Positions 1 through 64,000 of a DNA stretch of 64,000 nucleotides are shown here, piece by piece. Made by a program: the position numbers and the translations under genes. Below the pieces are notes generated by a model, which was not told the DNA's origin, made no database searches, and was given only the letters and a program-made list of their open reading frames with translations. The stretch's first letter is position 1; the number at the start of each line of letters is the position of its first letter. Source of the stretch: an uncultured bacterium (GTDB lineage Bacteria; Patescibacteriota; Minisyncoccia; Phycocordibacterales; GWA1-40-21); contig CAIJUJ010000021.1 of the NCBI GenBank assembly GCA_903823865.1, positions 6,732 to 70,731 of the forward strand, in the 5' to 3' direction.

Positions 1-252
1 CTGTTACATACAATTTCTTCCGCTACAATTGCATTGTTTATTAGTTATAATTTTTTTGACAAAAAAGTTGAAAAAACGGTTTATACAGTTTTAGGTATTA
101 TTGTAGCCGTTTTTGTACACGGGGCATTCAATTATTTTATGCTGGGGAACCAAGGTGCATCTGTTACTGCATTGGAACTTATTTGGATTGCTGTTATAAT
201 AGTTCTTATAGCCTTTGAAAAAATTAAGAAAATTAAACTCGAAAAAATTTAA
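1..252 (+). CDS. C-terminal fragment of a multi-pass membrane protein (possibly PrsW/CPBP-like intramembrane protease); reading frame is open from base 1
   Basis: Frame-1 ORF runs from the window edge with no stop; hydrophobic segments; 'FVHGAFNYF' His-containing C-terminal motif. Confidence 0.3.
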   Translation: MLHTISSATIALFISYNFFDKKVEKTVYTVLGIIVAVFVHGAFNYFMLGNQGASVTALELIWIAVIIVLIAFEKIKKIKLEKI

Positions 253-285
253 TTTTATATTTATTAGATTAATTATTTTAAATAA

Positions 286-735
286 ATGAAGAAAAAATCT
301 TTTTTTGAAAAACTGACTGGGATAATTAGAGTTGATGATGATAAACAAGAACTTGAAGCCGAAAGTGATATCGAAAATGAACTTCTAGATGCTGAATCAG
401 AAGAAGAAGGTCAACTCGCTGTTGATATGTATCAAACTCCATCAGAAATAATCATAAAAACGATGATTGCAGGTGTTAAACAGGAAGATTTAGACATTTC
501 TATTACAAGAGATATGGTTGTGATAAAAGGACATAGAGAAGAGTCAAACGACACACTCGGGAATGATTATTTTCACAAAGAATTATATTGGGGTTCATTT
601 TCAAGAACAATAATTCTTCCACAGGAAATTAATGTTGATGAATCTGAAGCGATAAATAAAAATGGTTTACTTGTAATAAGGATGCCAAAGATAGACAAAC
701 ACCGACAAGCGAAATTAAAGATAAAAAGTGCGTAA
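286..735 (+). CDS. Hsp20/alpha-crystallin family small heat-shock protein
   Basis: ACD-like C-terminal half with 'GLLVIRMPK' and acidic N-terminus; followed by a terminator. Confidence 0.85.
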   Translation: MKKKSFFEKLTGIIRVDDDKQELEAESDIENELLDAESEEEGQLAVDMYQTPSEIIIKTMIAGVKQEDLDISITRDMVVIKGHREESNDTLGNDYFHKELYWGSFSRTIILPQEINVDESEAINKNGLLVIRMPKIDKHRQAKLKIKSA

Positions 736-737
736 AA

Positions 738-771
738 TAAAAACTCCCCGTAACTTACTGGGGAGTTTTAT
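738..771. terminator. rho-independent terminator (bidirectional)
   Basis: ctcccc-gtaacttact-ggggag hairpin flanked by an A-run and a T-run. Confidence 0.7.
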
Positions 772-773
772 AT

Positions 774-1220
774 TCACCATCCAAAACGTTTTTTATGATT
801 TTTTCTACGAGCATTTTCATGCTTTTTACAAAGTGTGGAAAACCAGGAATAAATTTCCACTGTTTTACCCGGCTTACCGCATTTTTCGCATGTTTTATAA
901 GAAAGACCCTCTGCCTCACGGACGTATTCTTCGAATTCTTCTGGGGAGCATGTCGTATAATATCTTAGCCCGCCATATTTTTCCTTTATATCTGTAACGT
1001 TGTACATTTCGTACCGCTCAGGATTTTTGTCGTACACGGCTTTAATTTTTGTACACATATCCCATATTAACTTATACCAGCCCATTCCAACCAAAGGATA
1101 GTAAAATTCGCGAGATTTCCATATTTTTTTACCACCTTCCAACACAACATATTCCCTGAACCATGGAAATGTATTAACGAGCTTTGTCCACTTCTTTGTT
1201 GCGACATCAATTCTTTTCAT
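774..1220 (-). CDS. hypothetical protein with C-terminal CxxC motif
   Basis: 148-aa ORF; 'CEKCGKPG' near the C-terminus; no family recognised. Confidence 0.45.
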   Translation of the reverse strand: MKRIDVATKKWTKLVNTFPWFREYVVLEGGKKIWKSREFYYPLVGMGWYKLIWDMCTKIKAVYDKNPERYEMYNVTDIKEKYGGLRYYTTCSPEEFEEYVREAEGLSYKTCEKCGKPGKTVEIYSWFSTLCKKHENARRKNHKKRFGW

Positions 1221-1371
1221 TTTTCACCCCCCTATTTTTTAATTACTCATGACAATGCGTAGCATTACGTCTGATTTAAGATTACAATAAATTTAAAATA
1301 GTGCAATATAGAATCAAAGCAGTTTGTTTGACTTTCTTATCACAAAAAATAATGCGAAAGCGTTATTTTTG

Positions 1372-1563
1372 TTGTGCCAAGGGCCGGAATCTCTCCTTCA
1401 CCTTTCATTTCATCGCCACTCAATTCGGGCTAGGCACCAGTTCATTCACCCCGCAAGCTTGCGGGGTATCATTCCGCTGTTCTCGTCCGGACAGAAGCAA
1501 AGCAGTTTGCTTCCTCCCTCAAGCCAATTTTAAAAACACCAAATGTTGGTGTTTTTAAAATTG
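1372..1563 (-). mobile_element. tRNA-3'-linked miniature element, family I (Phe copy): terminator + GAAGCAAA-GCAG-TTTGCTTC hairpin + inverted T-arm copy + 17-nt direct duplicate of the tRNA-Phe 3' end
   Basis: 'ttgtgccaagggccgga' at 1372-1388 duplicates 1561-1577; hairpin 1494-1513; terminator hairpin 1532-1556; 'gttctcgtccggac' is an inverted copy of the T-arm. Confidence 0.5.
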
Positions 1564-1636
1564 TGCCAAGGGCCGGACTCGAACCGGCGACCACATCCTC
1601 TTCAGGGACATGCTCTACCAACTGAGCTACCTTGGC
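1564..1636 (-). tRNA. tRNA-Phe (GAA)
   Basis: Manual cloverleaf: acceptor GCCAAGG/CCTTGGC, D GCTC-AGTTGGTA-GAGC, anticodon loop CUGAAGA, T GCCGG-TTCGAGT-CCGGC. Confidence 0.9.
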
Positions 1637-1707
1637 AATGACAATTTGTTTAATTGTTATTTTAGATATTACACTATTTAGTAGAAAAATTCTAGGGTTA
1701 AATCAAT

Positions 1708-1974
1708 TTATTTTATTATATTCGTTATAGAAGTAGGAATTTTACTTGTTACCGATTTAACACTATTTATATTACCTTGTAAGTTCTGGTATGCTTTAAG
1801 CGCAGCATCTAAATACGGTTGAATGAAATTATATGCGATGACTGCTACGACAATAATTATTATCCAATAAATAATCCTGAGGATTGAAGACCAGCGATTT
1901 GCTCGTCTCATCCCCTTGAGCATATGGTTGTTTTCTTTTACTAAATCGTAAATTTCTTTTTCGTTTGGGTTCAT
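1708..1974 (-). CDS. small membrane protein, hypothetical
   Basis: 88-aa ORF with one strong TM helix. Confidence 0.4.
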   Translation of the reverse strand: MNPNEKEIYDLVKENNHMLKGMRRANRWSSILRIIYWIIIIVVAVIAYNFIQPYLDAALKAYQNLQGNINSVKSVTSKIPTSITNIIK

Positions 1975-1997
1975 AGAAAGATTATATCATAAAGTTG

Positions 1998-2069
1998 TGC
2001 CGCCAGTAAGAATCGAACTTACATCTATCCCTTAGGACGGGACTGTTCTATCCATTGAACTATGGCGAC
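1998..2069 (-). tRNA. tRNA-Arg (CCT)
   Basis: Manual fold: acceptor GTCGCCA/TGGCGGC, anticodon loop GUCCUAA, T GTAAG-TTCGATT-CTTAC, A73. Confidence 0.75.
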
Positions 2070-2103
2070 AGGCTATGAGAAATATAGCACAAAATAACTA
2101 ATC

Positions 2104-2149
2104 AAAAAAACCGCCTGCCTGCGCAGGCAGGTTTTTAGGCGGTTTTTTA
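2104..2149. terminator. bidirectional rho-independent terminator
   Basis: ccgcc-tgcctgcgcaggcag-...-ggcgg nested palindrome with an A-run and a T-run. Confidence 0.7.
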
Positions 2150-2150
2150 T

Positions 2151-2390
2151 TTATTTAATTTCTAGCAATTCCCTCAATCTGTCTTCATCAAAACCCTTGA
2201 CCATTTCATCATCAACAAATATTACTGGAACGCCCATCTGTCCACTCCTTTCTACCATTTCTTTTCTTTTAACTAAATCTGTTTGCACGTTAAATACTTC
2301 ATAAGAAATATTGTAATCATGAAAAAAATCCTTTGCTAAATTACAATAATGACAAGTTGGTGTTGAATACATTACTACTTTTTTTTGCAT
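2151..2390 (-). CDS. glutaredoxin-like protein (NrdH/Grx family, CHYC active site)
   Basis: 79 aa; 'TCHYC' redox motif in the N-terminal beta-alpha unit; thioredoxin-fold size. Confidence 0.8.
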   Translation of the reverse strand: MQKKVVMYSTPTCHYCNLAKDFFHDYNISYEVFNVQTDLVKRKEMVERSGQMGVPVIFVDDEMVKGFDEDRLRELLEIK

Positions 2391-2460
2391 ATTTTTATTT
2401 ATTAACTTATAACTTTTTTATTATATCATAAGTTTTAAAAAGCAATACTTAATTTTATTA

Positions 2461-2603
2461 TGTGCGAGTGGCGAGAATTGGCTATTACTTAGCCAGGTGC
2501 TTTTCCGCCTCACTTCGCTCGTATATAAAAGCCTTTCGATTCTCGCCCACAAGCAAAGCAGTTTGCTTGTTCACTCGAATTTAAAAACTAATCGTTTTTA
2601 AAT
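2461..2603 (-). mobile_element. tRNA-3'-linked miniature element, family I (Gly copy)
   Basis: 'tgtgcgagtggcgagaat' at 2461-2478 duplicates the tRNA 3' end at 2604-2621; hairpin CAAGCAAA-GCAG-TTTGCTTG at 2550-2569; 'ttcgattctcgccca' is an inverted T-arm copy; body homologous to the Met copy at 57243. Confidence 0.5.
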
Positions 2604-2605
2604 TG

Positions 2606-2676
2606 TGCGAGTGGCGAGAATCGAACTCGCGCCCGATGCTTGGGAAGCACCAGTTCTACCACTAAACTACACTCGC
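2606..2676 (-). tRNA. tRNA-Gly (CCC)
   Basis: Manual fold: acceptor GCGAGTG/CACTCGC, anticodon loop UUCCCAA, T GCGAG-TTCGATT-CTCGC. Confidence 0.85.
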
Positions 2677-2814
2677 CCGGTAGTAGAATTTGGCATCAAA
2701 AAGTTTTTCAACCAAATTTTTCTACAATTATCTATTCAACTATCAAACTACCTTATAACAACATAAACATCAATATATAACTTTTTAAAAACAATGCCAA
2801 ATTTCACTACGGGG
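2677..2814. mobile_element. MITE-like element with ~20-bp terminal inverted repeats, immediately upstream of tRNA-Gly
   Basis: CCGGTAGTAGAATTTGGCAT (2677-2696) and ATGCCAAATTTCACTACGGGG (2794-2814) are inverted repeats; AT-rich ~100-bp interior; second copy at 6933-7072. Confidence 0.45.
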
Positions 2815-2823
2815 CTCACATGA

Positions 2824-3201
2824 TTATTTAAAAATACTCCAAAAACTTGCCCAAAATCCTTTGTTCCCACTACTATTCTGGCTGGAAGTACTACTGCTGC
2901 CATTTATAACAACAACGACAGTTTCCCCCGGTTTTGCCACATTGAACTTACTTCGTATTTCTTCCTCCACTCCGTTGTCAGTTTTTAATCTGCCTATTTC
3001 TGAATTTAGCATATCCTTTCGTGCATTCAAACTGTCATACTGCTTTTTTATGGTTGCATAATTTTCTGCATTTAACTTGTATTTTTGATAAATATTGTAA
3101 GTTGCTTTTGCTAAAAAAATAATGATAATAAACAAAATTACCAATGTAAATTTTGAATACAGAAACTTATTTAGTTTTTTCTTTTGTTGAAAATCTATCA
3201 T
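2824..3201 (-). CDS. FtsB/DivIC-like septum-formation initiator (TM + coiled coil)
   Basis: N-terminal TM helix, coiled-coil heptads, Ser-rich tail; size typical of the family. Confidence 0.45.
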   Translation of the reverse strand: MIDFQQKKKLNKFLYSKFTLVILFIIIIFLAKATYNIYQKYKLNAENYATIKKQYDSLNARKDMLNSEIGRLKTDNGVEEEIRSKFNVAKPGETVVVVINGSSSTSSQNSSGNKGFWASFWSIFK

Positions 3202-3477
3202 TTTGGTGTATAGTTAGTATATAACATTTTAAAAGAATAATTAACCAATAAAACTTGTCCAGTTAAAAATTCAATGGATGTGAATAAAAAGAGAAATATT
3301 ACTAAATAGTAAAATGTAAATGAGTCGAAATAGTTTAATAATTTAAAATTTTGTACTGGGATGCTTTTCCACAAAAAAACTAGAAAATTTATGAAATATG
3401 CTTGGATTGTAATTGGAGCTTTACTAATTCTAAGTATGATTGTGCTTTATTCTCCTTTCTTGAGGTAGTTTAAATTC

Positions 3478-3507
3478 AAAAGGCGGGCCGTAAACGGCCC
3501 GCCTTTT
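3478..3507. terminator. rho-independent terminator downstream of lepA
   Basis: aaaaggcgggccg-taaa-cggcccgcctttt. Confidence 0.8.
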
Positions 3508-3511
3508 GAAT

Positions 3512-5323
3512 TTATTCACTCTTCATCATCTTCAAAAATACATCCTGTGTTATATTTACTTTTCCTCTTTCTTTCATTCTCTTTTTTCCTTTCTTTTGCT
3601 TTTCTCTCAATTTCATTTTTCTCGTAATATCACCTCCGTACAAATAGTCCGTAACATCTTTTTTCATTCCAGAAACAGATCTTGATGCAAGAATTCTTCC
3701 CGTGGCTTTTGCCTGGATTTTAAAATTAAACATTGTTCTTTCAATTGCTCCATGAAGTTTTTCAACTGTTTGGTCAGCTTCCTCTTGCATTCTTCTTCTG
3801 GCAACTATTTTACAAAATGCTGGAACTGGTTCATCCGCAACTAAAACCTCCATTTTTACTACATCGGCTTCCTTCATAGGCATTGCTTCATAAGAAATTG
3901 ATGCGTAACCAGAAGTCATACTTTTTAATTCGTTGAAAAAATTTCTCATAAGTTCTCGAAGTGGCATTTCAAGCGTAAGTGATGTTCTATTATCTCCAAA
4001 ACTTTCAGAATCTCCTATTACAGCCTCGTGCTCATAAAGTTGCTGCATTATCGCACCTATATACTGTCCTGGAGTTATAATTCTTACCCTTACCCATGGC
4101 TCCATAACTTTGGCTATCATATGGTCCTCGGGAAATAATGATGGCGAAAAAATCATTTCTTTCTTTCCATTATTAAAAGTTACTTCATAATTTACGCTCG
4201 GTGTTGTGACAATGAGTTGTAAAGTAAATTCTCTTTTTAATCTCTCAACAATAATTTCCAAATGAAGCATTCCTAAAAATCCACATCGGAATCCTCTTCC
4301 TAATGTTCCGGAAGTTTCTTCGTCAAAAGTAAAAGACGAATCTGAAAGTCTAAGCTTTCCTAGTGCAAGTTTTAACATTGCAAAGTCATCAGCACCTTCT
4401 GGATAAATAGAAGCCCAAACAACTGGTGATGGTCTGAAATATCCATGTAGTGGTGGTTGATTATCATTCACATGAGAAATAGTATCTCCAACAGAAGCAA
4501 TGTCTGATTCTTTAATTCCGGTAGTAATATATCCTATCTCACCTGCAGATAAAGTTTCTGTTGCTAGCTCAGATGGGGAAAAAATACCGACTTCTGTTGC
4601 AGTAAATGATTTTCCAGAAACCTTAAACGTAAGTGGAGTATTTCTTTTTGCTTGTCCATTAAAAACGCGCACAAAAACTGTGACACCACTATGATTTGAA
4701 TATTTAAAATCAAAAACTAAAGCTCTAAAAGATTTTTCATTTATTTCTAATTTATAATTTTCTTCACCAAATTCCCCACGTGGTCCAGGAATTTTTTTTA
4801 TAACTTCATTCAAAAGTTCGGAAACCCCTTCACCTGTTTTTCCGGAAACTTCTAAAATCGTGCTTACATCAATATTTAAAAGTTTTGCAATTTCTTCTTT
4901 GACTTCAGCTGTTCGTGCAAGTGGTGAATCAGTTTTGCTAACAACAGGAATTATCACGAGATTTGATTCTCGTGCCATGTTTAAAGTGGTTAAAGTTTGC
5001 GCTTGAACTCCCTGAGTTGCATCCACTAAAAGTATAGATCCCTCAACGGCTTTTAGTGCCCTAGAAACCTCGTAGGAGAAATCAATATGCCCAGGCGTAT
5101 CAATGAGGTTCATCACATATTCCTCGTTATTTAGGTGCCATTTCATGCGAACTGGCTGCATTTTAATGGTTATTCCACGCTCTCTTTCAAGCTCCATACT
5201 ATCAAGAACCTGGTCCATCATTTTGCGTTTTTCTATGGTGTTTGTAATCTCAAGCATACGATCTGCTAGGGTCGATTTTCCGTGGTCTATATGCGCTATA
5301 ATACTAAAATTGCGTATATTCAT
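3512..5323 (-). CDS. lepA: elongation factor 4 (LepA)
   Basis: 603 aa; G-domain 'AHIDHGKST', 'DTPGHIDF'; LepA-specific C-terminal domain. Confidence 0.95.
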   Translation of the reverse strand: MNIRNFSIIAHIDHGKSTLADRMLEITNTIEKRKMMDQVLDSMELERERGITIKMQPVRMKWHLNNEEYVMNLIDTPGHIDFSYEVSRALKAVEGSILLVDATQGVQAQTLTTLNMARESNLVIIPVVSKTDSPLARTAEVKEEIAKLLNIDVSTILEVSGKTGEGVSELLNEVIKKIPGPRGEFGEENYKLEINEKSFRALVFDFKYSNHSGVTVFVRVFNGQAKRNTPLTFKVSGKSFTATEVGIFSPSELATETLSAGEIGYITTGIKESDIASVGDTISHVNDNQPPLHGYFRPSPVVWASIYPEGADDFAMLKLALGKLRLSDSSFTFDEETSGTLGRGFRCGFLGMLHLEIIVERLKREFTLQLIVTTPSVNYEVTFNNGKKEMIFSPSLFPEDHMIAKVMEPWVRVRIITPGQYIGAIMQQLYEHEAVIGDSESFGDNRTSLTLEMPLRELMRNFFNELKSMTSGYASISYEAMPMKEADVVKMEVLVADEPVPAFCKIVARRRMQEEADQTVEKLHGAIERTMFNFKIQAKATGRILASRSVSGMKKDVTDYLYGGDITRKMKLREKQKKGKKRMKERGKVNITQDVFLKMMKSE

Positions 5324-5485
5324 AACTATGGTTTAATTTGAAAAACAGACTCAAAAATTGAGATGCTTGTCCCGTAGCTAACTTTTTCCTTCAAAAAAGT
5401 TATGGTACTGGGATGGGCAATAATACTGAAGTTTCGAATATTCATGTTTGTCCATATTAGCAGAAAAATAGTGAAAAATGAAATG

Positions 5486-5516
5486 AAAAAAGCCCCAGCG
5501 CGTGGACGCTGGGGCT
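5486..5516 (-). terminator. rho-independent terminator for ORF 5530-6042
   Basis: agccccagcg-cgtgga-cgctggggct hairpin followed by a T-run on the minus strand. Confidence 0.65.
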
Positions 5517-5529
5517 CGAGTTTGAATCT

Positions 5530-6042
5530 TCACTGTTGGAATATTGATACTGTGATATCATACAGAGCTTCAACAACTTGTTTATTGTATTTTAAGTTCG
5601 GATATTTTCCGAACTTATATTCCTTGAGTTTGGTGTCAAGGATACTATAATACTTCTTGGATATTCCATCTCTATTAAAATGGAATTCTCCTGTTCTTAA
5701 ACAATAAAGCAGGGAGTTGATAAAATATCTTCCCTGTTCTATGCTTCTTGTTACATAATCGAGTTTGTCTTTATGGTTGTGAACTTTAACAATTACTAAA
5801 TCTGAATCGTAATTTTTTGTTAAATCTGTCCCATCTCTTGAACCGATTGAGACAGCCCACTCTACGTCATTTACTTTAAAAAAAGCTACTTTGCTATATA
5901 TCATGAAACCTATACTTCCATGATATACCGTGACGACTTCTTGAACCGCCGTCACATTTACTTCTTGGAAATTATATCTCTTTTTTAATGATTGATACAG
6001 TTTTTCCAGTACCTCTCTTGCTGTAATTCCTGACTGCTCCAT
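5530..6042 (-). CDS. hypothetical protein
   Basis: 170-aa ORF with its own terminator and an upstream palindrome; no family recognised. Confidence 0.5.
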   Translation of the reverse strand: MEQSGITAREVLEKLYQSLKKRYNFQEVNVTAVQEVVTVYHGSIGFMIYSKVAFFKVNDVEWAVSIGSRDGTDLTKNYDSDLVIVKVHNHKDKLDYVTRSIEQGRYFINSLLYCLRTGEFHFNRDGISKKYYSILDTKLKEYKFGKYPNLKYNKQVVEALYDITVSIFQQ

Positions 6043-6136
6043 TTAATCCCCCTATTTTTATGCCTTGGATTTGATTTGTCCTTTTGGGACTTCCAAAGCG
6101 AGAACACCTAATCATTTTATAGCATGAAATAAGTTT

Positions 6137-6178
6137 ATTGCAAAGTCTTAATTTTTTTCAAAAGGTTAAGACTTTGCA
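6137..6178. promoter_or_regulatory. perfect 14-bp inverted repeat (TTGCAAAGTCTTAA-N14-TTAAGACTTTGCAA), candidate operator upstream of ORF 5530-6042
   Basis: Exact palindrome arms read directly from the sequence. Confidence 0.4.
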
Positions 6179-6179
6179 A

Positions 6180-6215
6180 CAAAAAACCAGCCGTTGAAAT
6201 TATCTCAGGCTGGCT
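6180..6215 (-). terminator. rho-independent terminator for ORF 6223-6762
   Basis: On the minus strand: agccagcc-...-ggctgg followed by tttttt. Confidence 0.6.
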
Positions 6216-6222
6216 TAATACT

Positions 6223-6762
6223 TTAAACCTTTTTTATATTGGAAAGAGCACTCTTGCTTTTGGAAATGTCTTCAGATATTTCATTTGTTCTTTTTGCGGC
6301 CGCTTCTAGAGTCTTAGACAACATGTCTAAGAAAAAGAAAAAACGAGGGTCGGCTGGATTCTCAGCGAATTCTTTAATATAAGCTTTCGTGAATTCTTCG
6401 CCGAGCTCACGGTACAAAATGTCTATAGCTTTTCCACAGCATTCTTCAATTACTTGCAGGCCTAGAACTCTGTTCACTATGTATGATTGGTCTCTTCTTT
6501 CAGGGTGATTTGTTCCACAAAACTCACATGTGACAGGACCGTATGTTCCATGAGCATCGTTATTCCACCCAAATCCGCCTTCAGGTATTTCACTTTCCCC
6601 AAAAGGTTTAGAAACGATCGGTGCTTTTATATGCATATTGGACCTCCGTCCATCAGAATTTTGAGCTTTAACTTCTAATGAAAGTAAAGCATAGTTAATT
6701 TGGTAAATCAAGAAATTGACGGACATAAAATTCGGGTCCATCACATAAGTGCATCCTAGCAC
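6223..6762 (-). CDS. hypothetical protein (true start possibly Met at ~6636)
   Basis: ORF with 'CEFCGTNHPERRD' Cys/His cluster; the N-terminal 40 aa overlap the tRNA-Tyr terminator region. Confidence 0.45.
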   Translation of the reverse strand: MLGCTYVMDPNFMSVNFLIYQINYALLSLEVKAQNSDGRRSNMHIKAPIVSKPFGESEIPEGGFGWNNDAHGTYGPVTCEFCGTNHPERRDQSYIVNRVLGLQVIEECCGKAIDILYRELGEEFTKAYIKEFAENPADPRFFFFLDMLSKTLEAAAKRTNEISEDISKSKSALSNIKKV

Positions 6763-6773
6763 TTACTCTGGAC

Positions 6774-6812
6774 GCACAAAAATAAAAACGCCATAGAAGC
6801 GTTTTATTTTTG
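6774..6812 (-). terminator. terminator hairpin directly following tRNA-Tyr
   Basis: gcacaaaaataaaaacgc-catagaa-gcgttttatttttgtgc; the stem includes the tRNA 3' nucleotides. Confidence 0.6.
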
Positions 6813-6894
6813 TGCGCCGGGAGGGACTCGAACCCCCGAAGGCCGAAGCCGCAAGATTTACAGTCTCGTGTAATTGCCACTATACGACCGGCGC
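6813..6894 (-). tRNA. tRNA-Tyr (GTA), long variable arm
   Basis: Acceptor GCGCCGG/CCGGCGC, anticodon loop CUGUAAA, variable-arm hairpin GCGGC-UUCG-GCC, A73. Confidence 0.85.
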
Positions 6895-6903
6895 AGTAAA
6901 AAC

Positions 6904-6931
6904 ATAGTATCATTTATTTTTCAGAATTTCA
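6904..6931 (-). promoter_or_regulatory. candidate sigma70-type promoter for tRNA-Tyr (TTGAAA-16-TACTAT)
   Basis: -10 ends ~9 nt before tRNA +1; lies between the MITE-like TIR and the tRNA. Confidence 0.35.
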
Positions 6932-6932
6932 A

Positions 6933-7072
6933 ACCCAGTAGTGAATTTTGGCATTATTTTTTAAAAAATATTTTGTATTCTATTTCTACAATAAAACGTT
7001 TGCAAATATATTAAAAAACAGATTATTTTTGTGAATAAAAAATATTTTTGATGCCAAAATCTACTACAGGGC
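6933..7072. mobile_element. MITE-like element with ~21-bp terminal inverted repeats, upstream of tRNA-Tyr
   Basis: CCCAGTAGTGAATTTTGGCAT (6933-6953) and ATGCCAAAATCTACTACAGGGC (7051-7072); homologous to 2677-2814. Confidence 0.45.
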
Positions 7073-7077
7073 AAACA

Positions 7078-7116
7078 AAGAGGGGTTTCGCTTCGCGAAA
7101 CCCCTCTTTGTTTTTT
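7078..7116. terminator. rho-independent terminator downstream of clpB
   Basis: aaagaggggtttcg-cttc-gcgaaacccctcttt followed by tttttt. Confidence 0.75.
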
Positions 7117-7126
7117 GAATTGTATC

Positions 7127-9802
7127 TTAAACACTTTCAACTAATTGTCTTTCCAATATCATCCCCTTTCTCCCTTTCTTAACACTGAAAGACATCTCAT
7201 CATTTTTTATATCAACTATTACTGTTCCGCCTTTTAATATTCCTTCTGAAATAATAAGAGATGCGATGTGATTCAAAATTTTGTCCTGAATCAATCTTTT
7301 AAGTGGTCGTGCACCATATTGAGGATTGTATCCTTTTTCAGAAAGATATTCTAAAGCTTTGTCTGAAATTTGCATGACAATTTCTTTGGTTTGCAATCTT
7401 TCTTTGACTAAATTTATTTGTATATCAACAATTTTTTTAATAGCTTCTTTTGACAAAATATCAAAAATAATTACATCATCAAGACGGTTCATAAACTCTG
7501 GTCTGAAAAAATCTTTCAAGCTAGCAAGTATTTTTTCTTTGACTAAATTGTATTCATTTTTCTTTTCATCTTTTGCCGTAAAACCAATTTGCTCCATTTT
7601 ATCTATAAATTGAGCCCCAATATTTGATGTCATAATAATCAAAGTGTTTTTGAAATTGACCACTCTGCCTTTTGAATCAGTAAGTCTTCCATTATCAAGA
7701 ACCTGAAGTAATAAATTAAATACTTCTGGATGTGCTTTTTCTATTTCATCAAATAAAATAACTGAATATGGTCTGTGGCGAACAGTTTCTGTAAGTGCTC
7801 CACCTTCTTCATAGCCAACATATCCTGGAGGTGAACCAATAAGTTTTGAAGTAGAATGTTTTTCCATAAACTCTGACATATCTACTCTTATCAAAGCTCT
7901 TTCATCATCAAACATAAATTCTGCTAGTGCTTTTGTGAGTTCGGTCTTTCCTACTCCAGTTGGACCCAAGAAAATAAATGAACCGATCGGTCTGTTTGGG
8001 TCGGCAATTCCAGCACGAGATCTTTTTATCGTGTCAGCAATTTTTCTAACCGCTTCATTCTGACCAACAATTCTTTTTTCAAGCTCTTGTTCCATTCTAA
8101 CAAGCTTATGTGCTTCGCTTTCAAGCATTCGAGAAACTGGGACGCCTGTCCATTTTGAAACCACTGAGGCGACATCCTCTTCTGTAATTTCTTCTTTCAA
8201 AACTCTTCTTGAAGTTTGGAGTTTTTTCAATTTTTTAAGTTTTACATCCAATTCTTTTTCTGCTTCAGGGATTTTTCCATATCTAATCTCGGCAGCTTTT
8301 GAAAGATCTGCTTTTATTTCTGCATTTTCCGCTTCAATTCTCAAAACTTCTAATTGTTTTTTGAGAGATTTAATGCCACTCAAAATTTCTTTTTCAGTTG
8401 TCCATCTGAGCTCAAGATCAGAAGTTTTTTCTTTCAAATCAGCAATTTCTTTTTCAATTATCGCAACTCTTTTTTTAGTTTCTTTCTTTTTTTCTCCTTC
8501 AACTTCTTTTTTGAGTGCTTCTTTTTCAATTTCAAGTCGCATAACTTTTCTTCTTGTCTCTTCAAGAATAGGCGGCATATTTTCCAAAGATATTTTTAAC
8601 ATTGATGAGGCTTCATCAATGAGGTCCACTGCCTTGTCTGGCAAAAATCTATCGGTAATATATCTTGAACTTAAATTCACGGCAGACAAAATTGCATCAT
8701 CAGTAATTCTGACTCCGTGATAAAGTTCGTATTTTTCTTTGAGACCCCGAAGTATTGCAACAGCATCTTCTACTGATGGTTCGGCAATCATCACAGACTG
8801 AAAACGCCTTGTTAATGCGGGGTCTTTTTCGATTTTTTGATATTCCTTTATTGTTGTCGCACCAATGGTTCTAAGTTCGCCTCGCGATAATGCTGGCTTT
8901 AACATGTTTGAAGCGTCCATTGAACCCTCAGCAGAACCAGCACCAACAATAGTGTGTATTTCATCAATAAACAAAATTATTTTCCCTTCTGATTTTTCAA
9001 TTTCTTTTATTATTCCTTTTAATCTTTCTTCAAACTCTCCCCTGTATTTTGTTCCGGCAATAAGAAGTCCAAGATCAAGAGATACAAGCTCTTTGTCTTT
9101 CAAAGATTCTGGAACATCGTTTGTTGCAATTCTAATTGCGAGACCCTCAACGATTGCTGTTTTTCCTACACCAGCTTCACCAATAAGTATCGGATTATTT
9201 TTTGTTCTTCTAGAAAGTATTTGAATTATTCTTGAAATTTCATTGTCTCGCCCAATAACTGGGTCAAGTTTATTATCTTTTGCGAGCTTGGTAAGATTTC
9301 TAGTGTATTTTAAAATTGCTCGGTATTTTTTGGGCTGATCTATATCACTCCCCTTCAAAGTTTTTAATTCTGAAAGAATTTTTAATATGGTTGTTTTATC
9401 AATTTTAAATCTCATCAAAATATCTCGGGCAGAAGTTGGTGTATCAAGTAATGCCAAAAAAAGATGTTCAGTTGAAATAAATTCGTCTTTCAAATCTTGT
9501 GCTTCTTTTCCAGACAAATCCAAAACTTTTGCTAGATCCGGAGTTAAATAAATTTGATTTGCTGGAGAAAGGGTTGTTGAGCCAGTACTCGATTCGATTG
9601 CTTCAAGAATTGAATCAGTAAATAAAATTAAATCAATTTCTAATCTGTCCAAAATTGAAGAGACAACGCTTTCCTCTTGAAGTACAAGTGCTGCCAAAAG
9701 ATGTAAAGGATTTACATGATTTTGCCCACGTTCAATAGCAAGCTCATGAGCTCTTCTGATTACTTCTTTCGCTTTAGTTGTGAAGTTGTTAAATGGTGGC
9801 AT
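7127..9802 (-). CDS. clpB: ATP-dependent chaperone ClpB (two AAA+ modules, coiled-coil M-domain)
   Basis: 891 aa; N-terminal Clp-N repeats; two Walker A sites 'GEAGVGKT' and 'GPTGVGKT'; long coiled-coil between the AAA domains. Confidence 0.95.
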   Translation of the reverse strand: MPPFNNFTTKAKEVIRRAHELAIERGQNHVNPLHLLAALVLQEESVVSSILDRLEIDLILFTDSILEAIESSTGSTTLSPANQIYLTPDLAKVLDLSGKEAQDLKDEFISTEHLFLALLDTPTSARDILMRFKIDKTTILKILSELKTLKGSDIDQPKKYRAILKYTRNLTKLAKDNKLDPVIGRDNEISRIIQILSRRTKNNPILIGEAGVGKTAIVEGLAIRIATNDVPESLKDKELVSLDLGLLIAGTKYRGEFEERLKGIIKEIEKSEGKIILFIDEIHTIVGAGSAEGSMDASNMLKPALSRGELRTIGATTIKEYQKIEKDPALTRRFQSVMIAEPSVEDAVAILRGLKEKYELYHGVRITDDAILSAVNLSSRYITDRFLPDKAVDLIDEASSMLKISLENMPPILEETRRKVMRLEIEKEALKKEVEGEKKKETKKRVAIIEKEIADLKEKTSDLELRWTTEKEILSGIKSLKKQLEVLRIEAENAEIKADLSKAAEIRYGKIPEAEKELDVKLKKLKKLQTSRRVLKEEITEEDVASVVSKWTGVPVSRMLESEAHKLVRMEQELEKRIVGQNEAVRKIADTIKRSRAGIADPNRPIGSFIFLGPTGVGKTELTKALAEFMFDDERALIRVDMSEFMEKHSTSKLIGSPPGYVGYEEGGALTETVRHRPYSVILFDEIEKAHPEVFNLLLQVLDNGRLTDSKGRVVNFKNTLIIMTSNIGAQFIDKMEQIGFTAKDEKKNEYNLVKEKILASLKDFFRPEFMNRLDDVIIFDILSKEAIKKIVDIQINLVKERLQTKEIVMQISDKALEYLSEKGYNPQYGARPLKRLIQDKILNHIASLIISEGILKGGTVIVDIKNDEMSFSVKKGRKGMILERQLVESV

Positions 9803-10027
9803 TTACCCGAAAAAATTTTTACTGATAAAAGTTGTTTTGACCTTTATTACTAATTTAATATACTCTTTCTAAAAAATAAGTGCAAATATTCATATTTTGA
9901 GCAAAATAAACAACTTTTTTGCATTATGTGCTTTTTAAAAAGAAGTAATTTTTATATACTTATAGCTAATTATAAATATTTTTTGACTCCAAACACTAGC
10001 TACGCACATAATGCGTCAGTAAAAACT
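9803..10027 (-). promoter_or_regulatory. structured 5' leader/promoter region of clpB, homologous to the RNase J leader (blocks at 10004-10027, 9911-9933, 9803-9836)
   Basis: Three conserved blocks shared with 28524-28728; block 3 ends at the ATG; blocks 1/3 and 1/2 are mutually complementary. Confidence 0.45.
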
Positions 10028-10042
10028 TTAACGGGTGAAGGT

Positions 10043-10906
10043 TTATTGAGCTTTTTTCTGTGAGTCAGCAAGCGCATTTAGTGCATTTTGGATATCTAGG
10101 CTTGGAGTAAACAAATCTGACTTTGAACTATCCATATATATAGTCTTGATTCCGACAAGTTCTCCAGAAAGATTTAATAACAAACCACCAGAAATAAAAT
10201 TGGCAGGAACTGATGTTTCTATTGAGGATATTTTAGTAGTAACTGGTGTAGATGTAGAATTATCAGTCGGCTGGATTTGTTTAACAGATAATGTTGAGAC
10301 AATTCCTGTTGAAACTGAATCTTTTGATTCTCCTCCAATATAAATTACTGATTGTCCTAGTTTCAAATCATTTTTTGAAATAGAAACTGTATTATATTTT
10401 ACAGGATTTTTTTCGTCATTTTTAATTTTTAATAATGCTACTTGTTCTCCTGATACAGATCTTAAAACAGAAAGATCTATTAATTTATTATCTGAATTGG
10501 TAATAAAATATTTTCCACCATCTGAAATAAGATTATTATCTGTAGCAATCATGCCGTCTGTACTTATAATAACCCCTAATCCAACAAATACCATAGAATT
10601 TGATCCAGATGATGGATCTGTATTTGTTCTATAAATTCTTATCAAACTATTTTTATTTTTTTCTACAGCTCCAACTATTTGATCGTCTGTGCTTACTACT
10701 ACGGTTTCTTTAACAACTGTTTGGGTTTCTTTTGTTGGACCTGTGACTGTTTCAATTGTTCTTTCTACAACTTTATTTATTGTTTGAACCACTCCAACTG
10801 GAGCTTGGTTCATAAGTGCAACAGTAACAATACCCGTCGCAATAGACGTAACAAAACTTACCAAAAGCGCAAGTAAAATTAATTGTTGTTTGGTTAAATT
10901 CTCCAT
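10043..10906 (-). CDS. membrane-anchored trypsin-like (DegP/HtrA S1C-like) protease-domain protein, possibly degenerate
   Basis: N-terminal TM helix; 'ISGGLLLNLSGELVGI' resembles the HtrA GNSGGPL Ser region; no clear catalytic His; no PDZ domain. Confidence 0.5.
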   Translation of the reverse strand: MENLTKQQLILLALLVSFVTSIATGIVTVALMNQAPVGVVQTINKVVERTIETVTGPTKETQTVVKETVVVSTDDQIVGAVEKNKNSLIRIYRTNTDPSSGSNSMVFVGLGVIISTDGMIATDNNLISDGGKYFITNSDNKLIDLSVLRSVSGEQVALLKIKNDEKNPVKYNTVSISKNDLKLGQSVIYIGGESKDSVSTGIVSTLSVKQIQPTDNSTSTPVTTKISSIETSVPANFISGGLLLNLSGELVGIKTIYMDSSKSDLFTPSLDIQNALNALADSQKKAQ

Positions 10907-10954
10907 ACACTAATATTATATATTATTTAAAACAAAATAGAAACTTAAAAAAAA

Positions 10955-11287
10955 TTAAGAGAATCTATATAAAATACTCAAAGAAATTATGCCAAGTAAA
11001 ATACCAATAATTTCTATGGCTGATAGCTTCTCGTGAAAAATAAAAACGCTAATACCAGTGACCATAATAATACAACTTAGACCAAAAATGACTCCAAGGG
11101 TAGAAAGCTTCATACTTTTCATAACCAATACCCATCCGATTGCACTTATTCCATATATTACAGCACCAATTAACAAAGACTTATTCCAAATATTTGGAAG
11201 CTGAGATGCTTTTTTAATAAAATAATCTGCAAGCACTGCAATCGCCGATAATATTATTGCTGTAATAAATGCTAAGAATTTTGACAT
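10955..11287 (-). CDS. small 4-TM transporter (SMR/EamA-like, DMT superfamily)
   Basis: 110 aa with four hydrophobic helices; overlaps the next gene by 16 nt. Confidence 0.5.
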   Translation of the reverse strand: MSKFLAFITAIILSAIAVLADYFIKKASQLPNIWNKSLLIGAVIYGISAIGWVLVMKSMKLSTLGVIFGLSCIIMVTGISVFIFHEKLSAIEIIGILLGIISLSILYRFS

Positions 11288-12444
11288 AATTTTTTCAATG
11301 TATTTAGTAACTTTATTATATCACTTTTTTTTGTTTCCTTACCCATTGAAAATCGTAGGGTTGATTTTGCTCTTTCACTTGAACTAATTTTTTTTACAAC
11401 TTCAGATTCCCCACTGCCAGAAGCACATGCACTTGATGAAGAGCAAATTATTCCCGCTTCGTCGAGTCTAAATACCATCATTTCTCCATCAAATCCTGGA
11501 ATTGAAATATTTATATTATTTGGAAGACGCTCTTCCAAGTGGCCGTTAATAATTGCGTTCGGGACGAATTTTTTGACAGAGTCAAAAAATTCATCTCTCA
11601 TCTTTATCAATCTTTTACTTTCCTTCTGTTTATTTTTTTGCGCTAATTCAAAAGCATAAGCCATACCAACTATAAGTGGAATATTTTCTGTTCCACTTCT
11701 TCTATTATTTTCCTGACCACCACCAAATAATATTGGTTCAATTTTAATTCCATCACGAACAAATAAAGCACCGACTCCTTTTGGTCCATACATTTTTTGT
11801 GCATCTAAAGTCATAAGATCGACGCCTAGCTCTTCAACATTTACATTCAAATAAAGCCCAGCCTGTGAAGCATCTAGGTGCAAATATGGAAAATTAATTC
11901 CAGCTCTTTCAAATTCTTTTCTTTTGTGGCGAATTTCTTTTATTATTTCTTTGATTGGTTGTACCACGCCAATTTCGCTATTTGCATATCCAATTGAAAC
12001 GAACGCAGTTTCGGGTTTTATTAATTTTCTCAAATCTTTTGAATTTACAATTCCAAATTCATCAACTTTTAAATAATCTACTTTACATCCACCTGATTCA
12101 AGCTTTTTAAAACATCCAAGAATTGAGCTGTGCTCGATTTCTGTAGTAATCAAATGAATATCAGAATATTTTTTACCATTTTTAATTAAATTATTTACAA
12201 CTCCAAAAATAGCTAGATTATTTGCTTCTGTTCCGCCCGATGTAAAAACTATTTCCCTATCATGACCAACAATAATATCAGCAATAGTTTTTCTAGCTTT
12301 TTGTAAAGCCACTTTAGCTTTAACACCCATTGAATGAATAGAGCTTGGATTGGCAAAATCGATTGACCAATATTTGGCCATTTCGAATAAAACCTTTTTG
12401 TCTAAAGGTGTGGAAGCTGAATTATCTAAATAAATCTTTTTCAT
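11272..12444 (-). CDS. cysteine desulfurase (class V aminotransferase, IscS/NifS-like)
   Basis: 'FTSGGTEANN', PLP-Lys region 'DAQKMYGPKG', active-site Cys loop 'SSSSACASG'. Confidence 0.85.
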   Translation of the reverse strand: MKKIYLDNSASTPLDKKVLFEMAKYWSIDFANPSSIHSMGVKAKVALQKARKTIADIIVGHDREIVFTSGGTEANNLAIFGVVNNLIKNGKKYSDIHLITTEIEHSSILGCFKKLESGGCKVDYLKVDEFGIVNSKDLRKLIKPETAFVSIGYANSEIGVVQPIKEIIKEIRHKRKEFERAGINFPYLHLDASQAGLYLNVNVEELGVDLMTLDAQKMYGPKGVGALFVRDGIKIEPILFGGGQENNRRSGTENIPLIVGMAYAFELAQKNKQKESKRLIKMRDEFFDSVKKFVPNAIINGHLEERLPNNINISIPGFDGEMMVFRLDEAGIICSSSSACASGSGESEVVKKISSSERAKSTLRFSMGKETKKSDIIKLLNTLKKLCQNS

Positions 12445-12462
12445 CTTAAAAACTATAACAAT

Positions 12463-12987
12463 TTGAGCACCTTTTTACAACAATTAATAATTGCAAAAAA
12501 AACAAAAAAATATATAATTAATCTCATGAATTTTGAAATATACACAATTGTTGGAGTTGCTTTAATTATTTTATTACTATTAGTTTGGATTATTCGACTT
12601 GAAATTAAGCTGAAAAAACTTCTTGGAAGTAAAAATGGTTCAATGGATGATGTTATAAGTACTTTAAGAAAAGATACAGATATTTTAAAAAAATATGCGC
12701 AGAAAACAGTTGAAGAATTAGATATAGTAGATAAAAAGCTTAAAAAGACCGTGTCTGGAAATCAAACTGTAAGATTCAATCCATTCAAAGGTGACGGCTC
12801 TGGAAGTAACCAAAGTTTTGCTACAGCCCTTGTAAACAAAGAAGGTGATGGTGTTATCATATCTAGTATATATTCTCGAGATCATTTGAGCGTTTTTTCG
12901 AAGCCTGTAAAAAATATGTCTTCCGAATATGAACTTACTCCAGAAGAAAAAACCGCCTTGCAAAAAGCCAAAGAAAGCATTGTCTAG
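12463..12987 (+). CDS. membrane-anchored protein, DUF4446-like (start probably the Met at ~12523)
   Basis: TM helix then 'VRFNPFKGDGSGSNQSFATALVN...YSRD' resembling DUF4446. Confidence 0.4.
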   Translation: MSTFLQQLIIAKKTKKYIINLMNFEIYTIVGVALIILLLLVWIIRLEIKLKKLLGSKNGSMDDVISTLRKDTDILKKYAQKTVEELDIVDKKLKKTVSGNQTVRFNPFKGDGSGSNQSFATALVNKEGDGVIISSIYSRDHLSVFSKPVKNMSSEYELTPEEKTALQKAKESIV

Positions 12988-13025
12988 TTATAAGCTATCA
13001 GCTTTTAGCTGTTAGTAAAAACAAA

Positions 13026-13064
13026 TACAAAGACCGAGTTTCGCTCCGCGAAACTCGGTCTTTG
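13026..13064 (+). terminator. terminator hairpin
   Basis: acaaagaccgagtttcgc-tccg-cgaaactcggtctttgt. Confidence 0.5.
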
Positions 13065-13116
13065 TATTCCTAGAAGCTAACAGCTTGGCAAAATAACTGG
13101 TAAAAAGACCATTAAA

Positions 13117-14664
13117 ATGCTAAACTGGCAACCTATGCACAAAAAACTCTCTGAAAACTCAATAATCAAGCGCTCTCCTATTGTTTGTGTAATGGGTCAT
13201 ATTGACCATGGAAAATCAGCCCTCTTAGATTATATAAGAAAAACTAATATCGTAGATACCGAAGCAGGTGGAATCACCCAGAGAATTTCTGCTTATGAAG
13301 TTATTCATAAAATACCAGACACAAATAAAGATGAGAAAATTACTTTCTTAGATACTCCTGGACACGAGGCTTTTGGTGCAATGAGAACCTGTGGTACAAC
13401 CATTGCCGATATTGCAATTCTTGTTGTCTCTGCAGAAGAAGGTGTAAAAAAACAAACACTTGAAGCTTTAAAATGTATTACAGAAAGCAAGATACCTTTT
13501 ATTGTTGCTATCAGTAAAATTGATAAGCCGTCTGCAAATGTTGAAAAAGTAAAAAATAATTTGGTTGAAAATGGAATTTATATTGAAGGATATGGTGGTT
13601 CAATTCCGTTTGTTCCAATTTCTTCAAAATCTGGGGCAGGAATTCCAGAGCTTTTAGACATGATTCTTCTTGTCGCTGAAATGGAAGAACTAAAGGGTGA
13701 TAGTAAAAAACTTGCCGAAGGTTTAGTTATAGAAGCCAATCTTGATAAACAGAAAGGTATTACAGCAGTTCTTGTCATTAAAAATGGCCATATAGAAAAT
13801 GGAATGTATGTTGTTGCCGGAGATAGAATTGCTTCAACAAGAATGATGGAAAGTTTTTTGGGCAAAAAAATAGATGAAGCAATATTCTCATCCCCCATCA
13901 GGATTATTGGTTTTGATAAACTTCCAAAGGTTGGTGGTCCCTTTATGACCTTCAAAACAAAGAAAGAAGCTGAACAATATATTTCAGATGAAAAAGAAAA
14001 GGAGAAAAAAATTCCAATTAAAAATTATAATAATGATGCCTCTGCAGATGATGCGGATCTAAGCTACATAAGAATAATGATAAAGACTGAGGCGGCAGGC
14101 TCGATCAATGCAGTTGAGCATGAGATAAACAAAATAGTCAGCGATAAAGTAAAAATAAAAATTATTGGTGCAGGAATCGGAAATATTTCAGAAAATGACG
14201 TCAAACTTGCTTCCGGAAGAAATCCAGCAATCATACTTGGTTTTGATGTTGGAATGGATGGTTCTGCTAAAGAATTAGCCGAAAGATATAAAGTTGAAAT
14301 AAAAACTTTTGATATAATTTACAAAATTGCTGAATGGTTAAATGAAGAAGTCACAAAAAGGACGCCAAAAGTAATGGTTGAAGAAGTTACAGCTGAAGCA
14401 AAAGTTTTAAAAGTATTCAGTTCTATGAAAGACAAGCACATTATTGGCGGTCGTGTCGAGAAAGGAACTGTTTTTGTTGGTGAAGAGGTTAAGATAATGC
14501 GAAAAGATACAGAAATCGGGAGAGGAAAAATCCGCGAATTACAACAGCAAAAACAAAAAACTGGTGAAGTCCGTGAAGGTGTTGAATTCGGCTGTCAATT
14601 TCAATCTGAAATCACTCCAGCACCTGGAGATAAATTACAAATATTTAAGTTGATAGAAAAATAA
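13117..14664 (+). CDS. infB: translation initiation factor IF-2 (short form, G2-C2 domains)
   Basis: 'VMGHIDHGKSALLDYIR', 'DTPGHEAF', 'ISKIDK'; followed by rbfA. Confidence 0.9.
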   Translation: MLNWQPMHKKLSENSIIKRSPIVCVMGHIDHGKSALLDYIRKTNIVDTEAGGITQRISAYEVIHKIPDTNKDEKITFLDTPGHEAFGAMRTCGTTIADIAILVVSAEEGVKKQTLEALKCITESKIPFIVAISKIDKPSANVEKVKNNLVENGIYIEGYGGSIPFVPISSKSGAGIPELLDMILLVAEMEELKGDSKKLAEGLVIEANLDKQKGITAVLVIKNGHIENGMYVVAGDRIASTRMMESFLGKKIDEAIFSSPIRIIGFDKLPKVGGPFMTFKTKKEAEQYISDEKEKEKKIPIKNYNNDASADDADLSYIRIMIKTEAAGSINAVEHEINKIVSDKVKIKIIGAGIGNISENDVKLASGRNPAIILGFDVGMDGSAKELAERYKVEIKTFDIIYKIAEWLNEEVTKRTPKVMVEEVTAEAKVLKVFSSMKDKHIIGGRVEKGTVFVGEEVKIMRKDTEIGRGKIRELQQQKQKTGEVREGVEFGCQFQSEITPAPGDKLQIFKLIEK

Positions 14665-14665
14665 A

Positions 14666-14989
14666 ATGTCTGATAATAGATCTGATAAAATTATTAAAAT
14701 AATTAAAAAAGCCGCTGCTGAATTTATGCAGAAAGAATCAAATGGTGCATCACTCGTTACAATTACTGATGTGAAGCTTTCAAATGATGAAAAATATGCT
14801 AATATTCTTTTTACAGTTCTTCCAGAAGATAAAGAGGATGCAGTCTTGGAGTTTACCAAAAGAATAAGGTCTGAATTTCGACAATATATCAAAATCAATA
14901 CAAAACTTGGTAGAATTCCGTCATTTGATTTTCAAGTCGATTTGGGTGAAAAACATAGACAAAAAATAGACACTATTCCTCTTAAATAA
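14666..14989 (+). CDS. rbfA: ribosome-binding factor A
   Basis: Classic position after infB; 'LVTITDVKLSNDEKYANILFTV' KH-like core. Confidence 0.75.
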   Translation: MSDNRSDKIIKIIKKAAAEFMQKESNGASLVTITDVKLSNDEKYANILFTVLPEDKEDAVLEFTKRIRSEFRQYIKINTKLGRIPSFDFQVDLGEKHRQKIDTIPLK

Positions 14990-14993
14990 TATA

Positions 14994-15065
14994 GGCCTGG
15001 TTGCTAAGTGGTAAAGCATTCCTCTGCAAAAGGAATACGCGGGAGTTCGATTCTCCCCCAGGCCT
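14994..15065 (+). tRNA. tRNA-Cys (GCA)
   Basis: Acceptor GGCCTGG/CCAGGCC, anticodon loop CUGCAAA, U73. Confidence 0.9.
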
Positions 15066-15312
15066 CAAGAAATATCATGAAATGATATTTCGGGGAGAAT
15101 CGAAAGACGGAGTGAGCTTGGGTTGGGACCCAAGCGCAAGACCTGTGATAGTTTTATATGAGTGAAAGCGAAATATAAAACAGAACAGGTATACAGATTC
15201 TGTAAGAATCACGAAGTCCGTTTTCAGCAGAAAACGGGTGCGAGTCGGGGTCGAGAAAATTTGTGAGCGACGGCGAACAAATTATTCGTGACCGATTCAC
15301 AGTATTATTAAT
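15066..15312 (+). repeat. tRNA-3'-linked element, family II (Cys copy)
   Basis: Terminator 15069-15091; 'ggggagaatcgaa' is an inverted copy of the tRNA-Cys T-arm; conserved 'gaaagacggag..gagc', hairpin cgtttt-CAGCAG-aaaacg (15219-15236), 'tcgtgaccgattc'. Confidence 0.5.
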
Positions 15313-15396
15313 GCCTGGGTGGCGAAATTGGTAGACGCTAGAGACTTAAAATCTCTCGGTGGCAACATCATGTGGGTTCGATTCCCACCCCAGGCA
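15313..15396 (+). tRNA. tRNA-Leu (TAA)
   Basis: Acceptor GCCTGGG/CCCAGGC, anticodon loop CUUAAAA, long variable arm, A73. Confidence 0.9.
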
Positions 15397-15758
15397 CAGA
15401 TTAAAAGTGACCCATTCCTTGGGTCACTTTTAATTTGTCAGGTGGGAATCGAAAGACGGAGCGCGACGGCGCGAGTCAGGGTCGCGAGATTTTTCAGCAG
15501 AAAAATACTTGTGACCGATTCCCTAATCTTGCTTACGTGTGGGAATCGAAGAACCTTGAGTATATTTTTGAGCATGTACCCATGTGAAAAAATACGAAAG
15601 GTGTACCGTCCATGTAATGGAAGATAAGCGAAGCGGTCCCACCGTTTCTTTAATTTTATTCGGGGTGGGACCCAAATAAAATTTTGTCGAAAAATACTTG
15701 TGACCGATTCCCCAGTTTTAATTGATTTTCCTTCATTTTTCTGATATTTTATTGACAT
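15397..15758 (+). repeat. tRNA-3'-linked element, family II (Leu-TAA copy, two tandem units)
   Basis: Terminator 15402-15433; 'ggtgggaatcgaaagacggagcgcgac'; hairpin attttt-CAGCAG-aaaaat 15489-15506; 'gtgaccgattccc' twice; 'gaaaggtgtac', 'catgtaatgg', 'ggggtgggaccc' modules. Confidence 0.5.
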
Positions 15759-15831
15759 GCGTCCATAGCTCAGCTGGTAGAGCAAATCCCTCTTAAGGAT
15801 AAGGTCGTTGGTTCGACTCCAACTGGACGCA
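15759..15831 (+). tRNA. tRNA-Lys (CTT)
   Basis: Acceptor GCGTCCA/TGGACGC, anticodon loop CUCUUAA, T GTTGG-TTCGACT-CCAAC, A73. Confidence 0.8.
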
Positions 15832-15835
15832 CAAT

Positions 15836-15866
15836 TAAAAAACACCACTTATGTGGTATTTTTTAA
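15836..15866. terminator. bidirectional terminator
   Basis: aaaaaacaccac-ttat-gtggtattttttaa. Confidence 0.75.
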
Positions 15867-16225
15867 TCTTTAAAAGGTTTTTTAATAAAATTAGTTAAAC
15901 TATTTATTTTATCTTTCAAATCCTGTCTAAATTTTTCTTTTCTTTTTTCTTTCAAAAATTTTTCATTTAGTCTTTGAACTGCTTCTTTTGCCAATTTTGG
16001 TTTATTTTCATTAATATATTTAAATAAATCTTGCTTATCTATAAAATTATCATAGTCAATACTGTTCTTTATTTCTTCAGCAACTTCTAATTCTCTTTTG
16101 TAACTTAACAATCTTTGGTCAGGGGTCATAACCTCATCAGCAATGTTTTCTAATTCTTTTATAGAAATAGAATCATTGGAATCTTGATTTTTATTATATA
16201 AATTTGGTTGATTTTCTGAAAACAT
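15863..16225 (-). CDS. hypothetical acidic/coiled-coil protein
   Basis: 120-aa ORF with a terminator at its 3' end; no family recognised. Confidence 0.45.
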   Translation of the reverse strand: MFSENQPNLYNKNQDSNDSISIKELENIADEVMTPDQRLLSYKRELEVAEEIKNSIDYDNFIDKQDLFKYINENKPKLAKEAVQRLNEKFLKEKRKEKFRQDLKDKINSLTNFIKKPFKD

Positions 16226-16335
16226 ATGATTAATTAAATATTAAAATCCATTATATATGATAATTCTTTTTGTTTAAAAAAACAACCAAATTATTGATTT
16301 TAATGTTATTTCAGTATAGAATGCAATCCATAAAT

Positions 16336-16416
16336 GCACGGGTGGTGAAATGGCAGACACGCTAGCCTTAGGAGCTAGTGCCGTAAGGCATGGAGGTTCA
16401 AGTCCTCTCCCGTGCA
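16336..16416 (+). tRNA. tRNA-Leu (TAG)
   Basis: Acceptor GCACGGG/CCCGTGC, anticodon stem CTAGC/GCTAG with loop CUUAGGA, long variable arm, A73. Confidence 0.85.
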
Positions 16417-16690
16417 CAGTAAGAAAACGCCGATAGGGCGTTTTTCTGTGCGCAGGAGAGGACTTGAAAGACGGACTGAGCAAAGGCGAAGGAGCCGGGG
16501 TCGCGCAAATTTTCAGCAGAAAATTATGCGTGACCAAGTCCTCTTGTGAAATAGAAAAAATACGAAGACTATACTGACCATGTAATGACCAAGATTCCTC
16601 TCCCGTGTCGTGTATTTAATTTGGGGTGGGACCAAAATTAAATACTCGTGACCACATTCTATTTTATTTATGTTTTGACATTTAACCAAT
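16417..16690 (+). repeat. tRNA-3'-linked element, family II (Leu-TAG copy)
   Basis: Terminator 16423-16446; 'aggagaggacttgaa' inverted T-arm copy; 'gaaagacggactgagc'; hairpin aatttt-CAGCAG-aaaatt 16508-16525; direct T-arm/3'-end copies 'aagtcctct' and 'cctctcccgtg'. Confidence 0.5.
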
Positions 16691-16752
16691 ATTAATGTAT
16701 TGTCATTTCAGATTAAAAATTCGTACACCCAAAAAACAAGGAGGAACAAACT

Positions 16753-17226
16753 ATGTTAGGAAAAGGAAAGTGTGAAAAATGCGGTGTTATTAAAAAAGTA
16801 TACAGGAACAGAAAAACGGGCAGAATAATTTGCATGAATTGCGGGAAACGCTTAAAATATCACGACCATCTGACACACGAAAGGTGCGTAAGTTGTGGAA
16901 AAATTGCGCATGTACAAGGACGTGATAAAGATGACGAACCTTTGTGCGTAAACTGTTGTACAAAAAAATACCGAAATAATTTGGAAAAGCACCAAAAATG
17001 CTCAATGTGTGGAAAGGTTGCTCCTGTCATAGAGAGAAATGAAAACGGAGAACCTATATGTCAGAGCTGTTATTTAGATAAGTATGTAAAAAATGTTTCA
17101 AAGCATGAAAAATGTGTCATGTGTGGAAACATTTTACCAGTCCATACAAGAGATGAAAATGGGAAACCTCTATGTAATAACTGTGGTTTCCTATTCAAAA
17201 AAAATAAGAAAAAACTCAATGTCTAG
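16753..17226 (+). CDS. cysteine-rich protein with four tandem CxxC-x14-18-CxxC zinc-ribbon repeats
   Basis: Strong SD 'aaggagg' 8 nt upstream; four repeats 'C.KCG...C.NCG'; own terminator. Confidence 0.6.
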   Translation: MLGKGKCEKCGVIKKVYRNRKTGRIICMNCGKRLKYHDHLTHERCVSCGKIAHVQGRDKDDEPLCVNCCTKKYRNNLEKHQKCSMCGKVAPVIERNENGEPICQSCYLDKYVKNVSKHEKCVMCGNILPVHTRDENGKPLCNNCGFLFKKNKKKLNV

Positions 17227-17230
17227 ATTA

Positions 17231-17266
17231 AAAAGCCGTCGCTTGCGACGGCTTTCTTTTTTTTAA
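17231..17266. terminator. bidirectional terminator
   Basis: aaaaagccgtcgc-ttgc-gacggctttcttttttt. Confidence 0.8.
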
Positions 17267-17269
17267 ATT

Positions 17270-19543
17270 TTACACGACTTCACACGTTCCCCCCGCACAA
17301 GCCAACTCCTTTTTCATATCGGAAACATCTGTCTTTTCATAAGTAATGATTTTTGAAAAATCTATATTACCAATTTTCTTTACAAGCTCATTATATCTTG
17401 CTTCATTTATTTCTTCATAAGGGGCTAGCTGATATACATGATCATTTCTTGGTAAAAATGAAAGTCCGCCAATAATATCCCAATTGCTATAAACCCAATT
17501 TGCAACCTCAATCCATTCACTTTCACTAACATAAATAGTAACTGATGGATTGTGCTCTGTATAATTTACTTTTACCATTTTCCAAAATTCAAGTTGGTCA
17601 ATTGCAGAGATATCATTTTTAACTACCGCTCCTTTTGGTGCCCTAACTGGAAATTCAAAAACATAGGTTGTCGCATTTTCTTTTGATTGTCCTACTTCTG
17701 GTTGATAAGGAACCCCTTGGTCGCGAATCATTTTAAATAGTGAATCTGTAGCGGCAATTCTAATTCTTCGAATATAGTATGGTGCATATCTTGGATGCAT
17801 ACCTGATGCGCAATCAACTGTCTGGGAAACTGTTCCAGACGGCTTCACACAAGTGACACAAGTTGAAGGATTTATTTTAAATCTCTTTGCAAAGTTTTCA
17901 TTTGCTTTTATTGCTTCTTTTCTTAATTTTGCCAAAACTTTTTTATCACGAACAACGTGACAATCCCACTGTCCAGTAATAGATACTCCGAGTAATCGCT
18001 CTTTTTCACAATTATCTTTCCATTCTTTTGAAAGATATTGAAAGTTTGTAAGTGTTGCCTGATATGTTCCAAGAAGTGTAGCTAATTTAATTTTCCTTAA
18101 TAAATTAGATTCTGTATCATTTGCTCTTGCAACAACTTCAGAAAGATTACAAAACTGTTTTGATTGTAAAATAATTTCTCCACAAGGATTAGTACCAAGA
18201 TTTCCGATAAAACCTCCAAGTTTTTTCAGCCTTCTTTCTGGTAGTGACGTTGCTAAACTACCTCTATTAAATATCCCCCTTTCTCCTGAGCCTGATTTCA
18301 TAAGTGCAATCCATTCATCAAAAAACTCAGTAGCTGATGGTTTATGCATATACACAGCCGAATTGTTAGCTATACTTCTTTGTGGCTCTGTAAGGTAAAA
18401 TTGGCCCTTTTTTGCATCTCTCATTGCCTCATCATCCAAATCTGACAAAGAAATAAGGGCACTTCTCCTGACTCCACCAGCAACAACACAATCCCCAATT
18501 GCACAGATAATATCATGGGCATCTAGATTGGATAATCGTCTCCCCTGCTTTGCAAATACTTTTGTCCTTACCAAATTCATTAGTCTGATTAATGGATCAG
18601 GTCCTGAAGCTTTACCGCCCATTGTTTTTAATCTTGCGCCCGCTGGTCTGATTTGAGAATAATCAAATTCAACATCATTTCCATCATACCAAGTTTTTAG
18701 TCCAAAAGTTAAAGCGTCTGCCCAACCTTCTTTGCTATCCGCAACAATATGTTTTGCTAATTTTTTTCCAGTTTGAAATTTAATTTGTGGAAGCGACTGA
18801 ACATTTTGACTTTCGACTGAAAAACCAACTCCTGTTCCACACATTGAGATGTACATTATTTCTGCAAAGTCAGTTAACATTGATGGAGCAATAAAAGAAC
18901 AATTGTATGCGCAGACATTTGTTCTATCAACTGCTGACCCAGCAAATTGTAAGAGTCTCATTGACGGCATAACTTCCTGATTTAATATTGCTTCTCTCAA
19001 ATCATTGTATTCAGAATCTTTAATTAGCTTTCCAAGTTTGCCTTTCATAAATGACATATACCTATCTACGGTTTCAATCCATGTTTCTCTTCTGGACTCT
19101 GAATCAATCCACTTAGAATAAGTTCTATAATAAACAAATTCACCAAGTTGATTTTTAAAATATTTTTTACTGTCTGATGTAAGTTTTTTTAATTTTGCTG
19201 GCACTTGTATTCCAACGTTTCGAAGTTTTGCTCTTTCTTGTCTATAAATTATGTATTCTTTCGATGATTTTACATATTCACTAAGTATAAGTTCCCTCTC
19301 AACAATATCCTGAATACCTTCAACATCCGGCATGAAATCCTTAAATTTCTTAGCTATTTTTACAAGTTCAGCCAAAACTTTATTTGCAACAAGCTCTGCT
19401 TCTTCTGGTGACCCCTCTCCACAAACTGACATTGCTTTATTTATTGCTGATGTAATTTTTGACAAATTAAAAGGGACAATTTGTCCGTCTCTTTTTTTAA
19501 TGCTTGTTATAAGATTCGCTCGTCCACTTCCTGTTTTGACCAT
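17270..19543 (-). CDS. ribonucleotide reductase catalytic subunit with N-terminal ATP-cone; likely class II (B12-dependent), no NrdB nearby
   Basis: 757 aa; ATP-cone 'IKKRDGQIVPFNLSKI'; active site 'GTNPCGEI'; C-terminal redox tail 'CAGGTCEVV'. Confidence 0.8.
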   Translation of the reverse strand: MVKTGSGRANLITSIKKRDGQIVPFNLSKITSAINKAMSVCGEGSPEEAELVANKVLAELVKIAKKFKDFMPDVEGIQDIVERELILSEYVKSSKEYIIYRQERAKLRNVGIQVPAKLKKLTSDSKKYFKNQLGEFVYYRTYSKWIDSESRRETWIETVDRYMSFMKGKLGKLIKDSEYNDLREAILNQEVMPSMRLLQFAGSAVDRTNVCAYNCSFIAPSMLTDFAEIMYISMCGTGVGFSVESQNVQSLPQIKFQTGKKLAKHIVADSKEGWADALTFGLKTWYDGNDVEFDYSQIRPAGARLKTMGGKASGPDPLIRLMNLVRTKVFAKQGRRLSNLDAHDIICAIGDCVVAGGVRRSALISLSDLDDEAMRDAKKGQFYLTEPQRSIANNSAVYMHKPSATEFFDEWIALMKSGSGERGIFNRGSLATSLPERRLKKLGGFIGNLGTNPCGEIILQSKQFCNLSEVVARANDTESNLLRKIKLATLLGTYQATLTNFQYLSKEWKDNCEKERLLGVSITGQWDCHVVRDKKVLAKLRKEAIKANENFAKRFKINPSTCVTCVKPSGTVSQTVDCASGMHPRYAPYYIRRIRIAATDSLFKMIRDQGVPYQPEVGQSKENATTYVFEFPVRAPKGAVVKNDISAIDQLEFWKMVKVNYTEHNPSVTIYVSESEWIEVANWVYSNWDIIGGLSFLPRNDHVYQLAPYEEINEARYNELVKKIGNIDFSKIITYEKTDVSDMKKELACAGGTCEVV

Positions 19544-19812
19544 GTTAGTAAAAATTAATGATTAATAAAATTGTAGAATAATTTTACACCTAAAATGAAC
19601 AAAATAGAACAGGAAAACAACTTTTTTACAAAAAATAAACTAAAATTTATGAGCTGTAAAGCAGAGTGTTATTACATGCTTAAAAATATAGATGTTTTGA
19701 CACACAAAAATTTTTTTTAATTAATTACGGTTTTTTGTTTTAAAACAAATTTGAAAAAATTGCCTTTTAAAAGGGATTTTTATGAAAAATATTAGAAAAA
19801 CCATTAAAAAAA

Positions 19813-20331
19813 TTAATTTGAATTAAAAATAATTTTGTCACCAACTTTTATATTATTTTTATCACAAAAACTGGCAGAAACTTCCAAAACATACTTCGCA
19901 AAATATTTTTCTCCGAATGAGTTGGGGTATGTACTTGGCGAAAGAGATTTTTCTATGCCAACAATTTCAAAATTATCATTTATCCACAAAATATCTATCG
20001 GAAAATTCATATCTTTCATCCAAAAACCATGATTACCAGCTTTATCAAAAATAAAAATCATACCAGAGCTCGAAGCAAGACTATCTCTTCCAGAAAGACC
20101 GAGTTCCATATCATTTTTACTTCTGGAAACTTCAGCGTGTATTGTTGAACTTGCAAAAGTTATATCAAGATAACATCCTTTTGTTGGTTTTTCTGTGGAA
20201 GGATCCCCATGTTTAATCCATTCCCCATTTTTACATAACCAAGTATCTTCATTACCAGAAAAAATTCTGACTACAATAAAAATAATGACAACTATAATTA
20301 TTATTCGAAATATATTTTTAAAAATTTTCAT
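19813..20331 (-). CDS. DUF192 family secreted/membrane-anchored protein
   Basis: 'GMIFIFD...FWMKDMNFPIDILWI' matches the DUF192 core; N-terminal TM helix. Confidence 0.6.
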   Translation of the reverse strand: MKIFKNIFRIIIIVVIIFIVVRIFSGNEDTWLCKNGEWIKHGDPSTEKPTKGCYLDITFASSTIHAEVSRSKNDMELGLSGRDSLASSSGMIFIFDKAGNHGFWMKDMNFPIDILWINDNFEIVGIEKSLSPSTYPNSFGEKYFAKYVLEVSASFCDKNNIKVGDKIIFNSN

Positions 20332-20344
20332 AAATATTTAAAAA

Positions 20345-21154
20345 TTAATTACCAAAAGTCATAAAATTTGAACTTTCATATCTTCTAACTGCTCTATTAA
20401 AAATAAAAATGGAAAATATAAACCAAAATATTGTTAAAATAATTAGTAGTAGTAATTTATCCAAAGAAATATTTCTAACTATTTCAACAGGCAAAGTACC
20501 TATTAGAAGTGATGGAATAAAAAATGTAAAAACAAATCTCATCACCCCCTGAAAAGCACCTCCATGAAAAAGTGCTGGAGTAAAAAACAATTCAAATATT
20601 CCACTTGTCACTGTATTTGCATCTGTAAAGAAAAAACTTGTTGAGTAAATTAATATTATCATTGATAAAAAAGTAATCGTTGATATTATAAGCAATAATA
20701 GTACTAAAAATATTTGGGATATACTTGCACTTATAGCAAAAGAATAAATCACCATACATACAATTCCAAAAACAACGTCCCCGATTGCCGAAACACCAAA
20801 AGATGATGTCGCTATTCTTATGAGTAGATTTTTTGGTGAAAGCATAAAACGATCAAGTGCTCCAGACGCGGTATAGTCTGCGATTTTCCTTAGTCCATTC
20901 GCTGTAGAAAGGATAGTTCCATAAGACAGAGCAATAAATCCTTGTAAACCAACGATATCCATAGCAGTCCACCCACCAATCACCCCGACCGATTTAATTA
21001 GAAACATCCATATAATTATAAAAGCTATGTTATTTATAGCCATACCAACAATATTCATTAGAAAACTCGTGCGAAGCTCCGCACTGCTTTGAATATTTTT
21101 TTTTATTGCATATAATGCAAATTTTAGTTCTTTTTTCATAAAATTATCCTCCAT
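20345..21154 (-). CDS. ABC-2 family transporter permease
   Basis: 6-TM hydrophobic protein in an operon with the ABC ATPase. Confidence 0.7.
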   Translation of the reverse strand: MEDNFMKKELKFALYAIKKNIQSSAELRTSFLMNIVGMAINNIAFIIIWMFLIKSVGVIGGWTAMDIVGLQGFIALSYGTILSTANGLRKIADYTASGALDRFMLSPKNLLIRIATSSFGVSAIGDVVFGIVCMVIYSFAISASISQIFLVLLLLIISTITFLSMIILIYSTSFFFTDANTVTSGIFELFFTPALFHGGAFQGVMRFVFTFFIPSLLIGTLPVEIVRNISLDKLLLLIILTIFWFIFSIFIFNRAVRRYESSNFMTFGN

Positions 21155-21944
21155 TTACTGATACTTTTTGTTTTGCCTTTTTAAACATAAAATAAACAAC
21201 TAAGCCGAACAAAATAATCCAAAACAATTGAATGCCGACGAGCTGATACCAATTATTTTGCCAAGATTCATATACAGTGTGTGTTACAAACTGAGCAGCA
21301 CCAAAGGGGCTATATAAAGCAATCTTATACATAAAGGCTGGAAATAAAGCGACTGGAAGATATGATCCACCGAGAATCATAACCGCTTTATCAACAATCC
21401 AAAAAACTGGATTTATATCTTCTATCCAAAAAGACAAGAGACCAACAACTGAATATAAAAGCAGTGAAAGAATTGACGCACAAACAAAAGTTAATATTAA
21501 TGTTGGAATAAAAATACCAATTGTCATAGTTTCTGGAAATCCAATGATGAATCCGAGAGCAATTACAGCCAAGGTTGTTATAACAACGAAAGAATAAAGG
21601 CCAGAACCTATTTGCCACCATATCCTATAAAAAAGATAAGAGATCGGTTTACTAAATAAGACTTCAACATTTCCGGATTGAATATCTTGCATCATTAATC
21701 TTGAAATATCTCTCAAACGCAACACGGAAAATGAGAAGTAGAAAAAAATACTCCATGCAGCAAAAACAAAAGTCGTCCCGCTTATAACTCCGTTATTTAT
21801 TTTAAAAATATACCAATATAAAATTAGAAGTACCCCACATCGTGCAATAACACCAAAAGTATCTATAATAAGTCTGCTTGGATAATGCAAACAATCTTTT
21901 ATAAGTGTTTTGATTATTTTTTTTGCTAATCTAATTCCTTTCAT
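21144..21944 (-). CDS. ABC-2 family transporter permease
   Basis: Second permease, overlapping both neighbours. Confidence 0.7.
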   Translation of the reverse strand: MKGIRLAKKIIKTLIKDCLHYPSRLIIDTFGVIARCGVLLILYWYIFKINNGVISGTTFVFAAWSIFFYFSFSVLRLRDISRLMMQDIQSGNVEVLFSKPISYLFYRIWWQIGSGLYSFVVITTLAVIALGFIIGFPETMTIGIFIPTLILTFVCASILSLLLYSVVGLLSFWIEDINPVFWIVDKAVMILGGSYLPVALFPAFMYKIALYSPFGAAQFVTHTVYESWQNNWYQLVGIQLFWIILFGLVVYFMFKKAKQKVSVNGG

Positions 21945-22917
21945 ATATATTTCTTATAACCGTTTCTAGGTCAACATTATATACATCAATATCTTCAACT
22001 TCAAAAATGTTAAGTAATTTTCGCAAAGACTCTTGGATATTTATTTTTTTAATATTAACAACTACAATAATTTTATCTTTGTCCTTTAATGAATAACGTA
22101 TTCCCTCTGGTAACTCTGGAAAAGAGTTAAAAATGTTTTCTGGAATAAGGTCAATATATTTTTCATTTACAAAAGTTGTTGATAGCTCTTCAGTAGGCAA
22201 ATCTTTAATTACGACTCCATGATTTATAACGATTGTTCTTTCACACAAAAATTCAACATCACCTACGTCATGCGAAGTTAAAAAAATCGTTGTGTTTTCT
22301 TCTCTATTTATCTTTAATAACAAATCGCGGAGAGATTTTTTGGCAACAACATCAAGACCAATCGTAGGTTCATCCAGCAATATTATTTTTGGTTTATGTA
22401 TTAAAGAAGCAGCTACTTCAGCTCTCATGCGTTGGCCAAGTGAAAGTTTACGAACTGGCTGGTCAATAAATGAGCCGAGGTCAAATAATTTTATGAGTTC
22501 AGCAATTCTTTTTTTGATATCACTATCAGACAAATCATACATCACGCCAAAAAATTCAAGTGAGTCAGTCAGTGGAAGATTTGGAAAAAGTTGTGAACGC
22601 TGACCAAACACTGTACCTATTTGATACGCAAGTTTTTTTCTATCTTTTGTTGGATCTAAACCTAAGATATTTATTTTGCCGGAAGTTGGAAAAAGTATAC
22701 CAGTAAGCATTTTAATAGTAGTGGACTTACCTGCCCCGTTTGGACCAATAAATGCTATCCTCTCACCACTTTTAACGGAAAAGGAAATATTATTAACTGC
22801 AACAATTTCTTTTTTTTCTGGAAAAAATAAATTTTTAAGCCATCCAGAAGCTTTATTTTTAACTTGAAAGGTAAATTTCTTTGTAAGGTTAGAAACAATT
22901 ATTGAATCATTATTCAT
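21931..22917 (-). CDS. ABC transporter ATP-binding protein
   Basis: Walker A 'GPNGAGKST', signature 'LSLGQRMR', Walker B 'ILLDEPT'. Confidence 0.9.
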   Translation of the reverse strand: MNNDSIIVSNLTKKFTFQVKNKASGWLKNLFFPEKKEIVAVNNISFSVKSGERIAFIGPNGAGKSTTIKMLTGILFPTSGKINILGLDPTKDRKKLAYQIGTVFGQRSQLFPNLPLTDSLEFFGVMYDLSDSDIKKRIAELIKLFDLGSFIDQPVRKLSLGQRMRAEVAASLIHKPKIILLDEPTIGLDVVAKKSLRDLLLKINREENTTIFLTSHDVGDVEFLCERTIVINHGVVIKDLPTEELSTTFVNEKYIDLIPENIFNSFPELPEGIRYSLKDKDKIIVVVNIKKINIQESLRKLLNIFEVEDIDVYNVDLETVIRNIYERN

Positions 22918-22975
22918 AATAATTTGATTTTATCATGAAATCATTTTTTATAACAATCGACAAAAATATCACGCG

Positions 22976-23062
22976 CGGAGGGTAAGAGATTTGAACTCTT
23001 GATGGAGTTTCCCCCATACCACCTTTCCAGGGTGGCGCACTAGACCGCTATGCGAACCCTCC
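22976..23062 (-). tRNA. tRNA-Ser (GGA)
   Basis: Acceptor GGAGGGT/ACCCTCC, anticodon loop CUGGAAA, long variable arm, G73. Confidence 0.85.
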
Positions 23063-23109
23063 ATAAAAACAATTTCATATTACCTTAATAGAAATGTTTT
23101 TCAACTAAA

Positions 23110-24003
23110 TTAATTAATATTCATTCCAATAAGAGCTTTTACTCTTTCTTCAACTGGAGGATGTGTGCTAAATAAATTTGAGATTTTTCTGCCAGCTCCA
23201 CCAAAAGGATTCGCAATAAAAAGATGCGCAGTGGCATTGTTTGGATTTTTCATTGGAATATTTGCATTTGATATTTTTTGAAGCGCGGAAGCAAGACCCT
23301 CTGGATATCTTGTGAGTAATGCTCCTGATGCATCAGCAAGAAATTCCCTCTTTCTTGAAATCGCCAGCTGTATTAAAGTCGCAACTATCGGAGAAAGAAT
23401 TACAAAAATAATTCCAATAATCATAAATATACTACCGGCTTCATTTTTTTCTCTACTTCTGCCACCTCCAAGCAAACTTCCCCTCATAAATATATTTGCA
23501 AGGATTGAAATGAAACCAACAAGAACAACGACTACTGTGGAAAGCAAAATATCTCTATTTCCTATGTGAGAAAGTTCATGTGCGATTACACCTTCAAGTT
23601 CAGTTTTGACTAAAATTCTTAATAATCCAGTCGTCACAGCAACAACGGCGTGCTCTTTATTTCTTCCGGTTGCAAAAGCGTTTGGTGATGCATCATTGAT
23701 AATATAAACTTTTGGCGTTGGGAGACCGGCGGTAATAGAAAGATTTTCAACTATGTGATACAAATCGATGTAGTCATCACGATTGGCTTCTACAGCTTTC
23801 GACATGGACAAAACTATTTTATCGGAGTACCAATAACTCATTATATTCATGACAATACTAAATATCACAGCAAAATATAAAATTCCCGGGCTATTAAAGT
23901 AGTATGAAATAAAATATCCCAAAGCTATGACCACAACAAAAAACACGGCCATCAAAAACCAGGTTTTTGTCACGTTTTTAGATTGTTGAGTATAGAGTGT
24001 CAT
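23110..24003 (-). CDS. htpX: zinc metalloprotease HtpX (M48)
   Basis: 'HELSHIGNRD' HExxH in a 4-TM protein. Confidence 0.9.
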   Translation of the reverse strand: MTLYTQQSKNVTKTWFLMAVFFVVVIALGYFISYYFNSPGILYFAVIFSIVMNIMSYWYSDKIVLSMSKAVEANRDDYIDLYHIVENLSITAGLPTPKVYIINDASPNAFATGRNKEHAVVAVTTGLLRILVKTELEGVIAHELSHIGNRDILLSTVVVVLVGFISILANIFMRGSLLGGGRSREKNEAGSIFMIIGIIFVILSPIVATLIQLAISRKREFLADASGALLTRYPEGLASALQKISNANIPMKNPNNATAHLFIANPFGGAGRKISNLFSTHPPVEERVKALIGMNIN

Positions 24004-24015
24004 ATAAATTATTAT

Positions 24016-25689
24016 TTACCAACTACCTCCTCCGCCACCTCCACCGCCACCTCCTGCAAAACCTCCTCCTTTTGAGCCAGATGCAGCCGCAGTATTTGTA
24101 AATGATGAAAAATTATTAATACTATTTGCAAAAATAATTGCACTAAACATTGTCATTCTACGGTCAGAGTACCATTTTGGTTGCTGTGTGTATATTCCAT
24201 CAAATTCTTTTGCCCACGCTTTTTCTACTCCAAAAATCATTGCGTACGGTAATAGTTTCTCAAAAATTTCTGGTTTTTTATCTGGAGCATTGTTAAAATT
24301 TATTCTATCTTTTTCAGCAATATTTAAATATTCTTTTAGTCCTAGCAAATATTCTTTTGTTCTTAAGCCTTTTTCTGTCCTCGCAGGCATAAGAAATGAA
24401 AAGATTAATGCTATTACAGATGAAACAAACATACAAATTTTAAAAATCGGAAAAGTTAAAACCGAACTAGAGTCTGTAACTTTAAACCCAATAAACAAAT
24501 AAACAATGAAGAAAGCATAGCACATCATTACCAACTTATTATTATTTTTTAAATATTCGTTACTAACAAGCCTCTTAAAACAATTTTGAACAATATTTTT
24601 TATATTTTGATAAAATTTATTTTTTAATGACGACATTTTTAATTCTGTCGCATTTTCTGAATAAGAGTATAAAGAGTCCATAAGTAATTGGTCCGTCTCA
24701 TTTGTTGGGACTGAATTAGAAACTTTAGTTAATATATAATCGTCAGATTCAAGAAACAAACCTTTTGTTTCAGTTTTTTCTATTTTTAAATAACCATTTA
24801 TTGCCAAATATATTATTTCTGCTGAAATCGCTGTTCCATCACTAACACCTCCGATTATTTGTGCCGCCTCTATCGGAGTAAGATTATCGGGTACATCATA
24901 TTCCGCAATAATTGTACGATTTGATTTTGGATCTTTTCCATATTTTTTCCACTTTTTGAATAAAAACACAAAAGTTATAATCGGCACCAAAATTGGTAGG
25001 CATGCAAAAATTATAAAAATAAAATCCATGGAATGGTCTGGAAGTTGAACTATACCTTTAGTAAACCCGACAGCAATAGTCATACCATACCCCGGCTTTA
25101 ATTCGCTGTTGTAAAAAAAATTAGTATCTATGTTGTTTATGCATGATAATTTAGAATTTAATGGACCACAATAACTGGAGGTTTGGACTACACCTGCTCC
25201 ATTTGGCAAATGTATATATGCTTCAGTCTTTTCAATTGGAAATTGCCACTCATTTCCAGTAACATTCCAGTAAATCTCATCATATTTATCAAAATAACCT
25301 AGAGCGTTAGTAATTTTATATCTAATTACGTAGTCTCTATCTCCTACAAAAGTCGAGTTGGGATCACCAATTTTCAAGGAAACTGTATCAATTTGTTTTG
25401 TTTCAGTATATGGATAATTATTACCATTTATATCTGATATGGATATATCTGATATATGTAAAAATTGATTATCGTATGATTTAAGCCTAATGTTCCTAAA
25501 TATTCCGTGTTTTTCCAAACCACCAGAATTATATTTTATTGTTTCAACTACATTAATACTAGAGTCAGTGTTAATAGTAATATCAGAAATGAAAGAATTA
25601 ATTTTTTCGGAAGTTTGTGCAAGTACAGGCAAAAAGCTTAAACAAAATCCTAATACAACAAAAAATAAAACAAATATTTTTTTATTCAT
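24016..25689 (-). CDS. DUF2207 membrane protein (LemA partner), Gly-rich C-terminus
   Basis: Signal peptide, large ectodomain, multiple TM helices, 'GGGGGGGGGGSW' tail; immediately downstream of lemA. Confidence 0.6.
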   Translation of the reverse strand: MNKKIFVLFFVVLGFCLSFLPVLAQTSEKINSFISDITINTDSSINVVETIKYNSGGLEKHGIFRNIRLKSYDNQFLHISDISISDINGNNYPYTETKQIDTVSLKIGDPNSTFVGDRDYVIRYKITNALGYFDKYDEIYWNVTGNEWQFPIEKTEAYIHLPNGAGVVQTSSYCGPLNSKLSCINNIDTNFFYNSELKPGYGMTIAVGFTKGIVQLPDHSMDFIFIIFACLPILVPIITFVFLFKKWKKYGKDPKSNRTIIAEYDVPDNLTPIEAAQIIGGVSDGTAISAEIIYLAINGYLKIEKTETKGLFLESDDYILTKVSNSVPTNETDQLLMDSLYSYSENATELKMSSLKNKFYQNIKNIVQNCFKRLVSNEYLKNNNKLVMMCYAFFIVYLFIGFKVTDSSSVLTFPIFKICMFVSSVIALIFSFLMPARTEKGLRTKEYLLGLKEYLNIAEKDRINFNNAPDKKPEIFEKLLPYAMIFGVEKAWAKEFDGIYTQQPKWYSDRRMTMFSAIIFANSINNFSSFTNTAAASGSKGGGFAGGGGGGGGGGSW

Positions 25690-25720
25690 AATAAATATTT
25701 TACCACAAATTGATTAAACA

Positions 25721-25750
25721 AAAAAATCCGACTTTTAAGTCGGATTTTTG
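25721..25750. terminator. intergenic hairpin/attenuator between lemA and DUF2207
   Basis: atccgactt-ttaa-agtcggat with flanking A-run and T-run. Confidence 0.45.
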
Positions 25751-26305
25751 TTAAAATTTTACTTCAACCGGCTGTTTTGCTGCAGCTTCACCCTCATCCA
25801 GAGTGAAAAGTTCCATTTTTACAAAGTGAAAAATGTTTGAAATTATGTTGCTTGGAAATGAATCAACTGCAATATTCAAATCTCTAACATTTCCGTTATA
25901 AAATCTTCTTGCTGCTTGTATTTTATTTTCGGTATCTGAAAGTTCTGATTGGAGAGAAAGAAAATTTTGGTTTGCTTTCAAATCTGGATAAGCCTCCGCA
26001 ACAGCAAAAACAGTTTTTAAAGCGCTTGCTAACATATTTTCTGTTTTTCCTTTATCAACTATATTTTGTGCGCCCATCGCTTGGGCTCTTGCTTTTGTAA
26101 CATTCTCAAAAGCATCACTTTCATGAGTCGCGTAACCTTTAACAGTATTTACAAGATTTGGAATAAGATCATATCTTCTTTTTAATTGGACGTCGATATC
26201 TGACCATGCTTCTTTTGCTCTATTTATAAGAGTCACAAACTTGTTGTAGCTAAATACTCCCCACAAAACAACTACTATCAAAATAATTAACAATATTGTT
26301 CCCAT
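25751..26305 (-). CDS. lemA: LemA family protein
   Basis: N-terminal TM helix; 'WSDIDVQLKRRYDLIPNLV' LemA core. Confidence 0.85.
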   Translation of the reverse strand: MGTILLIILIVVVLWGVFSYNKFVTLINRAKEAWSDIDVQLKRRYDLIPNLVNTVKGYATHESDAFENVTKARAQAMGAQNIVDKGKTENMLASALKTVFAVAEAYPDLKANQNFLSLQSELSDTENKIQAARRFYNGNVRDLNIAVDSFPSNIISNIFHFVKMELFTLDEGEAAAKQPVEVKF

Positions 26306-26440
26306 TTTTTTAATTTTTATAACTAATAATTAAAAACGTTATTTTTTGTTTCGAAAAACAAAGAAAAGCTTTCAACATAATATGAAAAAGCTTCCTGTAT
26401 ATTATATCACAAAAAACTATCATAAAAAAGCAAAAACCTT

Positions 26441-26713
26441 GTGTTTTTTATCCATTTTGCTATACTCTTTCTCGTAATGACAGACCTAGCCACATATATA
26501 CCTTACATACAAATAATTCTTGCTATTCTTATAATAGCAGCTGTTTTGGTACAACAATCAGATGCTAGCTCAGGAGGTGCCTTTGGCGGTGCAGACAACT
26601 GGAATGCTGGATATCACACAAGAAGAGGTTTTGAAAAAGTTACATTTAATACCACAATCGTGCTCGGCGTACTTTTTGCATTATTCTCACTTTTAGCTAT
26701 AATTATTAAGTAA
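26441..26713 (+). CDS. secG: preprotein translocase subunit SecG (start possibly the Met at ~26477)
   Basis: 'LVQQSDASSGGAFGG' SecG signature between two TM helices. Confidence 0.65.
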   Translation: MFFIHFAILFLVMTDLATYIPYIQIILAILIIAAVLVQQSDASSGGAFGGADNWNAGYHTRRGFEKVTFNTTIVLGVLFALFSLLAIIIK

Positions 26714-26765
26714 ATTTGCTTTGTTGATTAGTCCTTGGTACAATATTTAGTATCATTTTTGACTC

Positions 26766-28523
26766 GTGAAAGAAAAGATTAAAAAAATTCTCAATAAAAA
26801 ATGGGAGATTAGATTTTTTGAAAATCTCTCAGATATGACAAAAAAATTCAGTATATCTGAAAAATTGTTATTTTATACCCTAAGTACAATACTAGTAATC
26901 TCCGGACTAGTCATATTAAACAAGGTTAATGATTCTGTTTCCGTACAGGTTCCAACGAACGGTGGGTATTTAAAAGAAGGTATTATCGGCACACCTAGAT
27001 TTATAAACCCAGTTCTCGCCGTTTCTGATGTCGACCACGATTTGGCTGAGCTTGTATATTCTGGATTACTAAAATTTGGACAAGACAATTCTATAATAAA
27101 TGATTTGGCTAAAAGCTATGATGTTTCAAACGACGGTCTTGTTTATACTTTCACACTTCGTGATGATATTTACTTTCACGATGGAACAAAAGTTACAACA
27201 GACGATGTTGAGTTTACAATAAATAAAATTCAGGACAGCACAATTAAAAGCCCAAAGAGACCAGGATTTTATGACGTAAAAGTTGAAAAAGTTGATGATG
27301 AAACGATTAAATTTATTTTGAAAAAACCATACTCACCTTTCTTGAGCAATCTTACAGTTGGAATATTACCCAAACATTTGTGGGACAACTTAACATCAGA
27401 TCAGTTTCCTTTAAGCCAGTACAACGTTGAGCCAGTAGGTTCTGGACCATACAAAGTGACAAAAATGGAAACCTTACAAAAAAACAGTTTGCTTATTCCA
27501 ACATATTACGAATTAAATGCTTTTGACGGATATGTTTTTGGTAAACCATTTGTTGAGCAGCTTATTATAAATTTTTATAAAGATGAAACTAGTTTAATCG
27601 ACGCATACAATAGACGTGAAGTAGAATCAATAAATTCAATTTCACCAGAAAAAATAATCAGCCTAAATAAAGATAATGGATCAAAAATAAATGTTTCTCC
27701 CCTACCAAGAGTTTTTGCAGTATTTTTTAATCAAAATCAATCGGAAGCTTTAACATACAAAGAAGTCAGGCAGGCATTAAATATGGCAGTAGACAGAAAT
27801 GCAATTGTAAACAGTGTTTTATCTGGCTATGGTAGCCCACTTTATAGCCCTATACCAGCGGGGTTACTAGACGATTCAAATAACAATATAACCGACAACA
27901 ACATTGATGGAGCTATAAGTTTACTTACAAAAGCAGGCTGGGTAAAAAGTACGAGCACGGGTATCATGACTAAAAAAATTAGCAAAACAAAAACAGTTGA
28001 ACTTTCATTTACAATTTCTACATTAAATAGTGACGACCTAGTAAAAGCTGCCCAGCTAATAAAAAGTGCTTGGGAAAAAATCGGCGCAAAAGTTGATATC
28101 AATCAATTTGATTTTGGAGATTTACAACAAAATATTATTAGACCAAGAAAATTTGAAGCACTTCTCTATGGAGAAGTTATTGGTAGAGATATGGACTTCT
28201 TCGCATTTTGGCACTCATCTCAAAGAAATGATCCTGGTCTAAATATCGCAATGTATACAAATGCAAAAGTTGACAAACTTTTGGAAGATGCAAGAACAAC
28301 ACTTGATACATCAGCAAGAATTACAAAATATAAAACATTTGCTGATGAAATTCAAAAAGATACCCCAGCAGTATTTTTATACTCACCAGAATTTATTTAC
28401 ATAACACCAGCAAAAATCCAAGGATTTACGCTTGGTACTGTTACACTACCATTCGAAAGATTTCTTGATATCAATAATTGGTATATTGAAACAAACAATC
28501 TTTGGAAGATTTTCACCCGTTAA
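26766..28523 (+). CDS. ABC transporter substrate-binding protein, family 5 (OppA/DppA-like), solitary
   Basis: 585 aa; N-terminal anchor; family-5 SBP architecture; no permease genes adjacent. Confidence 0.7.
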   Translation: MKEKIKKILNKKWEIRFFENLSDMTKKFSISEKLLFYTLSTILVISGLVILNKVNDSVSVQVPTNGGYLKEGIIGTPRFINPVLAVSDVDHDLAELVYSGLLKFGQDNSIINDLAKSYDVSNDGLVYTFTLRDDIYFHDGTKVTTDDVEFTINKIQDSTIKSPKRPGFYDVKVEKVDDETIKFILKKPYSPFLSNLTVGILPKHLWDNLTSDQFPLSQYNVEPVGSGPYKVTKMETLQKNSLLIPTYYELNAFDGYVFGKPFVEQLIINFYKDETSLIDAYNRREVESINSISPEKIISLNKDNGSKINVSPLPRVFAVFFNQNQSEALTYKEVRQALNMAVDRNAIVNSVLSGYGSPLYSPIPAGLLDDSNNNITDNNIDGAISLLTKAGWVKSTSTGIMTKKISKTKTVELSFTISTLNSDDLVKAAQLIKSAWEKIGAKVDINQFDFGDLQQNIIRPRKFEALLYGEVIGRDMDFFAFWHSSQRNDPGLNIAMYTNAKVDKLLEDARTTLDTSARITKYKTFADEIQKDTPAVFLYSPEFIYITPAKIQGFTLGTVTLPFERFLDINNWYIETNNLWKIFTR

Positions 28524-28728
28524 AGTTTTTACTGATGCATTATGCAATTTCCATATTTACTAAAGTAATAAAAATTAATTATTCATTGTTTATAAAAAAT
28601 AAAATAAGAAAAATAACATTGCATAATGCAAAAAAGTTATTTAAAAATATTATCAATAATAAATTTAAATAAGTTATAGAATTTAGTCACTCATAACTTT
28701 TTATCAGTAAAAATTTTCTCGGGTAAAT
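28524..28728 (+). promoter_or_regulatory. structured 5' leader/promoter of RNase J, homologous to the clpB leader (blocks 28524-28547, 28617-28638, 28695-28728)
   Basis: Same three blocks as upstream of clpB; begins at the stop codon of the preceding gene. Confidence 0.45.
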
Positions 28729-28738
28729 AAAACAAAAC

Positions 28739-30763
28739 ATGATATATAATCAACAAAATCAAAACAATCACGGTGGAAGAAAATTCATACCAAAAAGAAA
28801 TCCTTCTTTCGGACAAAACCATTCTACAACCCACCACACAAATAGTGGATCGTTTTCTGCTACTACACATGTGGTAAATACAAACACCAAATCTTTTGTA
28901 GCTGAAAATTTAAATAGACCAGAGACATTATTGGCAAATCAAACAAAAAAGAAACTCATCTTTGTAAGAAAAAGCCCAACGCACAACAACACAAATCAAA
29001 ATAACCCACAAAAACATACAGTAAAAAAACATGGCGTCAGAAAAGTAACATCTGAGGTTGCCACAAAAAAAGAACAAGTTATTCCAGCACTTGCCGAAGG
29101 AAACATAAGAATAATTCCGCTTGGAGGTGTTGAGGGTATAGGACAAAATATGACCGCCATTGAATACGGCGATGATATAATCGTCATAGACGCTGGTATA
29201 CAGTTTAAAACAGAAGAAACTCCTGGAATTGACTACATTCTTCCAAATACCAAATATCTCGAACAAAGAAAAGGCAAAATACGTGGTTTAGTAATAACAC
29301 ACGGCCACTTGGATCACATTGGTGCAATACCTTTTGTTATGGAGTCTTTGGGTAACTGCCCAATATACACAAGAGAATTTGGTGCGCTACTTATTAAAAA
29401 ACGACAATCAGAATTCCCCCACCTTCCAGAGTTAAATATAAAAATGATAGATAAAAATACAGATTTTTTACCTATTGGCACAAATTTAAAAATTAAGTTC
29501 TTTGGTATTACCCACGCTATTCCAGATTCAGCTGGCGTAATCATAGCAACACCGCACGGAGATATTGTTTGTACCGGTGATGTGAGAGTTGATAATACTA
29601 ATGGCACACCAAAAGAAAAGGAGTTCGAACAGTACAAAATGTTTAAAGACAGAAAAGTTTTATTGCTTATGATGGATTCTACTGGAATTGAAAAACCAGG
29701 TTGGGGTATATCTGAAGACTTAGTCATTTCAACAATTGATAATATTGTAAAAAATGTCACGGGTAGAATAATCATTGCTACTTTTTCATCTCAGGTGGAA
29801 AGAATTTTACATTTTATAAGAATGTCAGAAAAATATGGTAAAAAATTAGTCATTGAAGGAAGAAGCATGAAAAATAATGTGGAAATTATTAAATTTCTAA
29901 AACTTGCTGACACAAAACATATTATTGATGTAAAAGATATGCACGACTACCCTCCTCATAAACTCATGATACTTTCAACAGGGGCACAGGGTGAAGAGTT
30001 TGCTGGTTTGATGAGAATGTCAAATAACACTCACAAAGAAATTAAATTAAACAAAACAGACACAATTATTTTGTCTTCATCAGTTATCCCAGGAAATGAA
30101 AGAGCCGTTGCAGACTTGAAAGACAATTTGTACAGACATGATTCTAAAATAATTACTTATACTGACACGGATGTTCACGCTGGTGGTCACGGAAAAAGAT
30201 CTGAACTTGAATGGATTCATAGACAAATCCCCTACAAATTCTTCATGCCATATCACGGCCATCATTATATGCTTAAAATGCATGCCGAACTTTCAATGAA
30301 TATTGGTACTCCGAAAGAAAATATTATTGTACCAGATAATGGAAGTGTAGTTGAAATAGTAGAAAATGGTTCAAAAATAAAAATGTTAAAAGAAAAAGCA
30401 CCTTCGGGAATTGTGATGGTGGACGGATTCTCTGTTGGAGATGTTCAGGAAGTTGTTATTCGTGATAGACAAATGCTTGCACAAGATGGAATGTTTGTAA
30501 TTATTGCAAGTATAGATGTAAATCTTGGTAAACTAAAAAAATCTCCAGATATTATTTCAAGAGGTTTTGTTTATTTGAAAGAATCACAAGATTTACTGAA
30601 AAACACCAGAATTATTATTAAGAGAACAATTGAAGAAGGCGCTATTGGTAAACCAATAAATTTTGATATGCTAAAGGATGCGATTACTGATAATGTCAGT
30701 AGATATTTATTCCAAGAAACAGCAAAAAAACCGATGGTGATACCTGTGGTGATTGGGGTCTAA
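28739..30763 (+). CDS. rnj: ribonuclease J (beta-CASP metallo-beta-lactamase) with ~110-aa low-complexity N-terminal extension
   Basis: 'ITHGHLDHIG' MBL motif; beta-CASP region; N-terminus rich in N/Q/H/T. Confidence 0.85.
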   Translation: MIYNQQNQNNHGGRKFIPKRNPSFGQNHSTTHHTNSGSFSATTHVVNTNTKSFVAENLNRPETLLANQTKKKLIFVRKSPTHNNTNQNNPQKHTVKKHGVRKVTSEVATKKEQVIPALAEGNIRIIPLGGVEGIGQNMTAIEYGDDIIVIDAGIQFKTEETPGIDYILPNTKYLEQRKGKIRGLVITHGHLDHIGAIPFVMESLGNCPIYTREFGALLIKKRQSEFPHLPELNIKMIDKNTDFLPIGTNLKIKFFGITHAIPDSAGVIIATPHGDIVCTGDVRVDNTNGTPKEKEFEQYKMFKDRKVLLLMMDSTGIEKPGWGISEDLVISTIDNIVKNVTGRIIIATFSSQVERILHFIRMSEKYGKKLVIEGRSMKNNVEIIKFLKLADTKHIIDVKDMHDYPPHKLMILSTGAQGEEFAGLMRMSNNTHKEIKLNKTDTIILSSSVIPGNERAVADLKDNLYRHDSKIITYTDTDVHAGGHGKRSELEWIHRQIPYKFFMPYHGHHYMLKMHAELSMNIGTPKENIIVPDNGSVVEIVENGSKIKMLKEKAPSGIVMVDGFSVGDVQEVVIRDRQMLAQDGMFVIIASIDVNLGKLKKSPDIISRGFVYLKESQDLLKNTRIIIKRTIEEGAIGKPINFDMLKDAITDNVSRYLFQETAKKPMVIPVVIGV

Positions 30764-30773
30764 AAAACAAAAC

Positions 30774-30812
30774 AAAAGGCCGATTTGCTTCGCAAATCGG
30801 CCTTTTGATTTT
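30774..30812. terminator. bidirectional terminator
   Basis: aaaaggccgatttgc-ttcg-caaatcggcctttt. Confidence 0.8.
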
Positions 30813-31983
30813 ATAGTGTGTCTTTGATAGTTAAAGTATATCTTATGGCAAATATCATCAATAATCCTAAAATATAAAAAATACCATATATGGGCATAAA
30901 CATCATTAGAATAACAGCAATCAGTGGAGCAACAACGTACGCAAAAGAACCCACAAGTCTGTAAAAGTTTATAATGCTCAAGTTTTTATCATTAACCTGC
31001 TTGAAAAAATAGGTGTCATTCATGACCTCAACTATAGCAGCTCCAGTTCTTCCAACAAACAAAATAATTGTCCAAATTAGAATACTTCTATTGTGGACGA
31101 GCGGTATAATTGCAGTTGAAACCCCCATTAAAATATAACCCAGAGTAAGTAACTCTTTTTCGCCTAATTTTTTATCTGCCAAATAACCAAGCGGTATTTG
31201 AACAACAACGAATGGAATGAGTGCTATCGAAAAAATAATTCCACTTGTAACAAAATCAAAACCAACATAATGATTTAAATAAATTGTTCCGTAAATTACC
31301 ATCCAAGAGTAAAAAAACTGCAACATAAAACCAGAGGTTATAATATTCTTAATGTTTTTGTTCGAGCTAATACTTTTAATTGTTTCAAACATATTAAATG
31401 TTGTATAATCCGGATCTTTAAAATCTTTTAGACTCGAGGTGATAATAAAGAGTATCGGTATCATAATCAGTGCAACAATTAAATAAATCATTCTGAATGA
31501 AAATTGTTCAACGATAATACCGGCAAGCCATGGGGAAAATAGCCAAGCAAGATTTAAACTCGTTAAATATGTACCCCTTATCCCACCCGTTACCATATCG
31601 GGAGAATTATGTTCAATAAAGATATCAAAATTAAAATATATAGCTGTAGATAAAGCTCCGGAAATCAGGAAACAAAACAGTACAAGAAAAGTACTGTGGA
31701 AAAATGCTAGCCCCAAAAAATTTATAAAATACAATATTGATAAATAAAGGGTAATTTTATAATTGCCAAACTTTTTTAATAATTTTGGTATATAAATTAA
31801 AGCCACCAAAGAAAAGACGGCATTGAGTGCAAAAATAAGCCCCACTGCCTGTTGTGTCGTAAGACTTTGAATAAAACTGGAATTAATATAAGCTGGTATA
31901 GAAGCCGTAAAAGCAAAAATAAAACTTAAAATATACAAAATAAATAATTTTGATTTTCTAAAATTTGAAAAATTTATGCTCAT
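30811..31983 (-). CDS. MFS transporter
   Basis: 390 aa, ~12 TM helices. Confidence 0.75.
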   Translation of the reverse strand: MSINFSNFRKSKLFILYILSFIFAFTASIPAYINSSFIQSLTTQQAVGLIFALNAVFSLVALIYIPKLLKKFGNYKITLYLSILYFINFLGLAFFHSTFLVLFCFLISGALSTAIYFNFDIFIEHNSPDMVTGGIRGTYLTSLNLAWLFSPWLAGIIVEQFSFRMIYLIVALIMIPILFIITSSLKDFKDPDYTTFNMFETIKSISSNKNIKNIITSGFMLQFFYSWMVIYGTIYLNHYVGFDFVTSGIIFSIALIPFVVVQIPLGYLADKKLGEKELLTLGYILMGVSTAIIPLVHNRSILIWTIILFVGRTGAAIVEVMNDTYFFKQVNDKNLSIINFYRLVGSFAYVVAPLIAVILMMFMPIYGIFYILGLLMIFAIRYTLTIKDTL

Positions 31984-31990
31984 GTTTTTA

Positions 31991-32770
31991 TTATACTATA
32001 TTTTTATTTATTTTAATTGTCTCAATACACATAAACATTGGTATTTCCTTTCTAGCAACATCTTCAGCTTTTTGTCTTGGTCCATTTTGACTCTTTTTAT
32101 TGGAAATCCATTCTTCAAGCTTTGAAACAACAAAATGATTCTCATTAAGCGCTCGGAAATATGACTGCAGTGGCCTATGAAAAGATTTGGTGTATTGTTT
32201 AAATTTTTGTATCTTTTCTCCGGGGTTCATATCAATATTAATATTTATTTCTGACAAATATTTCTCAACTTTTCTAAATTGAACTTTATTTTTAACATCA
32301 TATCCCCAATCGCTCTTTTTTGGTACACGAAAAGCTGGATGATTTAACACGACAAATAATTTTCCGCTGTCTTTCAAAACTCTTGCACATTCTTTCACAA
32401 CAGCACTAAAATTTTCAATATTTTGAAGTGCTAAAACAATTGAAATCTTATCAATTGTTTTACTTTGTATAAAAAGCAAACTATCTGCAGAAGAAACAAA
32501 ATAAGTTTCATTCGTATTAGAGTTTTTCTTCGCAAGTTTAATAAGTTCCTCAGAAATATCTACCCCTATTACTTTTTCACAAAATTTTGCATATTCATGA
32601 GAGAAAAAACCTTGCCCACAAGCAAGATCCAAAACCGTATCGGTTTTATTAATTTCCATCAATTTTAACAAGTTTGGTAAAATTACTTGATTTTGATAAG
32701 TATTTTCTTTTTTAAGCAAATCATTATACCAATTTGATACATTCCCCCATGAAGTCAGCTGCTTTTTCAT
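31991..32770 (-). CDS. class I SAM-dependent methyltransferase
   Basis: Motif I 'VLDLACGQGFFS', 'VIGVDIS'. Confidence 0.8.
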   Translation of the reverse strand: MKKQLTSWGNVSNWYNDLLKKENTYQNQVILPNLLKLMEINKTDTVLDLACGQGFFSHEYAKFCEKVIGVDISEELIKLAKKNSNTNETYFVSSADSLLFIQSKTIDKISIVLALQNIENFSAVVKECARVLKDSGKLFVVLNHPAFRVPKKSDWGYDVKNKVQFRKVEKYLSEININIDMNPGEKIQKFKQYTKSFHRPLQSYFRALNENHFVVSKLEEWISNKKSQNGPRQKAEDVARKEIPMFMCIETIKINKNIV

Positions 32771-32772
32771 TT

Positions 32773-33222
32773 TTATTTTAATATTACTGGAATAAATATT
32801 GACTGGTCAAAATCTGGATTGCCAGATGGATTATCCTTATTCAAAACTAATAATGCTCTTCTGGTGCTTGTCGCTTTTGTATAAGTAAGTTCTGCATTAA
32901 AATTTACAAAATCAGTTGTCATCCAATCACTTTCTGCTTTTGCTGCCGTTGAAGCTAAAATATTTCCATCTGCATCAACAAGTTGGATTGGAAAAGATGC
33001 TTCAAAAAACCAGTTTCCTCTTGCTTTACCAACTATTTTTATTGGGTTTGAAACGACTTGGTTATCTTTAATATTATTCACAACAATCGGCATTTCAGTA
33101 GTTGAAGTTGAATTCACATCAATTTGTGATAATTTAGTTCCTCTTCTTCCCCAATCAAAAACGAGCACAAGCAAAGTGATGATAATTATAATTATTACTG
33201 TAAATATAATAAATCTTTTCAT
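32773..33222 (-). CDS. Gmad2-type immunoglobulin-like domain protein, membrane-anchored
   Basis: TM anchor; 'PIKIVGKARGNWFFEASFPIQLVDADGNIL' Gmad2-like core. Confidence 0.5.
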   Translation of the reverse strand: MKRFIIFTVIIIIIITLLVLVFDWGRRGTKLSQIDVNSTSTTEMPIVVNNIKDNQVVSNPIKIVGKARGNWFFEASFPIQLVDADGNILASTAAKAESDWMTTDFVNFNAELTYTKATSTRRALLVLNKDNPSGNPDFDQSIFIPVILK

Positions 33223-33236
33223 ATAAATATAACCAA

Positions 33237-33680
33237 TCAGTTATTCTTTGTTGTGGTTGAGTTTATTGTAGAGCTAGAGGAAATAATCCATGTCGGATAA
33301 CCTTGAATACCTTTGTCTATACAAAGTTGGGTATTGTCTGGACATTCAACATAGTTAATATATTTGAAAGAATCTCCAAAAGCAGCTTTCTGGTCTTTAC
33401 AGTGAGGACACCATTCAGCGCCATACATCACAGCACCTTTTTGAGTCAAACATTTAGCAAATTCATCATAATTTTTATTTGTTGGCAAAACACACTCTGT
33501 ACTTGATGCAAGTGTTTGCATTGTTTTTTCTCCTTCAAATCCTTCAATCCTAATACCATTATTTGATATAACGGGTTTAGAAGTTTTGTACAAAACAGCA
33601 AATATAAGAACAGCGATAATAACTAACACAGCAAAACTCATAATTATTATATTCCCCTTGCTTATTTTTTCGTCTTTCAT
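33237..33680 (-). CDS. membrane-anchored thioredoxin-fold protein (CPHC)
   Basis: TM helix; 'AEWCPHCKDQK' active site. Confidence 0.7.
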   Translation of the reverse strand: MKDEKISKGNIIIMSFAVLVIIAVLIFAVLYKTSKPVISNNGIRIEGFEGEKTMQTLASSTECVLPTNKNYDEFAKCLTQKGAVMYGAEWCPHCKDQKAAFGDSFKYINYVECPDNTQLCIDKGIQGYPTWIISSSSTINSTTTKNN

Positions 33681-33692
33681 TTTATTTTAATT

Positions 33693-34184
33693 TTATTTTT
33701 CATCACAACAATTCACGAGTTTGGCCATAATATCGTTCATCGTCATTGGTTTATTTTCGCTCGCTGTATTTGGCACATTAACTATTTTTAATCTTATCGC
33801 AAAAAACATATTGAACATTTTGTAAGCATTTTGAAACATTTCTTTTGCTTCTTCCTTTTTGTTATCAGATTGAAGTTTGGTGCCAACTTCCATAAGCCTC
33901 ATTGATGTCGCCAATAAATGTTTTGAAATACACCAAGCCTCACCTTCGGTTTTATCTATCATTCTTGCTAGAAGTTTCGCACGAAGAGAACGAATTTCCT
34001 GCAACATATCAAAATATTCAGGTTTATTTATTTTTGCACCAGTAAAGAAAAAATGCTCTTCGAGACTGATGAGATTCATAATGGCTATTGCCAAATCCTC
34101 TTCTGTAGAAAGATCAAGATTTTTACCTTGCTTAAATGCTTCAACCTTCTTCATTATTTCTTCATAATTCATTTCTTTTTTCAT
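33693..34184 (-). CDS. hypothetical helical protein within the thiol-disulfide cluster
   Basis: 163-aa ORF between the thioredoxin-like gene and ccdA; ends '...NCCDEK'. Confidence 0.4.
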   Translation of the reverse strand: MKKEMNYEEIMKKVEAFKQGKNLDLSTEEDLAIAIMNLISLEEHFFFTGAKINKPEYFDMLQEIRSLRAKLLARMIDKTEGEAWCISKHLLATSMRLMEVGTKLQSDNKKEEAKEMFQNAYKMFNMFFAIRLKIVNVPNTASENKPMTMNDIMAKLVNCCDEK

Positions 34185-34224
34185 AAAATTTTACTTTATA
34201 TACTTTCGACTTTCTAACTAATTC

Positions 34225-35013
34225 TTAGTTTATCATAAAAACCAACGAACCCAAAAGTATCATTATAAGTGCAATCCAAATTCTCGCTTGTTTCGTTTCT
34301 GCCTTTCTGATTTTATCCATCGTCTCCAAAACCTTTTTGTTTACAGCAATACCAAGGGCAACAAGCAAAGGTAAAACAAACATAAAATTATAAAACAAAA
34401 GATAAGCCGTACCTTTCAAAATATTATGCTGGTCATGCAAAAGTCCCAAAACAAATAAATATGGCCCACCGGTGCATGGGAATTCAAAAAGACCAACAAC
34501 AATACCAAGAATAAAAGATGCGGGTAAAGTTGCTTTTTCTATAAGCACTGAGATTCTCCCGTAAGCAAATTTTGGAATTTTTAGTTTGATTGGGAAACTT
34601 GGAAAAAATTCATTAATAAGTGCAACTAAACCAAAAAGGATTAAGGCAGTGGCACCAACTTTTGACATTAGGTTTGGAATATTAAATAGACTTAATGCTT
34701 TTAACAAACCCAAACCAATAAAAATATAAGTGGCGAATATTCCAAAAACATAAGCGAGTCCAGCCCAAACAATATCCCTTCTTTTTCTTCCAAGGCTAAA
34801 TAAAAAAGTTATAGTTAAAAATAAAACAGAAAAAGCACATGGATTTACGCTATCAATAAGTGCCGCGGAGCCAACAAGTGCCGGCATCCAACCTTTATAG
34901 GTTCTCATATCTGGGACATGAAGCTGAAAAACGCCCGAATATAAAAGTATTAGTCCAACGATAATTATAAGAAAAATTGCAACGGAAAAAATTTTGCGTT
35001 TATCAAAATTCAT
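34225..35013 (-). CDS. ccdA: cytochrome c-type biogenesis/thiol-disulfide transporter CcdA (DsbD family)
   Basis: 6-TM protein with 'NPCAF' and 'PCTGGPY' conserved cysteines. Confidence 0.8.
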   Translation of the reverse strand: MNFDKRKIFSVAIFLIIIVGLILLYSGVFQLHVPDMRTYKGWMPALVGSAALIDSVNPCAFSVLFLTITFLFSLGRKRRDIVWAGLAYVFGIFATYIFIGLGLLKALSLFNIPNLMSKVGATALILFGLVALINEFFPSFPIKLKIPKFAYGRISVLIEKATLPASFILGIVVGLFEFPCTGGPYLFVLGLLHDQHNILKGTAYLLFYNFMFVLPLLVALGIAVNKKVLETMDKIRKAETKQARIWIALIMILLGSLVFMIN

Positions 35014-35099
35014 AAAATGATTATAACATAATTTATTACTTTTCGAAGATGTAATATCAATTAATAGCTTTAGTTAAATATTTATATAAAAAAACCCCC

Positions 35100-35399
35100 C
35101 TATACAAACTGGGGGGCTCCTCTAACATAAGTATTAAGTTCGATGATAGCCATTCGATGTTCGATCGTAATCTCCGGTAATTTTACTTTATTTGACAGAA
35201 TATCGAGACAGTAATCCTCGACAAATTCTGGAACATCTGCAACAAACAAGCGTTTACTGCTATCTATTTCGCAAAATTCCAAAAAATATCCCATAATACT
35301 TTTTTGTGATATCTTTGGTACTTTTTTTTCAAATGCAAAATGAAAAAGGACAATTGGGTGAATGTTATATCTTATACAGACCAGTATAAACATTTCCAT
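35100..35399 (-). CDS. hypothetical protein
   Basis: 99-aa ORF, no family recognised. Confidence 0.3.
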   Translation of the reverse strand: MEMFILVCIRYNIHPIVLFHFAFEKKVPKISQKSIMGYFLEFCEIDSSKRLFVADVPEFVEDYCLDILSNKVKLPEITIEHRMAIIELNTYVRGAPQFV

Positions 35400-35511
35400 A
35401 TCACACCTCCCAATTCAGATTTTGAAACTAAAGCGATTACTATTTGTTCATCTAGTGATAATAATGTACTATTTCGATATTATTGTAAAGACGTGCATAT
35501 TATTAAATAAT

Positions 35512-35540
35512 AAAAAACACCCCACCGGGGTGTTTTTTAA
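35512..35540. terminator. bidirectional terminator
   Basis: aaaaaacacccc-acc-ggggtgtttttt. Confidence 0.75.
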
Positions 35541-35547
35541 AATACTA

Positions 35548-35664
35548 TTTAATTTTTCTCTTTCTATTTGCAATTCTTGCATTTTTTATTGCAAGTCGCT
35601 TTTTTGTTTTTTTAGAACGAGAAGCTTTATTCTTAGTATTTACTGCCATTCGTTTTGCCATAAT
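35548..35664 (-). CDS. very basic small protein (38 aa, Lys/Arg-rich), possibly ribosomal-protein-like
   Basis: 'MAKRMAVNTKNKASRSKKTKKRLAIKNARIANRKRKIK'; the longer ORF upstream overlaps the divergent aminotransferase, so the short form is chosen. Confidence 0.3.
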
Positions 35665-35743
35665 ACTCACATCATATACTAAATTCCTAAAAATAACAAC
35701 AAACATTGGTGCAAAAATTACAAAAAAATGATAAAGTTTTATT

Positions 35744-37045
35744 ATGCGAAACAATATTGTATATGAAGGTGCAGACCAGCTTACGTACGAAATACGCGAG
35801 ATTGTAAATGTTGCCGAAAAAATTGCAAAAACTGGCGTAGAAATCGCTTGGGAAAATATCGGCGATCCAGTAGCAAAAGGTGAAAAAGTCCCACAATGGA
35901 TTAAAGATGTCGTTTCCGATATTACCAAAAATGACGATAGTTCATACGGCTATTCCCCTACTCGTGGACTTTTGGCAACTCGTGAATATATATCAAAAGA
36001 GAGAAATCTTGAAGGTGGAATTCAAATAAAACCTGATGATATTTTATTTTTCAACGGACTTGGAGATGCAATTTCAAAAGTTTATACATATCTCAATTCC
36101 AAAGCTAGAGTCATTGGACCAAACCCAGCATACTCAACACACTCTTCTGCTGAAGCTGGACACGCGGACTCACCACACATTACTTACAGACTAGATCCAA
36201 ACAATCATTGGTATCCGGATTTGGAAGATTTACGTGTAAAAATAAAAGCGAACAAAGATATAAGCGGAATTTTGATTGTAAACCCCGACAATCCAACTGG
36301 AATGGTTTATCCGAAAGAAATTTTGAAACAAATAGTTGAGATTGCAAAAGAATTTAAACTTTTTATCGTTTCAGATGAGATTTATTCAAATCTTTCTTAT
36401 GGTGCCGAGCATTTTAAACTTGCATCTGTCATTGGTGATGTTCCTGGACTTGCACTTCGTGGCATTTCAAAAGAATTCCCTTGGCCAGGAGCAAGATGTG
36501 GCTGGGCTGAATTTTATAATTGTGATAAAGATGCAGATTTTGCACGATACGCAAAAACACTTTTGGATGCAAAAATGCTTGAGGTCTGCTCTACGACTTT
36601 GCCACAAAAAGTTTTGCCAAAAGTTATGAGTGATTCAAGATATTATCCATATTTAGCTGAAAGAGGGAAAAATTATCAGAAAAAAGCAGACATTGCTTAT
36701 GAAATATTTTCAAAAATTTCAGAGCTTATACTTCACAAACCAAATGGTGCTTTTTATATGACAGTGGTTTTTAAAAATAACGTTTTAAATAATAAACAAA
36801 AACTTTTACCAGCCAATCCCGAGGCTTGGAAAATTATAGAAAAAATTGGTGACACAGACAAACTTGATAAAAGATTTGTTTATCAACTTCTCGCCTCTCG
36901 TGGTATTTGTGTTGTTCCTCTTTCTTCTGGTTTCAATTCAGACTTATATGGTTTTCGCATAACTTTACTTGAACAAAATGAAGAAAAATTTAAGAAAATT
37001 ATTGAAACAATAGCAGAAGCGATAAAAGAATATATAAAAATTTAG
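35744..37045 (+). CDS. PLP-dependent aminotransferase, class I/II (alanine-aminotransferase-like)
   Basis: 433 aa; fold-type I aminotransferase layout. Confidence 0.8.
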   Translation: MRNNIVYEGADQLTYEIREIVNVAEKIAKTGVEIAWENIGDPVAKGEKVPQWIKDVVSDITKNDDSSYGYSPTRGLLATREYISKERNLEGGIQIKPDDILFFNGLGDAISKVYTYLNSKARVIGPNPAYSTHSSAEAGHADSPHITYRLDPNNHWYPDLEDLRVKIKANKDISGILIVNPDNPTGMVYPKEILKQIVEIAKEFKLFIVSDEIYSNLSYGAEHFKLASVIGDVPGLALRGISKEFPWPGARCGWAEFYNCDKDADFARYAKTLLDAKMLEVCSTTLPQKVLPKVMSDSRYYPYLAERGKNYQKKADIAYEIFSKISELILHKPNGAFYMTVVFKNNVLNNKQKLLPANPEAWKIIEKIGDTDKLDKRFVYQLLASRGICVVPLSSGFNSDLYGFRITLLEQNEEKFKKIIETIAEAIKEYIKI

Positions 37046-37047
37046 TC

Positions 37048-37614
37048 ATGAAAAAAGAAGTTGAAATATTAGTTGAAGTTTTTGATAAAAAGAAAAAAGC
37101 CATAAAAAAGCTCAGTATGTGTAAATTTTTAGGAAATAATAAAACCTTAGATATTTATATATTTGATCCAAAAAGTAATTCTTTGAAACCTGATAAAAAT
37201 GGACAGCTTAAAAATTGTCTACGTATCAGAAGTAAAAATAGAAAAACTTATGTTGCTTATAAAGTTGATTATTTTGATAAAAAAGGAATTTGGTTATATT
37301 CAGATGAACATGAAATAGAAACTTCTGATTTTAAAAACACACTACAAATATTTAAAAAATTAGGATACAAAGAATTAGTAAAAATAGAAAATATAAAATC
37401 AACATTTATAACACCTAAATATGAAGTGGTACTTGAGGATGTAAAAAACCTTGGTTATTTTATGGAAGTCGAAAGACATAATGTAAAATCTAATGAAAAT
37501 ATAGTAAAAGTAAAAAAAGAAATTTGGGCTTGGATACAAAAACTTGGTATAAATGTTGGATTAGAACTTAAAATGGGTAAACCGGAATTGATGTTGAGGA
37601 AAAGAACAAAATAA
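37048..37614 (+). CDS. CYTH-domain protein (CyaB/ThTPase-like)
   Basis: N-terminal 'EVEILVEV' ExExK-type motif; ~180-aa beta-barrel size. Confidence 0.55.
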   Translation: MKKEVEILVEVFDKKKKAIKKLSMCKFLGNNKTLDIYIFDPKSNSLKPDKNGQLKNCLRIRSKNRKTYVAYKVDYFDKKGIWLYSDEHEIETSDFKNTLQIFKKLGYKELVKIENIKSTFITPKYEVVLEDVKNLGYFMEVERHNVKSNENIVKVKKEIWAWIQKLGINVGLELKMGKPELMLRKRTK

Positions 37615-37622
37615 ATTTTATT

Positions 37623-37910
37623 ATGGCAAAATTAACTTTAGGTGGAAAAATTACGAATAGTCATTCATCTCTTACTGAAACCGCTGAAAAATTGGTTGTA
37701 AAAGCAGTCAAATTAGAACTTATCTCAAAAATCAGCATTTCAACAATTACGCATGTTGGCGGTGGAAGAAAAAGTTTAAAATTTCTCCCCATTACCGGTG
37801 GTGTTAAAGCTGTTGTTCGCGGTAGCGGTTCAGTTCAAGATATTTATATTTACACAACAAATCCAGAAGTTACAAAATTTGATTTGGAAAAAATATTCTT
37901 AAATATTTAG
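37623..37910 (+). CDS. hypothetical protein
   Basis: 95-aa ORF immediately downstream of the CYTH gene. Confidence 0.4.
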   Translation: MAKLTLGGKITNSHSSLTETAEKLVVKAVKLELISKISISTITHVGGGRKSLKFLPITGGVKAVVRGSGSVQDIYIYTTNPEVTKFDLEKIFLNI

Positions 37911-37999
37911 TTTTTGTGCGAAGCAAACTATGTTAGACTAATATAAAATATATTATGTCAAAAATAATAAAAAACCCATTAAAGAATTTTCTAAGAATT

Positions 38000-38111
38000 G
38001 GTCTTTGCGAGTAAAATGTGAGGAAGCAAAAGTCTTTGCTTCCGCAAGACCTTGAATGTTTTGTAATCAAAATGTGAAAGGTGTACAGTTCCTGTAAGGA
38101 ACAATCCAGGT
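38000..38111. repeat. intergenic repeat modules related to the tRNA-linked elements
   Basis: ggtctttgcgag...GAAGCAAA-AGTC-TTTGCTTC...cgcaagacc nested hairpin (38000-38051); 'gtgaaaggtgtacagttcctgtaaggaacaatccaggtt' shares 'gaaaggtgtac' with family II. Confidence 0.4.
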
Positions 38112-38127
38112 TAAATAAATAAACATT

Positions 38128-39240
38128 ATGTTAAAATTTAAAAAAAGTGAAAATTCACATAGGGCTAGTAAAAAAAATTGGCTTGTAATTAGTATTTCAT
38201 GTTTGCTGATTTTAATACTTTTCATTTTTATTTTTGGTAGAAGTACTTCTTATAAAGTTGATGCTGATGGGAATGTCATTAAAAAAATTTCCCAGCTTGA
38301 TGTAAAAGAATACGACAGAAGATTAAATATGCTTGCTCATATTGCTACAAGCACTGCAACGAGCACTCTTGCTTCAACGACGTCTGCAACTTCCACTGCA
38401 TCAACTACAAAAAAAAGTCTTTGGCCAGTAAAAACTGTTTACCCAAATGCTGGGGCAATATTACCCTTCAATCGCATAGTGGCTTATTATGGAAATCTTT
38501 CATCAAAAAGCATGGGGGTTTTGGGGCAATATCCAGAAGAAGAAATGTTAACAAGATTACAAGCAGATACGCAAAAATGGACTGACGCGGATCCAGAAAC
38601 ACCAGCAATTCCAGCACTTCACTACATCGCTGTAACAGCTCAAGGTCTTCCTGGCGTAGATAAAAAATATAGATTACGCATGCCCGATTCTGAAATAGAT
38701 AAAGTGGTAACGATGGCTAAAAAAATCAATGCTATCGTAATACTTGATATACAGGTAGGTTTAAGCACGATACAAGATGAACTTCCATTACTTGATAAAT
38801 ATATTAAAATGCCACAAGTTCATATTTCTATTGACCCTGAGTTTTCTATGAAAAATGGGCAGCGCCCTGGTTTTGAATATGTCGGAACATATGATGCGAC
38901 AGATATAAATTATATTATTGATTATTTGGCAAAAATAGTTGATGAAAATAATCTTCCGCCAAAAGTTTTAGTAATTCACCGCTACAGACAAGAAATGGTT
39001 ACAAATTATAAATTAATTAAAACTGTACCCGAAGTGCAAATAATTATGGATATGGATGGATGGGGTCCAAAAGATCACAAACTTGCAAGCTACACAAAAT
39101 ATATTTACAAAGAACCAGTTCAGTTTACAGGTTTTAAACTTTTCTATAAAAATGATTTGTGGAAACCAAGCACTGGTATGATGACGCCAGAAGAAGTATT
39201 AAAATTAACTCCATCGCCTATTTATATCCAGTATCAATAA
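38128..39240 (+). CDS. membrane-anchored extracytoplasmic protein, possibly TIM-barrel hydrolase-like
   Basis: TM anchor, Thr/Ser-rich linker, 270-aa globular domain; no confident family. Confidence 0.45.
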   Translation: MLKFKKSENSHRASKKNWLVISISCLLILILFIFIFGRSTSYKVDADGNVIKKISQLDVKEYDRRLNMLAHIATSTATSTLASTTSATSTASTTKKSLWPVKTVYPNAGAILPFNRIVAYYGNLSSKSMGVLGQYPEEEMLTRLQADTQKWTDADPETPAIPALHYIAVTAQGLPGVDKKYRLRMPDSEIDKVVTMAKKINAIVILDIQVGLSTIQDELPLLDKYIKMPQVHISIDPEFSMKNGQRPGFEYVGTYDATDINYIIDYLAKIVDENNLPPKVLVIHRYRQEMVTNYKLIKTVPEVQIIMDMDGWGPKDHKLASYTKYIYKEPVQFTGFKLFYKNDLWKPSTGMMTPEEVLKLTPSPIYIQYQ

Positions 39241-39246
39241 AAAAAA

Positions 39247-39272
39247 GGACGACCGCGAAGCGGCCGTCCAAA
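39247..39272. terminator. terminator hairpin
   Basis: ggacgaccgc-gaag-cggccgtcc with a flanking A-run. Confidence 0.6.
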
Positions 39273-39273
39273 A

Positions 39274-39567
39274 TCATAATTTCCACGCGCTAGGAGGAAT
39301 TTTTAATTCCCCCTTAAATTCGATTTTCACAGCTTGAGCGCCTAAAAAGGCGGCCACCAAACCACAAAAATACATCCAGCCTTGAGGCGTTAACCAGCTG
39401 TTCTGATCAATACACATCACGATTTTGACCAGAAAAAATAAGAACGCTAACACGGTAAACAAGTCGACAAAAAATCTTATCTTCTTGTTCTCATGTAGCA
39501 TTAATATTAAGGCCCCGGCTACTGTAGATATTGCTACAAATACCACGAATATAAGTGCTGTTTTCAT
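39274..39567 (-). CDS. small 3-TM membrane protein, locally GC-rich
   Basis: 97 aa; the ORF sequence is visibly more GC-rich than its surroundings. Confidence 0.45.
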   Translation of the reverse strand: MKTALIFVVFVAISTVAGALILMLHENKKIRFFVDLFTVLAFLFFLVKIVMCIDQNSWLTPQGWMYFCGLVAAFLGAQAVKIEFKGELKIPPSAWKL

Positions 39568-39645
39568 ACAGCCTCCTTTTATTTAGTTTTAACGTTCCTT
39601 CTCCCTTAATCTAATACATAATAAGATTTTTGTAAATAGACAATA

Positions 39646-39690
39646 AAAAGGACGGCTCGTAAGCGAGCCGCCCTTTGTATTTTTATTTTA
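39646..39690. terminator. terminator hairpin
   Basis: ggacggctcg-taag-cgagccgccc with flanking T-run and A-run. Confidence 0.55.
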
Positions 39691-39719
39691 CTAAATACTT
39701 TATTCTATATACTGTATTC

Positions 39720-40244
39720 TTATTTCTTCCCTTTCTTTTTAACAACTTTTTTTATTTCTTTTTTGGGTAAAGAAACTATCATGCTTTTAACAACTTCTTT
39801 TTTTGCTGAATGTGTTCCTGAAAGATTCTCAATGGAAGCAATAAGTTTGTCTAGTTTAAAATTCAATGATTCTAACTGCTTTTTTACATCGTTGTTTACT
39901 GGTGATGAATCATTTGCTGGGAAACTTGGTCGAGCTGGTCTATCATTAAAGTCTCTTCTAGGAGCTCTGTCTTGACCTGCGCCTTGGCTTCTAAAGCAAT
40001 CATTACAATACACTGGTTTGCCTGCTGTAGGCTTAAATGGGACCTCACAGGGCTTTTTACAAGCATCACATGTGACTTTTGTCATTGTGACTGGGCCTCT
40101 GTCTTCTCTTCTAAAACTTGGCCTCCCACCATCTCTTCTACCTCCAAAACCACCTCTATTACCACCGCCAAATCCTCCACCTCCTCGATTAAAATTTCCC
40201 ATCCCGTTAGAGATTAAAGCGTTATGTATTGGCACTTTAATCAA
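39720..40244 (-). CDS. Gly/Arg-rich (RGG-like) protein with CxxC-x16-CxxC zinc ribbon and Lys-rich tail
   Basis: 'GGGGFGGGNRGGFGGRRDGGR' then 'CDACKKPC...CNDCF'. Confidence 0.5.
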   Translation of the reverse strand: MIKVPIHNALISNGMGNFNRGGGGFGGGNRGGFGGRRDGGRPSFRREDRGPVTMTKVTCDACKKPCEVPFKPTAGKPVYCNDCFRSQGAGQDRAPRRDFNDRPARPSFPANDSSPVNNDVKKQLESLNFKLDKLIASIENLSGTHSAKKEVVKSMIVSLPKKEIKKVVKKKGKK

Positions 40245-40382
40245 ATTATTTTATAAATATATTATTGACTTGCTTGGCTCCAATAGTACAACGGAAATCA
40301 CAGATTTCCTATCTCTAACGGGACCATTTTTTTATAATTAGTTAATAATACTTAATACATAGAGTATGCAATATTTTTACAT

Positions 40383-40470
40383 AAAAAGCAAGCCGGGTAG
40401 TGATTTGTCTTTGCGAGGAACAAAGTGACAAAGCAATCCAGGTTTGAATTACCATGTCTTTGCGAGCAAA
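40383..40470. repeat. intergenic repeat modules (two 'gtctttgcgag' units, 'caatccaggtt')
   Basis: Shares 'GTCTTTGCGAG' and 'aatccaggtt' with 38000-38111. Confidence 0.4.
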
Positions 40471-40584
40471 GACACAATTTTTGACTAATACTCAATTAAG
40501 GATTACCTAAGCTGAAGGCAGGCATAACAAAGTAGCTCTCTTGATGAGTGCTTTTTTGTTGATTACTATAATAATTAGCACCTA

Positions 40585-40676
40585 TTGCATAATTATAACA
40601 GTCTATGATATAATACTGATATCACTACGAAAGAGACCCCGATACAGATTCGTCTGTATTGGGGGCTTTTTCTTTT
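40585..40676 (+). ncRNA. candidate short sRNA: promoter TTGCAT-18-TGATATAAT driving a ~50-nt transcript ending at an intrinsic terminator
   Basis: Extended -10 'TGATATAAT' (40606-40614); hairpin ccccgatacaga-ttcg-tctgtattgggg (40637-40665) + T-tract. Confidence 0.25.
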
Positions 40677-40710
40677 ATCACAGATTTAGAGCAAAAAGGT
40701 TTTTAACGCC

Positions 40711-41193
40711 TTACAGCTTATTTGAAAACTTATGATATAAGTCGTTTAAAAAAGTTATTTCAATATTTTTATTTTTTAATAAAATAGAACACTTTTTCTT
40801 ATCAGGTGCTATTATGCTTTTAATTGATTTTTTCTCCTGCAAAAACTCAACCAGACAACCAAAATCACCATCACCAGTTATTAACATGCAAGAAGAAAAA
40901 GATTTTTCATAAAAATCAGATACAGTCTTCAATACCAGTTCCGCATCACAATTTCCTTTGATTTTTTCTCCAATTGAAACTGTTTGTTTAAAAACTAAAA
41001 TATAATCACAACTTTGAAGATGCTCGTAGAATTTTACTCTCTCAGGCACAAGCCCAATAAATAAATAGACTAATGCTGGATTGTATTTCTGACGAAGCCA
41101 TCCTCGATATTTCTTATAATCAATTTCAAAACCCAGCTCTTTGGCTGAACGATATAAGTTATTGCCATCAATGTAAATATTTATTTTGTTCAC
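40711..41193 (-). CDS. NYN/LabA-like (PIN-fold) domain protein
   Basis: 'IYIDGNNL', 'ITGDGDFG' motifs of the NYN family. Confidence 0.7.
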   Translation of the reverse strand: MNKINIYIDGNNLYRSAKELGFEIDYKKYRGWLRQKYNPALVYLFIGLVPERVKFYEHLQSCDYILVFKQTVSIGEKIKGNCDAELVLKTVSDFYEKSFSSCMLITGDGDFGCLVEFLQEKKSIKSIIAPDKKKCSILLKNKNIEITFLNDLYHKFSNKL

Positions 41194-41269
41194 GTTAAGA
41201 TTATATCATGCAGTTATAATAAATATATTAACATAAAAAAATAAAATTTAATGTAGAAAAATACAAAAT

Positions 41270-41302
41270 GCGGGGCGACTTCGTCGCCCCGCCTTGCTTT
41301 AT
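41270..41302. terminator. bidirectional terminator
   Basis: aaaatgcggggcgac-ttcg-tcgccccgcc. Confidence 0.75.
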
Positions 41303-41347
41303 TTATCTACTTTTAACTTTCAAACTTGAAACTTTTAATCTATCTTC

Positions 41348-42976
41348 CTATTTCACCGGCAACTCCACAAAGAAAGTGCTTCCCTTTCCAGCACCAGCAG
41401 ACTCAAACCAAACTTTACCTTTATGTTTTTCAACAACACCTTTTACAAAAGCCAAACCATATCCAGAACTATTTACATTTATTTTTATTGATTCACTGCC
41501 AACACCACCTGCTTTAAATAATTTATCTTTGTCTTCTTTTTTAATTCCAACACCAGTATCTTTTACAGACAAAAGGACTTTTCCACCGGCTTGTTTCAAA
41601 CGAATTGATATTTCTCCACTTGGCGTATAGTGCATAGAATTTTCTATCAAGTTTCTGACTGCTTCCCCAAGTTGAATGCTATCACCCAAAATATTATATG
41701 CTCCATTTGCAATATCCACACTAAGTTTCAAACCTTTCTTTTCAATTGCTCCTTTTATTTTTTCTATAACAACGGAAACTATTTCTTTAAAATCAACTGG
41801 CTTCATATCAAAAGTAAGCGAACCGCTTTCGGCACTATCACCTCTCAAAATACCAGTAACATATTCCACTCCACCCTCAGAATTTTCCTTTCCTTTCATA
41901 ATTAAATCCTTTGCTTCTTCTGGGACTTTGCCATAATCGTCTGTCAAAAGTTCCGCAAATATGTTTCTGTTTATACCGAGATATCCTTTAATCTGGTGAT
42001 TCATAATGTGAATAAGATTTTTTTGCCCATCATTTGCTACTAAAAGTTTTTCATTCAAAATATCTTCTTTTTTTACAGAGCGAACAAGAATAAGACCGAG
42101 AATACTAGAAATAACTAAAGTAATTGATGTTAATATTTTTACAGTTAAACTAGAATCTTGTAAATAAAAGAATTGGGAACCAATTAAGATAACTGATGCC
42201 CAAACAAGAGCTTGTGCACCAATAAGTTTAATATTAAATGTTTTAAATTTGACAATGAGAATACTGATATAGATCATAAATATTACCATTCCAAAAAGTC
42301 CGTATATTTCAATTTCTGAATTTGGCAACACTCCTGTTTTTGTGAGATAAGTTGCAACAAATTCCATACCAAAAAAGGAAAAAAGAAACAATTCAATACC
42401 CGCCCCCATGAGAATTACTTGTTTTTTAAAACTAGAATCTGAGGTACGATATTTACGGATAAGCAAAATCAATATCCAAATCATAGCCAAAAAACCAAGA
42501 GAGCTTGCATAAGTTTTCAGCGACAGAGATTCAAAATCGAAAGCATCACAATTTGTTATGTTAAAACCGCCTACATTAAAATTAGTAGGTGCTAAAATTA
42601 AAATAGGAGCAAGCAATGTTAAAAAAATGATTTTAATTCGAACTAAAACATTTTTTTTATCCAAAAACACGTATATAAAATAAATACTGAATATGGCAAT
42701 AAGGCCAAGAATTAAATTGTAAAATGGCCAAACAAAAGCCATTAGACCTCCGTCATTACCAGCCCACACAATAAGTGTTGTAAATATCCAGAGCGAAAAA
42801 AGAATTGTGATTAAAAAGAGAAGACGATTTAATAATATTTTTTTGCCATTCAAAAAAATATAAAAGCCCAACAAAAGAGCTATTATTGTTGCTGGAATTT
42901 GAGCATAATACAATAATGCTGGAACATCATGAGAGAATAAAAGATATGTTGGTGCAGAGTATAAATAACAAATCAT
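41348..42976 (-). CDS. sensor histidine kinase with multi-pass N-terminal membrane domain (orphan, no response regulator adjacent)
   Basis: ~8 TM helices; H-box 'IMNHQIKGYL'; HATPase_c N/G boxes 'NLIENSMHYT', 'DTGVGI', 'GYGLAFVK'. Confidence 0.8.
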   Translation of the reverse strand: MICYLYSAPTYLLFSHDVPALLYYAQIPATIIALLLGFYIFLNGKKILLNRLLFLITILFSLWIFTTLIVWAGNDGGLMAFVWPFYNLILGLIAIFSIYFIYVFLDKKNVLVRIKIIFLTLLAPILILAPTNFNVGGFNITNCDAFDFESLSLKTYASSLGFLAMIWILILLIRKYRTSDSSFKKQVILMGAGIELFLFSFFGMEFVATYLTKTGVLPNSEIEIYGLFGMVIFMIYISILIVKFKTFNIKLIGAQALVWASVILIGSQFFYLQDSSLTVKILTSITLVISSILGLILVRSVKKEDILNEKLLVANDGQKNLIHIMNHQIKGYLGINRNIFAELLTDDYGKVPEEAKDLIMKGKENSEGGVEYVTGILRGDSAESGSLTFDMKPVDFKEIVSVVIEKIKGAIEKKGLKLSVDIANGAYNILGDSIQLGEAVRNLIENSMHYTPSGEISIRLKQAGGKVLLSVKDTGVGIKKEDKDKLFKAGGVGSESIKINVNSSGYGLAFVKGVVEKHKGKVWFESAGAGKGSTFFVELPVK

Positions 42977-43389
42977 ATATTTATATTATTTGAATCATTA
43001 ATAAGGTTAGTTTGGGTGTTTATTTGTGTATCCACTAGTGTCTGACAAGTATTATCATTATTACTGGTTACTTTGTTACAATATGTTATAGAACATTTAC
43101 GGTCAGTCGGAAGACAAATATTAGAAGTCGCGCAGTCTGTTATATCGATTCCACATTCTTTATATAAATCTGGTTCATATTTTTGCATTTTAGAATAATA
43201 GTCTGGCTTTGTGCATGCATCATCATCACAACTCATAAAACACTTCCCTGTAGCCGGATCACATGAACCATGATAACCAACGATATAATCATGCTTAACC
43301 ATAAAACGATGGTAAGAAAAAACAACAACAAAAAATACACCTAAAATAAGTATTAAAAAGAAGAAATGATCGCGAAAATATATTTTCAT
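42973..43389 (-). CDS. membrane-anchored cysteine-rich small protein (paralog of 47824-48228)
   Basis: TM helix then 'SCDPATGKCFMSCD..AC..YY..C...C...C..YCN' 8-Cys pattern. Confidence 0.5.
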   Translation of the reverse strand: MKIYFRDHFFFLILILGVFFVVVFSYHRFMVKHDYIVGYHGSCDPATGKCFMSCDDDACTKPDYYSKMQKYEPDLYKECGIDITDCATSNICLPTDRKCSITYCNKVTSNNDNTCQTLVDTQINTQTNLINDSNNINI

Positions 43390-43444
43390 AGAAGTAAATA
43401 GATTATATCAAATATAATTCATCACGTGAAGTTAAAATAAAGAC

Positions 43445-44359
43445 TTATTTCATAAAAAGTAAGTATGTTCCAATTCCTGTTATACAAATAGCAAAAATCT
43501 TCTGCCATAAATGTTTAGCTTGTATTTTTTCAGATGCTATATTTTTGAAAAAGACTGTTAGAAATATTCCTATAGCAAGCACAAAAACTGGTTGAAAAGA
43601 ATTTGTTAATAGAACAAGTGACACAGGAGCCATTATAACTACAAATGAAAAAATAACATTGCCAAGAACATACAAAGCTTCATTTAAAAAATTAAAAGCC
43701 CAAATTTTTTTTGAATTATTTTTAATTGCCAGTAAAAGGTTTTCTCGGTACTTGCGAATAAATATAAATATTAAGATTCCAACTACAGCTAATGTTAAAT
43801 TTTCCCAAAAAAGGGATCTAACGACATTCTCTTCAAGAGCAACCATTTTAAATACAGTTTCACCAGCTGCCCAAAAAAAAGCTGCCGCAAGCATTGGGAG
43901 AACTACTTTTCGGCGAAGTTTAAACTTATTATCTATATCTATCTCGAAAGAAACTATAGTGGTTCCAAAAATCACTAATGCCATAGCTATTAGTTGTAAT
44001 TTAGTAAGATTTTCCCCCAAAATTAAATATCCTAATATGTATGCAAATATAGGTACTAATTGATAAAACACAATTACAACTGATGCTTCATCATGTTTTA
44101 AAGCTATTAAATAAAACCACAACACTAATAAATGGAAGATAGCTACTACAACTAAAACCAACATATTACTTAAGCTAACGTTAAATATTGACGGGTCGGC
44201 TAAGAGCAAGAATGGAAGAGCCAAAACAGAAAAAATAGCAGAAAAAAGAAAAAGTGTACCTATTCCACCCTTAAAATACTTTTCTAGAAGTATTTTGTCT
44301 AAATGATTTGTGCAAGCGTAGAAAAATGTACCAATTAGAGCTATAAAAAACCAAGTCAT
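43445..44359 (-). CDS. DMT-superfamily (EamA-like) transporter
   Basis: 304 aa, ~10 TM helices in two repeats. Confidence 0.75.
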   Translation of the reverse strand: MTWFFIALIGTFFYACTNHLDKILLEKYFKGGIGTLFLFSAIFSVLALPFLLLADPSIFNVSLSNMLVLVVVAIFHLLVLWFYLIALKHDEASVVIVFYQLVPIFAYILGYLILGENLTKLQLIAMALVIFGTTIVSFEIDIDNKFKLRRKVVLPMLAAAFFWAAGETVFKMVALEENVVRSLFWENLTLAVVGILIFIFIRKYRENLLLAIKNNSKKIWAFNFLNEALYVLGNVIFSFVVIMAPVSLVLLTNSFQPVFVLAIGIFLTVFFKNIASEKIQAKHLWQKIFAICITGIGTYLLFMK

Positions 44360-44374
44360 GGTTTATATTATATA

Positions 44375-45313
44375 TTATTTATCAATAAAAGAAACCTTGT
44401 ATTTTTTTAGGAAACTTATTGGGCGATAACTTATTTTTGATTTTCTTAAATTTTCAATACCTAAATCTTGTTCCCAGTTACAAAATTCTACGCCTTCATT
44501 TTTTAAATGTTGGGATAGTTTTTTATTTAAGAAAACATTAATGTCCTTATACAAAGGATCAACTTTAGAAAAATGAGCTACAGCGTATTTTTGTGGCAAT
44601 ATCTCATCAATCTCAAAACCTATAAGATTATCATTTAAATAACAGGTAAAAATTACGAGGTTTTTATTTTCCATTTGTAATATTTTATTAAGCGCCTTTT
44701 TTTCACTCTCAAGACCTAGATTTTCTGTTTCAGAATTTGATTCTTTTCTTACTGTCAATTTTTGCAATAAATTAATAATATGCTCACGAACAATAGAATT
44801 TATGAAATTTTCAGATTTAAAAACTATATTTGGATACAAAGTTAAGCATTTATTTACCTCCTGTCTTTTTGTTTTATATTTTGCACCTCTAAAAATAGCT
44901 ATTTGTGAAGTTGAAAAAATATAATCAAAATTGTCTCTGTCCTCTTCAACTTTAAAATCGTGGCTTTCTAGTCCATTTATTGATTCTTCAGGTACAAATC
45001 GAAGAATCGGAGATATCCCAGATTTTTCAGCAAAATATATTAGTTCTTGCGCTGTTTCCTTGGGTTTGTTATTACCTAGAAAAGAAAAACAAATTTCACT
45101 TGTCTCATAATCGGTAAATCGTACAACTAGATTTCCATTCAACGTAGAAACCATACGTTTACCAATTACGTCCCACGCCCACAAACTCGTAAAATTAAAA
45201 TCCGAATAAGGCTTATACTGGTAGGTGTACGACTCGATGATTTTTCTATCTTCAATATCAATTTTTTTAAAATTAGGAAATGCAGGAATCATATTGTAAG
45301 GGTAATTAGACAA
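44375..45313 (-). CDS. DUF2156/MprF-C-terminal-like (GNAT-fold aminoacyl-transferase-like) protein
   Basis: 312 aa, soluble; weak resemblance to the lysyl-PG synthase C-domain family. Confidence 0.35.
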   Translation of the reverse strand: MSNYPYNMIPAFPNFKKIDIEDRKIIESYTYQYKPYSDFNFTSLWAWDVIGKRMVSTLNGNLVVRFTDYETSEICFSFLGNNKPKETAQELIYFAEKSGISPILRFVPEESINGLESHDFKVEEDRDNFDYIFSTSQIAIFRGAKYKTKRQEVNKCLTLYPNIVFKSENFINSIVREHIINLLQKLTVRKESNSETENLGLESEKKALNKILQMENKNLVIFTCYLNDNLIGFEIDEILPQKYAVAHFSKVDPLYKDINVFLNKKLSQHLKNEGVEFCNWEQDLGIENLRKSKISYRPISFLKKYKVSFIDK

Positions 45314-45319
45314 AAATAA

Positions 45320-45826
45320 TTAAATTAGATTCTTTAACGGATACCTTGTGCCGCGCTTAATAAAATTTGTTTCCGCATCTGATAATTTAAAAGCTTCGGT
45401 AAAATAGTCTATTATTGTTTTTGAATCTAAATTTGATTTACATGTATATACATCAGCGCTTATAAAAAGACGTTTCGGAAAAGTGTGTAATGATATATGA
45501 CTTTCTGCAATAACAACAAAACCACTCCATCCACCTGGATCATTTTTATCATTATCTGGTGCAAAATAGACTTCTGGTTTTGAGAGTTTTTTCATACCAA
45601 GAATTTCTGGTAAATCATTTAATACCTTTAATACTAGATCTTTATCATTCAGTCTATCAAAGTTTCCATTATATCCATCTATTGTTAAATGTTCTCCAAA
45701 ATTAATCGTTTTTGTTTCCATCCAACAATTATACACAAATATTTCCAAAAGAAAAACCACCAACTTTTTCAAGACTGGTGTTTTTTCTTTTGGAAATATT
45801 ACCGACATACCACCATATATAAGCAA
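45320..45826 (-). CDS. S-adenosylmethionine decarboxylase proenzyme (pyruvoyl-dependent, small SpeH type)
   Basis: 'AESHISLHTFP' processing/active-site motif. Confidence 0.75.
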   Translation of the reverse strand: MLIYGGMSVIFPKEKTPVLKKLVVFLLEIFVYNCWMETKTINFGEHLTIDGYNGNFDRLNDKDLVLKVLNDLPEILGMKKLSKPEVYFAPDNDKNDPGGWSGFVVIAESHISLHTFPKRLFISADVYTCKSNLDSKTIIDYFTEAFKLSDAETNFIKRGTRYPLKNLI

Positions 45827-45850
45827 AAACGAAGGGAGTCTCTTCGTTTT

Positions 45851-46438
45851 TTAAAATTTTTTGTTTTTAATTTCTTCTTTAGTATAAGAGCCCCTATTCC
45901 AACCACCATGGATTTTTGTGATAAATTTTTTCAATTCATCATCAGACATAATTTTAAGTCCTAATTCGGAAGCCACTACACCCATTTCTTTTAATGCTTT
46001 TGTTACTTCTTTTTTATTATTTACCATTATCTCCATCTCACAATGAAAACCCCAGCTTTGAGTATACTTGATTGCAAATTCAACATTTTTATACAAATAA
46101 TTGTGACGATTTTGATAAGAGTACATGTGATTAGTAAAACCAAGAAGTTTAAATATTTTTATTATTTTATCAGCGTCCTCACGAGAAAAGTTTACATCAA
46201 TTTCTTCAAAATCACTACCTATACCAATCTCTTGAAGTTTCAATGTGATTTTAGCATTATTTTTTGAAATGTTATCAGTAACTTTAAGTAATTTATTAGG
46301 CAAAATAAAAAAATGTGAATCTTTATGATCCTCACCAAGATATTTTCCATTTTTTGCCAAAAAACGATTTAATTCAATAAATTGTTTTTCATCTATCAAT
46401 GCTCTTAATTCAACCTCAATATTTTTATCTAGTTTCAT
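45851..46438 (-). CDS. CYTH-domain protein (second copy)
   Basis: N-terminal 'IEVELRALI' ExExK motif. Confidence 0.5.
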   Translation of the reverse strand: MKLDKNIEVELRALIDEKQFIELNRFLAKNGKYLGEDHKDSHFFILPNKLLKVTDNISKNNAKITLKLQEIGIGSDFEEIDVNFSREDADKIIKIFKLLGFTNHMYSYQNRHNYLYKNVEFAIKYTQSWGFHCEMEIMVNNKKEVTKALKEMGVVASELGLKIMSDDELKKFITKIHGGWNRGSYTKEEIKNKKF

Positions 46439-46446
46439 CTAGTTCT

Positions 46447-47808
46447 TTAAATTTTTGTAAGTATTTCTGTCACCATCTTTGGAACATCTTCAAAAGAAAT
46501 TTCAGTTTGTTCGCGAGATATGACATTTTTTATTTGCACAGTGTTTGTTTGTTTTTCTTTATCCCCTGCTATCAAAACAACTGGGATTTCTTGGGTCAAA
46601 GCATATGACAACTGACCTTTCAAATTTATTTCTTTTCCAAGATAAATTTCAGAATCAATATTATTTTTTCTCAACATTGTAACTATCTTCTGACAATAAT
46701 CTTCAGATTCTTTATCAAAATTTAGAACTATAGCTTTTGTAAGAGTTTTGCTCTTTTTTATTAAACCAAGTTTTTCCATTCCGACAAAAAGACGGTCAAC
46801 TCCGACAGAAGCTCCAACAGCCGGAAGATTTTGCGCGCTGAAACGAGAAACTAGGTCGTCATATCTTCCACCAGACAAAACACTCCCGATTGAAGGTAAA
46901 TCTGTAAGAACAGTCTCAAAAACAGGACCAGTATAATACCCAAAACCACGAGCAATTGAAAGATCTATCTGCCAAGATTTTTCTGGTACACCAAGAGCTG
47001 AAATATTTTTAGTCATTTCAATTAATTCATTTATTCCTTCCATCGCTACCGCTGAGCCACTCATTAACTCCGAAATTTTATTAATAGTTTCTGAAAATGG
47101 TAGAGAACGAAAATCCAAAAATTGTTTTAGTTTATCAATTTGACTTTCATCAAGCTTCACAACCTCTTTCAATTCTTTTACAACACCATTCCATTCAATT
47201 TTTTTTAGTTTATCAATGATGCGCAAAACATCAGCGTTTGATTTGCTGTCATAACCAATAAAATCACTTAGTCCGTTTAAAATTTTGCGATTATTTATTT
47301 TTATTTGAAAATTTTTCAATCCAAGAGCAATCATCACCTCATACATAAGTGCCACAATTTCGGCGTCCGCACTCATTCTGGCAGAGCCAACAATATCTGC
47401 ATCAAACTGTACAAACTCTCGAAAACGGCCGGCTTGTGGTCGCTCACCTCTCCAGCATTTACCCATCTGATAGCGTTTAAATGGCCTTGGAAGCTTGTCT
47501 TGATAAAGAGACACAACTCTGGCGAGAGGCACTGTAAGGTCAAATCTTAGGGCCAAATTTTCATCACCACCTTTTAGGCCAGCGCGAAAAATCTGCTTGC
47601 TAAAATTGGCGTCCCCACCTGTCAAAACTTCTTCTTTTTCAATACCAGGAGTGTCTAGTGGCAAAAAACCAAAACGCTCGAAAGTTGCACGAATTTTATC
47701 GCACATCATTTGACGGATAATCATTTCCTCTGGCAAATAATCTCTGAATCCGCTTTCTAATTCTAAATTTATGTTTTTTTGTTTGGTCATTTTTAATAAT
47801 TTACCCAC
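46447..47808 (-). CDS. hisS: histidyl-tRNA synthetase
   Basis: 'GFRDYLPEEM' motif 1 region; class II aaRS core; 453 aa. Confidence 0.85.
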   Translation of the reverse strand: MGKLLKMTKQKNINLELESGFRDYLPEEMIIRQMMCDKIRATFERFGFLPLDTPGIEKEEVLTGGDANFSKQIFRAGLKGGDENLALRFDLTVPLARVVSLYQDKLPRPFKRYQMGKCWRGERPQAGRFREFVQFDADIVGSARMSADAEIVALMYEVMIALGLKNFQIKINNRKILNGLSDFIGYDSKSNADVLRIIDKLKKIEWNGVVKELKEVVKLDESQIDKLKQFLDFRSLPFSETINKISELMSGSAVAMEGINELIEMTKNISALGVPEKSWQIDLSIARGFGYYTGPVFETVLTDLPSIGSVLSGGRYDDLVSRFSAQNLPAVGASVGVDRLFVGMEKLGLIKKSKTLTKAIVLNFDKESEDYCQKIVTMLRKNNIDSEIYLGKEINLKGQLSYALTQEIPVVLIAGDKEKQTNTVQIKNVISREQTEISFEDVPKMVTEILTKI

Positions 47809-47823
47809 CTAAATAACATAGCA

Positions 47824-48228
47824 TTATTCTGCACATTGTTCACCTTCTGCAAGCGTGGATGGATTACAATATGAATATGTGCAATCTTTCTCCCTTGTCG
47901 TGCAAGACAACTCTTCATTGCAGCCAATTTTTTCTGTGGTTTGTTCGCAAAGGAAAATTGTTTCGGCTTTTTTGCTTATATTTTTATAATATGTAATTCG
48001 TTCTGTAGTAGATGAGGCAGCAGAGCAAGCTTCGTCAGTTGTCGGATCGCAAATACTCATAAAACATTTTTCTATTTTTGGATCACAAGAAACCTGACTA
48101 ACAATTTGATAATTTTTCAAAATAACTATTTTTAAAAAAGTTACAGCAACAGAAAGAATAATGAGTGAGAACATCACTATATAGAATATCTTGTTTTTCT
48201 TGTCTGGTTTTTGTTCTGTGGTTTCCAT
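47824..48228 (-). CDS. membrane-anchored cysteine-rich small protein (paralog of 42973-43389)
   Basis: 'SCDPKIEKCFMSICD...AC...YY...C...C...C..YSYCN' aligned with the first copy. Confidence 0.5.
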   Translation of the reverse strand: METTEQKPDKKNKIFYIVMFSLIILSVAVTFLKIVILKNYQIVSQVSCDPKIEKCFMSICDPTTDEACSAASSTTERITYYKNISKKAETIFLCEQTTEKIGCNEELSCTTREKDCTYSYCNPSTLAEGEQCAE

Positions 48229-48264
48229 AGTGTTATTTTAACATAATTTAATATATTTATTAAA

Positions 48265-48756
48265 TTATTTTTTCTTATTCAATTCAACTGCTTTTTTCAT
48301 GATTCTGTCGCCAATTTCCTGCCAATAAAAATATTCTTTATAATCTTTTGGATCAATTAATTTTATTTCTGTGATATCTTCATCTGGATCAGAAACAAAT
48401 GGACCATACGGCTCAACAATACAAAACGAACGAGTTGTTCTTGTTATACCAGTTGGTTCATAAAAATCACAAAACCCGATAAGTTCTTGATGTAAGACTT
48501 TCATATTTGATTCCTCTTTTACCTCACGAATAACTGCTTCTTCATATGTTTCTCCTTTTTCTATGCCACCACCTGGCGGAGTCCACTTTTTTGTTTTATT
48601 CGCATAAACTAAAACAAATTTATCTCCACAAAAACAAAAAGCATGAACACCTTTAAGATTTCTGCCTTTTAAATCTTTCGTTGGATCAATCCCTTCATAA
48701 TAAATGTAGTCAATTTTTCTACCATCACTATCTGTATAAGTCGATTTAATTTTCAT
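48265..48756 (-). CDS. NUDIX hydrolase
   Basis: Nudix box 'GGGIEKGETYEEAVIREVKEESN'. Confidence 0.8.
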   Translation of the reverse strand: MKIKSTYTDSDGRKIDYIYYEGIDPTKDLKGRNLKGVHAFCFCGDKFVLVYANKTKKWTPPGGGIEKGETYEEAVIREVKEESNMKVLHQELIGFCDFYEPTGITRTTRSFCIVEPYGPFVSDPDEDITEIKLIDPKDYKEYFYWQEIGDRIMKKAVELNKKK

Positions 48757-48768
48757 ATGATTTTAATT

Positions 48769-49185
48769 TTATCTATCCGAACGGCCTAATAAAATTCTTG
48801 TTAAATAGTGTGCTAAATTTTCTAACTTTTCCAAATATAAATCATGCTTAGCTTTTGAAGCTTTATTTTTTATTAACTCATTTTCGCAAGATTTGTCATA
48901 ATCATATAGTAAAACGTGAATCAATTCATGAACAAGCGTGTATTCCTCATCTCCTCGAAATGGATTCCATGTCATGAGAATTGAAGCAGTTTTCTTCTTT
49001 GGATTTGCAATAAAATCTCCACTTTGGCGATAGTCTGTTCTTTTAAAATCAACTATCTGCAAATCAAGTTCCCAATCAGTCATCTGCAACTTTTTCTGCC
49101 ATTTATTTAAAAGTTTATTTAAATTTACTTTTGACTTACCATTTTTTTGTTTTATATCAAATATAATTTTTCTGTTTGATTTCAT
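48769..49185 (-). CDS. small HExxH (zincin-like) protein
   Basis: 'LVHELIHVLL' motif; 138 aa. Confidence 0.35.
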   Translation of the reverse strand: MKSNRKIIFDIKQKNGKSKVNLNKLLNKWQKKLQMTDWELDLQIVDFKRTDYRQSGDFIANPKKKTASILMTWNPFRGDEEYTLVHELIHVLLYDYDKSCENELIKNKASKAKHDLYLEKLENLAHYLTRILLGRSDR

Positions 49186-49209
49186 GAATTAATAATAACA
49201 TAAAAATAT

Positions 49210-49845
49210 TTAGTCCAAATGCGCATGGTCGTTCCAAATCCACAACCACCAAGGCGAATATTTTTGTTCTTTATCATAACCAAAAACTGTAATTCCAGTG
49301 TTTTCCATGTGAAGTTTATGAACAAATCTTGCACATTCATCTCCGGTAAGCTTTTTACCAAATAGTGCATATGCCATAACAACTCTCATAAAAAAACCAT
49401 GTGTAACAACAAGAATGTGTTCCTCGGGCATATCTTCTAATAATTTTAAAGCCTTCACTGCCCTTTTTTTCAAATCATCAAAATTTTCTTCATCAGAGTA
49501 GCGATAGCCTGGAAGATGAAAATTGGCAAAAAAAATTTTTTCTGCTTCTAGACCCTTTGGGTCATCTTTTGGTACATTGTATGCCTCTTTTGCTCTACGA
49601 CGTTCAACAAATAAATCTGAGTACTCAATCGGTTTCTTTGCTTTCTCCAAAATAATATCAGCGGTCTGTTTTGCCCGCACCATTGTGCTACATATAACAA
49701 TTTCAATTGGAAGTTTCGCACATCTTTTTGCAACAATACCTGCTTGTTTTTGCCCTTTCTTTGTAAGGGGTGACTCTTCTGATGAACGAATCAGGCCAGC
49801 GTTCCCCTCGCATTCACCGTGTCTTACAAAATAAATCTTTTTCAT
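49210..49845 (-). CDS. histidine phosphatase family protein (phosphoglycerate-mutase-like)
   Basis: 'YFVRHGECEGN' RHG catalytic motif. Confidence 0.85.
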   Translation of the reverse strand: MKKIYFVRHGECEGNAGLIRSSEESPLTKKGQKQAGIVAKRCAKLPIEIVICSTMVRAKQTADIILEKAKKPIEYSDLFVERRRAKEAYNVPKDDPKGLEAEKIFFANFHLPGYRYSDEENFDDLKKRAVKALKLLEDMPEEHILVVTHGFFMRVVMAYALFGKKLTGDECARFVHKLHMENTGITVFGYDKEQKYSPWWLWIWNDHAHLD

Positions 49846-50297
49846 AATAGATTTCGTGTTTTTGTATAATCTTTATAAATAACGTGTGGTTTATTATCAT
49901 TCGATAAAATATAGTCTTTCATAATTTTTGGTCTAATATCAGTTTTGGCAAATTCTGAAATGGGACATTCTACTAGCTTAAATTCTTTAACATTTATCTT
50001 TAGTTCATCTGGCACTTCATAAAAAAAACATATTTCATGAAATTTCTTTTCATTCTCAAAAACAAAAAAATTCTCAAGTGTGGTTTTGAAATTAACTTTA
50101 TCAACTTTAATACCTGTTTCTTCAAAAAACTCTCTTTTTGCAGCTTCTTCAGAAGTTTCATTTATCTTTATTCTTCCACCAACAAAATATAAATAACCAT
50201 CTGGATTTTTTTCAAACAAATAACCATTTTTTGTATGAGCAAGTATAACGACTCTGACATTTAATATAGAATCTTTTACTGAAATTGTGAGGTCCAT
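49842..50297 (-). CDS. NUDIX hydrolase
   Basis: Nudix box 'GGRIKINETSEEAAKREFFEETG'. Confidence 0.75.
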   Translation of the reverse strand: MDLTISVKDSILNVRVVILAHTKNGYLFEKNPDGYLYFVGGRIKINETSEEAAKREFFEETGIKVDKVNFKTTLENFFVFENEKKFHEICFFYEVPDELKINVKEFKLVECPISEFAKTDIRPKIMKDYILSNDNKPHVIYKDYTKTRNLL

Positions 50298-50354
50298 ATA
50301 TTTGGATAGTTTAGAAACGAATAATAACTTTTTTACACGATAAAAACAAGCGAA

Positions 50355-50861
50355 TTATTTAAATATTTTTTTATCTATAAAATCATTGATATCCTTAAAT
50401 GAAGATAGAATAATCAACTTATTTTTATAAGGCTTTATAACATCCATGTGAGTTGGTTTCCCTTTTTTGTAACTAAGCCCATATCTTTTATAAAAAACGT
50501 GCTTCATTAATTTGATGGTTGCTATAAAACTTTTATCATTTCTTTCGAAGTGTCTTTTTAAAATAGTAAACCATTGAGAAAAAATATTATTATATTTAAG
50601 ATAAATTATTATATCAGAAGAATTTAAACCTTCTTCCAACAGCCAATGTGTTGTCCCTTCGACAATCCATTTATCACCTTTATAAATCTGATTAATTTTA
50701 TTAACGGCTTCTTTTCTGTCCCTTGGTTTGGTAAATTTTATCTCATAATAAAAATCATCTGTTGAATAATTATTTATCCTGAGTTTTTTTGAAAGTTCCG
50801 AAGCTAAGGTTGTTTTTCCACGACCAGCATCTCCAATAATGATTATTTTATGATTAATCAT
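50355..50861 (-). CDS. P-loop NTPase/kinase (adenylate-kinase-like fold)
   Basis: Walker A 'GDAGRGKTT' at the N-terminus; 168 aa. Confidence 0.55.
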   Translation of the reverse strand: MINHKIIIIGDAGRGKTTLASELSKKLRINNYSTDDFYYEIKFTKPRDRKEAVNKINQIYKGDKWIVEGTTHWLLEEGLNSSDIIIYLKYNNIFSQWFTILKRHFERNDKSFIATIKLMKHVFYKRYGLSYKKGKPTHMDVIKPYKNKLIILSSFKDINDFIDKKIFK

Positions 50862-50932
50862 AATTTTATTTTAGCATATATTTTATTATTTGAACGAAGT
50901 GGTTTTAAAATATGTCATGAGTGTCTGTCCAG

Positions 50933-52360
50933 TTATATTTTTGATGAAATATTATTTAAATCAAAAGTTTTGTTAAGTTTTATTTTCTCAACAAAATACC
51001 TATCATGACTTACTACAATAAGAGTACCGCTGTATTTCCTTAGGCCATTCTCTAGTTCTTCAGTAGCTTCTAAATCGAGGTGGTTGCTTGGTTCATCAAG
51101 AATAATACAATTTGGTTTCATGGCTACAAGCTCAGCAATTATCAAGCGAGAATATTCACCCGGACTAAGAAAAGAAATATGTTTTTTTACATCTTCAGTT
51201 GTAATTCTGAATCTGTTAAGTAACTTCCTAGCCTCTGTCTCTGGTATTTTTGTTATTTCTAGAAATTCATTTATTACTTTTTTATCAGATCTATTCAGCC
51301 ACCTTTCCTGAGAAATATATCCAATTTTAATATTTTCTCCTTTTTCAACTGTTCCAGAGTCAGCTTTTATTTCTTCAGTAATTATTTTTAATAATGTGGT
51401 TTTTCCTGTTCCATTATTTCCAATAATATGAAATCTGTCACCATAACTAATTGAAAGATTTATTGGGCCAATTTTTCTTATACCAATTTTCTTTTCAGCA
51501 TCTTTGATATTAAATACCTTGACACCACCTTTTTCGTTATCAAATACAATCTTGAGGGGCAATTCGTATACTGGTTTAACTACATCGCTTGAATTTTCTT
51601 CATACCTTTTAAGTTTATCTTTCGTTATTTTAAGACGCCTTGCCGCTTTTCCATCAGCTCCTTTCCAGTGTACATTTGTGGAATCATCTTCTTTTGCTTT
51701 TTTACCTTTTTTCTGGGATTCTATTTTTTTAAGCCAGTTAGATTTTAATTCTATGTTGGTAGAAATTTTTTTTGTTTTATCAACCTTATCATTATATTCT
51801 TTCCATTGTCTTTCAATTTTTGCTTTTCTTTGCTCGGTGTAATTTGAATAGTTTCCTTCATAAATAAAGGATGATTTTGTAATAATATCTATCTCAACAA
51901 TCTTTGTCACAATTTTATCTAAGAAAGCCCTGTCATGAGAAACTATTAAAAAAGCTCTTGCGCTTTTATTGATGAAATTTTCAAGCATTTTTAATCCATC
52001 AAAATCAAGATTGTTTGTTGGTTCATCAAGAATAAATAGGTCTGCATCAGATGACATTATGGGTGTAAGGATTTTTTTTGCAATTTCCCCACCACTAAGC
52101 TTTTCACTTTCTAAATGTATTTGGGGAAGATATTTAATTTTGAGTTTTTTAGAATAAGAGATATCACCGTTATCTTTTTCTAAATTATTTGCAATTATTT
52201 TTAATAAAGTTGTTTTTCCAGAACCATTTGGACCAGTCAAACCGATTTTTTCATTTTTTGAAATAGTAAAAGATATATCCCTTAAGACCTCTACTAGTTC
52301 AAATTTTTTTGAGATATGACTACAGGAAAAAATTACAGATTGTTGATTTTTATTATTCAT
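50933..52360 (-). CDS. ABC-F family ATPase (two NBDs, no TMD; short inter-domain linker)
   Basis: Two Walker A sites 'GPNGSGKTT' and 'GNNGTGKTT', two LSGGE signatures, coiled linker. Confidence 0.8.
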   Translation of the reverse strand: MNNKNQQSVIFSCSHISKKFELVEVLRDISFTISKNEKIGLTGPNGSGKTTLLKIIANNLEKDNGDISYSKKLKIKYLPQIHLESEKLSGGEIAKKILTPIMSSDADLFILDEPTNNLDFDGLKMLENFINKSARAFLIVSHDRAFLDKIVTKIVEIDIITKSSFIYEGNYSNYTEQRKAKIERQWKEYNDKVDKTKKISTNIELKSNWLKKIESQKKGKKAKEDDSTNVHWKGADGKAARRLKITKDKLKRYEENSSDVVKPVYELPLKIVFDNEKGGVKVFNIKDAEKKIGIRKIGPINLSISYGDRFHIIGNNGTGKTTLLKIITEEIKADSGTVEKGENIKIGYISQERWLNRSDKKVINEFLEITKIPETEARKLLNRFRITTEDVKKHISFLSPGEYSRLIIAELVAMKPNCIILDEPSNHLDLEATEELENGLRKYSGTLIVVSHDRYFVEKIKLNKTFDLNNISSKI

Positions 52361-52498
52361 AGATAAAGATTCCGCTACGTAAATTAAATTAAATTATTAA
52401 TGTAATATTTATCTTTATATTTTCACTGACGTATTTTATTTTTTTAAATCAAACTTATTTTAATGTCTAAACGCACCAAAAAACTTTACGGTGAAAAG

Positions 52499-52569
52499 CT
52501 GCGGGACTTGGGCTCGAACCAAGATTCCATGCTCCAGAGGCATATGTCCTACCATTAGACGATCCCGCA
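52499..52569 (-). tRNA. tRNA-Gln (CTG) with U1-A72, G73
   Basis: Acceptor UGCGGGA/UCCCGCA, anticodon loop CUCUGGA, T CTTGG-TTCGAGC-CCAAG. Confidence 0.8.
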
Positions 52570-52631
52570 ATAAACTAAAGAATACTTGAAAAGTAGTAAA
52601 TATTCAAGCCTGCCTGCACAGATAGATTAAA

Positions 52632-52666
52632 AGGCATCTTGACTATTGAGCCAAAATGCCTTTTAT
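52632..52666. terminator. bidirectional terminator downstream of ftsX
   Basis: aaaaggcat-...-atgcctttt. Confidence 0.7.
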
Positions 52667-52678
52667 AATTAAGTAAAT

Positions 52679-53611
52679 TTAATTCTTCAAATACTTTTGT
52701 ACAGCTAGATAGCTTGCGATAGAACCAAAAATAATACCACCACCAAGAATTGAGCTAAATATGGCTAAGAAATGATTTAGATAATACGAAAATAAATCGA
52801 ATCCCATAAAATATTCGCCGTAATAATGATTAATTGTAAAAGTAATAAGAGCAAAAGCTAATAAAATAATTATTGCCGAAATAATGCCACACAAAAGTCC
52901 ACTTACTATAAATGGTCCTTTTACGTATGTACTTGATGCACCAACAAGTCTCATAACTGATATTTCATCACGGGCCATAAAGATAGTGAGACGAATTGTA
53001 TTAAAAGTGACAATAATCGAAATGAGAATAAAAATAATTGCAAACCAAATTCCCAAGACATTTACTGAATCAATAATTTTTGACAATCGGTCGATAACTA
53101 TTTTATTTTGAGAATAATTAACTTTATCTATAATATTGGAACCATTCTGAGAAAGAGTGTTATCACTTGCATCAGACAAATATTTTGCAATACCAGCATA
53201 TTGCGATGGGTCTTTGGCTTTTATATTTAAAGTTGCTCCAAGAGGATTTGCGCCCAACTCATCTAAAGCTTGCAGGGTAAGATTGTCATTTTGATGCTTA
53301 TCTTTGAAATTTACTAAGGCTTGGTCGCTTGAAATAAATTCAACAGATGAAACCTCTGGCAACGCTTCAAGTGATTTTTTAACCGACAAAATATCATTTT
53401 CTGATGCAGTTGTAACAAAATAAACATTTACATCAACTTTGCCTTTTACTTGATCCAAACTGTAGTTTAAAAAACCCCCGAGTAAAATGATTGATGTAAG
53501 TATAAAAAGTGTAACCGTCATAACTAAAACGGAAGACAGTGAAACAAAACCATTTCTTATAAAATTTTGTAATCCTGATTTAAATATTCTTTTTGTAGCA
53601 AGCCAAATCAT
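52679..53611 (-). CDS. ftsX: cell-division ABC transporter permease FtsX
   Basis: 4-TM with large periplasmic loop, downstream of ftsE. Confidence 0.85.
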   Translation of the reverse strand: MIWLATKRIFKSGLQNFIRNGFVSLSSVLVMTVTLFILTSIILLGGFLNYSLDQVKGKVDVNVYFVTTASENDILSVKKSLEALPEVSSVEFISSDQALVNFKDKHQNDNLTLQALDELGANPLGATLNIKAKDPSQYAGIAKYLSDASDNTLSQNGSNIIDKVNYSQNKIVIDRLSKIIDSVNVLGIWFAIIFILISIIVTFNTIRLTIFMARDEISVMRLVGASSTYVKGPFIVSGLLCGIISAIIILLAFALITFTINHYYGEYFMGFDLFSYYLNHFLAIFSSILGGGIIFGSIASYLAVQKYLKN

Positions 53612-53627
53612 AATTATATTATATCAA

Positions 53628-54344
53628 CTATAAAACATATTTGCCCGTCTTATCATCACGAACAACTTTACCCTTTTCCATTGTTATTACCCTTTTGCCA
53701 AGTGAATCTATAACTCCTTTATTGTGGGTTGTGAGAATAATTGTGGTACCAAGATCATTTATCTTTTTCAAAATCTGAATAATTTCATTTGTGTTTATTG
53801 GGTCAAGATTCCCTGTTGGCTCATCGGCGACGATAATATCCGGCTGATTCACAATCGCACGAGCTATCGCAACTCTTTGTTTTTCTCCACCAGAAAGCTC
53901 ATGAGGAAAATTATAAGACTTGTTGGTCAAATCCACCAAATTTAATACATGTGGGACATCAGCACAAATTTCATCGTCACATCTTCCAGACATTTCCATA
54001 GCAAAAGCTATATTTTCATAAACGGTTTTGTTTGGTAAAAGTTTAAAATCTTGAAAAACTGTGCCTATTTTTCGTCTAAAATGGTGAATTTCGTGCTTTT
54101 TTAGGTGATTTACGTTTAAAGATTCATAAAAAACCTTGCCTGAGCTAGGTTTTTCTTCAGATAAAAGCATCTTTACAAGAGTTGTTTTTCCAGCCCCCGA
54201 ATGGCCAACTATGGAAACAAATTCTTTTGGTTCAATAATCAAACTCACTCCTTCCAAAGCAATTGTGCCATCTGGGTATATTTTTGTAACTTTATCAAAA
54301 ACTATCATTAGATTCATTATATCACCCAAGACGTACTGAGACAA
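53628..54344 (-). CDS. ftsE: cell-division ABC ATPase FtsE
   Basis: 'GHSGAGKTT', 'LSGGEKQR', 'ADEPTGNLD'. Confidence 0.9.
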   Translation of the reverse strand: MSQYVLGDIMNLMIVFDKVTKIYPDGTIALEGVSLIIEPKEFVSIVGHSGAGKTTLVKMLLSEEKPSSGKVFYESLNVNHLKKHEIHHFRRKIGTVFQDFKLLPNKTVYENIAFAMEMSGRCDDEICADVPHVLNLVDLTNKSYNFPHELSGGEKQRVAIARAIVNQPDIIVADEPTGNLDPINTNEIIQILKKINDLGTTIILTTHNKGVIDSLGKRVITMEKGKVVRDDKTGKYVL

Positions 54345-54386
54345 GATAAAAGGCCAGCTTTGCTCTGAAAAACTAGCCTTTTATCT

Positions 54387-55262
54387 TTAATTCAAGCTTT
54401 TCTCCGCATCAATAAATTCATTGAGCTCACCATTAAGTACTTTGTCAATATTATTTGTTTCAATATTTGTTCTATGATCCTTAATCATTTTGTATGGATG
54501 AAAAACATAGGAACGAATCTGACTCCCCCATTCTATAGACATCGTTTTACTAATATGCAAACCTGCATGTCTGGTTATATTTTCTTCTTCTTTTAATTTA
54601 AATAATTTACCTTTGAGAATTTGAACTGCTTTTTCTTTGTTTTGTAACTGCGACCTCTCTGAGGCACCGCGAACAGATATTCCTGTGGGGATATGAGTAA
54701 TTCTCACTGCAGTCTCGCGTTTATTTACATTCTGTCCTCCTGGACCACCAGCTTTTGATGTTTCAATTTTTAAATCACTTTCTGGTATTTCAATATCTCC
54801 ATCTTTTTCTATTTTTGGTACTACTTCTACTAAAGAAAAAGAAGTTTGCCTCAAATTTTTTGAATTAAACGGAGAAAGTCTTACAAGACGATGAACTCCA
54901 GATTCGTGCTTTAATAATCCATATGCGTTTGGGCCTAAAATTTCAAGAGTAATATTTCGGTAGCCGCCATGGTCATTCTCTGTTTCGTCTAATATTTTAT
55001 AATCCCAATTATTTTTAATAAAATATTTTGAATACATTTCAAACAATATCCTAGAAAAATCTTCCGCATCATCTCCACCCGCACCAGAAAAAATTGTCAT
55101 TATGGCATGTCCTTTATTATATTTATCTTTACCAAGAATTTCAGATTTTAGAAAATTAAGCTCTTTCAATATTGCTTGTGCCTTATTTTTGTCAGCCCAA
55201 AAATCCGGAGCCTGCATCTCTTTTTCTAACTCTTGAATTTTTTTATTTATTTCCTCTTTCAT
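54387..55262 (-). CDS. prfB: peptide chain release factor 2, short form without N-terminal frameshift segment
   Basis: 'SPF' tripeptide, 'GGQNVNK' GGQ motif; 291 aa; ATG 2 nt from the tRNA-Thr 3' end. Confidence 0.85.
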
Positions 55263-55263
55263 G

Positions 55264-55336
55264 AGCCACCTCCCAGGATCGAACTGGGGACCCCGTCTTT
55301 ACGAAAGACGTGCTCTACCAACTGAGCTAAGGTGGC
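55264..55336 (-). tRNA. tRNA-Thr (CGT)
   Basis: Acceptor GCCACCU/AGGUGGC, anticodon loop UUCGUAA, U73. Confidence 0.85.
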
Positions 55337-55348
55337 ACCTCCCAGCAG

Positions 55349-55421
55349 AGCCATTGACCAGGATCGAACTGGTGACCTCGTCATTACCAATGACGTGCTC
55401 TACCGACTGAGCTACAATGGC
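55349..55421 (-). tRNA. tRNA-Thr (GGT)
   Basis: Acceptor GCCAUUG/CAAUGGC, anticodon loop UUGGUAA, U73. Confidence 0.85.
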
Positions 55422-55567
55422 TTAAACACAGCTGAATATTAAGCGATTTTTGCCTTTTTTGCAAAGAAAATATTATATTTGCACCCAACATATAAAAGTT
55501 ACCGTATTAATATTTAAGGTCAGACATAATCGATTGTCTACAGTTTATTAAAATAATATTTAAATTT

Positions 55568-56380
55568 ATGAGTAATAAAAAATATGTTTCTATTGGTTTG
55601 GTATTAGCGATTATTGGATTAGGACTAATTACAGCTCCAGCATTGGCAGCGACAACATCAACAAATACACCTAGATATGCTGGCCATGGAACTGGGCCAA
55701 GAGGAGTTGGTCAAGAAATAAAACCAACAATTGTTGGGACAGTTTCTTCCATAAGTGGCAATAGTATTATTGTAACTGGAAGACAAGGTTTTGCTTTTGG
55801 TCAAAAAAATAAAGCGACATCTACACAACCAGTTTCCAGTGTCACATATACTGTTGACGCATCAAGTGCAACTGTAATGAAAAGTAATGCAACAAGTTCA
55901 GTTTCAAATATTTCTGTCGGCGATACAATACTAGTTCAAGGTACAATTAGTGGTACAAATATCACTGCAACTTTAATCCGTGATGGAATTATTAATAACG
56001 GACAAAACAGAATGCAAAATCAAAATGGAGATCAAAGAAATTTTTCTTCATCAACAATTCAGGGAAATGGACAACCTGTAATTGCCGGGACAATATCAGC
56101 AATTAATGGCTCGACAATAACTGTTACAAACAAAAGCAACGTCACCTATACAATAGATGCAACAAATGCAAAAATCACGCAAGGTCAAAATATAGTTACC
56201 ATTTCAAATATTGCAGTTGGAAATAATGTAATGATTCAGGGAACAGTAAATGGAAACTCAGTCGTAGCATCTTCAATTATCACTCAGGTTAATCAGACAA
56301 ACACTAATGCTCCAGCAAAAAAGCCCGTAGGCTTCTTTGGAGCGATTGGTAATTTCTTTAAGAATTTGTTTGGGTTTTAA
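55568..56380 (+). CDS. secreted beta-rich repeat protein (three ~70-aa repeats, DUF5666-like)
   Basis: Signal peptide 'LAIIGLGLITAPALA'; repeated 'VxGTxSxIxGxxIxVT...TYTxDA' units. Confidence 0.5.
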   Translation: MSNKKYVSIGLVLAIIGLGLITAPALAATTSTNTPRYAGHGTGPRGVGQEIKPTIVGTVSSISGNSIIVTGRQGFAFGQKNKATSTQPVSSVTYTVDASSATVMKSNATSSVSNISVGDTILVQGTISGTNITATLIRDGIINNGQNRMQNQNGDQRNFSSSTIQGNGQPVIAGTISAINGSTITVTNKSNVTYTIDATNAKITQGQNIVTISNIAVGNNVMIQGTVNGNSVVASSIITQVNQTNTNAPAKKPVGFFGAIGNFFKNLFGF

Positions 56381-56404
56381 TTTGAGTTAAAAATTTATTA
56401 GATA

Positions 56405-56442
56405 AAAAATTCCCCAAAATTGAGCATTGGGGAATTTTTTTG
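56405..56442 (+). terminator. rho-independent terminator
   Basis: aaaaattcccc-aaaattgagcatt-ggggaatttttttg. Confidence 0.75.
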
Positions 56443-56466
56443 TAAGCCAATTTATAATAAAACTAT

Positions 56467-56934
56467 TTATTTGAAATATTTGATTAAAAAATCTTTTGTT
56501 TGTTCTGGCCAAATAGTTAGGTTTTTTATTTCTTTTACATCAACCCACATTGGATTATAAATATTTTTTTCTGATGCCCTTCCCACCTCAACGCTATCAT
56601 TTGCCAATTTTGGTACACCGGAAATGTATTTACATAAACAAATATGATGTGTTCTTCCATTTATGTCTATCAAAGAAAAGAGTTTTTTATCAAAGTCGGC
56701 CTTAATTGATGTTTCTTCTAATAACTCACGGGTTGTAGCATAAGCTAATGTCTCACCTTCTTCGACATGACCTCCTGGTAAAACATAATACTCATTATCG
56801 TTTTTGTGACGAAAAATCATTAAAACTTTATTATCCTTGTAAACAAATGCTGTGGCCCTATCGCCTATCATGAAAAAAATTATACCATAAATCATACGAA
56901 CCGGCTGGCCGGAGTTTCTAAGATTTCGAGTCAT
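56467..56934 (-). CDS. NUDIX hydrolase (start more likely the Met at ~56892)
   Basis: Nudix box 'LPGGHVEEGETLAYATTRELLEETS'; the annotated N-terminus runs into the family I repeat. Confidence 0.75.
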   Translation of the reverse strand: MTRNLRNSGQPVRMIYGIIFFMIGDRATAFVYKDNKVLMIFRHKNDNEYYVLPGGHVEEGETLAYATTRELLEETSIKADFDKKLFSLIDINGRTHHICLCKYISGVPKLANDSVEVGRASEKNIYNPMWVDVKEIKNLTIWPEQTKDFLIKYFK

Positions 56935-57117
56935 GCTGGCCGGAGTTTCTCCCTCGACTAAAGCCTCGTCTTCACTCGGCTTTGTCTGGGCACCAGCTCA
57001 TTCACCTCGCAAGCTTGCGAGGTATCATTCCGCTGTTCGAATCCGGACGCAAGCAAAGCAGTTTGCTTGCTCCAGCCGCGCAAATAAAAATAACCACTTT
57101 CGTGGTATTTTTATTTG
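56902..57117 (-). mobile_element. tRNA-3'-linked miniature element, family I (Asp copy), with an extra partial tandem duplication of its distal end
   Basis: 'gctggccgga' at 56904-56913 and 56935-56944 duplicates the tRNA 3' end at 57122-57131; hairpin GCAAGCAAA-GCAG-TTTGCTTGC at 57049-57070; 'gttcgaatccggac' inverted T-arm copy; body 'tcattcaccYcgcaagcttgcgRggtatcattccgctgttc' shared with the Phe copy. Confidence 0.5.
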
Positions 57118-57191
57118 CGCGGCTGGCCGGATTCGAACCGGTGACCTCTCCCGTGACAGGGGAGCGCTCTAACCAACTGAGCTACAACCGC
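57118..57191 (-). tRNA. tRNA-Asp (GTC)
   Basis: Acceptor GCGGUUG/CAGCCGC, anticodon loop CUGUCAC, G73. Confidence 0.85.
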
Positions 57192-57242
57192 ATTTATTGA
57201 CAAACAAAACAATAACAGAAAAATGTTGTTTCTACAATATTT

Positions 57243-57395
57243 TTCTTGTGTCGACGGGTGGAATCTGCTACTACATAGCCAGGTATTTTTCCACCTCGCT
57301 TCGCTCATACGGAAAAATCTTTCAATTCCGCCACGGAGTGAAGCAGTTCACTCCTCTCGCACTCGAATAAAAATGAATATTCATTTTTATTCTTG
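57243..57395 (-). mobile_element. tRNA-3'-linked miniature element, family I (Met copy)
   Basis: 23-nt 'ttcttgtgtcgacgggtggaatc' at 57243-57265 duplicates 57390-57412; hairpin GAGTGAA-GCAG-TTCACTC at 57336-57353 with compensatory stem changes; body homologous to the Gly copy. Confidence 0.55.
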
Positions 57396-57469
57396 TGTCG
57401 ACGGGTGGAATCGAACCACCGACCTTAGCTTTATGAGTGCTATGCTCTAGCCAACTGAGCTACGTCGAC
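57396..57469 (-). tRNA. tRNA-Met (CAT), elongator-type (or tRNA-Ile2/LAU)
   Basis: Acceptor GUCGACG/CGUCGAC, anticodon loop CUCAUAA, G1-C72 paired, A73. Confidence 0.75.
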
Positions 57470-57520
57470 ATATAAAAACCAAAATTAATATAACATTTTT
57501 TCGCCTAAAAACAAATGAAA

Positions 57521-57895
57521 CTACTTGTTTAGATAGTGTTTTAATTGTTTATTTAAATATTTTCTTCCAGAACCACCTTTTAGAAATTTCTCTCTACCAA
57601 CCGCATCATCTATATTCAAATATGCTTCATAATAAACAAGTTTCCAGTTGGTTTTATCTTTTGTAGTTCTACACCCCTTTCCTCTTAGATGGTCAGTGAT
57701 TCTTTGTTTTAGATTTGATGAATATCCAATATAAAAACTCTTATCTTCATTTTGTAAAACATATGTATAATACATTTGGTCATTATCACTTTTATACAAA
57801 AATAAATCAAATTTTTGGCCTGCCACGAGACAAAAACTACCTTGGCCGCGCAAAATAAATTGATTACAATTTATCGCCCGGCTCACGAAAAACAA
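57521..57895 (-). CDS. GIY-YIG nuclease-family protein (UPF0213/YhbQ-like; start probably the Met at ~57772)
   Basis: 'YYTYVLQNEDKSFYIGYSSNLKQRITDH...W.LVYYE' GIY-YIG core. Confidence 0.6.
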   Translation of the reverse strand: MFFVSRAINCNQFILRGQGSFCLVAGQKFDLFLYKSDNDQMYYTYVLQNEDKSFYIGYSSNLKQRITDHLRGKGCRTTKDKTNWKLVYYEAYLNIDDAVGREKFLKGGSGRKYLNKQLKHYLNK

Positions 57896-57898
57896 AAA

Positions 57899-57930
57899 CT
57901 ACCGATAAAATCAGTAGTTTTTGTTTTTCG
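57899..57930. terminator. terminator hairpin
   Basis: aaaaactac-cgataaaatca-gtagttttt. Confidence 0.65.
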
Positions 57931-58004
57931 TGGTTGCGGGGGCCCGAATTGCACGGACGTCTCCAGGTTATGAGCCTGGCGAATTACTGCTACTCTACCC
58001 CGCT
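57931..58004 (-). tRNA. tRNA-Met (CAT), initiator-like, with genomically encoded CCA
   Basis: A1xA72 mismatch; D GAGU/AUUC; anticodon stem CCAGG/CCUGG with loop CUCAUAA; T GUCCG-UGCAAUU-CGGGC; 3' A-CCA encoded; promoter-like TTGAAC..TAAATT upstream. Confidence 0.55.
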
Positions 58005-58085
58005 GTAATTTACATTACAACATAAAAGTTCAAAAAGCAAACAGTTAATAAATAACCAACATAGTAAACAAATAACTAATTTGAA

Positions 58086-58814
58086 CTATATTATTTCAAA
58101 CTCTTCAAAAACTGACTCGTACAATTTAATAACCCTTTTTGCCTCTCTTTGTGTTAGGAGAAATTCTGATCCTTGGTGAGCAATAGCATTTCTAATTTTA
58201 TGTGCTTCCCACGCCTGCTCTAAATGATTAAAATCACTAGGCTCAATCTTTTTTAATTTATCACCTATACTTTCACCATGTAATTGTAAACTTTCCAAAA
58301 GATCATTCAAAATAATATCTGCCTCTAGTATCGCAAGTCTCCACTTACTTGCATCATCGGAATTAATATGTGACTCAACTAATTTCCACTTAGGATTTTC
58401 TATAACAGCGTCTTCTAAATGAATCTTTACTTGTTCACCTTTTGGTAAGACTCTTTCCATAATTTTTTTTCTTATTTTATTTTCTCGAATTATATAAATG
58501 ATAACTAAAATAAAAAGAAAAAAACACAAAAAAACAGAGAAAATAACGAATCTAGCATAAAAATTAATAATGGCAAAAATAATCTTATCAAAAACTGGTT
58601 TCCAACTATCAATATTTTTTGTTACCCAATTATAGGCAATTGTCGCCATACCAACAAGCAAGGATAAAATTACTATAATTTCGAAGGCGGCTAGTGAAAG
58701 GCCTGATTTAATTTCTTTTTTTTCTGCCATATAGATATTATACCATTTTTTATAATTCTCCCAAGAAGTTTTTACCAACAAAAAATAGCTTATCTTCCCT
58801 GCTGTAATCAGCAA
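58086..58814 (-). CDS. membrane-anchored protein with C-terminal HepT-like HEPN domain (start probably the Met at ~58730)
   Basis: Two TM helices; C-terminal 'W..AHKIRNAIAHQG' matches HepT/DUF86 'W..I.g.RN.laH.Y' (Rx4H). Confidence 0.45.
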   Translation of the reverse strand: MLITAGKISYFLLVKTSWENYKKWYNIYMAEKKEIKSGLSLAAFEIIVILSLLVGMATIAYNWVTKNIDSWKPVFDKIIFAIINFYARFVIFSVFLCFFLFILVIIYIIRENKIRKKIMERVLPKGEQVKIHLEDAVIENPKWKLVESHINSDDASKWRLAILEADIILNDLLESLQLHGESIGDKLKKIEPSDFNHLEQAWEAHKIRNAIAHQGSEFLLTQREAKRVIKLYESVFEEFEII

Positions 58815-60246
58815 TAAATTGAATTCCTATTGGTAAGTCTTTTCCATCAATTTTTTTCGTTCCAGATGGAATTGAGATTGCAGGAACCCCAGCCAAGTTT
58901 ATAGGCACGGTAAAAATATCTTCAAGATACATCTGTAATGGATCATCAATTTTCTCACCAATTTTAAATGCAATTCCTGGTGTTGTTGGCGTAGCAATAA
59001 TATCAACCTTTTTAAATGCTTTTTTGTAATCTTCTTTAATTATTTCACGAACAATATTTGCTTTATTGTAATATGCATCATAATAACCAGAAGATAGAAC
59101 ATAGGTGCCAAGAATAATTCTTCTCTTAACTTCCCTACCAAGTCCAGCCTGTCTTGAAAGAAAATAGTCTTCAATTCCTGTAGCACCACTTACTCTTTTT
59201 CCATAACGCATTCCGTCATATCGTGCCATGTTTGAAGAAACTTCTGCTGGAACGATGACGTAATAAACAGCCAAAGAATATTTTAAATTTGGTAATTCAA
59301 TATCAACGATCTCATGACCGAGTTTTTTTAATTTACTTAATGAATCTTCAAAATTTTGAATTATATCTTTATCAATTCCACCAATCTTAAGAAAATCTCT
59401 TGGTACTCCAATTTTTAATTTATTAATTGATAGCTTTTCATCTTTTTTATCTGGAATGGTCGTGCTATCCATTCTATCTTGCCCTTTTATCACATTAAAA
59501 AGTATTTCTGCGTCTTCAACAGTTTTTCCAAACGGACCAATCTGATCAAGTGAAGAACCCATAGCCATTACACCATATCTTGAAACAGCCCCATAAGTTG
59601 GTTTCAAACCGACAATGCCACAAAAGCTTGCTGGCTGCCTAATAGAGCCACCAGTGTCAGAACCAAGCGCTACAAGAGCCATATTCCCAGCCACGGAAGC
59701 CGCAGAACCTCCAGAAGAACCCCCCGGGACTCTTTCTAAATCGTGTGGATTTTTTGTTGGTCCGTAAGCCGAATTTTCGGTTGAGCCCCCCATTGCAAAC
59801 TCATCCATATTTGTTTTTCCAAGAAAAACCACACCCTCTTTTTTGAGTTTTTCTATGACCGTTGCATCATAAGTTGCGACATAATTCTCTAAAATTTTTG
59901 ATGCTGAAGTTGCAATTTTGTCTTTTATTAAAATATTATCTTTAACAGCAATCGGGATTCCGGTAAGCATTCCAGCTTTCCCACTTTTTATTATTTCATC
60001 TGCTTTTTTTGCTTGTGGAATCACATCATTAAAAACAGAAAGATATGCGTGGATATCTTTATCGGATTTTTTAATCTGCTCTAAATATGCAGTTGCCAAT
60101 TCAACAGATGTGTACTCGCCTGTTACGAGTGAATCATGAGCTTTTTTTATTGTTAAATTTTTTAAATCAATAACCATATTATTTTTTTTCAACAAATCTT
60201 CCGTCATTAAGTTTTTCACATTCATTCCATTTATAAATTCTGCCAT
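58750..60246 (-). CDS. gatA: Glu-tRNA(Gln)/Asp-tRNA(Asn) amidotransferase subunit A (start probably the Met at ~60177)
   Basis: Amidase signature 'GGSSGGSAA', Ser-cisSer-Lys triad region. Confidence 0.9.
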   Translation of the reverse strand: MAEFINGMNVKNLMTEDLLKKNNMVIDLKNLTIKKAHDSLVTGEYTSVELATAYLEQIKKSDKDIHAYLSVFNDVIPQAKKADEIIKSGKAGMLTGIPIAVKDNILIKDKIATSASKILENYVATYDATVIEKLKKEGVVFLGKTNMDEFAMGGSTENSAYGPTKNPHDLERVPGGSSGGSAASVAGNMALVALGSDTGGSIRQPASFCGIVGLKPTYGAVSRYGVMAMGSSLDQIGPFGKTVEDAEILFNVIKGQDRMDSTTIPDKKDEKLSINKLKIGVPRDFLKIGGIDKDIIQNFEDSLSKLKKLGHEIVDIELPNLKYSLAVYYVIVPAEVSSNMARYDGMRYGKRVSGATGIEDYFLSRQAGLGREVKRRIILGTYVLSSGYYDAYYNKANIVREIIKEDYKKAFKKVDIIATPTTPGIAFKIGEKIDDPLQMYLEDIFTVPINLAGVPAISIPSGTKKIDGKDLPIGIQFIADYSREDKLFFVGKNFLGEL

Positions 60247-60670
60247 TCATAGCAATATAAACACCGTCTTCCAATAAATTTAAAGCTCCAATTGCAACAC
60301 CAATATTAAATTCCGCATCTGATTCTCTAAATTTGTATGGCTGAGAAGCACCGGTCAAAACAATTGCTTTGCCTTTTATGCTACTCAAAACTTTTGCTGT
60401 TTTTACCATTGTGTCTGTACCATGAGTTATTAATATTTTATTTTCAACAACACTTTTGCAAGATTTTTTTATAATTTGTCTATCGGCATTTGTCATATTT
60501 AAACTATCTTTTGCCAATAAACTTTCAACATCATAATCAAAATTTAATTTTATTTTTCCCCCAGCCATTTCCATAACGGCCTGCTTTCCAAAGGAAAAAT
60601 TCAATGTTCCCTTAACTTCTGAATACTCCTTATCTATAGTTCCCCCTACAGTAAAAATTTTTATTTTCAT
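60179..60670 (-). CDS. L-asparaginase/glutaminase N-terminal-domain-like protein inserted between gatC and gatA
   Basis: 'FTVGGTID' and 'ITHGTDTM' asparaginase motifs; 163 aa (N-domain only). Confidence 0.6.
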   Translation of the reverse strand: MKIKIFTVGGTIDKEYSEVKGTLNFSFGKQAVMEMAGGKIKLNFDYDVESLLAKDSLNMTNADRQIIKKSCKSVVENKILITHGTDTMVKTAKVLSSIKGKAIVLTGASQPYKFRESDAEFNIGVAIGALNLLEDGVYIAMNGRIYKWNECEKLNDGRFVEKK

Positions 60671-60681
60671 AATTTTTATTA

Positions 60682-60966
60682 TTATAATATTTTTTCAACT
60701 TTCAAATAATTATCTTGAGAATTTGGCATACCTGCAACAATATTTTTTGTGTTTGCTCCAGTTTCGTTTTGGTTTTCATCATTTCTTACAACGTTTCGTA
60801 ATTCACCAGCTTTTTTTTCTTCACCAATCTTAGAAACAATCTCTTTTAATTGGGTTACATAATCCAAAATTGGGTCTACTTCTTTAAGCAGTCTTTGCAT
60901 TTCCTCTCTAGTGAGTTCTATTCTTGCTAGTTTGGCTAATTTCTCTATATCTTTAATCTCTAACAT
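60682..60966 (-). CDS. gatC: amidotransferase subunit C
   Basis: 94 aa; 'LAKLARIELTREE' GatC N-terminus; position upstream of gatA. Confidence 0.8.
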   Translation of the reverse strand: MLEIKDIEKLAKLARIELTREEMQRLLKEVDPILDYVTQLKEIVSKIGEEKKAGELRNVVRNDENQNETGANTKNIVAGMPNSQDNYLKVEKIL

Positions 60967-61005
60967 AGAAATAATATAGCATTTTAGACGGCAAAAAGAA
61001 AATAA

Positions 61006-61413
61006 TTAAACCAATTGAACTTTGTCACCGTTTAAAGTAAACAACTCAGTTTCGATAGACAAATTTGGAAACTTTTTGAAAATAGTTAATTTTGCTTTTT
61101 TTAATTCTTCCTCATGAAATTCAATTTCTTGGTTCTGTGACTTAAATTTTTTGCTGCCACCATAAGCCCTACAATCTGTATGGTTTGTTAGAATTAATTT
61201 GTGTGGATGGTGTAATTTTATCGATAACCCGATGTTTTCTAATAAAGTAATTCTGTCCTCTTCTTCAAGTGGTGAGGTAATATTTTTACTAGAACCAGCA
61301 ATTTCAATCAAATCAAAATCACCATATTTTTCTTTTAAAATAGGTAGTGCTTGGGGCCAAAAACGATAATCAATACATAATAATACTAAAGATAAATTCT
61401 TGATTTGGTTCAT
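61006..61413 (-). CDS. short beta-carbonic-anhydrase-like protein
   Basis: 'CIDYRF' (CxDxR) and 'HTDCRAYGG' (HxxC) zinc-ligand motifs; only 135 aa. Confidence 0.4.
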   Translation of the reverse strand: MNQIKNLSLVLLCIDYRFWPQALPILKEKYGDFDLIEIAGSSKNITSPLEEEDRITLLENIGLSIKLHHPHKLILTNHTDCRAYGGSKKFKSQNQEIEFHEEELKKAKLTIFKKFPNLSIETELFTLNGDKVQLV

Positions 61414-61419
61414 TGTAAG

Positions 61420-62472
61420 TTATGGATGGAAAAAGAAAGCCACAGCGATAATAATATATGCCATTACAAGCTGAACCCCCTCAAACCAATTGCACTCACC
61501 ATCCTCAATGATTGCATTAACAATAAATACTGAAAAAATAATTGCGACAAGTTCAAAGGTATTAAAAACCAAACTCATATTGGTTGGGAAAAACAAACTA
61601 ATCAAAACAAGAGCGGGAGCAACAAACATAGCAATCTGGGTTGTGGAACCAATTGAAACTTGAAGTGCAAGATCCATTTTCCCCTTTATGGCCATTGTTA
61701 TCGCCGAGGTGTGTTCTGCGGCATTACCAATAATTGCGACAAAAATGACACCGATAAATAACTCTGTCCAGCCAAAACTTGCGACTAACGGCTCAATTGA
61801 GCCAACTAAGATTTCGCTCATAAACGCAACGGCAACAGTCGATATTAAAAGTATTATTATACTTTTTTTAATACTCCATTTTGCTTCATACTTCCCAACA
61901 TCTTCTGTGTACAAATGTTTATGCGTAAAAAGTGAGAATACCAAACTTGCCAAATAAGAAATAATCATGATGACAGCAATCAAGATACTTAGTTTTTCTA
62001 TAACTCCACCAGTTGCCGAAATTTTAGAAGTCTGAAAAAATATCGCTGGAATCACAAGTGCAATAACAGCCAAAAGTAATGTAGATGCACTGGCTTTTGC
62101 TGCCGTGCCATTAAATGTTTGTTTTGGTCTTTTTACTCCACCAAAAAAGATAGCTGTGCCCAAAACCAAAAGAAGATTTCCTAAAATAGAACCTGTAAGT
62201 GATGCTTTTACAACTTCCGTAAGGCCAGCCTGTAAAGCAAAAATACCGATGATTAACTCTGTCGCGTTACCGAAGGTGGCATTTAGAAAACCGCCCAAAG
62301 CTGGGCCGGTATAAACAGTCAATTCTTCCGTAGCCTCGCCAATATATTTTGCGAGTGGTATAATTGATATTGCGGATAAAATAAATACAAAAATTGCGGG
62401 TAAATTTAATAGGTGCGCGATAATTGTTATTGGTATAAATATTAAAAGAACATTAAAAAATTTATTTAGCAT
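61420..62472 (-). CDS. Ca2+/H+ (CaCA family) antiporter
   Basis: Alpha-repeat motifs 'GNATELII' and 'GNAAEHTSA'; ~10 TM helices. Confidence 0.85.
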   Translation of the reverse strand: MLNKFFNVLLIFIPITIIAHLLNLPAIFVFILSAISIIPLAKYIGEATEELTVYTGPALGGFLNATFGNATELIIGIFALQAGLTEVVKASLTGSILGNLLLVLGTAIFFGGVKRPKQTFNGTAAKASASTLLLAVIALVIPAIFFQTSKISATGGVIEKLSILIAVIMIISYLASLVFSLFTHKHLYTEDVGKYEAKWSIKKSIIILLISTVAVAFMSEILVGSIEPLVASFGWTELFIGVIFVAIIGNAAEHTSAITMAIKGKMDLALQVSIGSTTQIAMFVAPALVLISLFFPTNMSLVFNTFELVAIIFSVFIVNAIIEDGECNWFEGVQLVMAYIIIAVAFFFHP

Positions 62473-62583
62473 ATATAATTTTATTTGTTAATAATAAGTA
62501 AAATTATATCATAGCCAATATTTTAGACTAGACCCAATGTATTATATAAAACCGCAATAATTATAAATAATTAATAAAACACC

Positions 62584-62871
62584 ATGGAAATAAAGAAAAT
62601 TTATGCCTCAAAATATGGCCAGACTGTGCACACAATGAAACCCCAATATGAGGTAAGGGGTGATGCCGTTTATAGGACTATTTATCACCCGCTCGGTGGT
62701 AATGCAGCATTGCCAGATTTTAAAATAAGAGGTGATAAAATGTATACGACAGCCCACCACGAGGCAGGAGCTCAACCAAATGCTTGGTATACTATTAAGG
62801 ACGGTGCAATACATAATACTGGTTATCATCCTGAGGGAGTAAAAGCAAGGGCATCATTTCACCTAAGGTAA
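62584..62871 (+). CDS. small protein with three ~25-aa repeats ('RGDxxYxTxxHxxG'), locally GC-rich
   Basis: Repeats 'VRGDAVYRTIYHPLGG / IRGDKMYTTAHHEAG / IKDGAIHNTGYHPEG'; own terminator. Confidence 0.4.
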   Translation: MEIKKIYASKYGQTVHTMKPQYEVRGDAVYRTIYHPLGGNAALPDFKIRGDKMYTTAHHEAGAQPNAWYTIKDGAIHNTGYHPEGVKARASFHLR

Positions 62872-62875
62872 ATAA

Positions 62876-62903
62876 TAAATGGCGGCTTAAGGCCGCCTTT
62901 TAT
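62876..62903 (+). terminator. rho-independent terminator
   Basis: ggcggc-ttaa-ggccgcc + ttttatt. Confidence 0.75.
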
Positions 62904-63043
62904 TATTTAATGATTTTTATAAAATCACTTTCATTTAATATTTTTACTCCAAGTTTTTCTGTTTCGCACCAAGCTAATTCGCTTTCCATCTTAAGGGAGC
63001 GGGCTTGGTGCATGGACTCCGCTACAATGTGATTGTAATTATT

Positions 63044-64000
63044 TTATTGTTTAATTAGAGATATGAAATCTTTTTCTGAAAGAATCTTAACATTTAACCG
63101 CTCCGCCTTATCAAGTTTTGAGCCTGGATTTTCTCCACAAACTAAATAAGAAGTTTTTGAAGAAACTGATTCAGAAATATCTCCACCACGTGCACGGATT
63201 TCATCTTTTGCCTCATCGCGTGACATTGATGAAAGTGTTCCCGTAACAACAAAAGATTTCCCTAATAATTTTCCCGCACTCACCCCGAGGTTCAACCTCG
63301 TGATTTCTATTTTTACTTGTTTTAGAAGCCTATCAATAAGTTTGCTATTTTCTTTATCTAAAAACCAATCATAAACAGACTGTCCAACAATATCTCCAAC
63401 CCCATTTATTTTTTGCAATTCTAAAACATCAGCTTTTTTAATTTTATCCAGTGTGCCAAAATTTTTTGCTAAATCTATTGCTGTTTCTTCTCCCACTTGC
63501 GGAATAGAGAGTGAAACTATAAATCTGTTTAGGGCGACTTCTCTTGCATTTTCTATTGACGAGAGGAGGTTATCTACTGATTTTTCTGCAAATCTTGGTA
63601 ATGCTAGCAAATCCCCCTTTTTAAGAGTAAAAATATCATCAAAATTTGTTATAAGACCATTATCAAGCAATGCGTCTATTATTCTTGGCCCGCACCCATC
63701 CATATTAAAAGCTTTTTTTGAAACAAAATGATAAAACTTTCTTTTTTGTTGTGCAAATGAATTTTTATTTACACATCTCCAAGCAGCTTGCCCAGGAATT
63801 CTTTCTATCTTTCCATCTCCTCCACAAGCATCTATTTTTTTAGGAAAAACAAAGACTTTTTCTTTTCCCGAACGTAGCTCTTTCAAAACTTCCACAATAT
63901 CTGGAATAACATCACCAGCTTTTTGTAAAATAACTGTATCTCCAATTCTAATATCTAATCTTTTTATTTCATCTTCGTTATGAAGTGTAGCGCGAGAAAC
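63044..64000 (-). CDS. ligA: NAD-dependent DNA ligase LigA, C-terminal part (N-terminus beyond the window end)
   Basis: Reading frame open to 64000: '...ATLHNEDEIKRLDIRIGDTVILQKAGDVIP', Zn-finger 'CGGDGK...C', HhH and BRCT 'FVVTGTL'. Confidence 0.9.
   Translation of the reverse strand, partial: VSRATLHNEDEIKRLDIRIGDTVILQKAGDVIPDIVEVLKELRSGKEKVFVFPKKIDACGGDGKIERIPGQAAWRCVNKNSFAQQKRKFYHFVSKKAFNMDGCGPRIIDALLDNGLITNFDDIFTLKKGDLLALPRFAEKSVDNLLSSIENAREVALNRFIVSLSIPQVGEETAIDLAKNFGTLDKIKKADVLELQKINGVGDIVGQSVYDWFLDKENSKLIDRLLKQVKIEITRLNLGVSAGKLLGKSFVVTGTLSSMSRDEAKDEIRARGGDISESVSSKTSYLVCGENPGSKLDKAERLNVKILSEKDFISLIKQ

Follow-up and report, generated by a model that had tools for sequence, protein, structure and literature searches.

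The window, by which we mean the whole 64-kb stretch of DNA analysed here, contains minus-strand genes for tRNA-Phe (1563-1636), tRNA-Gly (2605-2676), tRNA-Asp (57117-57191) and tRNA-Met (57395-57469), each identified with both ARAGORN and Rfam, and directly 3' of each lies a compact element on the same strand. We refer to the T-loop and T-stem 3' strand as a, to the acceptor 3' strand plus a few trailer nucleotides as b, to their complements as a' and b', and to a conserved hairpin as HP. In tRNA orientation the order of parts is then the tRNA (ending in a b), an AT-rich hairpin, b', HP, a', a scaffold, and a second copy of a b. The AT-rich hairpin is missing in many members of the family, in which the gap between tRNA and HP is only 2-15 nt, and beyond the T-arm complement each element carries b', the complement of the acceptor 3' strand and trailer, just 5' of HP.

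In the Phe element the proximal repeat copy (1561..1577) comprises tRNA-Phe positions ~60-73 plus three trailer nucleotides, and is identical over 17 nt to the distal copy (1372..1388). Between them are an AT-rich, terminator-like hairpin with an A-tract, a stem and a U-tract (1526..1562), predicted in the MFE fold and missing at the empty site of the relative L127; b', GGCUUGAGGG (1516..1525), which by sequence and fold is able to form a helix, G·U pairs included, with CCCUUGG of the acceptor 3' strand; HP, GAAGCAAA-CUGC-UUUGCUUC in the tRNA sense (1494..1513); a', GUCCGGACGAGAAC (1479..1492), an imperfect complement of the T-loop and T-stem 3' strand; and a scaffold of type A1 (1389..1478), in which a CAGC/GCUG helix surrounds a swappable hairpin and is followed by a long covarying arm. 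Beyond the distal copy (1312..1371) lie the original tRNA-Phe terminator (1343-1371), which stands directly 3' of tRNA-Phe in L127, and a degenerate HP remnant of an older unit (1312-1329). An ORF of 148 aa (774-1220) adjoins the Phe element; its homologues occur only in phage context, and it led to no orthologous loci.

The Gly element is bounded by identical 18-nt copies (proximal 2604..2621, distal 2461..2478) and contains, by sequence and MFE fold, an AT-rich hairpin (2578-2604) and b' (CGAGUG, 2573-2578), followed by HP (2550..2569), a' GGGCGAGAAUCGAA (2535..2548), which is complementary at 13 of 13 positions to the T-loop and T-stem 3' strand, and a scaffold of type S1 (2479..2534) that scores 125 bits against covariance model R1 and is composed of P3 (GCUUUU/GAAAAGC, with an inner hairpin) and P4 (UGGCUA-AGUAA-UAGCCA). 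The earlier note, made from this sequence, had reported two further copies near 57 kb, and both are present with the same parts, although the Asp repeats are partial. The Asp element (56902..57116) has its AT-rich hairpin at 57082-57116, b' at 57072-57081, HP at 57050-57069, a' at 57035-57048, a scaffold of subtype A2 at 56946-57034, and two partial direct repeats of 10-12 nt each (56936-56945 and 56902-56913). The Met element (57243..57394) has a hairpin at 57365-57392, a variant HP at 57335-57354, a' at 57321-57334, an S1 scaffold at 57266-57320 (100 bits against R1), and a direct repeat of 23 nt (distal 57243-57265, proximal 57390-57412). Two scaffold types are thus found among the four, S1 at Gly and Met and A at Phe and Asp, and the window contains at least four further elements built along similar lines, found after tRNA-Cys, Leu-taa and Leu-tag and, in one case (38000-38115), with no tRNA. 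The first hairpin of the elements had been described as a rho-independent terminator; it is AT-rich and takes a terminator-like A-tract/stem/U-tract form in MFE folds, but a simple consensus terminator scan made no call.

The conserved hairpin has 9 bp and a CUGC loop (GCAG on the plus strand), and its plus-strand sequence AAGCAAA-GCAG-TTTGCTT is repeated exactly at 1495-1512, 2551-2568 and 57051-57068, as the earlier note had seen at Phe and Gly; at Met the stem differs by covarying changes and reads GGAGTGAA-GCAG-TTCACTCC. With up to three mismatches the pattern matches five times in the window versus 0.11 expected, and the two pairs flanking HP are Watson-Crick in 219 cases, G·U in 10 and A·C in one. 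A DNA uptake sequence was considered and dropped because the stem covaries, so that its sequence is not fixed.

The hairpin is present at no fewer than 119 genome loci in over 100 species, mostly Patescibacteria, where it lies 2-90 nt downstream of tRNAs of nearly every identity and of tmRNAs. Together with the scaffold types it is found at about 20 tRNA identities plus tmRNA, with the gene upstream on the same strand, and a tRNA lies upstream on the same strand in 33 of the 38 best covariance-model matches. The modules are non-coding, about 100-230 nt long and placed at the exact 3' edge of tRNA or tmRNA genes, and they follow roughly a third to half of the tRNA genes in the fetched loci, which were chosen for carrying the hairpin. 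S1 is found at tRNA-Gly(CCC) across distant lineages (the window, L028, L085 and L129), and subtype A2 occurs at tRNA-Asp in the window and at tRNA-Arg in L127, L129 and L070. The module is also found in Elusimicrobia, a Firmicute and Campylobacterota, with one copy in the opposite orientation, and a single hairpin match was obtained in viral contigs. A metagenome search with the pattern GAACAGCGGANNGATA gave nearly all chance matches, 14 specified bases being too few, and one real copy (L189). At the gathering score, the only Rfam 15 matches across the window and 29 loci were to tRNA, tmRNA, rRNA and a single intron, and the sub-threshold matches in E-value scans of two element regions were noise. 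No description of the module was found in Rfam or in published literature on the hairpin, CPR RNA motifs, tRNA-linked mini-elements, and trailers or mimics, and these elements apparently represent a large family of tRNA-trailer modules that has so far gone undescribed.

Match to the neighbouring tRNA

The proposition that the 17- and 18-nt duplicates of the tRNA 3' end are real holds, and chance is excluded by permuted controls. Among the 188 tRNAs of the fetched loci, 35.1% have a downstream direct repeat of at least 12 nt of their own tail, compared with 1.5% when the downstream regions are permuted among the tRNAs, and the corresponding values for inverted repeats of at least 12 nt are 27.1% and 0.2%. 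The direct repeats begin in the T-loop, extend 2-8 nt beyond the tRNA, and vary in length from 6 to 31 nt. The inverted copies are likewise of the element's own T-arm, as had been claimed for Gly and Phe, with matches of 13/13 for Gly and, counted by eye, about 12/12 for Asp, 10/12 for Phe and about 10/13 for Met. Over the family, a' has a mean complementarity score of 9.7 to its tRNA versus 4.8 when shuffled, and in L085 it tracks even an unusual T-loop variant. Both a'/b' and the terminal copy therefore match the adjacent tRNA specifically.

The two complements fit the tRNA better than they fit the distal copy, which is altogether missing in some elements and in L028 and L085 corresponds to a tRNA-Gly allele other than that of the resident gene, and no longer fits the tRNA 5' strand. 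We also compared the classes of mismatch in the a'/b' pairings for an excess of G·U. The counts are 18 versus 10 against the tRNA and 40 versus 36 against the distal copy, with no clear G·U excess in either; the complementarities may therefore persist through copying at the DNA level rather than through selection on RNA.

A structured RNA on the tRNA-sense strand

In a hand-drawn structure of nine sequences, 89.4% of cells are paired, compared with 35-50% when the pairing partners are slid. With 38 sequences aligned to the model, an alignment that is by its fitting biased towards the structure, the values are 90.6% and 32-49%, and 34 of the 37 pairs have changes on both sides. The covariation score of 0.549 (versus 0.161) was reached by none of 500 shuffles. 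G·U outnumbers A·C by 30:2 in scaffold helices P3 and P4 and by 68:21 overall, and of the 36 pairs predicted for the type A scaffold, 22 show compensatory change. P1 and P2 have 77% and 87% of their cells paired in the 38 sequences, although their covariation is trivial, as these helices are copies of different tRNAs. What had been called family-conserved sequence is RNA structure in the tRNA sense, its helices maintained through compensatory changes and G·U pairs, and the suggestion in the earlier note of a structured RNA module at tRNA 3' ends is strongly supported by the covariation and the G·U bias.

RNAfold predictions for the full tRNA plus trailer suggest a further arrangement. For all four elements the predicted MFE structure is 5-22 kcal/mol below that of a tRNA followed by a closed element; in it, the distal copy is the partner of the tRNA's 5' strands of acceptor and T-stem, and the proximal 3' half is sequestered within a long hairpin. 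Hammerhead and other small ribozymes were dropped as candidates, as no core motifs were evident by eye or with Rfam, and a retroviral-type primer-binding site was dropped on the grounds that the complement spans the genomic trailer and not CCA.

Filled and empty sites, and the rival explanations

Comparison with close relatives, a check that the earlier note had proposed, reveals both filled and empty orthologous tRNA sites, with junctions that are exact at the tRNA 3' edge. At tRNA-Gly the window and L129 carry the module, whereas L127 and L130 do not, and the flank 3' of the window's Gly distal repeat matches the flank that directly follows tRNA-Gly in L127. At tRNA-Phe the module is present in the window, L128, L129 and L130 and absent from L127. 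At tRNA-Arg(CCT) it is L127 and L129 that have it, while the window and L128 are empty, such that the module is dispensable at every orthologous site examined. Units also occur in tandem, in which the newest adjoins the tRNA and older, decayed units are distal. The repeat-bounded module is thus a unit of insertion or deletion at the tRNA 3' boundary. Sequence patches have also moved between copies at different tRNAs: the inner hairpins of the window's Phe and Asp elements are 92% identical, that of Phe is only 38% identical to its positional orthologue in L130, and the arm of the window's Asp element is 89% identical to that of the Arg element in L127. The tRNA-Gly allele differs between filled and empty genomes, and the empty sites could equally be explained by deletion between the repeats or by replacement of the whole tRNA allele.

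The filled and empty sites are pertinent to the interpretation favoured in the earlier note, in which the repeats are the attL and attR footprint of a tyrosine integrase. In its fullest form, an integrase encoded elsewhere recombines small circles with the segment of tRNA and tmRNA genes from the T-loop to the 3' end, as for CIME-like elements, with the conserved hairpins acting as arm or accessory sites and the RNA structure being incidental. A repeat-bounded indel unit, its tandem accumulation with the newest unit beside the tRNA, the tmRNA targets, the exact filled and empty junctions and the extent of the repeats (T-loop to 2-8 nt past the tRNA) all fit such elements, the foreign tRNA-Gly allele in the distal copies of L028 and L085 is expected for a displaced older 3' end, and the ORF at 774-1220 has its homologues in phage context only. 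However, we regard this explanation as only partly supported and unlikely, and the attL/attR reading in particular as unsupported. Unlike an attR, the distal repeat is not flanked by a T5'-like inverted core, the sequence 5' of the distal copy being the end of the scaffold (...UAGCCA or ...GGAGAGAU), and the T5'-like a' is 55-150 nt upstream, across the scaffold. One integrase is normally specific for one tRNA, and here a single family occupies about 20 or more tRNA identities. In each element three separate stretches, namely b', a portion of a' and the repeat, have been tailored to the tRNA concerned, which a crossover cannot produce, and the compensatory changes and 30:2 G·U bias show that RNA and not duplex DNA is selected. 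Circular DNA of 100-200 bp would be very small, and viral contigs contributed only one match. As the earlier note had stated, there is no integrase in the 64 kb, in that no Phage_integrase, recombinase, transposase or reverse transcriptase domain is present among the ORFs of at least 100 aa, and by eye none stood out beside four non-Patescibacteria copies. A GIY-YIG ORF was rejected as a candidate nuclease, there being only one other copy in 1.6 Mb of loci and no evidence of linkage, and IS200/IS605, IS110 bridge-RNA and TnpB-like guides were dropped, as no protein was found and the target is duplicated.

A non-mobile explanation, which we consider possible but only tentatively so, is that the module is an ancient, vertically inherited, cis-acting trailer RNA homogenised by gene conversion, with losses by deletion between the repeats and apparent gains when the tRNA locus is replaced by homologous recombination. 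The trailer would serve to control tRNA maturation or the fate of read-through transcripts, with a'/b' competing for the 3' half and the distal copy acting as a spare. The occurrence of S1 at tRNA-Gly(CCC) in distant lineages, the module's consistent position on the tRNA strand in the covariance-model matches, the fidelity of a' to the unusual T-loop in L085, the better match of a'/b' to the tRNA than to the distal copy, and the swapped fold being the predicted MFE in all four cases are consistent with such a trailer, and a tRNA allele that differs between filled and empty genomes is expected for locus replacement. It sits less easily with subtype A2 being at Asp in the window but at Arg in three other loci, with the copies in Elusimicrobia, a Firmicute and Campylobacterota, one of them in the opposite orientation, or with about half of tRNAs having no module and each orthologous site being able to dispense with it; and repeats that take in trailer nucleotides and range from 6 to 31 nt suggest DNA events rather than selection. 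Insertion of an intron-like sequence into the T-loop, such that the gene consists of tRNA positions 1-57, the insert and the distal copy, the proximal copy belongs to the insert, and read-through transcripts need its excision, agrees with the whole-transcript MFE structure, in which the distal copy pairs with the tRNA 5' strands. Introns in tRNA genes are also abundant in Patescibacteria (PMC13011429). Nonetheless, the proximal tRNA is complete and scores normally, the distal copy is missing in some elements, and the diverged distal copies in L028 and L085 no longer fit the tRNA 5' strand. A group I core would not fit into scaffolds of 55-90 nt, and there is no Intron_gpI match even at E-values up to 10, with a model that does find a true intron in L010, and we consider an intron very improbable. 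The remaining notion, that these are ordinary intrinsic terminators with chance repeats, draws on the A-tract/stem/U-tract hairpin after each tRNA, but has next to no chance of being correct, being refuted by the permuted controls, the covariation and the conservation in more than 100 species.

Interpretation and comparison with known systems

The interpretation that we favour, and to which we assign an even chance, is that these elements form a new family of RNA modules in tRNA trailers, each gained or lost as one piece of DNA and each pairing with, or imitating, its own tRNA's acceptor/T-stem half. The module would be transcribed as the 3' trailer of the tRNA, either by read-through past the AT-rich hairpin or where there is no such hairpin. 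Two folds are plausible: in one, b'/a' would pair with the distal copy and so close a three-way junction resembling the stacked acceptor and T-stem of the tRNA; in the other, which RNAfold predicts to be the more stable, b'/a' would pair with the tRNA's own 3' half and the distal copy would complete the tRNA body. At the DNA level, spread and loss would presumably occur by recombination at the repeated tRNA tail, through Campbell-type integration and excision using the 17-23 nt of identity or through some trans-acting enzyme, with the copies subsequently homogenised by gene conversion. Against this interpretation, neither route in itself accounts for the way in which three distinct patches come to match a new tRNA. 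In the cell the module most probably acts in maturation of the tRNA 3' end or in quality control of read-through transcripts, although it may alternatively be purely selfish. A more elaborate proposal, which we think doubtful, is that the module combines the properties of a structured RNA with those of a mobile unit, being freed from read-through transcripts by tRNA-processing enzymes because both of its ends resemble tRNA 3' ends; b'/a' would recognise a tRNA 3' half or gene, followed either by a switch of the tRNA from one fold to another, functional or sequestered, or by guided re-insertion at tRNA gene ends that copies the target tail.

The trailer-module interpretation describes new RNA folds with strong comparative support, and on a scale that spans a whole bacterial phylum with tiny genomes; a module so widely kept or renewed must have either a real function or an efficient means of spreading. 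As the RNA has both a copy and a complement of its neighbour's acceptor and T-arm, roles in 3'-end processing, mimicry and gene targeting are directly testable. It also provides a rule for annotation, in that, among CPR genomes, many of the intergenic repeats and 'tRNA fragments' are these modules rather than prophage scars. If true, either a switch in tRNA maturation or a self-guided, tRNA-targeting mobile RNA would be unprecedented.

Several known systems share some of these features. In E. coli tyrT, tandem 178-bp units follow the tRNA gene and each ends with the last ~19 nt of the tRNA, but this is a single locus with no conserved RNA fold. In Thermoproteales, related short inserts are found at many tRNA genes and positions as 'transposing' introns; these differ from the module in interrupting the gene and needing a splicing endonuclease. 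A study of Patescibacteria tRNA introns deals with group I introns in the anticodon loop (PMC13011429). The module resembles integrative elements and CIMEs in its repeat of the tRNA 3' part from the T-loop, its use of tmRNA sites, its tandem accretion and its provision of a new trailer and hairpin. It differs from them in being non-coding, in having no integrase nearby, in its association with nearly all tRNA identities, in the internal location of the target complement far from attR, and in having compensating RNA helices as its conserved parts. MITEs and REPINs are similarly small, non-coding and multi-copy, with hairpins at gene 3' ends and concerted evolution within a genome, whereas the inverted segments of the module are derived from the tRNA at each locus rather than conserved across the family, the repeat varies over 6-31 nt with no fixed target-site duplication, and the orientation to the tRNA is strict. 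The proposed closed fold is like tRNA-like structures (the tmRNA domain, viral 3' TLS, mascRNA and bacterial Y-RNA) in placing an acceptor-like on a T-stem-like helix, with a 5'-strand branch at the point where the D and anticodon arms leave the tRNA, but the sequence of the adjacent tRNA is copied instead of a generic shape, and a scaffold replaces the T-loop. Finally, the combination of a conserved RNA core with a short segment matched to one tRNA is reminiscent of T-box leaders. T-boxes, however, lie upstream of genes for aminoacyl-tRNA synthetases or amino-acid metabolism and recognise a folded tRNA in trans by its anticodon and NCCA end, whereas the module, which has no Rfam T-box match, is matched in cis to the acceptor 3' strand and T-arm of the tRNA that it follows.

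Architecture and distribution of the tRNA-tail modules

The window has a low GC content (32.6%) and represents a Patescibacteria-type chromosome with LepA, DivIC, ClpB, IF-2 and RNase J, and sibling contigs from other samples are 99.98% identical to it. Four minus-strand tRNA genes, for Phe, Gly, Asp and Met, are each followed by the same ordered parts in tRNA orientation, which bears out the observation of the earlier note. An AT-rich hairpin (A-tract, stem, U-tract) adjoins the tRNA, followed by b', a short complement to the acceptor 3' strand; the conserved hairpin N2-AAGCAAA-CUGC-UUUGCUU-N2, the stem of which covaries at tRNA-Met; a', complementary to the T-loop and T-stem 3' strand; 55–90 nt of conserved sequence; and a duplicate of the final 17–23 nt of the tRNA, running 2–6 nt past the discriminator. 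The hairpin 18-mer is matched five times in the window, where 0.11 matches would be expected. b' complements the tRNA 3' strand exactly and does not copy the 5' strand; in the Asp element the tRNA wobble U5·G68 becomes C-G in the b' pairing, as read from the sequence.

The start of a NUDIX ORF (56467–56934) overlaps both of the partial repeats on the distal side of the Asp element (56902–56945). A small GIY-YIG nuclease ORF (57521–57895, minus strand) lies between two tRNA-Met genes, immediately upstream of the elements at tRNA-Met and tRNA-Asp, and its sole other homologue in the 1.6 Mb of loci fetched (L072, 5908–6123) is immediately upstream of an element-bearing tRNA-Gln. Encoded CCA is absent from 14 of the 15 tRNA genes of the window, most of which read on as N73-C-A-(A), and is present only in the second tRNA-Met (57931–58004).

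An exact-match scan of species-representative genomes found at least 119 loci with the hairpin. Among the matches listed, most are in Saccharibacteria, Paceibacterota, Kaiser-, Nomura- and Moranbacteria and similar groups, with a few outside Patescibacteria (Elusimicrobia, a Firmicute and Campylobacterota). At patescibacterial loci a same-strand tRNA of nearly any identity ends 2–90 nt upstream of the hairpin; in three cases a tmRNA is directly upstream instead. Of the 188 tRNAs in the fetched loci, 83 are followed within 200 nt by a hairpin with a CUGC loop, and for 66 at least 12 nt of the tRNA's tail recur downstream as a direct repeat. Permuting the downstream regions among these tRNAs reduces such direct repeats from 35.1% to 1.5%, and inverted repeats of at least 12 nt from 27.1% to 0.2%. 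The a' complementarity score is 9.7 against the own tRNA and 4.8 when shuffled, and at one locus (L085) a' tracks even a rare T-loop variant of its tRNA.

In Campylobacterota (L104, L052, L013, L020 and others) this 18-nt hairpin (HP) is embedded in different conserved contexts that resemble RNA, GAGAAGCG..HP..UAGCUUCG..., and in a Campylobacterales locus (L032, 3383–3640) 31 nt of the tRNA-Lys 3' end, including CCA, are directly repeated 135 nt downstream, with the hairpin reversed; these contexts have no Rfam match. At L033 (95–112) the hairpin is part of a segment inserted into a 23S rRNA gene near position ~200.

RNA structure of the scaffolds

The earlier note had offered a structured RNA/DNA module at tRNA 3' ends as one alternative, and compensatory changes and G·U bias bear out the RNA structure. 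For the Gly/Met scaffold (type S1) a hand-drawn structure of five helices is 89.4% paired over 9 sequences, against 35–50% when partners are slid. A covariance model built from it (R1) gave 38 matches of full length with E below 1e-7, in which 90.6% of cells are paired (32–49% slid), 34 of 37 pairs have both-side changes, and the covariation score is 0.549, which none of 500 shuffles reaches, against 0.161 shuffled; these covariation figures come from an alignment fitted to the model itself. Variation in helices P1 and P2 is trivial because both copy different tRNAs, and the weight of the covariation evidence rests on the scaffold helices P3 and P4. Non-Watson-Crick cells in P3 and P4 comprise 30 G·U and 2 A·C (68 versus 21 over all helices), and the two pairs flanking the 18-mer have 219 Watson-Crick, 10 G·U and 1 A·C. 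A G·U pair formed on the opposite strand would read as A·C here, and the strand that folds is therefore the tRNA-sense one. A same-strand tRNA lies upstream of 33 of the 38 matches.

The Phe/Asp scaffold (type A) is unlike S1; RNAalifold predicts 36 pairs from 8 sequences, 22 of which are preserved through both-side changes. Further scaffolds are S2 and a longer L type with a GUGACC end, and none of the types matches Rfam. Related modules with other scaffolds also follow tRNA-Cys, tRNA-Leu(UAA) and tRNA-Leu(UAG) of the window (15067–15310, 15398–15720 and 16418–16660, plus strand), and are probably the other family of the earlier note. They consist of a 13–14 nt inverted T-arm copy, then AAGACGGAG ... 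UUUUCAGCAGAAAA ... GUGACC, then a partial T-arm copy; second modules at these loci carry a GGUGUAC..UGUAA motif. In a Kaiserbacteria contig (L010, 2360–2602) a group I intron splits the tRNA preceding two tandem L-type modules.

Gain, loss and exchange of elements

Relatives were found through DivIC homologues (89, 76, 66 and 66% identity) and keep the gene order of the window; tRNAs were compared singly. The element is present at tRNA-Gly(CCC) in the window and L129 and absent in L127 and L130; at tRNA-Phe it is present in the window, L130, L129 and, as a variant, L128, and absent in L127; at tRNA-Arg(CCT) it is present, as type A, in L127 and L129 and absent in the window and L128. At tRNA-Gly, ATAATAAAATTAAGTATTGC... 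after the distal repeat of the window is the sequence immediately 3' of the tRNA in L127, and at tRNA-Phe the CCGCTTTCGCGG terminator is immediately 3' of the tRNA in L127 and beyond the distal repeat in filled genomes. The earlier note had proposed to judge mobility by empty sites at orthologous tRNAs; filled and empty sites both occur, and the unit is gained and lost as DNA. Each polymorphism may have arisen by deletion between the repeats or by replacement of the whole locus. Genomes with and without the element at tRNA-Gly also differ in the allele of that tRNA.

In tandem units (for example in L069, L129, L108 and L010) the intact one adjoins the tRNA and truncated or degenerate ones are distal; the window has such a decayed unit, with a degenerate hairpin at 1312–1329. 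The distal copy in L028 and L085 fits a tRNA-Gly allele other than that of the resident gene, and the L028 copy is identical to the L127/L130 allele at its 3' end. Element copies exchange sequence. The inner hairpin of the window Phe element shares 92% identity with that of the window Asp element but only 38% with the one at the orthologous position in L130, and the long arm of the window Asp element is 89% identical to that of the L127 tRNA-Arg element.

Between DivIC and the present tRNA-Gly the window (~2795–2819, minus strand) contains remnants of the 5' parts of older tRNA-Gly genes, as do L127, L128 and L129 upstream of tRNA-Gly. L128 has an entire tRNA-Gly, 147 bp with its short flanks, lodged in an older tRNA-Gly between the 5' half (positions 1–38) and the 3' part (positions 44–76) of the latter; the L129 remnant contains an insert that resembles a MITE, with inverted ends and a duplicated TTTA.

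The direct repeats had been read as the attL/attR footprint of a tyrosine integrase, a reading that is not supported. A classical tyrosine-recombinase att site would keep an inverted core beside the crossover, and here the T5'-like segment is found on the far side of the scaffold; each tRNA is matched by three separate patches, which is too many; and one family occurs at about 20 tRNA identities, not at one tRNA. As previously noted, no integrase is present: a Pfam scan of window ORFs of at least 100 aa, covering those other than four already known (Hsp20, glutaredoxin, DivIC and LepA) and short ORFs, regarded as spurious, that sit within longer genes or overlap the tRNA/element region, found no integrase, recombinase, transposase or reverse-transcriptase domain. 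The family-conserved ends and fixed duplication expected of a MITE are not seen, and a group I intron model has no match to the element. Downstream of the Phe element, a 148-aa ORF (774–1220, minus strand) has detectable homologues only in phage-like contigs, which also encode terminase, RNA ligase and tRNA_bind, and may be what is left of a true element integrated at tRNA-Phe.

Predicted alternative folds and the nature of the module

The transcript would contain two 5' partners, the 5' part of the tRNA itself and the surrogate b'-hairpin-a', together with two identical 3' halves, proximal and distal, and RNAfold predicts both pairings of the tRNA-derived strands. In the closed fold a normal tRNA would stand beside a three-way junction mimicking the acceptor/T-stem stack; in the swapped fold the tRNA 3' half would zip onto b'/a', extending the AT-rich hairpin, and the distal copy would complete the tRNA body. 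The swapped fold is the predicted MFE in all four cases, at -85.6 kcal/mol against -75.7 for tRNA plus closed element for Gly, -111.8 against -103.5 for Phe, -83.1 against -78.3 for Met and -141.3 against -118.8 for Asp.

Because a' and b' match the tRNA more closely than the distal copy, the interaction that is maintained may be the one with the real tail of the tRNA. However, mismatches in these pairings have no clear G·U excess, and a DNA-level cause of the match, such as template-switch correction of a quasi-palindrome, is therefore equally possible. In a tRNA-less S2-type copy (38000–38115, plus strand; 27 bits to R1; hairpin variant GAAGCAAA-AGUC-UUUGCUUC) a' (CGCAAGACC) is also complementary to upstream sequence, GGUCUU(U)GCG; an ORF just after it (38128–39240) has no Pfam match.

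Given that possible DNA-level cause, we commit only to the reading that the element is a structured RNA module, encoded in the tRNA trailer and built on the tail of the tRNA itself, behaving as a DNA insertion/deletion unit. Probably it either serves in the fate of read-through pre-tRNA or is selfish. We found no Rfam family for the module, and no published description in the literature searched, which was mostly outside subscription journals. The nearest known kinds are integrative elements at tRNA genes, MITEs and REPINs, tRNA-like structures, and T-box leaders, each of which has one or two features in common with the module but not the others.

Follow-up and report, generated by a model that had tools for sequence, protein, structure and literature searches.

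Two segments of about 140 bp with inverted ends lie beside tRNA genes in the window analysed here (the whole stretch of 64 kb), and the question that they raise is whether they are mobile elements and, if so, how they relate to the promoters of the adjacent genes. An earlier note had described them as MITE-like elements occupying the promoter regions of tRNA-Gly and tRNA-Tyr. The inverted repeats were present in both segments, hereafter copy A (2676-2814) and copy B (6934-7071), each with 21-bp inverted arms, and the MITE-like structure (small, non-coding, with terminal inverted repeats) was supported. The repeat of copy A was detected at 2675-2696 and 2794-2815 (22 nt, 86% complementary, separation 97 nt) and that of copy B at 6934-6954 and 7051-7071 (21 nt, 86% complementary, separation 96 nt). 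All four arms matched GTAGTRRAWTTTGGCAT with 0 mismatches, no other match occurred in the 64-kb window, and both segments folded more stably than shuffled sequences (z -4.1 to -7.0; 0/200 shuffles equally stable).

Read on the plus strand, copy A consists of the outer stem CCCG (2676-2679), an AG-type arm GTAGTAGAATTTGGCAT (2680-2696), an AT-rich interior (2697-2793), a GA-type arm reading ATGCCAAATTTCACTAC (2794-2810) and the outer stem GGGG (2811-2814). Its target-site duplications are CTCG on the left (2672-2675), which on the minus strand corresponds to bases 5 to 2 of tRNA-Gly, and CTCA on the right (2815-2818; one substitution relative to CTCG), past which the stop codon of divIC is located (2824-2826). 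Copy B has the opposite orientation, its order on the minus strand being CCCT, an AG-type arm GTAGTAGATTTTGGCAT, a 96-nt AT-rich interior, a GA-type arm and TGGG. It is flanked by CAAA (TTTG on the minus strand) at 6930-6933, overlapping the −35 hexamer TTGAAA of the tRNA-Tyr promoter, and by a second CAAA at 7072-7075, where the T-tract of the clpB terminator hairpin (7073-7113) ends; this terminator is separate and canonical, and copy B lies beyond it.

A chance origin is excluded because the two-arm pattern recurs in genomes and metagenomes; the many additional copies, and the conservation of their terminal inverted repeats in relatives, give a positive outcome to the checks proposed in the earlier note. 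The pattern was found at 16 further loci in CPR genomes; the MAGs concerned carry the labels Kaiserbacteria, Taylorbacteria, Paceibacterota or Saccharibacteria and have at most 4 copies each. Metagenomes gave at least 119 matching loci, and among the matches listed ~100 were true copies, having one arm and its partner. In carrier genomes extra copies occurred near seeded copies at a density of one per ~31 kb, while on viral contigs single-arm matches never had a partner and were as numerous as expected by chance. Most copies are shorter than A and B (60-85 bp) and form a long stem capped by two small hairpins. Typically they occupy the gap that separates the 3' end of a gene from the promoter of its neighbour. 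Apparently these tiny, non-coding mobile elements, which form hairpins, are a family not described before, from ultra-small CPR/Patescibacteria bacteria.

Presence or absence of the element differs at identical sites among closely related genomes. Site A is filled in the window, L004 (LepA 91% identical) and L095, and empty in L188 (LepA 98% identical), L191 (96%), L189 and L190 (94%), L066 (93%), L067 and L068, with a single GCGAG in L066, L067, L068, L188, L189 and L191. At site B the element is present in the window, L191 and L014 but missing from L189 and L066, where one TTTG precedes AAA. Every empty site has the duplicated bases in single copy, and both segments are genuine copies of a MITE-like mobile-element family. 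The filled state of A and B does not follow LepA divergence, which requires one to assume repeated gain, precise loss or the exchange of alleles.

Of 114 copies across the family, 62 had flanks that agreed over 4 nt and no more, 17 over 5 nt and 13 over 3 nt; permuting the flank pairings gave 7.6, 0.6 and 4.2, respectively. The target duplication therefore measures 3-5 bp with a mode of 4 (and a single case of 7), and the consensus among 58 sites (T50 T48 G38 A45 C48) shows that the preferred target is 5'-TTGA|C, with insertion in either orientation. These duplications bear on a REPIN/REP-like reading, in which a hairpin with a conserved GTAG would be moved as single-stranded DNA by a once-per-genome domesticated HUH Y1 (RAYT/IS200-like) transposase. 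REPINs/REP-BIMEs likewise form a long imperfect hairpin from two inverted repeats, are extragenic, reach tens of copies per genome and share their genomes with Y1_Tnp genes, and the conserved structure with variable sequence, the GTAG box with its fixed mismatch and the AAA or TTT loops on either strand, expected for DNA hairpins, would all fit. Of 102 loci, 4 had a Y1_Tnp gene at a distance of 0.1-2.6 kb from the element (L111, L006, L166 and L174; 27.3 bits for PF01797 at a cutoff of 23, 29.7 bits for NCBIfam REP_Tyr_transpos at a cutoff of 80). However, no target duplication arises in HUH Y1 transposition, whereas targets such as CTCG, TTTG, TATA, TTCG and TCCA are here duplicated exactly on the two sides and single in empty sites; since these non-consensus targets behave in this way, a pseudo-duplication borne by the element is excluded. 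Moreover, a single arm is not a palindrome, the Y1 genes have their own, different flanking hairpins (TGTCAAAGGC/GCCTTTGACA and GTCAAGGTGGAGCCTTGAC), and 4 Y1 genes per ~0.65 Mb are not clearly above background for the gene family. We regard this origin as unlikely.

Each arm has 4 bases that vary yet remain complementary, and then GTAGT[AG/GA]AWTTTGGCAT. The sequence of the GC-rich 4-bp outer stem varies while the complementarity of its two sides is kept (perfect in 81 of 109 copies vs 25.5 in permuted pairings). Next follows a box of 8 bp that is conserved and reads GTAGTAGA on one arm and GTAGTGAA on the opposite arm; in the hairpin it always contains a single A·C and a single G·T (invariant in 101/101); AG on one arm was accompanied by GA on the other in all 18 copies for which these positions were unconstrained in the genome scan. 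The inner stem has 9 bp, usually WTTTGGCAT, and two-sided changes were found at 12 or more of the 21 stem positions. Box pairs within 400 nt fell without exception (123/123) at element-like spacings, in two modes and none closer than ~39 nt, and when the box search was relaxed, with complementarity demanded at 7 or more of the 9 inner-arm bases, 124 pairs were still obtained, so that essentially no pair failed this test. The interior is either a short form of two small GC-rich hairpins (21-41 nt) or a long form with a ~90-nt segment, as in A and B; 51 of 76 distinct short interiors folded into two hairpins, vs 8% of shuffles (median z -2.9). The interior also flips relative to the box (9 inverted-similar vs 20 direct-similar pairs), and on contig L113 a pair of copies reaches 23/25 identity if one interior is reverse-complemented, and not otherwise. 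To judge from these sequence patterns, stem covariation, the invariant mismatch box and interior flipping point to a folded form, either single-strand or cruciform, and they are not typical of MITEs.

Compensatory changes throughout the 21-bp stem, and two hairpins conserved in shape and not in sequence, are also what a multi-copy structured ncRNA gene would display, that is, an RNA with a three-way junction and a conserved motif in an internal loop. This we consider very improbable: the short forms have neither promoter nor terminator of their own, elements occur in both orientations relative to neighbouring transcription, G·T and A·C show no strand asymmetry and hairpin loops are AAA as often as TTT, no Rfam family matched the elements even at E ≤ 1, and an RNA gene sits poorly with target duplications and empty sites.

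The earlier suggestion that tRNA loci are hotspots did not hold, as an element lay beside a tRNA in 3 of the 16 genome loci, 2 of them orthologous to the window sites, and 2 of the 15 window tRNAs have an element, A and B having opposite orientations relative to their tRNAs. The family-wide association is instead with the −35 hexamer TTGAC of sigma-70-type housekeeping promoters: of 202 flanks, 32 had a good sigma-70-type promoter whose −35 started at duplication base 0 (27) or +1 (5), compared with 0-2 at any other position and a background of ~0.2 per position. The genes downstream of the abutting promoters include EF-Tu, DnaK, IF-1, S14, L35, SecE/NusG, NusA, tRNA-Tyr and 16S rRNA, and the element shows no orientation preference relative to the promoter.

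Copy B follows this pattern. The 5' end of tRNA-Tyr(GTA) (6812-6894, minus strand) lies at 6894 according to ARAGORN, 39 nt from copy B, and the TTGAAA/TACTAT promoter proposed earlier does stand between them (6904-6932, minus strand), with a spacer of 17 in the promoter scan and not 16; it abuts copy B, its −35 starting at duplication base +1, and is conserved in L014, L066, L189 and L191, element present or not. Copy A, contrary to the earlier placement in a promoter region, was inserted within the tRNA-Gly(CCC) gene (2605-2676, minus strand): bases 2-5 are duplicated, and the ARAGORN 5' end, 2676, is the outermost base of copy A and doubles as G1 (minus strand), so that the end of the element furnishes the first base of the tRNA. 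That the element must supply the tRNA-Gly promoter was not borne out, although it possibly does. A promoter-like site directed toward tRNA-Gly, TTGGCA-17-TATATT (2772-2800, minus strand), has its −35 in the arm and its −10 in the interior and is TTGGCA-16-TATAAT in the orthologous copy L004, but such an inward site is not general across the family. Since DivIC ends 3-20 nt ahead of tRNA-Gly in relatives without copy A, co-transcription with divIC is no less likely.

The precise abutment on the −35 hexamers of genes for translation, chaperones, tRNA and rRNA, together with the usual place between a gene end and the next promoter, could suggest that the element is mainly a host cis-regulatory module (a portable operator or UAS for a dimeric regulator, an insulator or a 3'-end hairpin of the upstream mRNA) kept by selection and not by ongoing transposition. 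In addition, few decayed relics were seen, and in the orthologous sets A/L004, B/L014 and L008/L010/L141/L151 the arms are identical despite strongly diverged interiors. Arm conservation is partly an ascertainment effect, however, as most copies were retrieved via intact arms. Orthologous promoters function without the element in relatives 93-98% identical, elements occur in either orientation, copy A does not sit at a promoter and copy B comes after a canonical terminator that is separate from it, and TTGAC preference with purifying selection accounts for the location with no function needed. A regulatory role is accordingly a doubtful reading.

We think it probable that A and B are non-autonomous fold-back transposable elements of a family widespread in CPR/Patescibacteria and moved in trans. 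Integration produces the staggered 3-5-bp, mostly 4-bp, duplication, and insertions within genes are presumably lost. As TTGAC is the sigma-70 −35 consensus, survivors accumulate exactly at the upstream edge of −35 boxes, at strong housekeeping promoters whose −35 and −10 they leave intact; copy B is such an insertion at the tRNA-Tyr promoter. Copy A, with the target CGAG in tRNA-Gly, is tolerated because the terminal G of the element recreates G1. The trans-acting enzyme would make ~4-nt staggered cuts, a DDE-type transposase being most likely, and probably reads the conserved mismatch box while the element is folded as a cruciform or a single-strand hairpin, which would explain why the rest of the stem keeps its pairing rather than its sequence. 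The end-to-end compensatory change, the invariant mismatch box and the interior inversion are unexpected for a double-strand DDE MITE and are unexplained by this model.

Known systems resemble the elements in part. Correia/NEMIS, the MITEs of Neisseria, measure ~100-155 bp with 26-bp TIRs and a TA duplication and are often gene-adjacent, affecting promoters. Like bacterial MITEs in general, the CPR elements are small, non-coding, multi-copy, intergenic and promoter-adjacent, have terminal inverted repeats and a short target-site duplication and vary in presence between related strains. Unlike them, they have no known cognate IS or transposase, duplicate 4 bp at TTGA|C and not TA, conserve only the 8-bp box while the remaining 'TIR' covaries as a stem, have an interior of one or two hairpins that flips, and in many copies (60-85 bp) are too short for synapsis as ordinary duplex DNA. 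They are thus MITE-like in structure and an unusual variant; the window and ~0.7 Mb of carrier DNA yielded neither a transposase gene nor a longer same-armed element, the parent that a MITE implies.

Judged by end features alone, the elements (5'-CC..., 4-5-bp TNNA-type duplication) appear to most resemble IS1380/piggyBac-like elements. IS1380 elements end in CC and duplicate 4-5 bp of their target. The piggyBac elements have a TTAA target, CCC/GGG ends and a relationship to IS1380 (PMC10140906). Shared are the 4-bp T..A duplication (TTAA in piggyBac; TTGA/TCAA and other TNNA variants here), the ends 5'-CCC.../...GGG-3' and seamless-looking empty sites; on the other hand, TTAA was never the target among the sites examined, no such transposase was found with the elements, the arm sequence is unrelated, and hairpin covariation and flipping are not piggyBac/IS1380 traits. 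Parvovirus ITRs are a structural analogue only. The AAV ITR has two 'flip/flop' configurations differing by inversion of the cross-arms and, like the CPR elements with their two inverted interior configurations, forms a T-shaped DNA hairpin with a protein-recognition box in a long stem, two GC-rich cross-arms and AAA/TTT loops; but it is a chromosome end replicated via hairpin transfer by an HUH Rep nickase, whereas the CPR elements are internal, flanked by target duplications, 60-150 nt long and without a link to a Rep gene. Integron attC sites (57-141 nt) are similarly substrates defined by a folded single strand and conserved mismatches rather than by sequence, with a variable, possibly branched terminal structure; the CPR elements nevertheless lack RYYYAAC/GTTRRRY core sites, have direct and not inverted flanking repeats, do not form post-ORF cassette arrays and had no integrase near them at the examined loci.

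Tandem copies with one shared duplication were seen at L143, L079 and L175. The outer stem was repeated in the 4 bases past the duplication in 10 of 109 copies (3 expected), which hints at homology-assisted or self-end-directed targeting.

At both sites beside the tRNA genes the inverted repeats reported in the earlier note were present at the positions claimed. The arms of the element beside tRNA-Gly (copy A) lie at 2675-2696 and 2794-2815 with 97 nt between them, those of the element beside tRNA-Tyr (copy B) at 6934-6954 and 7051-7071 with 96 nt between them, and within the window, a bacterial chromosome segment of ~32% GC with 15 tRNA genes, GTAGTRRAWTTTGGCAT is matched without mismatch by these four arms alone. 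Both copies folded much better than their shuffles (z -4.1 to -7.0). The adjoining genes are housekeeping genes, in the order lepA, divIC, copy A, tRNA-Gly, grx at the one site and clpB, terminator, copy B, tRNA-Tyr at the other. In an alignment of both strands the plus strand of copy A matched the minus strand of copy B, and the copies are therefore opposite in orientation relative to the two minus-strand tRNAs. Outside the arms and a few bases next to them, the AT-rich interiors are unlike.

Further copies, for which a search had been proposed, were found with both arms at many loci in genomes and metagenomes. A scan of 185,579 species genomes, in which both arms were required and four positions per arm were left free, matched 16 loci with up to four copies per MAG, all of them in CPR/Patescibacteria MAGs (Kaiserbacteria, Taylorbacteria, Paceibacterota, 'Saccharibacteria') or in MAGs labelled 'uncultured bacterium'. 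The Saccharibacteria label of at least one MAG is doubtful, because the ClpB on the contig concerned (locus L014) is 90% identical to that of the window and the homologs of the window's LepA were named Paceibacterota or Pacebacteria. The metagenomes gave at least 119 loci with a single-arm query; about 100 of the matches listed were true copies with a partner arm, and 18 of those listed were partnerless, 16 having matched by chance in coding DNA and the other two being decayed copies. Hainich groundwater and JGI samples are among the sources of the metagenome loci L074-L187. Among the viral contigs, 49 single-arm matches, a count equal to the chance expectation, included none with a credible partner, and no trace of the family was seen in phage contigs. 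Near the seeded copies there was one more copy per ~31 kb, which agrees with the two copies in the 64-kb window and would amount to tens of copies per ~1-Mb genome.

Read from the GTAGTAGA end, a copy consists of X, Y, GTAGTAGA, a 9-nt inner arm, the interior, inner arm', TTCACTAC, Y' and X again, where X is a direct repeat of 3-5 nt that is different at each locus and Y/Y' is a GC-rich 4-nt outer stem pair. The arms are 21-22 bp long and inverted in all copies, the total length is 60-150 bp, and the interiors are either hairpins or AT-rich, with no conserved ORF. A short form (interior 21-41 nt, 79 copies) and a long form (82-110 nt, mostly 88-98 nt, 30 copies, chiefly in low-GC genomes) were distinguished, and both window copies belong to the latter. 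The outer stem pair is variable (CCCC/GGGG, CCCG/CGGG, CCCA/TGGG, CAGG/CCTG, CCGG/CCGG, CCAG/CTGG, TCAG/CTGA and others), with C at positions 1 and 2 in 92 of 101 copies, and was a perfect complement in 81 of 109 copies as against 25.5 with permuted pairings. The inner arm is mostly WTTTGGCAT; in copies recovered as by-catch from the same loci it is AAATGACAT, ATTTCAGGT, TTTGTGGTT, TTTTAACGA, AAATAGCAT or TTTTGCCAA, each with its complement opposite, and two-sided changes were found at at least 12 of the 21 stem positions. All 123 pairs of GTAGTAGA and TTCACTAC within 400 nt were at element-like spacings, and a looser box search requiring at least 7/9 inner-arm bases to be complementary recovered 124 pairs; since essentially no box pair fails this requirement, the complementarity does not stem from how the pairs were selected. 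The 8-bp box itself is invariant, with AG in one arm and GA in the other in all 18 copies where these positions had been free in the search. The metagenome copies listed included no perfectly complementary box partner, though the fuzzy search would accept one, and in the hairpin the box places A·C beside G·T in 101/101 copies.

The short interior is made up of two small GC-rich hairpins abreast, giving a T-shaped or three-way-junction fold; the two-hairpin fold was obtained for 51 of 76 distinct short interiors and for 8% of shuffles (median z -2.9). A preference for one RNA strand was considered and rejected by the loop sequences and the mismatch counts: AAA and TTT loops are equally common, and neither strand has more G·T than A·C, which argues for a structure at the DNA level rather than in RNA of one strand. 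Searches against Rfam 15 returned only tRNAs at gathering scores in the window and, for eight short-form copies at E ≤ 1, only chance microRNA and SL1 matches far below threshold. The arrangement could also have been a nested element, with the inner hairpin placed inside an outer 24-nt palindrome, but no 'empty' outer palindromes were found and the boxes were always at least ~39 nt apart. A single contig can carry several arm variants, for example three at locus L143 and two at locus L152, and separate transposase specificities for each variant are unlikely in ~1-Mb genomes. In related copies the interior is flipped relative to the AG/GA box: 9 pairs were similar in inverted and 20 in direct orientation, and two copies on contig L113, which have the same arm polarity, share 23/25 interior positions only after one interior is reverse-complemented. 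Overall the two interior isomers occur at 43:21.

Target-site duplications, another proposed check, were present far above the permuted controls, with a single copy of the repeat at empty sites. Flank identity of exactly 4 nt was found in 62 of 114 distinct copies, of 5 nt in 17 and of 3 nt in 13, the respective controls being 7.6, 0.6 and 4.2. Orthologous loci of both sites were obtained through LepA homologs. At site A the window, L004 (LepA 91% identical) and L095 have the element, and L188 (98%), L191 (96%), L189/L190 (94%), L066 (93%), L067 (91%) and L068 (89%) are empty; at site B the window, L191 and L014 have it, and L189 and L066 are empty. The empty site B reads …TTTTG TTTG AAAT… and the filled site …CTTTG TTTG (element) TTTG AAAT…. 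Before insertion site A reads …G CGAG TGTAG…, which is the start of tRNA-Gly, and when filled …G (T/C)GAG (element…G) CGAG TGTAG, so that the duplication comprises tRNA-Gly bases 2-5 and the 3'-terminal G of the element now serves as G1. The 5' end of tRNA-Gly in the window is thus a hybrid of element and gene, and the element family accounts for the odd 140-bp spacers beside tRNA-Gly and tRNA-Tyr.

Because the filled and empty states do not track LepA divergence and the Y pairs of orthologous copies differ (at site A CCCG/GGGG in the window and CAGG/CCTG in L004, at site B CCCT/TGGG in the window and CAGG/CCTG in L014), either insertion must have recurred at one hot spot or copies must have been lost precisely or alleles exchanged. 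Tandem copies with one common X at L143, L079 and L175 show that a used target is still a target. Copying of the outer stem from the target was rejected, given that empty sites show neither stem half; the flank equalled the stem in 10 copies where 3 were expected, a weak excess. A pseudo-duplication produced by an IS608-like guide mechanism was ruled out by the exact duplication of rare target sequences.

Without copy B the T-tract of the clpB terminator and the −35 of tRNA-Tyr would overlap (…CTCTTTGTTTGAAA…; window 7073-7113 and 6927-6933), an extremely compact clpB/tRNA-Tyr junction that the empty-site relatives also have. At locus L115 two paralogous promoter regions (9980-10120 and 12040-12180; TTGCAT-17-TATAAT) each carry an element with the same flanks and different arm variants; either the element was duplicated together with its promoter as one block, or insertion took place twice at one site.

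A target consensus was derived from 58 distinct copies with exact duplications. It reads T50 T48 G38 A45 | C48 (A/T), that is TTGAC(A/T) with the stagger over TTGA, and insertion is orientation-blind, since relative to the AG arm X is TCAA (17 copies) about as often as TTGA (16 copies). TTGAC(A/T) is the sigma-70 −35 hexamer. Strong promoter-like sites (−35 matching at least 5/6; −10 matching at least 4/6, A2 and T6 included; spacer 16-18) were then located in 202 flanks. The start of their −35 coincided exactly with that of X 27 times and lay at +1 five times, with 0-2 cases at any other offset. Copy B is one of the +1 cases, the element being followed by T-TTGAAA-17-TACTAT and then tRNA-Tyr. 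The genes behind the abutted promoters include those for EF-Tu, DnaK, IF-1, S14, L35, SecE/NusG, NusA, a sigma factor and tRNA-Tyr, and one copy is followed by a 16S rRNA gene at a distance of 120 nt. The elements are intergenic, typically in the order gene end, element, next promoter. On the simplest reading, the enzyme would prefer TTGAC as such, insertions at TTGAC in coding sequence would be purged, and an insertion at the outer border of a −35 would spare the promoter; active recruitment to promoters may occur but need not be invoked.

DnaA-box-like 8/9-mers (TTATCCAC(A)) were also noticed within ~45 nt of the element, or as the target itself, at eight loci (L011, L012, L006, L016, L086, L111, L132 and L112), the duplication at L111 being 7 nt of such a sequence. 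By the strict count such a match near the element was found for 5/124 copies, about 7x as often as elsewhere in the same loci (0.415 vs 0.057 per kb).

The description of the two copies as MITE-like was apt, as they are short and non-coding with 21-22-bp inverted arms, a duplication and dispersed, polymorphic copies. The view of the earlier note that tRNA loci are hot spots for small elements was not supported for this family: a tRNA adjoins only 3 of the 16 genome loci, two of which are orthologues of copies A and B, and 13 of the 15 window tRNAs have no element. It had further been argued that the element must supply the promoter of tRNA-Gly. A promoter of this kind is possible, with TTGGCA-17-TATATT reading inward from the arm and TTGGCA-16-TATAAT in L004, but it is not necessary, as divIC ends only 3-20 nt before tRNA-Gly in genomes without the element, which suggests co-transcription.

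Other repeats were seen around tRNA genes. The 3'-end 18-mer of tRNA-Gly, TGTGCGAGTGGCGAGAAT, recurs ~145 nt downstream (window 2461-2478 vs 2606-2623), and in relatives without copy A (L188 ~4520-4610, L189 ~8500-8715) a fragment like the 5' part of tRNA-Gly (GCGAGCGTAGTTTAGTGGTACCCC...) lies between divIC and the intact tRNA. Because of these partial duplicates, tRNA-Gly appears to have been used by another element or by past integration events. At L068 a gene for 370 aa (9020-10132) is inserted between tRNA-Gly and the glutaredoxin gene; its product has a weak Transposase_20 domain of the IS110 type, and it lacks arms of the family studied here. For tRNA-Tyr, tRNA-Asp and tRNA-Leu-TAG (window 6766-6823, 57072-57126 and 16397-16468) the downstream sequence complements the tRNA's own 3' acceptor/T-arm end, giving hairpins of 21-26 bp that include the tRNA 3' end; these could be terminators that sequester the 3' end or the element called 'family I' in the earlier note.

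The mobilising enzyme was sought in the ~0.7 Mb around the known copies and was not found there. With partner arms searched for up to 6 kb away no arm pair enclosed a gene, and pairs more than 150 nt apart were found only between separate copies; a further search for an autonomous parent, among box pairs with complementary ends and a separation of 300-6000 nt, gave one promising case. This was L115, with CAAG as the duplication at both ends of 2.1 kb, and it was rejected as an autonomous element because it consists of two separate copies in duplicated promoter regions. When 341 neighboring ORFs at 101 loci were clustered, the only mobile-DNA gene to recur was a Y1_Tnp (IS200/RAYT-like) gene of ~215 aa present at four loci (L006 2596-3420, L166 688-1381, L174 83-730 and L111 23-670). 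These genes are bracketed by perfect hairpins of their own with TTGAC/GTCAA, e.g., TAAAATGTCAAAGGC/GCCTTTGACATTTTA and GTCAAGGTGGAGCCTTGAC, and the flanking hairpins at L006, L166 and L174 differ from the element studied here. HUH enzymes produce no target duplication. The Y1_Tnp/RAYT-like protein was therefore rejected as mobiliser, having different hairpins of its own while the element has target duplications; together with these hairpins its genes appear to form a REP/RAYT-like system of their own in these CPR genomes.

The family is one of small non-autonomous palindromic mobile elements. It resembles MITEs in being short and non-coding, with terminal inverted repeats, a short target-site duplication, dispersed copies and insertion polymorphism. 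Unlike a plain MITE it keeps pairing rather than sequence over most of the 'TIR', has an invariant mismatch box and, in related copies, an interior inverted relative to the AG/GA box, and many of its copies are only 60-85 bp long. DNA of 60-85 bp is too stiff for two duplex ends to be bent together. The conserved pairing, the invariant box, the flipping interior and the many copies of 60-85 bp together suggest that the active form is folded, as a cruciform or a single-strand hairpin. With REPIN/REP elements mobilised by RAYT it shares an inverted doublet that forms a hairpin with a GTAG-type motif, but its duplications are genuine and variable in sequence, and the RAYT-like genes are flanked by other repeats. 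By end features the nearest known group is IS1380/piggyBac, the features in question being 5'-CC(C) ends, a 4-5-bp duplication at a T..A tetranucleotide and clean empty sites; IS1380 has CC ends and a 4-5-bp duplication. The end features of piggyBac and its relationship to IS1380 have been described (PMC10140906). As end features alone were compared, this resemblance is a lead and not an assignment of membership. In contrast to integron attC sites, the flanks are direct repeats, mostly TTGA/TCAA, and not RYYYAAC ... GTTRRRY (R''/R' core sites), and the copies are isolated and intergenic rather than 3' of cassette ORFs in arrays. The T-shape, the AAA/TTT loops and the two isomers are reminiscent of the flip/flop of parvoviral ITRs, by analogy only. 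A sigma-54 promoter, an attC site, a tRNA-derived SINE and a CIRCE/HAIR operator were each dropped, as their defining motifs are absent.

Taken jointly, these features might represent a new class of structure-defined mobile DNA, although we advance this only tentatively: a T-shaped hairpin with a long stem, an invariant mismatch box and a pair of cross-arm hairpins would be both recognised and moved, while folded, by a putative CPR enzyme, be aimed at the TTGAC of sigma-70 −35 boxes and isomerise by flip/flop in the course of its life cycle as parvoviral terminal hairpins do. In reduced genomes such a folded hairpin would, by its choice of target, act as a portable module rewriting the DNA in front of the strongest promoters, those of tRNA, rRNA, EF-Tu and DnaK. 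The mechanism of the element may well be new, though this is less likely than not. CPR/Patescibacteria genomes are tiny and, to our knowledge, their mobile DNA has been little described; full-text literature searches returned no paper on MITEs in CPR/Patescibacteria, REP elements in Parcubacteria or the arm sequences. The base-precise landing on −35 boxes provides a ready-made promoter marker in organisms without experimental transcription data, and through the element strains come to differ at the promoters of tRNA, rRNA and ribosomal-protein genes. Ends bound by pairing, with an invariant mismatch and with flipping alongside a 4-nt duplication, pose a mechanistic puzzle, and the mobilising enzyme may prove to be a compact DNA integrase that is directed by target sequence.

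A second inverted-repeat family was observed in the window at 9802-10039 and 28512-28727, with one copy in the gap between a trypsin-like protease gene and the start of clpB and the other just upstream of RNase J. Its arms are 24-25 nt long (TTYACCCG-NN-AAA-N-TTTTTACTGAT ... ATCAGTAAAAA-N-TTT-NN-CGGGTRAA) with 166-190 nt between them, and the two copies can be aligned along their entire length. They may represent a further MITE-like element or a shared regulatory region.

Follow-up and report, generated by a model that had tools for sequence, protein, structure and literature searches.

The closest described systems to the elements reported here are the free-standing GIY-YIG homing genes of T-even phages (seg, mobE type), the small UPF0213/YhbQ proteins, the bacterial MITEs that fold as RNA (Correia, ERIC, RUP, BOX), and the GIY-YIG ORFs inserted in the rRNA genes of CPR bacteria. 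In mobE and I-TevI, an RNA hairpin over the start site limits translation of the nuclease. The UPF0213/YhbQ proteins are encoded by ordinary single-copy genes of unknown function that are not known to carry end-pairing arms, and the known MITEs occur in either orientation at variable distances from genes. In CPR rRNA genes, the GIY-YIG ORFs lie in insertions that do not belong to the group I or group II introns, and many of the insertions are short, ORF-less and located at stem-loops, mostly at their tops or bases (PMC11270868). Literature searches returned no published description of the cassette family that we report here, and the one related publication was that on these rRNA insertions. 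They come from the same radiation and may be related to the cassettes, which are likened to them by description only; the insertions are inside rRNA genes, whereas the cassettes are located before protein genes and one tRNA gene.

The window, i.e., the whole 64-kb stretch of DNA analyzed here, contains two segments that share three blocks, one upstream of clpB (9805-10036, minus strand) and the other upstream of rnj (28515-28724, plus strand), as a preliminary description of this DNA had noted. Block 1 (10007-10039 versus 28512-28544) spans 33 nt with 97% identity, and no inverted match in the window is longer; block 2 is CATAATGCAAAAAAGTT, at 9915-9931 (minus strand) and 28621-28637; and block 3 (9801-9830 versus 28699-28728) spans 30 nt with 97% identity. 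The exact 10-mer TTTTTACTGA was found just four times in the 64 kb, always within these arms. We consider that both leaders are probably pseudogenized copies of a small selfish GIY-YIG cassette whose closing helix would act as a clamp for the host start. Judged by their alignment with intact copies, the blocks derive from a GIY-YIG nuclease gene of 89 codons, of which they preserve the termini and parts of the coding sequence. clpB and rnj would then have sequence in common because each happens to carry a dead copy of the cassette, and not because they are co-regulated.

Intact members of the family are 293-296 nt long and encode an 89-aa GIY-YIG nuclease (PF01541). The intact 295-nt copies matched this profile with 52.8-53.4 bits (cut-off, 22.6; E = 3e-14), the motifs YVY...LYVG...RL.LHN...REKYMK were seen, which cover GIY and YIG, the conserved Arg, the H/N position and the catalytic Glu, and according to the profile match, the 89 aa represent the catalytic domain alone, with no DNA-binding domain. 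Among solved structures, the UPF0213 proteins 1ZG2 and 1YWL were nearest by sequence, both as weak matches (E about 0.01), and other weak profile matches were TIGR01453 (21.9 bits against a cut-off of 56) and phrog_5123 (E = 4e-4). The cassette nuclease resembles the UPF0213/YhbQ proteins in size and in its single GIY-YIG domain, and by sequence it is of this stand-alone type. The dN/dS ratio of the nuclease was 0.02-0.23 in eight intact copies, with dS up to saturation, and all 10 of 10 intact copies were intergenic. Purifying selection on the ORF, an intergenic position, and presence or absence at a given locus are all features of free-standing homing endonuclease genes, but those genes also encode a sequence-specific DNA-binding domain, and their products cleave the empty allele. 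Like the seg and mobE genes of the T-even phages, the nuclease gene is situated between host genes and is present or absent at the same locus among relatives. In contrast to them, its product is just 89 aa long and lacks a DNA-binding domain, and the cassette has inverted termini that close it and is placed exactly between the host ATG, to which it is fused as TAA|ATG, and a promoter or stop codon. It also occurs at many unrelated chromosomal loci of one genome, which goes beyond homing alone.

Imperfect inverted termini, about 21 nt in length, enclose the intact cassette. The start codon of the nuclease lies in block 1 together with the 5' terminus, LHNAKKV is encoded by block 2, and block 3 comprises the C-terminus ...SKNFLG and the TAA stop, adjoining the host ATG; the last codons and the stop (..TTT CTC GGG TAA) therefore form the 3' terminus of the cassette itself. 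Other GIY-YIG subfamilies (40-55% identity) have differing arms, and still show CCC.../...GGG end-pairing followed by the stop and the host ATG. Both window copies are collinear with the intact gene, in that they retain the termini, the start region, the HN block, the PFALIYYEAYI remnant and the C-terminal block. A tblastn search for the nuclease gave no match at either site, i.e., the GIY-YIG domain is not encoded there and only remnants of it are present.

The clpB copy (9805..10036, minus strand, 232 nt), defined by alignment to intact 295-nt copies, has a three-way-junction architecture that we call type II. Within the segment 9800-10045, it is flanked by a Trypsin_2 peptidase gene (stop, 10043-10045) and by clpB (ATG, 9800-9802), and no ORF passes through the whole element. 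All of the following features are on the minus strand. The 5' terminal arm, ACCCGTTAAAGTTTTTACTGA (10016..10036), is the 5' strand of helix P1 and covaries with the 3' arm. It is followed by GCATTATGTGC (10004..10014), a remnant of the region of the nuclease start codon, which is the 5' strand of P2 and pairs with 9921-9931. Block 2, GCACATAATGC-AA-AAAAGTTGTTT (9908..9931), is a remnant of the codons L-H-N-A-K-K-V and contributes both the 3' strand of P2 (9921-9931) and the 5' strand of P3 (9908-9918). Block 3, AAACAACTTTT-A-TCAGTAAAAATTTTTTCGGGT (9805..9837), is a remnant of the codons ...N-F-F-I-S-K-N-F-L-G and provides the 3' strand of P3 and the 3' arm of P1; a TAA at 9803-9805, of which T9805 is shared with block 3, adjoins the clpB ATG. 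Between blocks 2 and 3, ATTTGCACTTATTTTTTAGAAAGAGTATATT (9857..9887) is the homologue of the PFALIYYEAYI codons of the intact gene. This sequence, which is found unchanged in L011, also scores as a promoter (TTGCAC-17-TATATT) and could be a candidate internal promoter for clpB. A conserved promoter in the P3 loop of the window and L011 was considered and rejected, since the element is the PFALIYYEAYI coding remnant, and its conservation is therefore uninformative on promoter use.

The rnj copy (28515..28724, plus strand, 210 nt), within the segment 28512-28739, lies between an SBP_bac_5 gene, whose stop codon (TAA, 28521-28523) falls within the 5' arm, and rnj (ATG, 28739). On the plus strand, the pseudo-ORF ATGCAATTTCCATATTTACTAAAGTAA (28542..28568), translated as MQFPYLLK*, is a frameshifted remnant of the nuclease N-terminus MQYVYVLQSK, which holds the GIY motif. 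Block 2, ATTGCATAATGCA-AAAAAGTTAT (28618..28640), is the LHNAKKV remnant and supplies the 3' strand of P2 (with 28536-28548) and the 5' strand of P3 (with 28693-28702). Block 3, ATAACTTTTT-A-TCAGTAAAAATTTTCTCGGGT-AA (28693..28726), consists of the 3' strand of P3, the 3' arm of P1 and the former stop TAA. The shared leader had been described as ending exactly at the start codon, which is correct for clpB (CGGGTAA-ATG) but not for rnj, where the ATG is 14 nt further on and an ATA follows block 3 at the position where other copies carry the host ATG. In the L008 ortholog, this triplet is ATG.

When both leaders were folded, the predicted long-range helices formed, and both folds were stable relative to 200 shuffles: the free energy was -61.8 kcal/mol for the clpB leader (z = -6.3) and -46.4 kcal/mol for the rnj leader (z = -6.6), with 0/200 shuffles as good in either case. 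The two nested long-range helices proposed in the preliminary description are both real and under selection, but a third helix had been missed, which pairs AAAAGTTGTTT (9908-9918) with AAACAACTTTT (9827-9837) in the clpB copy and 28631-28640 with 28693-28702 in the rnj copy. The fold is therefore a three-way junction. The outer helix is also longer than had been reported, extending to ACCCG/CGGGT over 21 positions that include a 2x2 pyrimidine mismatch and a single G-U pair, and the block next to the start codon is indeed base-paired, as one strand of this closing helix. Across the family, P1 is formed by the two termini, P2 by the nuclease start region with the HN-motif codons, and P3 by AAAAAGTT.. 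with ..AACTTTTT. All three helices belong to the intact gene itself, and copies without an ORF still form them, with compensatory substitutions.

Compensatory changes were found in every helix. The distal pairs of P1 covary (A-U 61 / G-C 55; G-C 71 / A-U 50; U-A 90 / C-G 26), and in the alignment of 81 type I copies, 95.6% of the cells were paired and 12 pairs had changed on both sides, which was reached in 0/500 shuffles. This strong covariation indicates that the helices are selected. The proximal arm owes part of its invariance to the search patterns. Where the pattern had fixed the partner of an arm position, 13 substitutions preserve pairing as G-U and a single transition abolishes it, which speaks for pairing on the sense strand. 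Covariation between the termini would also be expected if a single protein recognized both ends as DNA. The inner helices A:A' and B:B' of the type I copies are mutually exclusive, and each of them covaries. An H-type pseudoknot combining them was rejected; their strands overlap by 2-3 nt, without linkers, and the helices are therefore alternatives. In MAFFT columns, A:A' was just 78.5% paired because subtype Ic is shifted by one column, and an anchored analysis gave 6-8 bp in nearly all copies. The covariation of A:A' and B:B' is not accounted for by the idea of a clamp.

Scans of public genomes and metagenomes, in which some arm positions were fixed by the search patterns, yielded 139 unique copies from Paceibacteria-type CPR bacteria, 125 of them with both arms. 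Copy lengths peaked at 131-137 nt, and other groups of copies measured 206-232 and 293-296 nt. Every copy is in gene-sense orientation, with covariance model (CM) scores of 100-125 bits on the sense strand versus 50-63 on the antisense strand, and the host ATG is at offset 2 from the element in 80/139 copies. In an unbiased genome scan, an ATG with a substantial ORF was located ≤ 9 nt from the 3' arm in ∼22/26 copies, a count that includes the true ATG of L007 behind its duplicated 3' arm, and no such ORF was located on the other side. Five matches on viral contigs were discarded as unrelated short palindromes, ACCCGAAAAATTTTTTCGGGT. An invertible promoter (inverton) was also rejected, because no copy has its inner segment reversed. 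The family numbers at least 139 unique copies, covaries strongly, and is not represented in Rfam.

The genes downstream of the element belong to 95 Pfam families among 104 proteins, and include PilM, TrmD, ComM, GyrA, FtsA, MurJ, RnpA, and HPF. This breadth bears on the proposal that the segment is a dedicated cis-regulatory leader, similar to a thermometer or riboswitch, that co-regulates clpB and rnj. Such a leader would agree with the stable, covarying, start-proximal fold, and the bistable A:A'/B:B' junction of the short copies resembles a switch; known RNA thermometers (ROSE, fourU) and the CIRCE/HrcA and CtsR systems are likewise found upstream of clpB, with start-proximal sequence paired. 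However, about 95 unrelated gene families follow the element, which is not limited to stress genes, and its blocks are coding remnants. Conservation upstream of clpB orthologs did not hold either: the element is present at the clpB locus in the window, L011, L079, and L111, but absent in five relatives with 82-90% identical ClpB (L002, L003, L166, L169, and L170). P1 is much longer and more stable than the helices of known thermometers (folds of -46 to -62 kcal/mol), and there is no Shine-Dalgarno (SD) sequence to mask. Rfam 15 covariance models, with gathering and permissive thresholds, detected only tRNAs in the window and seven loci, and for the clpB leader, nothing was obtained above E = 0.4 with permissive filters. 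We therefore regard a shared regulatory leader as very improbable. Even less credible is a pair of operator sites for a common DNA-binding repressor, which had also been suggested. The palindromic GCATWATGC, which occurs twice in the rnj copy, and the block spacing of about 80-100 bp would fit such sites, but the paired segments differ from copy to copy while their complementarity is kept (TGC/GCA versus CAAT/ATTG; G:C versus A:T), and the downstream genes have no functional coherence. As previously stated, the leaders contain no CIRCE or CtsR consensus: a window scan with up to 3 mismatches gave 0 CIRCE matches, and the CtsR consensus gave one weak, chance-level match (35181; below chance expectation) remote from both leaders. 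A conserved, structured leader common to two stress-related genes readily suggests a regulon, and here it is probably the leftover of a selfish gene; similar leaders in CPR bacteria should be checked against this cassette family before they are called regulatory.

The lack of an SD motif at clpB and rnj, although real, is not distinctive, because only 5 of the 60 genes in the window have an SD core. A TGnTAnnnT motif precedes the ATG by 6-9 nt in 10 genes, and 19 start ≤ 25 nt from an upstream stop. The host genome appears to use leaderless starts and stop-start coupling instead of SD sequences, as far as these motifs indicate. The signal upstream of the element is either a TGnTATAAT -10 box that ends 2 nt before it or the stop codon of a same-strand upstream gene. 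In subtypes Ia and Ib, a -10 box was located at -8..-3 in 28/30 and 14/20 copies, respectively, and in subtype Ic and type II, an upstream stop codon occurred within -30..+8 in 15/23 and 13/18 copies (mode, -2). From the -10 spacing alone, transcription would start at about G5 of the element. With this start, the ACCC of the 5' arm would be untranscribed in the Ia and Ib copies, though it is still conserved there. In several Ic copies (e.g., L050 and L075), an internal TGATATAAT is followed after 7 nt by a leaderless mini-ORF (MKKSKQTIFIGKNFLG*) that runs to TAA|ATG, and some ATG-initiated ORF ends at TAA|ATG in 17/23 Ic copies. An ORF ending there is absent from most of the short copies (Ia and Ib), and therefore coupling cannot explain the translation of their host genes. 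An upstream ORF in the short copies was considered and rejected: the AUG of GAAAAUG is unconserved, and no Ia or Ib ORF ends at TAA|ATG.

In a nearly SD-less organism, an insert of 130-300 nt at the junction between the expression signal and the ATG would be expected to silence the host gene. P1 would fold the insert into a closed domain and bring the upstream stop codon or the 5' end of the transcript back beside the host ATG, and we infer that the closing helix keeps this upstream entry point near the host start codon. The TAA-ATG junction of the cassette would add direct coupling wherever an ORF, even a remnant of 14-27 codons, ends there. P2 would hide the start codon of the nuclease, acting in the same way as the hairpins of mobE and I-TevI. 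The family illustrates how a minimal nuclease gene can sit exactly at the translation-start junction in SD-lacking organisms, and the cassettes offer a test system both for the tolerance of leaderless and coupled initiation to long inserts and for the role of stand-alone UPF0213-type GIY-YIG proteins. It is a good deal more speculative, and we think it rather doubtful, that the cassette is a "stealth" mobile gene adapted to SD-less translation, in which the helix restores the adjacency of the stop or 5' end to the ATG and allows re-initiation across the insert of 130-300 nt, and that the 135-nt derivatives may be domesticated switchable leaders; or that the 89-aa protein moves the cassette by junction cleavage. 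If true, re-initiation across the cassette would correspond, in bacteria, to ribosome shunting; the 135-nt derivatives without an ORF, with their two mutually exclusive covarying helices, would be switchable leaders before dozens of housekeeping genes; and the 89-aa GIY-YIG protein, through structure-specific cleavage of the extruded junction, would represent a new kind of transposase.

Alternatively, the helices may act in DNA, as a cruciform or three-way junction or as terminal inverted repeats recognized for excision and movement by the 89-aa nuclease or by a trans-acting transposase, in which case the short copies would be MITE-like. The cassettes share with the Correia, ERIC, RUP, and BOX elements a size of 100-300 bp, inverted termini, many intergenic copies, and ORF-less derivatives, and, to judge from the sequences, co-transcription with neighboring genes and long hairpins. 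The multi-copy element has interiors that are 80-93% identical before unrelated genes, it occurs in tandem and composite copies (L094 and L007), its presence at clpB varies among relatives, and both termini are kept in the short ORF-less derivatives, all of which is consistent with mobility as DNA. A stand-alone GIY-YIG domain without a DNA-binding domain would also suit structure-specific recognition. In about 60% of the copies, CCCG...CGGG has TAA on either side, where the search pattern had partly fixed the right flank, and this would allow a target duplication of 3 bp; in about 30%, TCA is found on the left and TAA on the right, so that the duplication is not seen consistently. Random insertion would not be expected to produce the strict orientation and the fixed distance of 2 nt to the host ATG, in which the cassettes differ from MITEs, and the parent element encodes a GIY-YIG nuclease and not a DDE or HUH transposase. 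Furthermore, the arm substitutions are skewed 13 to 1 toward changes compatible with G-U pairing on the sense strand, the inner A:A' and B:B' helices covary although binding by a transposase would not need them, and no transposase gene was seen adjoining any copy. Copies are also kept at orthologous genes (ComM, five; TrmD, four; and GyrA, ClpB, and MurJ, three each) down to 50% protein identity. We consider it unlikely, on balance, that the helices function as DNA.

Another explanation is that the closing helix is a processing site of the RNase III type, from which the insert is excised in the manner of rRNA intervening sequences, freeing an mRNA with a short leader or a tRNA precursor. P1, with about 21 bp and a conserved internal loop, has the usual form of such a substrate, diverged relatives of the element are found before a tRNA gene and as a stand-alone unit, and the GIY-YIG ORFs reported for CPR rRNA genes lie in non-intron insertions, which are mostly placed at the top or base of a stem-loop (PMC11270868). 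In contrast, an mRNA cut inside P1 would keep 8-12 nt of leader without an SD and would not be leaderless, and the cut would destroy the TAA|ATG coupling that is preserved in many copies. Processing of this type consequently seems improbable to us, and we retain the clamp formed by the closing helix as the probable arrangement.

The diverged relatives just mentioned are both in the window, before a tRNA gene or before nothing, and a role in translation only would leave them unexplained. One, at 6934..7072 (plus strand; 31.4 bits, E = 0.002), is directly followed by a bidirectional terminator hairpin (7074-7112), with no ORF downstream. The other, of the same variant class, is at 2675..2815 (minus strand; 34.7 bits, E = 4e-4); it differs in its closing helix (GCCCCGTAGTGAAATTTGGCAT / ATGCCAAATTCTACTACCGGGC) and shares the A-B...A'-B' inner topology, and at its 3' end it extends over the first 2 nt of tRNA-Gly(ccc).

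The upstream intergenic segments of clpB (7127–9802, minus strand) and rnj, the RNase J gene (28739–30763, plus strand), both identified with Pfam, have three blocks in common, as the preliminary description had stated. Between the clpB and rnj copies, block 1 is 97% identical over 33 nt and block 3 is 97% identical over 30 nt (ranking first and sixth by length, respectively, among all inverted matches of the 64-kb window), and block 2 is identical over 17 nt. The exact sequence TTTTTACTGA is confined, within the 64-kb window, to the four arms of these two copies. Folded as RNA, the two leader segments were both much more stable than shuffled sequences (z = −6.3 and −6.6). Two nested helices had been proposed and both are real: P1, the pairing of the two ends, which reaches ACCCG/CGGGT, and P2, in which GCATTATG.. 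pairs with ..CATAATGC. However, a third helix, P3 (AAAAGTTGTTT paired with AAACAACTTTT), had been overlooked, and the fold of both copies is a three-way junction. The copies show compensatory differences in P2 (TGC/GCA vs. CAAT/ATTG) and P3 (G:C vs. A:T).

The names carried by ClpB homologs place the organism among the Paceibacteria-type CPR/Patescibacteria. A genome scan with either arm of the element as the pattern identified 24 loci in nine Paceibacteria-type CPR MAGs, plus chance matches, and at least 119 loci were identified when metagenomes were scanned with a portion of the 3′ arm. Combined, the scans gave at least 139 unique elements, at least 125 of them with both arms. Among the matches listed, the lengths form clusters at 131–137 nt (type I, comprising Ia, Ib, and Ic), 206–232 nt (type II, the three-way-junction form seen in the window), and 293–296 nt. 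The position and orientation of the element are fixed: AA-ATG comes directly after the 3′ arm (...CGGGT) in 80 of the 139 listed copies, and the orientation relative to the downstream gene is identical in every copy among the matches listed. The proteins downstream of the listed copies represent 95 Pfam families among 104 proteins, and PilM, TrmD, ComM, GyrA, ClpB, FtsA, and MurJ recur among the matches listed. In five relatives with 82–90% identical ClpB and conserved synteny, the region upstream of clpB contained no element; their clpB genes have a TTGAC(T/C)-17-TATAAT-type promoter and different leader sequences. The 64-kb window contained no match to the CIRCE consensus and a single, chance-level match to the CtsR consensus located elsewhere, and no Rfam family matched the element. 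Given the diversity of the downstream genes, the absence from the five clpB relatives, and the lack of operator or Rfam matches, a heat-shock regulon is unsupported, as are the earlier proposals of a shared RNA thermometer or of palindromic operator sites for a common repressor.

The 293–296-nt members hold an ORF that starts at the ATG within GCATT-ATG-CAA and ends with ...AAA AAT TTT CTC GGG TAA, so the last residues of the protein and its stop are encoded by the 3′ arm of P1. The ORF product, of 89 aa, is a GIY-YIG nuclease domain (match to PF01541 above the cut-off, with E = 3e-14); among solved structures its nearest matches by sequence are the stand-alone UPF0213 proteins 1ZG2 and 1YWL, and homing-endonuclease profiles match it weakly. 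In eight intact copies preceding unrelated genes, dN/dS was 0.02–0.23, with synonymous divergence up to saturation; the nuclease is under purifying selection, and the ORF is a functional gene. The public collection contains at least 175 related proteins, all labelled only “GIY-YIG nuclease family protein” or “putative endonuclease.”

The two window copies align collinearly with the intact copies, as remnants. Block 1 corresponds to the 5′ arm and the nuclease start codon, and the rnj copy has ATGCAATTTCCATATTTACTAAAGTAA (MQFPYLLK*) vs. MQYVYVLQSK in the intact gene; block 2 corresponds to the LHNAKKV codons, and block 3 to ..NFFISKNFLG and the stop. The clpB copy also retains ATTTGCACTTAT...GTATATT, the PFALIYYEAYI codons; a reading of this sequence as a conserved promoter was dropped, since the conservation is that of a coding remnant, although it may still act as an internal promoter. 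These collinear remnants show what the blocks are: the “three-block leader” is a pseudogene of the GIY-YIG cassette. Type I copies derive from the cassette by internal deletion, with ∼35 nt left at either end. Separately, two tRNA-Met genes flank an intact GIY-YIG gene at 57530–57787 (minus strand), whose 86-aa product shares 40% identity with the cassette nuclease; the gene has a GATAAT box 6 nt before its ATG and looks leaderless, and no end-pairing arms were seen at this gene.

The metagenome search pattern fixed the partner of arm positions 1–16 and left distal P1 free. Among the matches listed, the distal P1 pairs covary strongly (A-U 61/G-C 55; G-C 71/A-U 50; U-A 90/C-G 26), and one G-U pair and a 2 × 2 pyrimidine mismatch are conserved in P1. 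In an alignment of 81 type I copies, 95.6% of cells are paired and two-sided changes occur at 12 pairs; none of 500 shuffles, and no slid control, approached this result. At arm positions 1–16, where the partner was fixed by the pattern, 13 substitutions keep a G-U pair vs. one pair-breaking transition, a bias suggesting that it is the sense strand that pairs. Distant GIY-YIG subfamilies have other arm sequences with the same plan (a CCC... start, ...GGG plus the stop codon, then the host ATG), so it is end pairing that is conserved and not one particular sequence. The comparisons show that the helices are under selection. The inner helices of type I, A:A′ and B:B′, are ordered A-B...A′-B′, and both occur in nearly all copies and covary (alignment A2, 81 copies, loci L007–L165). 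Because they overlap by 2–3 nt they cannot coexist (e.g., GUGUUGA/UCAACAC and UGAAAAUG/CAUUUUCA), and the pair looks like a two-state switch. One copy with an internal ORF deletion (L011 1560–1830, plus strand; arms CACCCAATAAAGCTCTTACTAA/TTAGTAAGAGATTTATAGGGT) has several compensatory changes in proximal P1, which is invariant elsewhere.

A TGnTATAAT box lies at −8 to −3 from the element start in 28 of 30 Ia and 14 of 20 Ib copies among the matches listed. In leaderless genes of the window the −10 box is 6–7 nt from the ATG, and from this spacing we infer that Ia and Ib transcription starts at about G5 of the element. The box is rare in Ic and II, and the two copies in the window belong to the latter subtype; among the matches listed, an upstream same-strand stop codon occurs within −30 to +8 in 15 of 23 Ic and 13 of 18 II copies, most commonly a TAA using the first A of the element or a TAA within the arm (as for the gene before rnj). 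Several Ic copies (e.g., L050 and L075) have an internal TGATATAAT that is followed, after 7 nt, by a leaderless mini-ORF (e.g., MKKSKQTIFIGKNFLG*) ending at TAA|ATG, and 17 of 23 Ic copies among the matches listed retain some ATG-ORF ending at that TAA. Shine-Dalgarno sites are almost absent from the window (core in 5 of 60 ORFs), an extended −10 box (TGnTAnnnT) occurs 6–9 nt before the ATG of 10 of the 60, and 19 start ≤ 25 nt from an upstream stop, many at 1–15 nt; leaderless starts and stop-start coupling therefore seem to be the usual initiation in this organism. The cassette occupies the exact junction relevant to both.

By closing the insert, P1 would bring the host ATG next to the 5′ end of the transcript or to the stop of the upstream gene, which would preserve initiation in a system lacking Shine-Dalgarno sites, and the TAA|ATG junction would add direct coupling wherever an ORF ends there. 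In phage homing-endonuclease genes the start codon is masked by hairpins; by analogy, P2 may mask the nuclease start codon. We regard the reading as a whole, a decayed cassette with this mechanism, as probable, with the weight mainly on identity; the P1 clamp, taken alone, is a tentative step with somewhat less than an even chance. Less probable alternatives are that the repeats act as DNA, in mobility, or that the insert is excised by RNase III-type cleavage; excision or a non-translational role better fits two diverged relatives of the cassette family in the window, which have a different closing helix (GCCCCGTAGTGAAATTTGGCAT...). The 3′ end of the first (2675–2815, minus strand) shares 2 nt with the start of tRNA-Gly(ccc); the second (6934–7072, plus strand) is directly followed by the bidirectional clpB terminator, with no gene downstream. 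A bacterial relative whose ClpB is 85% identical has, in its clpB leader (L170 1380–1470), a hairpin of ∼60 nt with ACCCCAGTGAAAT/ATTTCACGGGGT as its closing stem; this is similar to the variant closing helix seen at 2675–2815, and the hairpin may represent a much shortened derivative.

Among the matches listed, elements are retained at orthologous genes with 50–94% protein identity (ComM, five cases; TrmD, four; GyrA, ClpB, and MurJ, three each), and interiors 80–93% identical precede unrelated genes. Composite copies comprise two tandem elements (L094 4445–4757, minus strand) and a duplicated 3′ arm (L007 1033–1205, plus strand). Together, these sequences suggest that the element reaches new sites only occasionally, is then retained for long periods, and loses its ORF by decay. 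Sample ERZ1426555 contains both an intact nuclease identical to P0121 (an intact copy), upstream of pheS, and the exact ClpB of the window, so the source genome may carry a live nuclease copy. A literature search found no description of the cassette family, its start-codon position, or structured ORF-less derivatives. Although similar to free-standing GIY-YIG homing-endonuclease genes, the cassette departs from their defining features, as it lacks a DNA-binding domain and occurs at many unrelated loci; it also resembles bacterial MITEs, but departs from theirs, with a fixed orientation and no clear target duplication. GIY-YIG ORFs are reported from insertions in CPR rRNA genes that are not introns and that lie mostly at the tops or bases of stem-loops (PMC11270868); these insertions may be relatives of the cassette.

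Other repeats were also observed in the window. A 136-nt repeat, richer in G+C and with no Rfam match, occurs at 1382–1517 and 56938–57073 (both minus strand; 78% identity), each copy following a tRNA gene (Phe, Asp) at a distance of ∼45 nt and terminating in TCCGGCC..GGCAC, which resembles the 3′ end of a tRNA; the copy at 56938–57073 adjoins the ATG of ORF 56467–56934. Downstream of tRNA-Leu(taa) and tRNA-Leu(tag), 15473–16643 contains three families of 34–50-nt direct repeats (D4, D6, D16), as if a ∼200-nt unit had been duplicated together with the tRNA-Leu genes.
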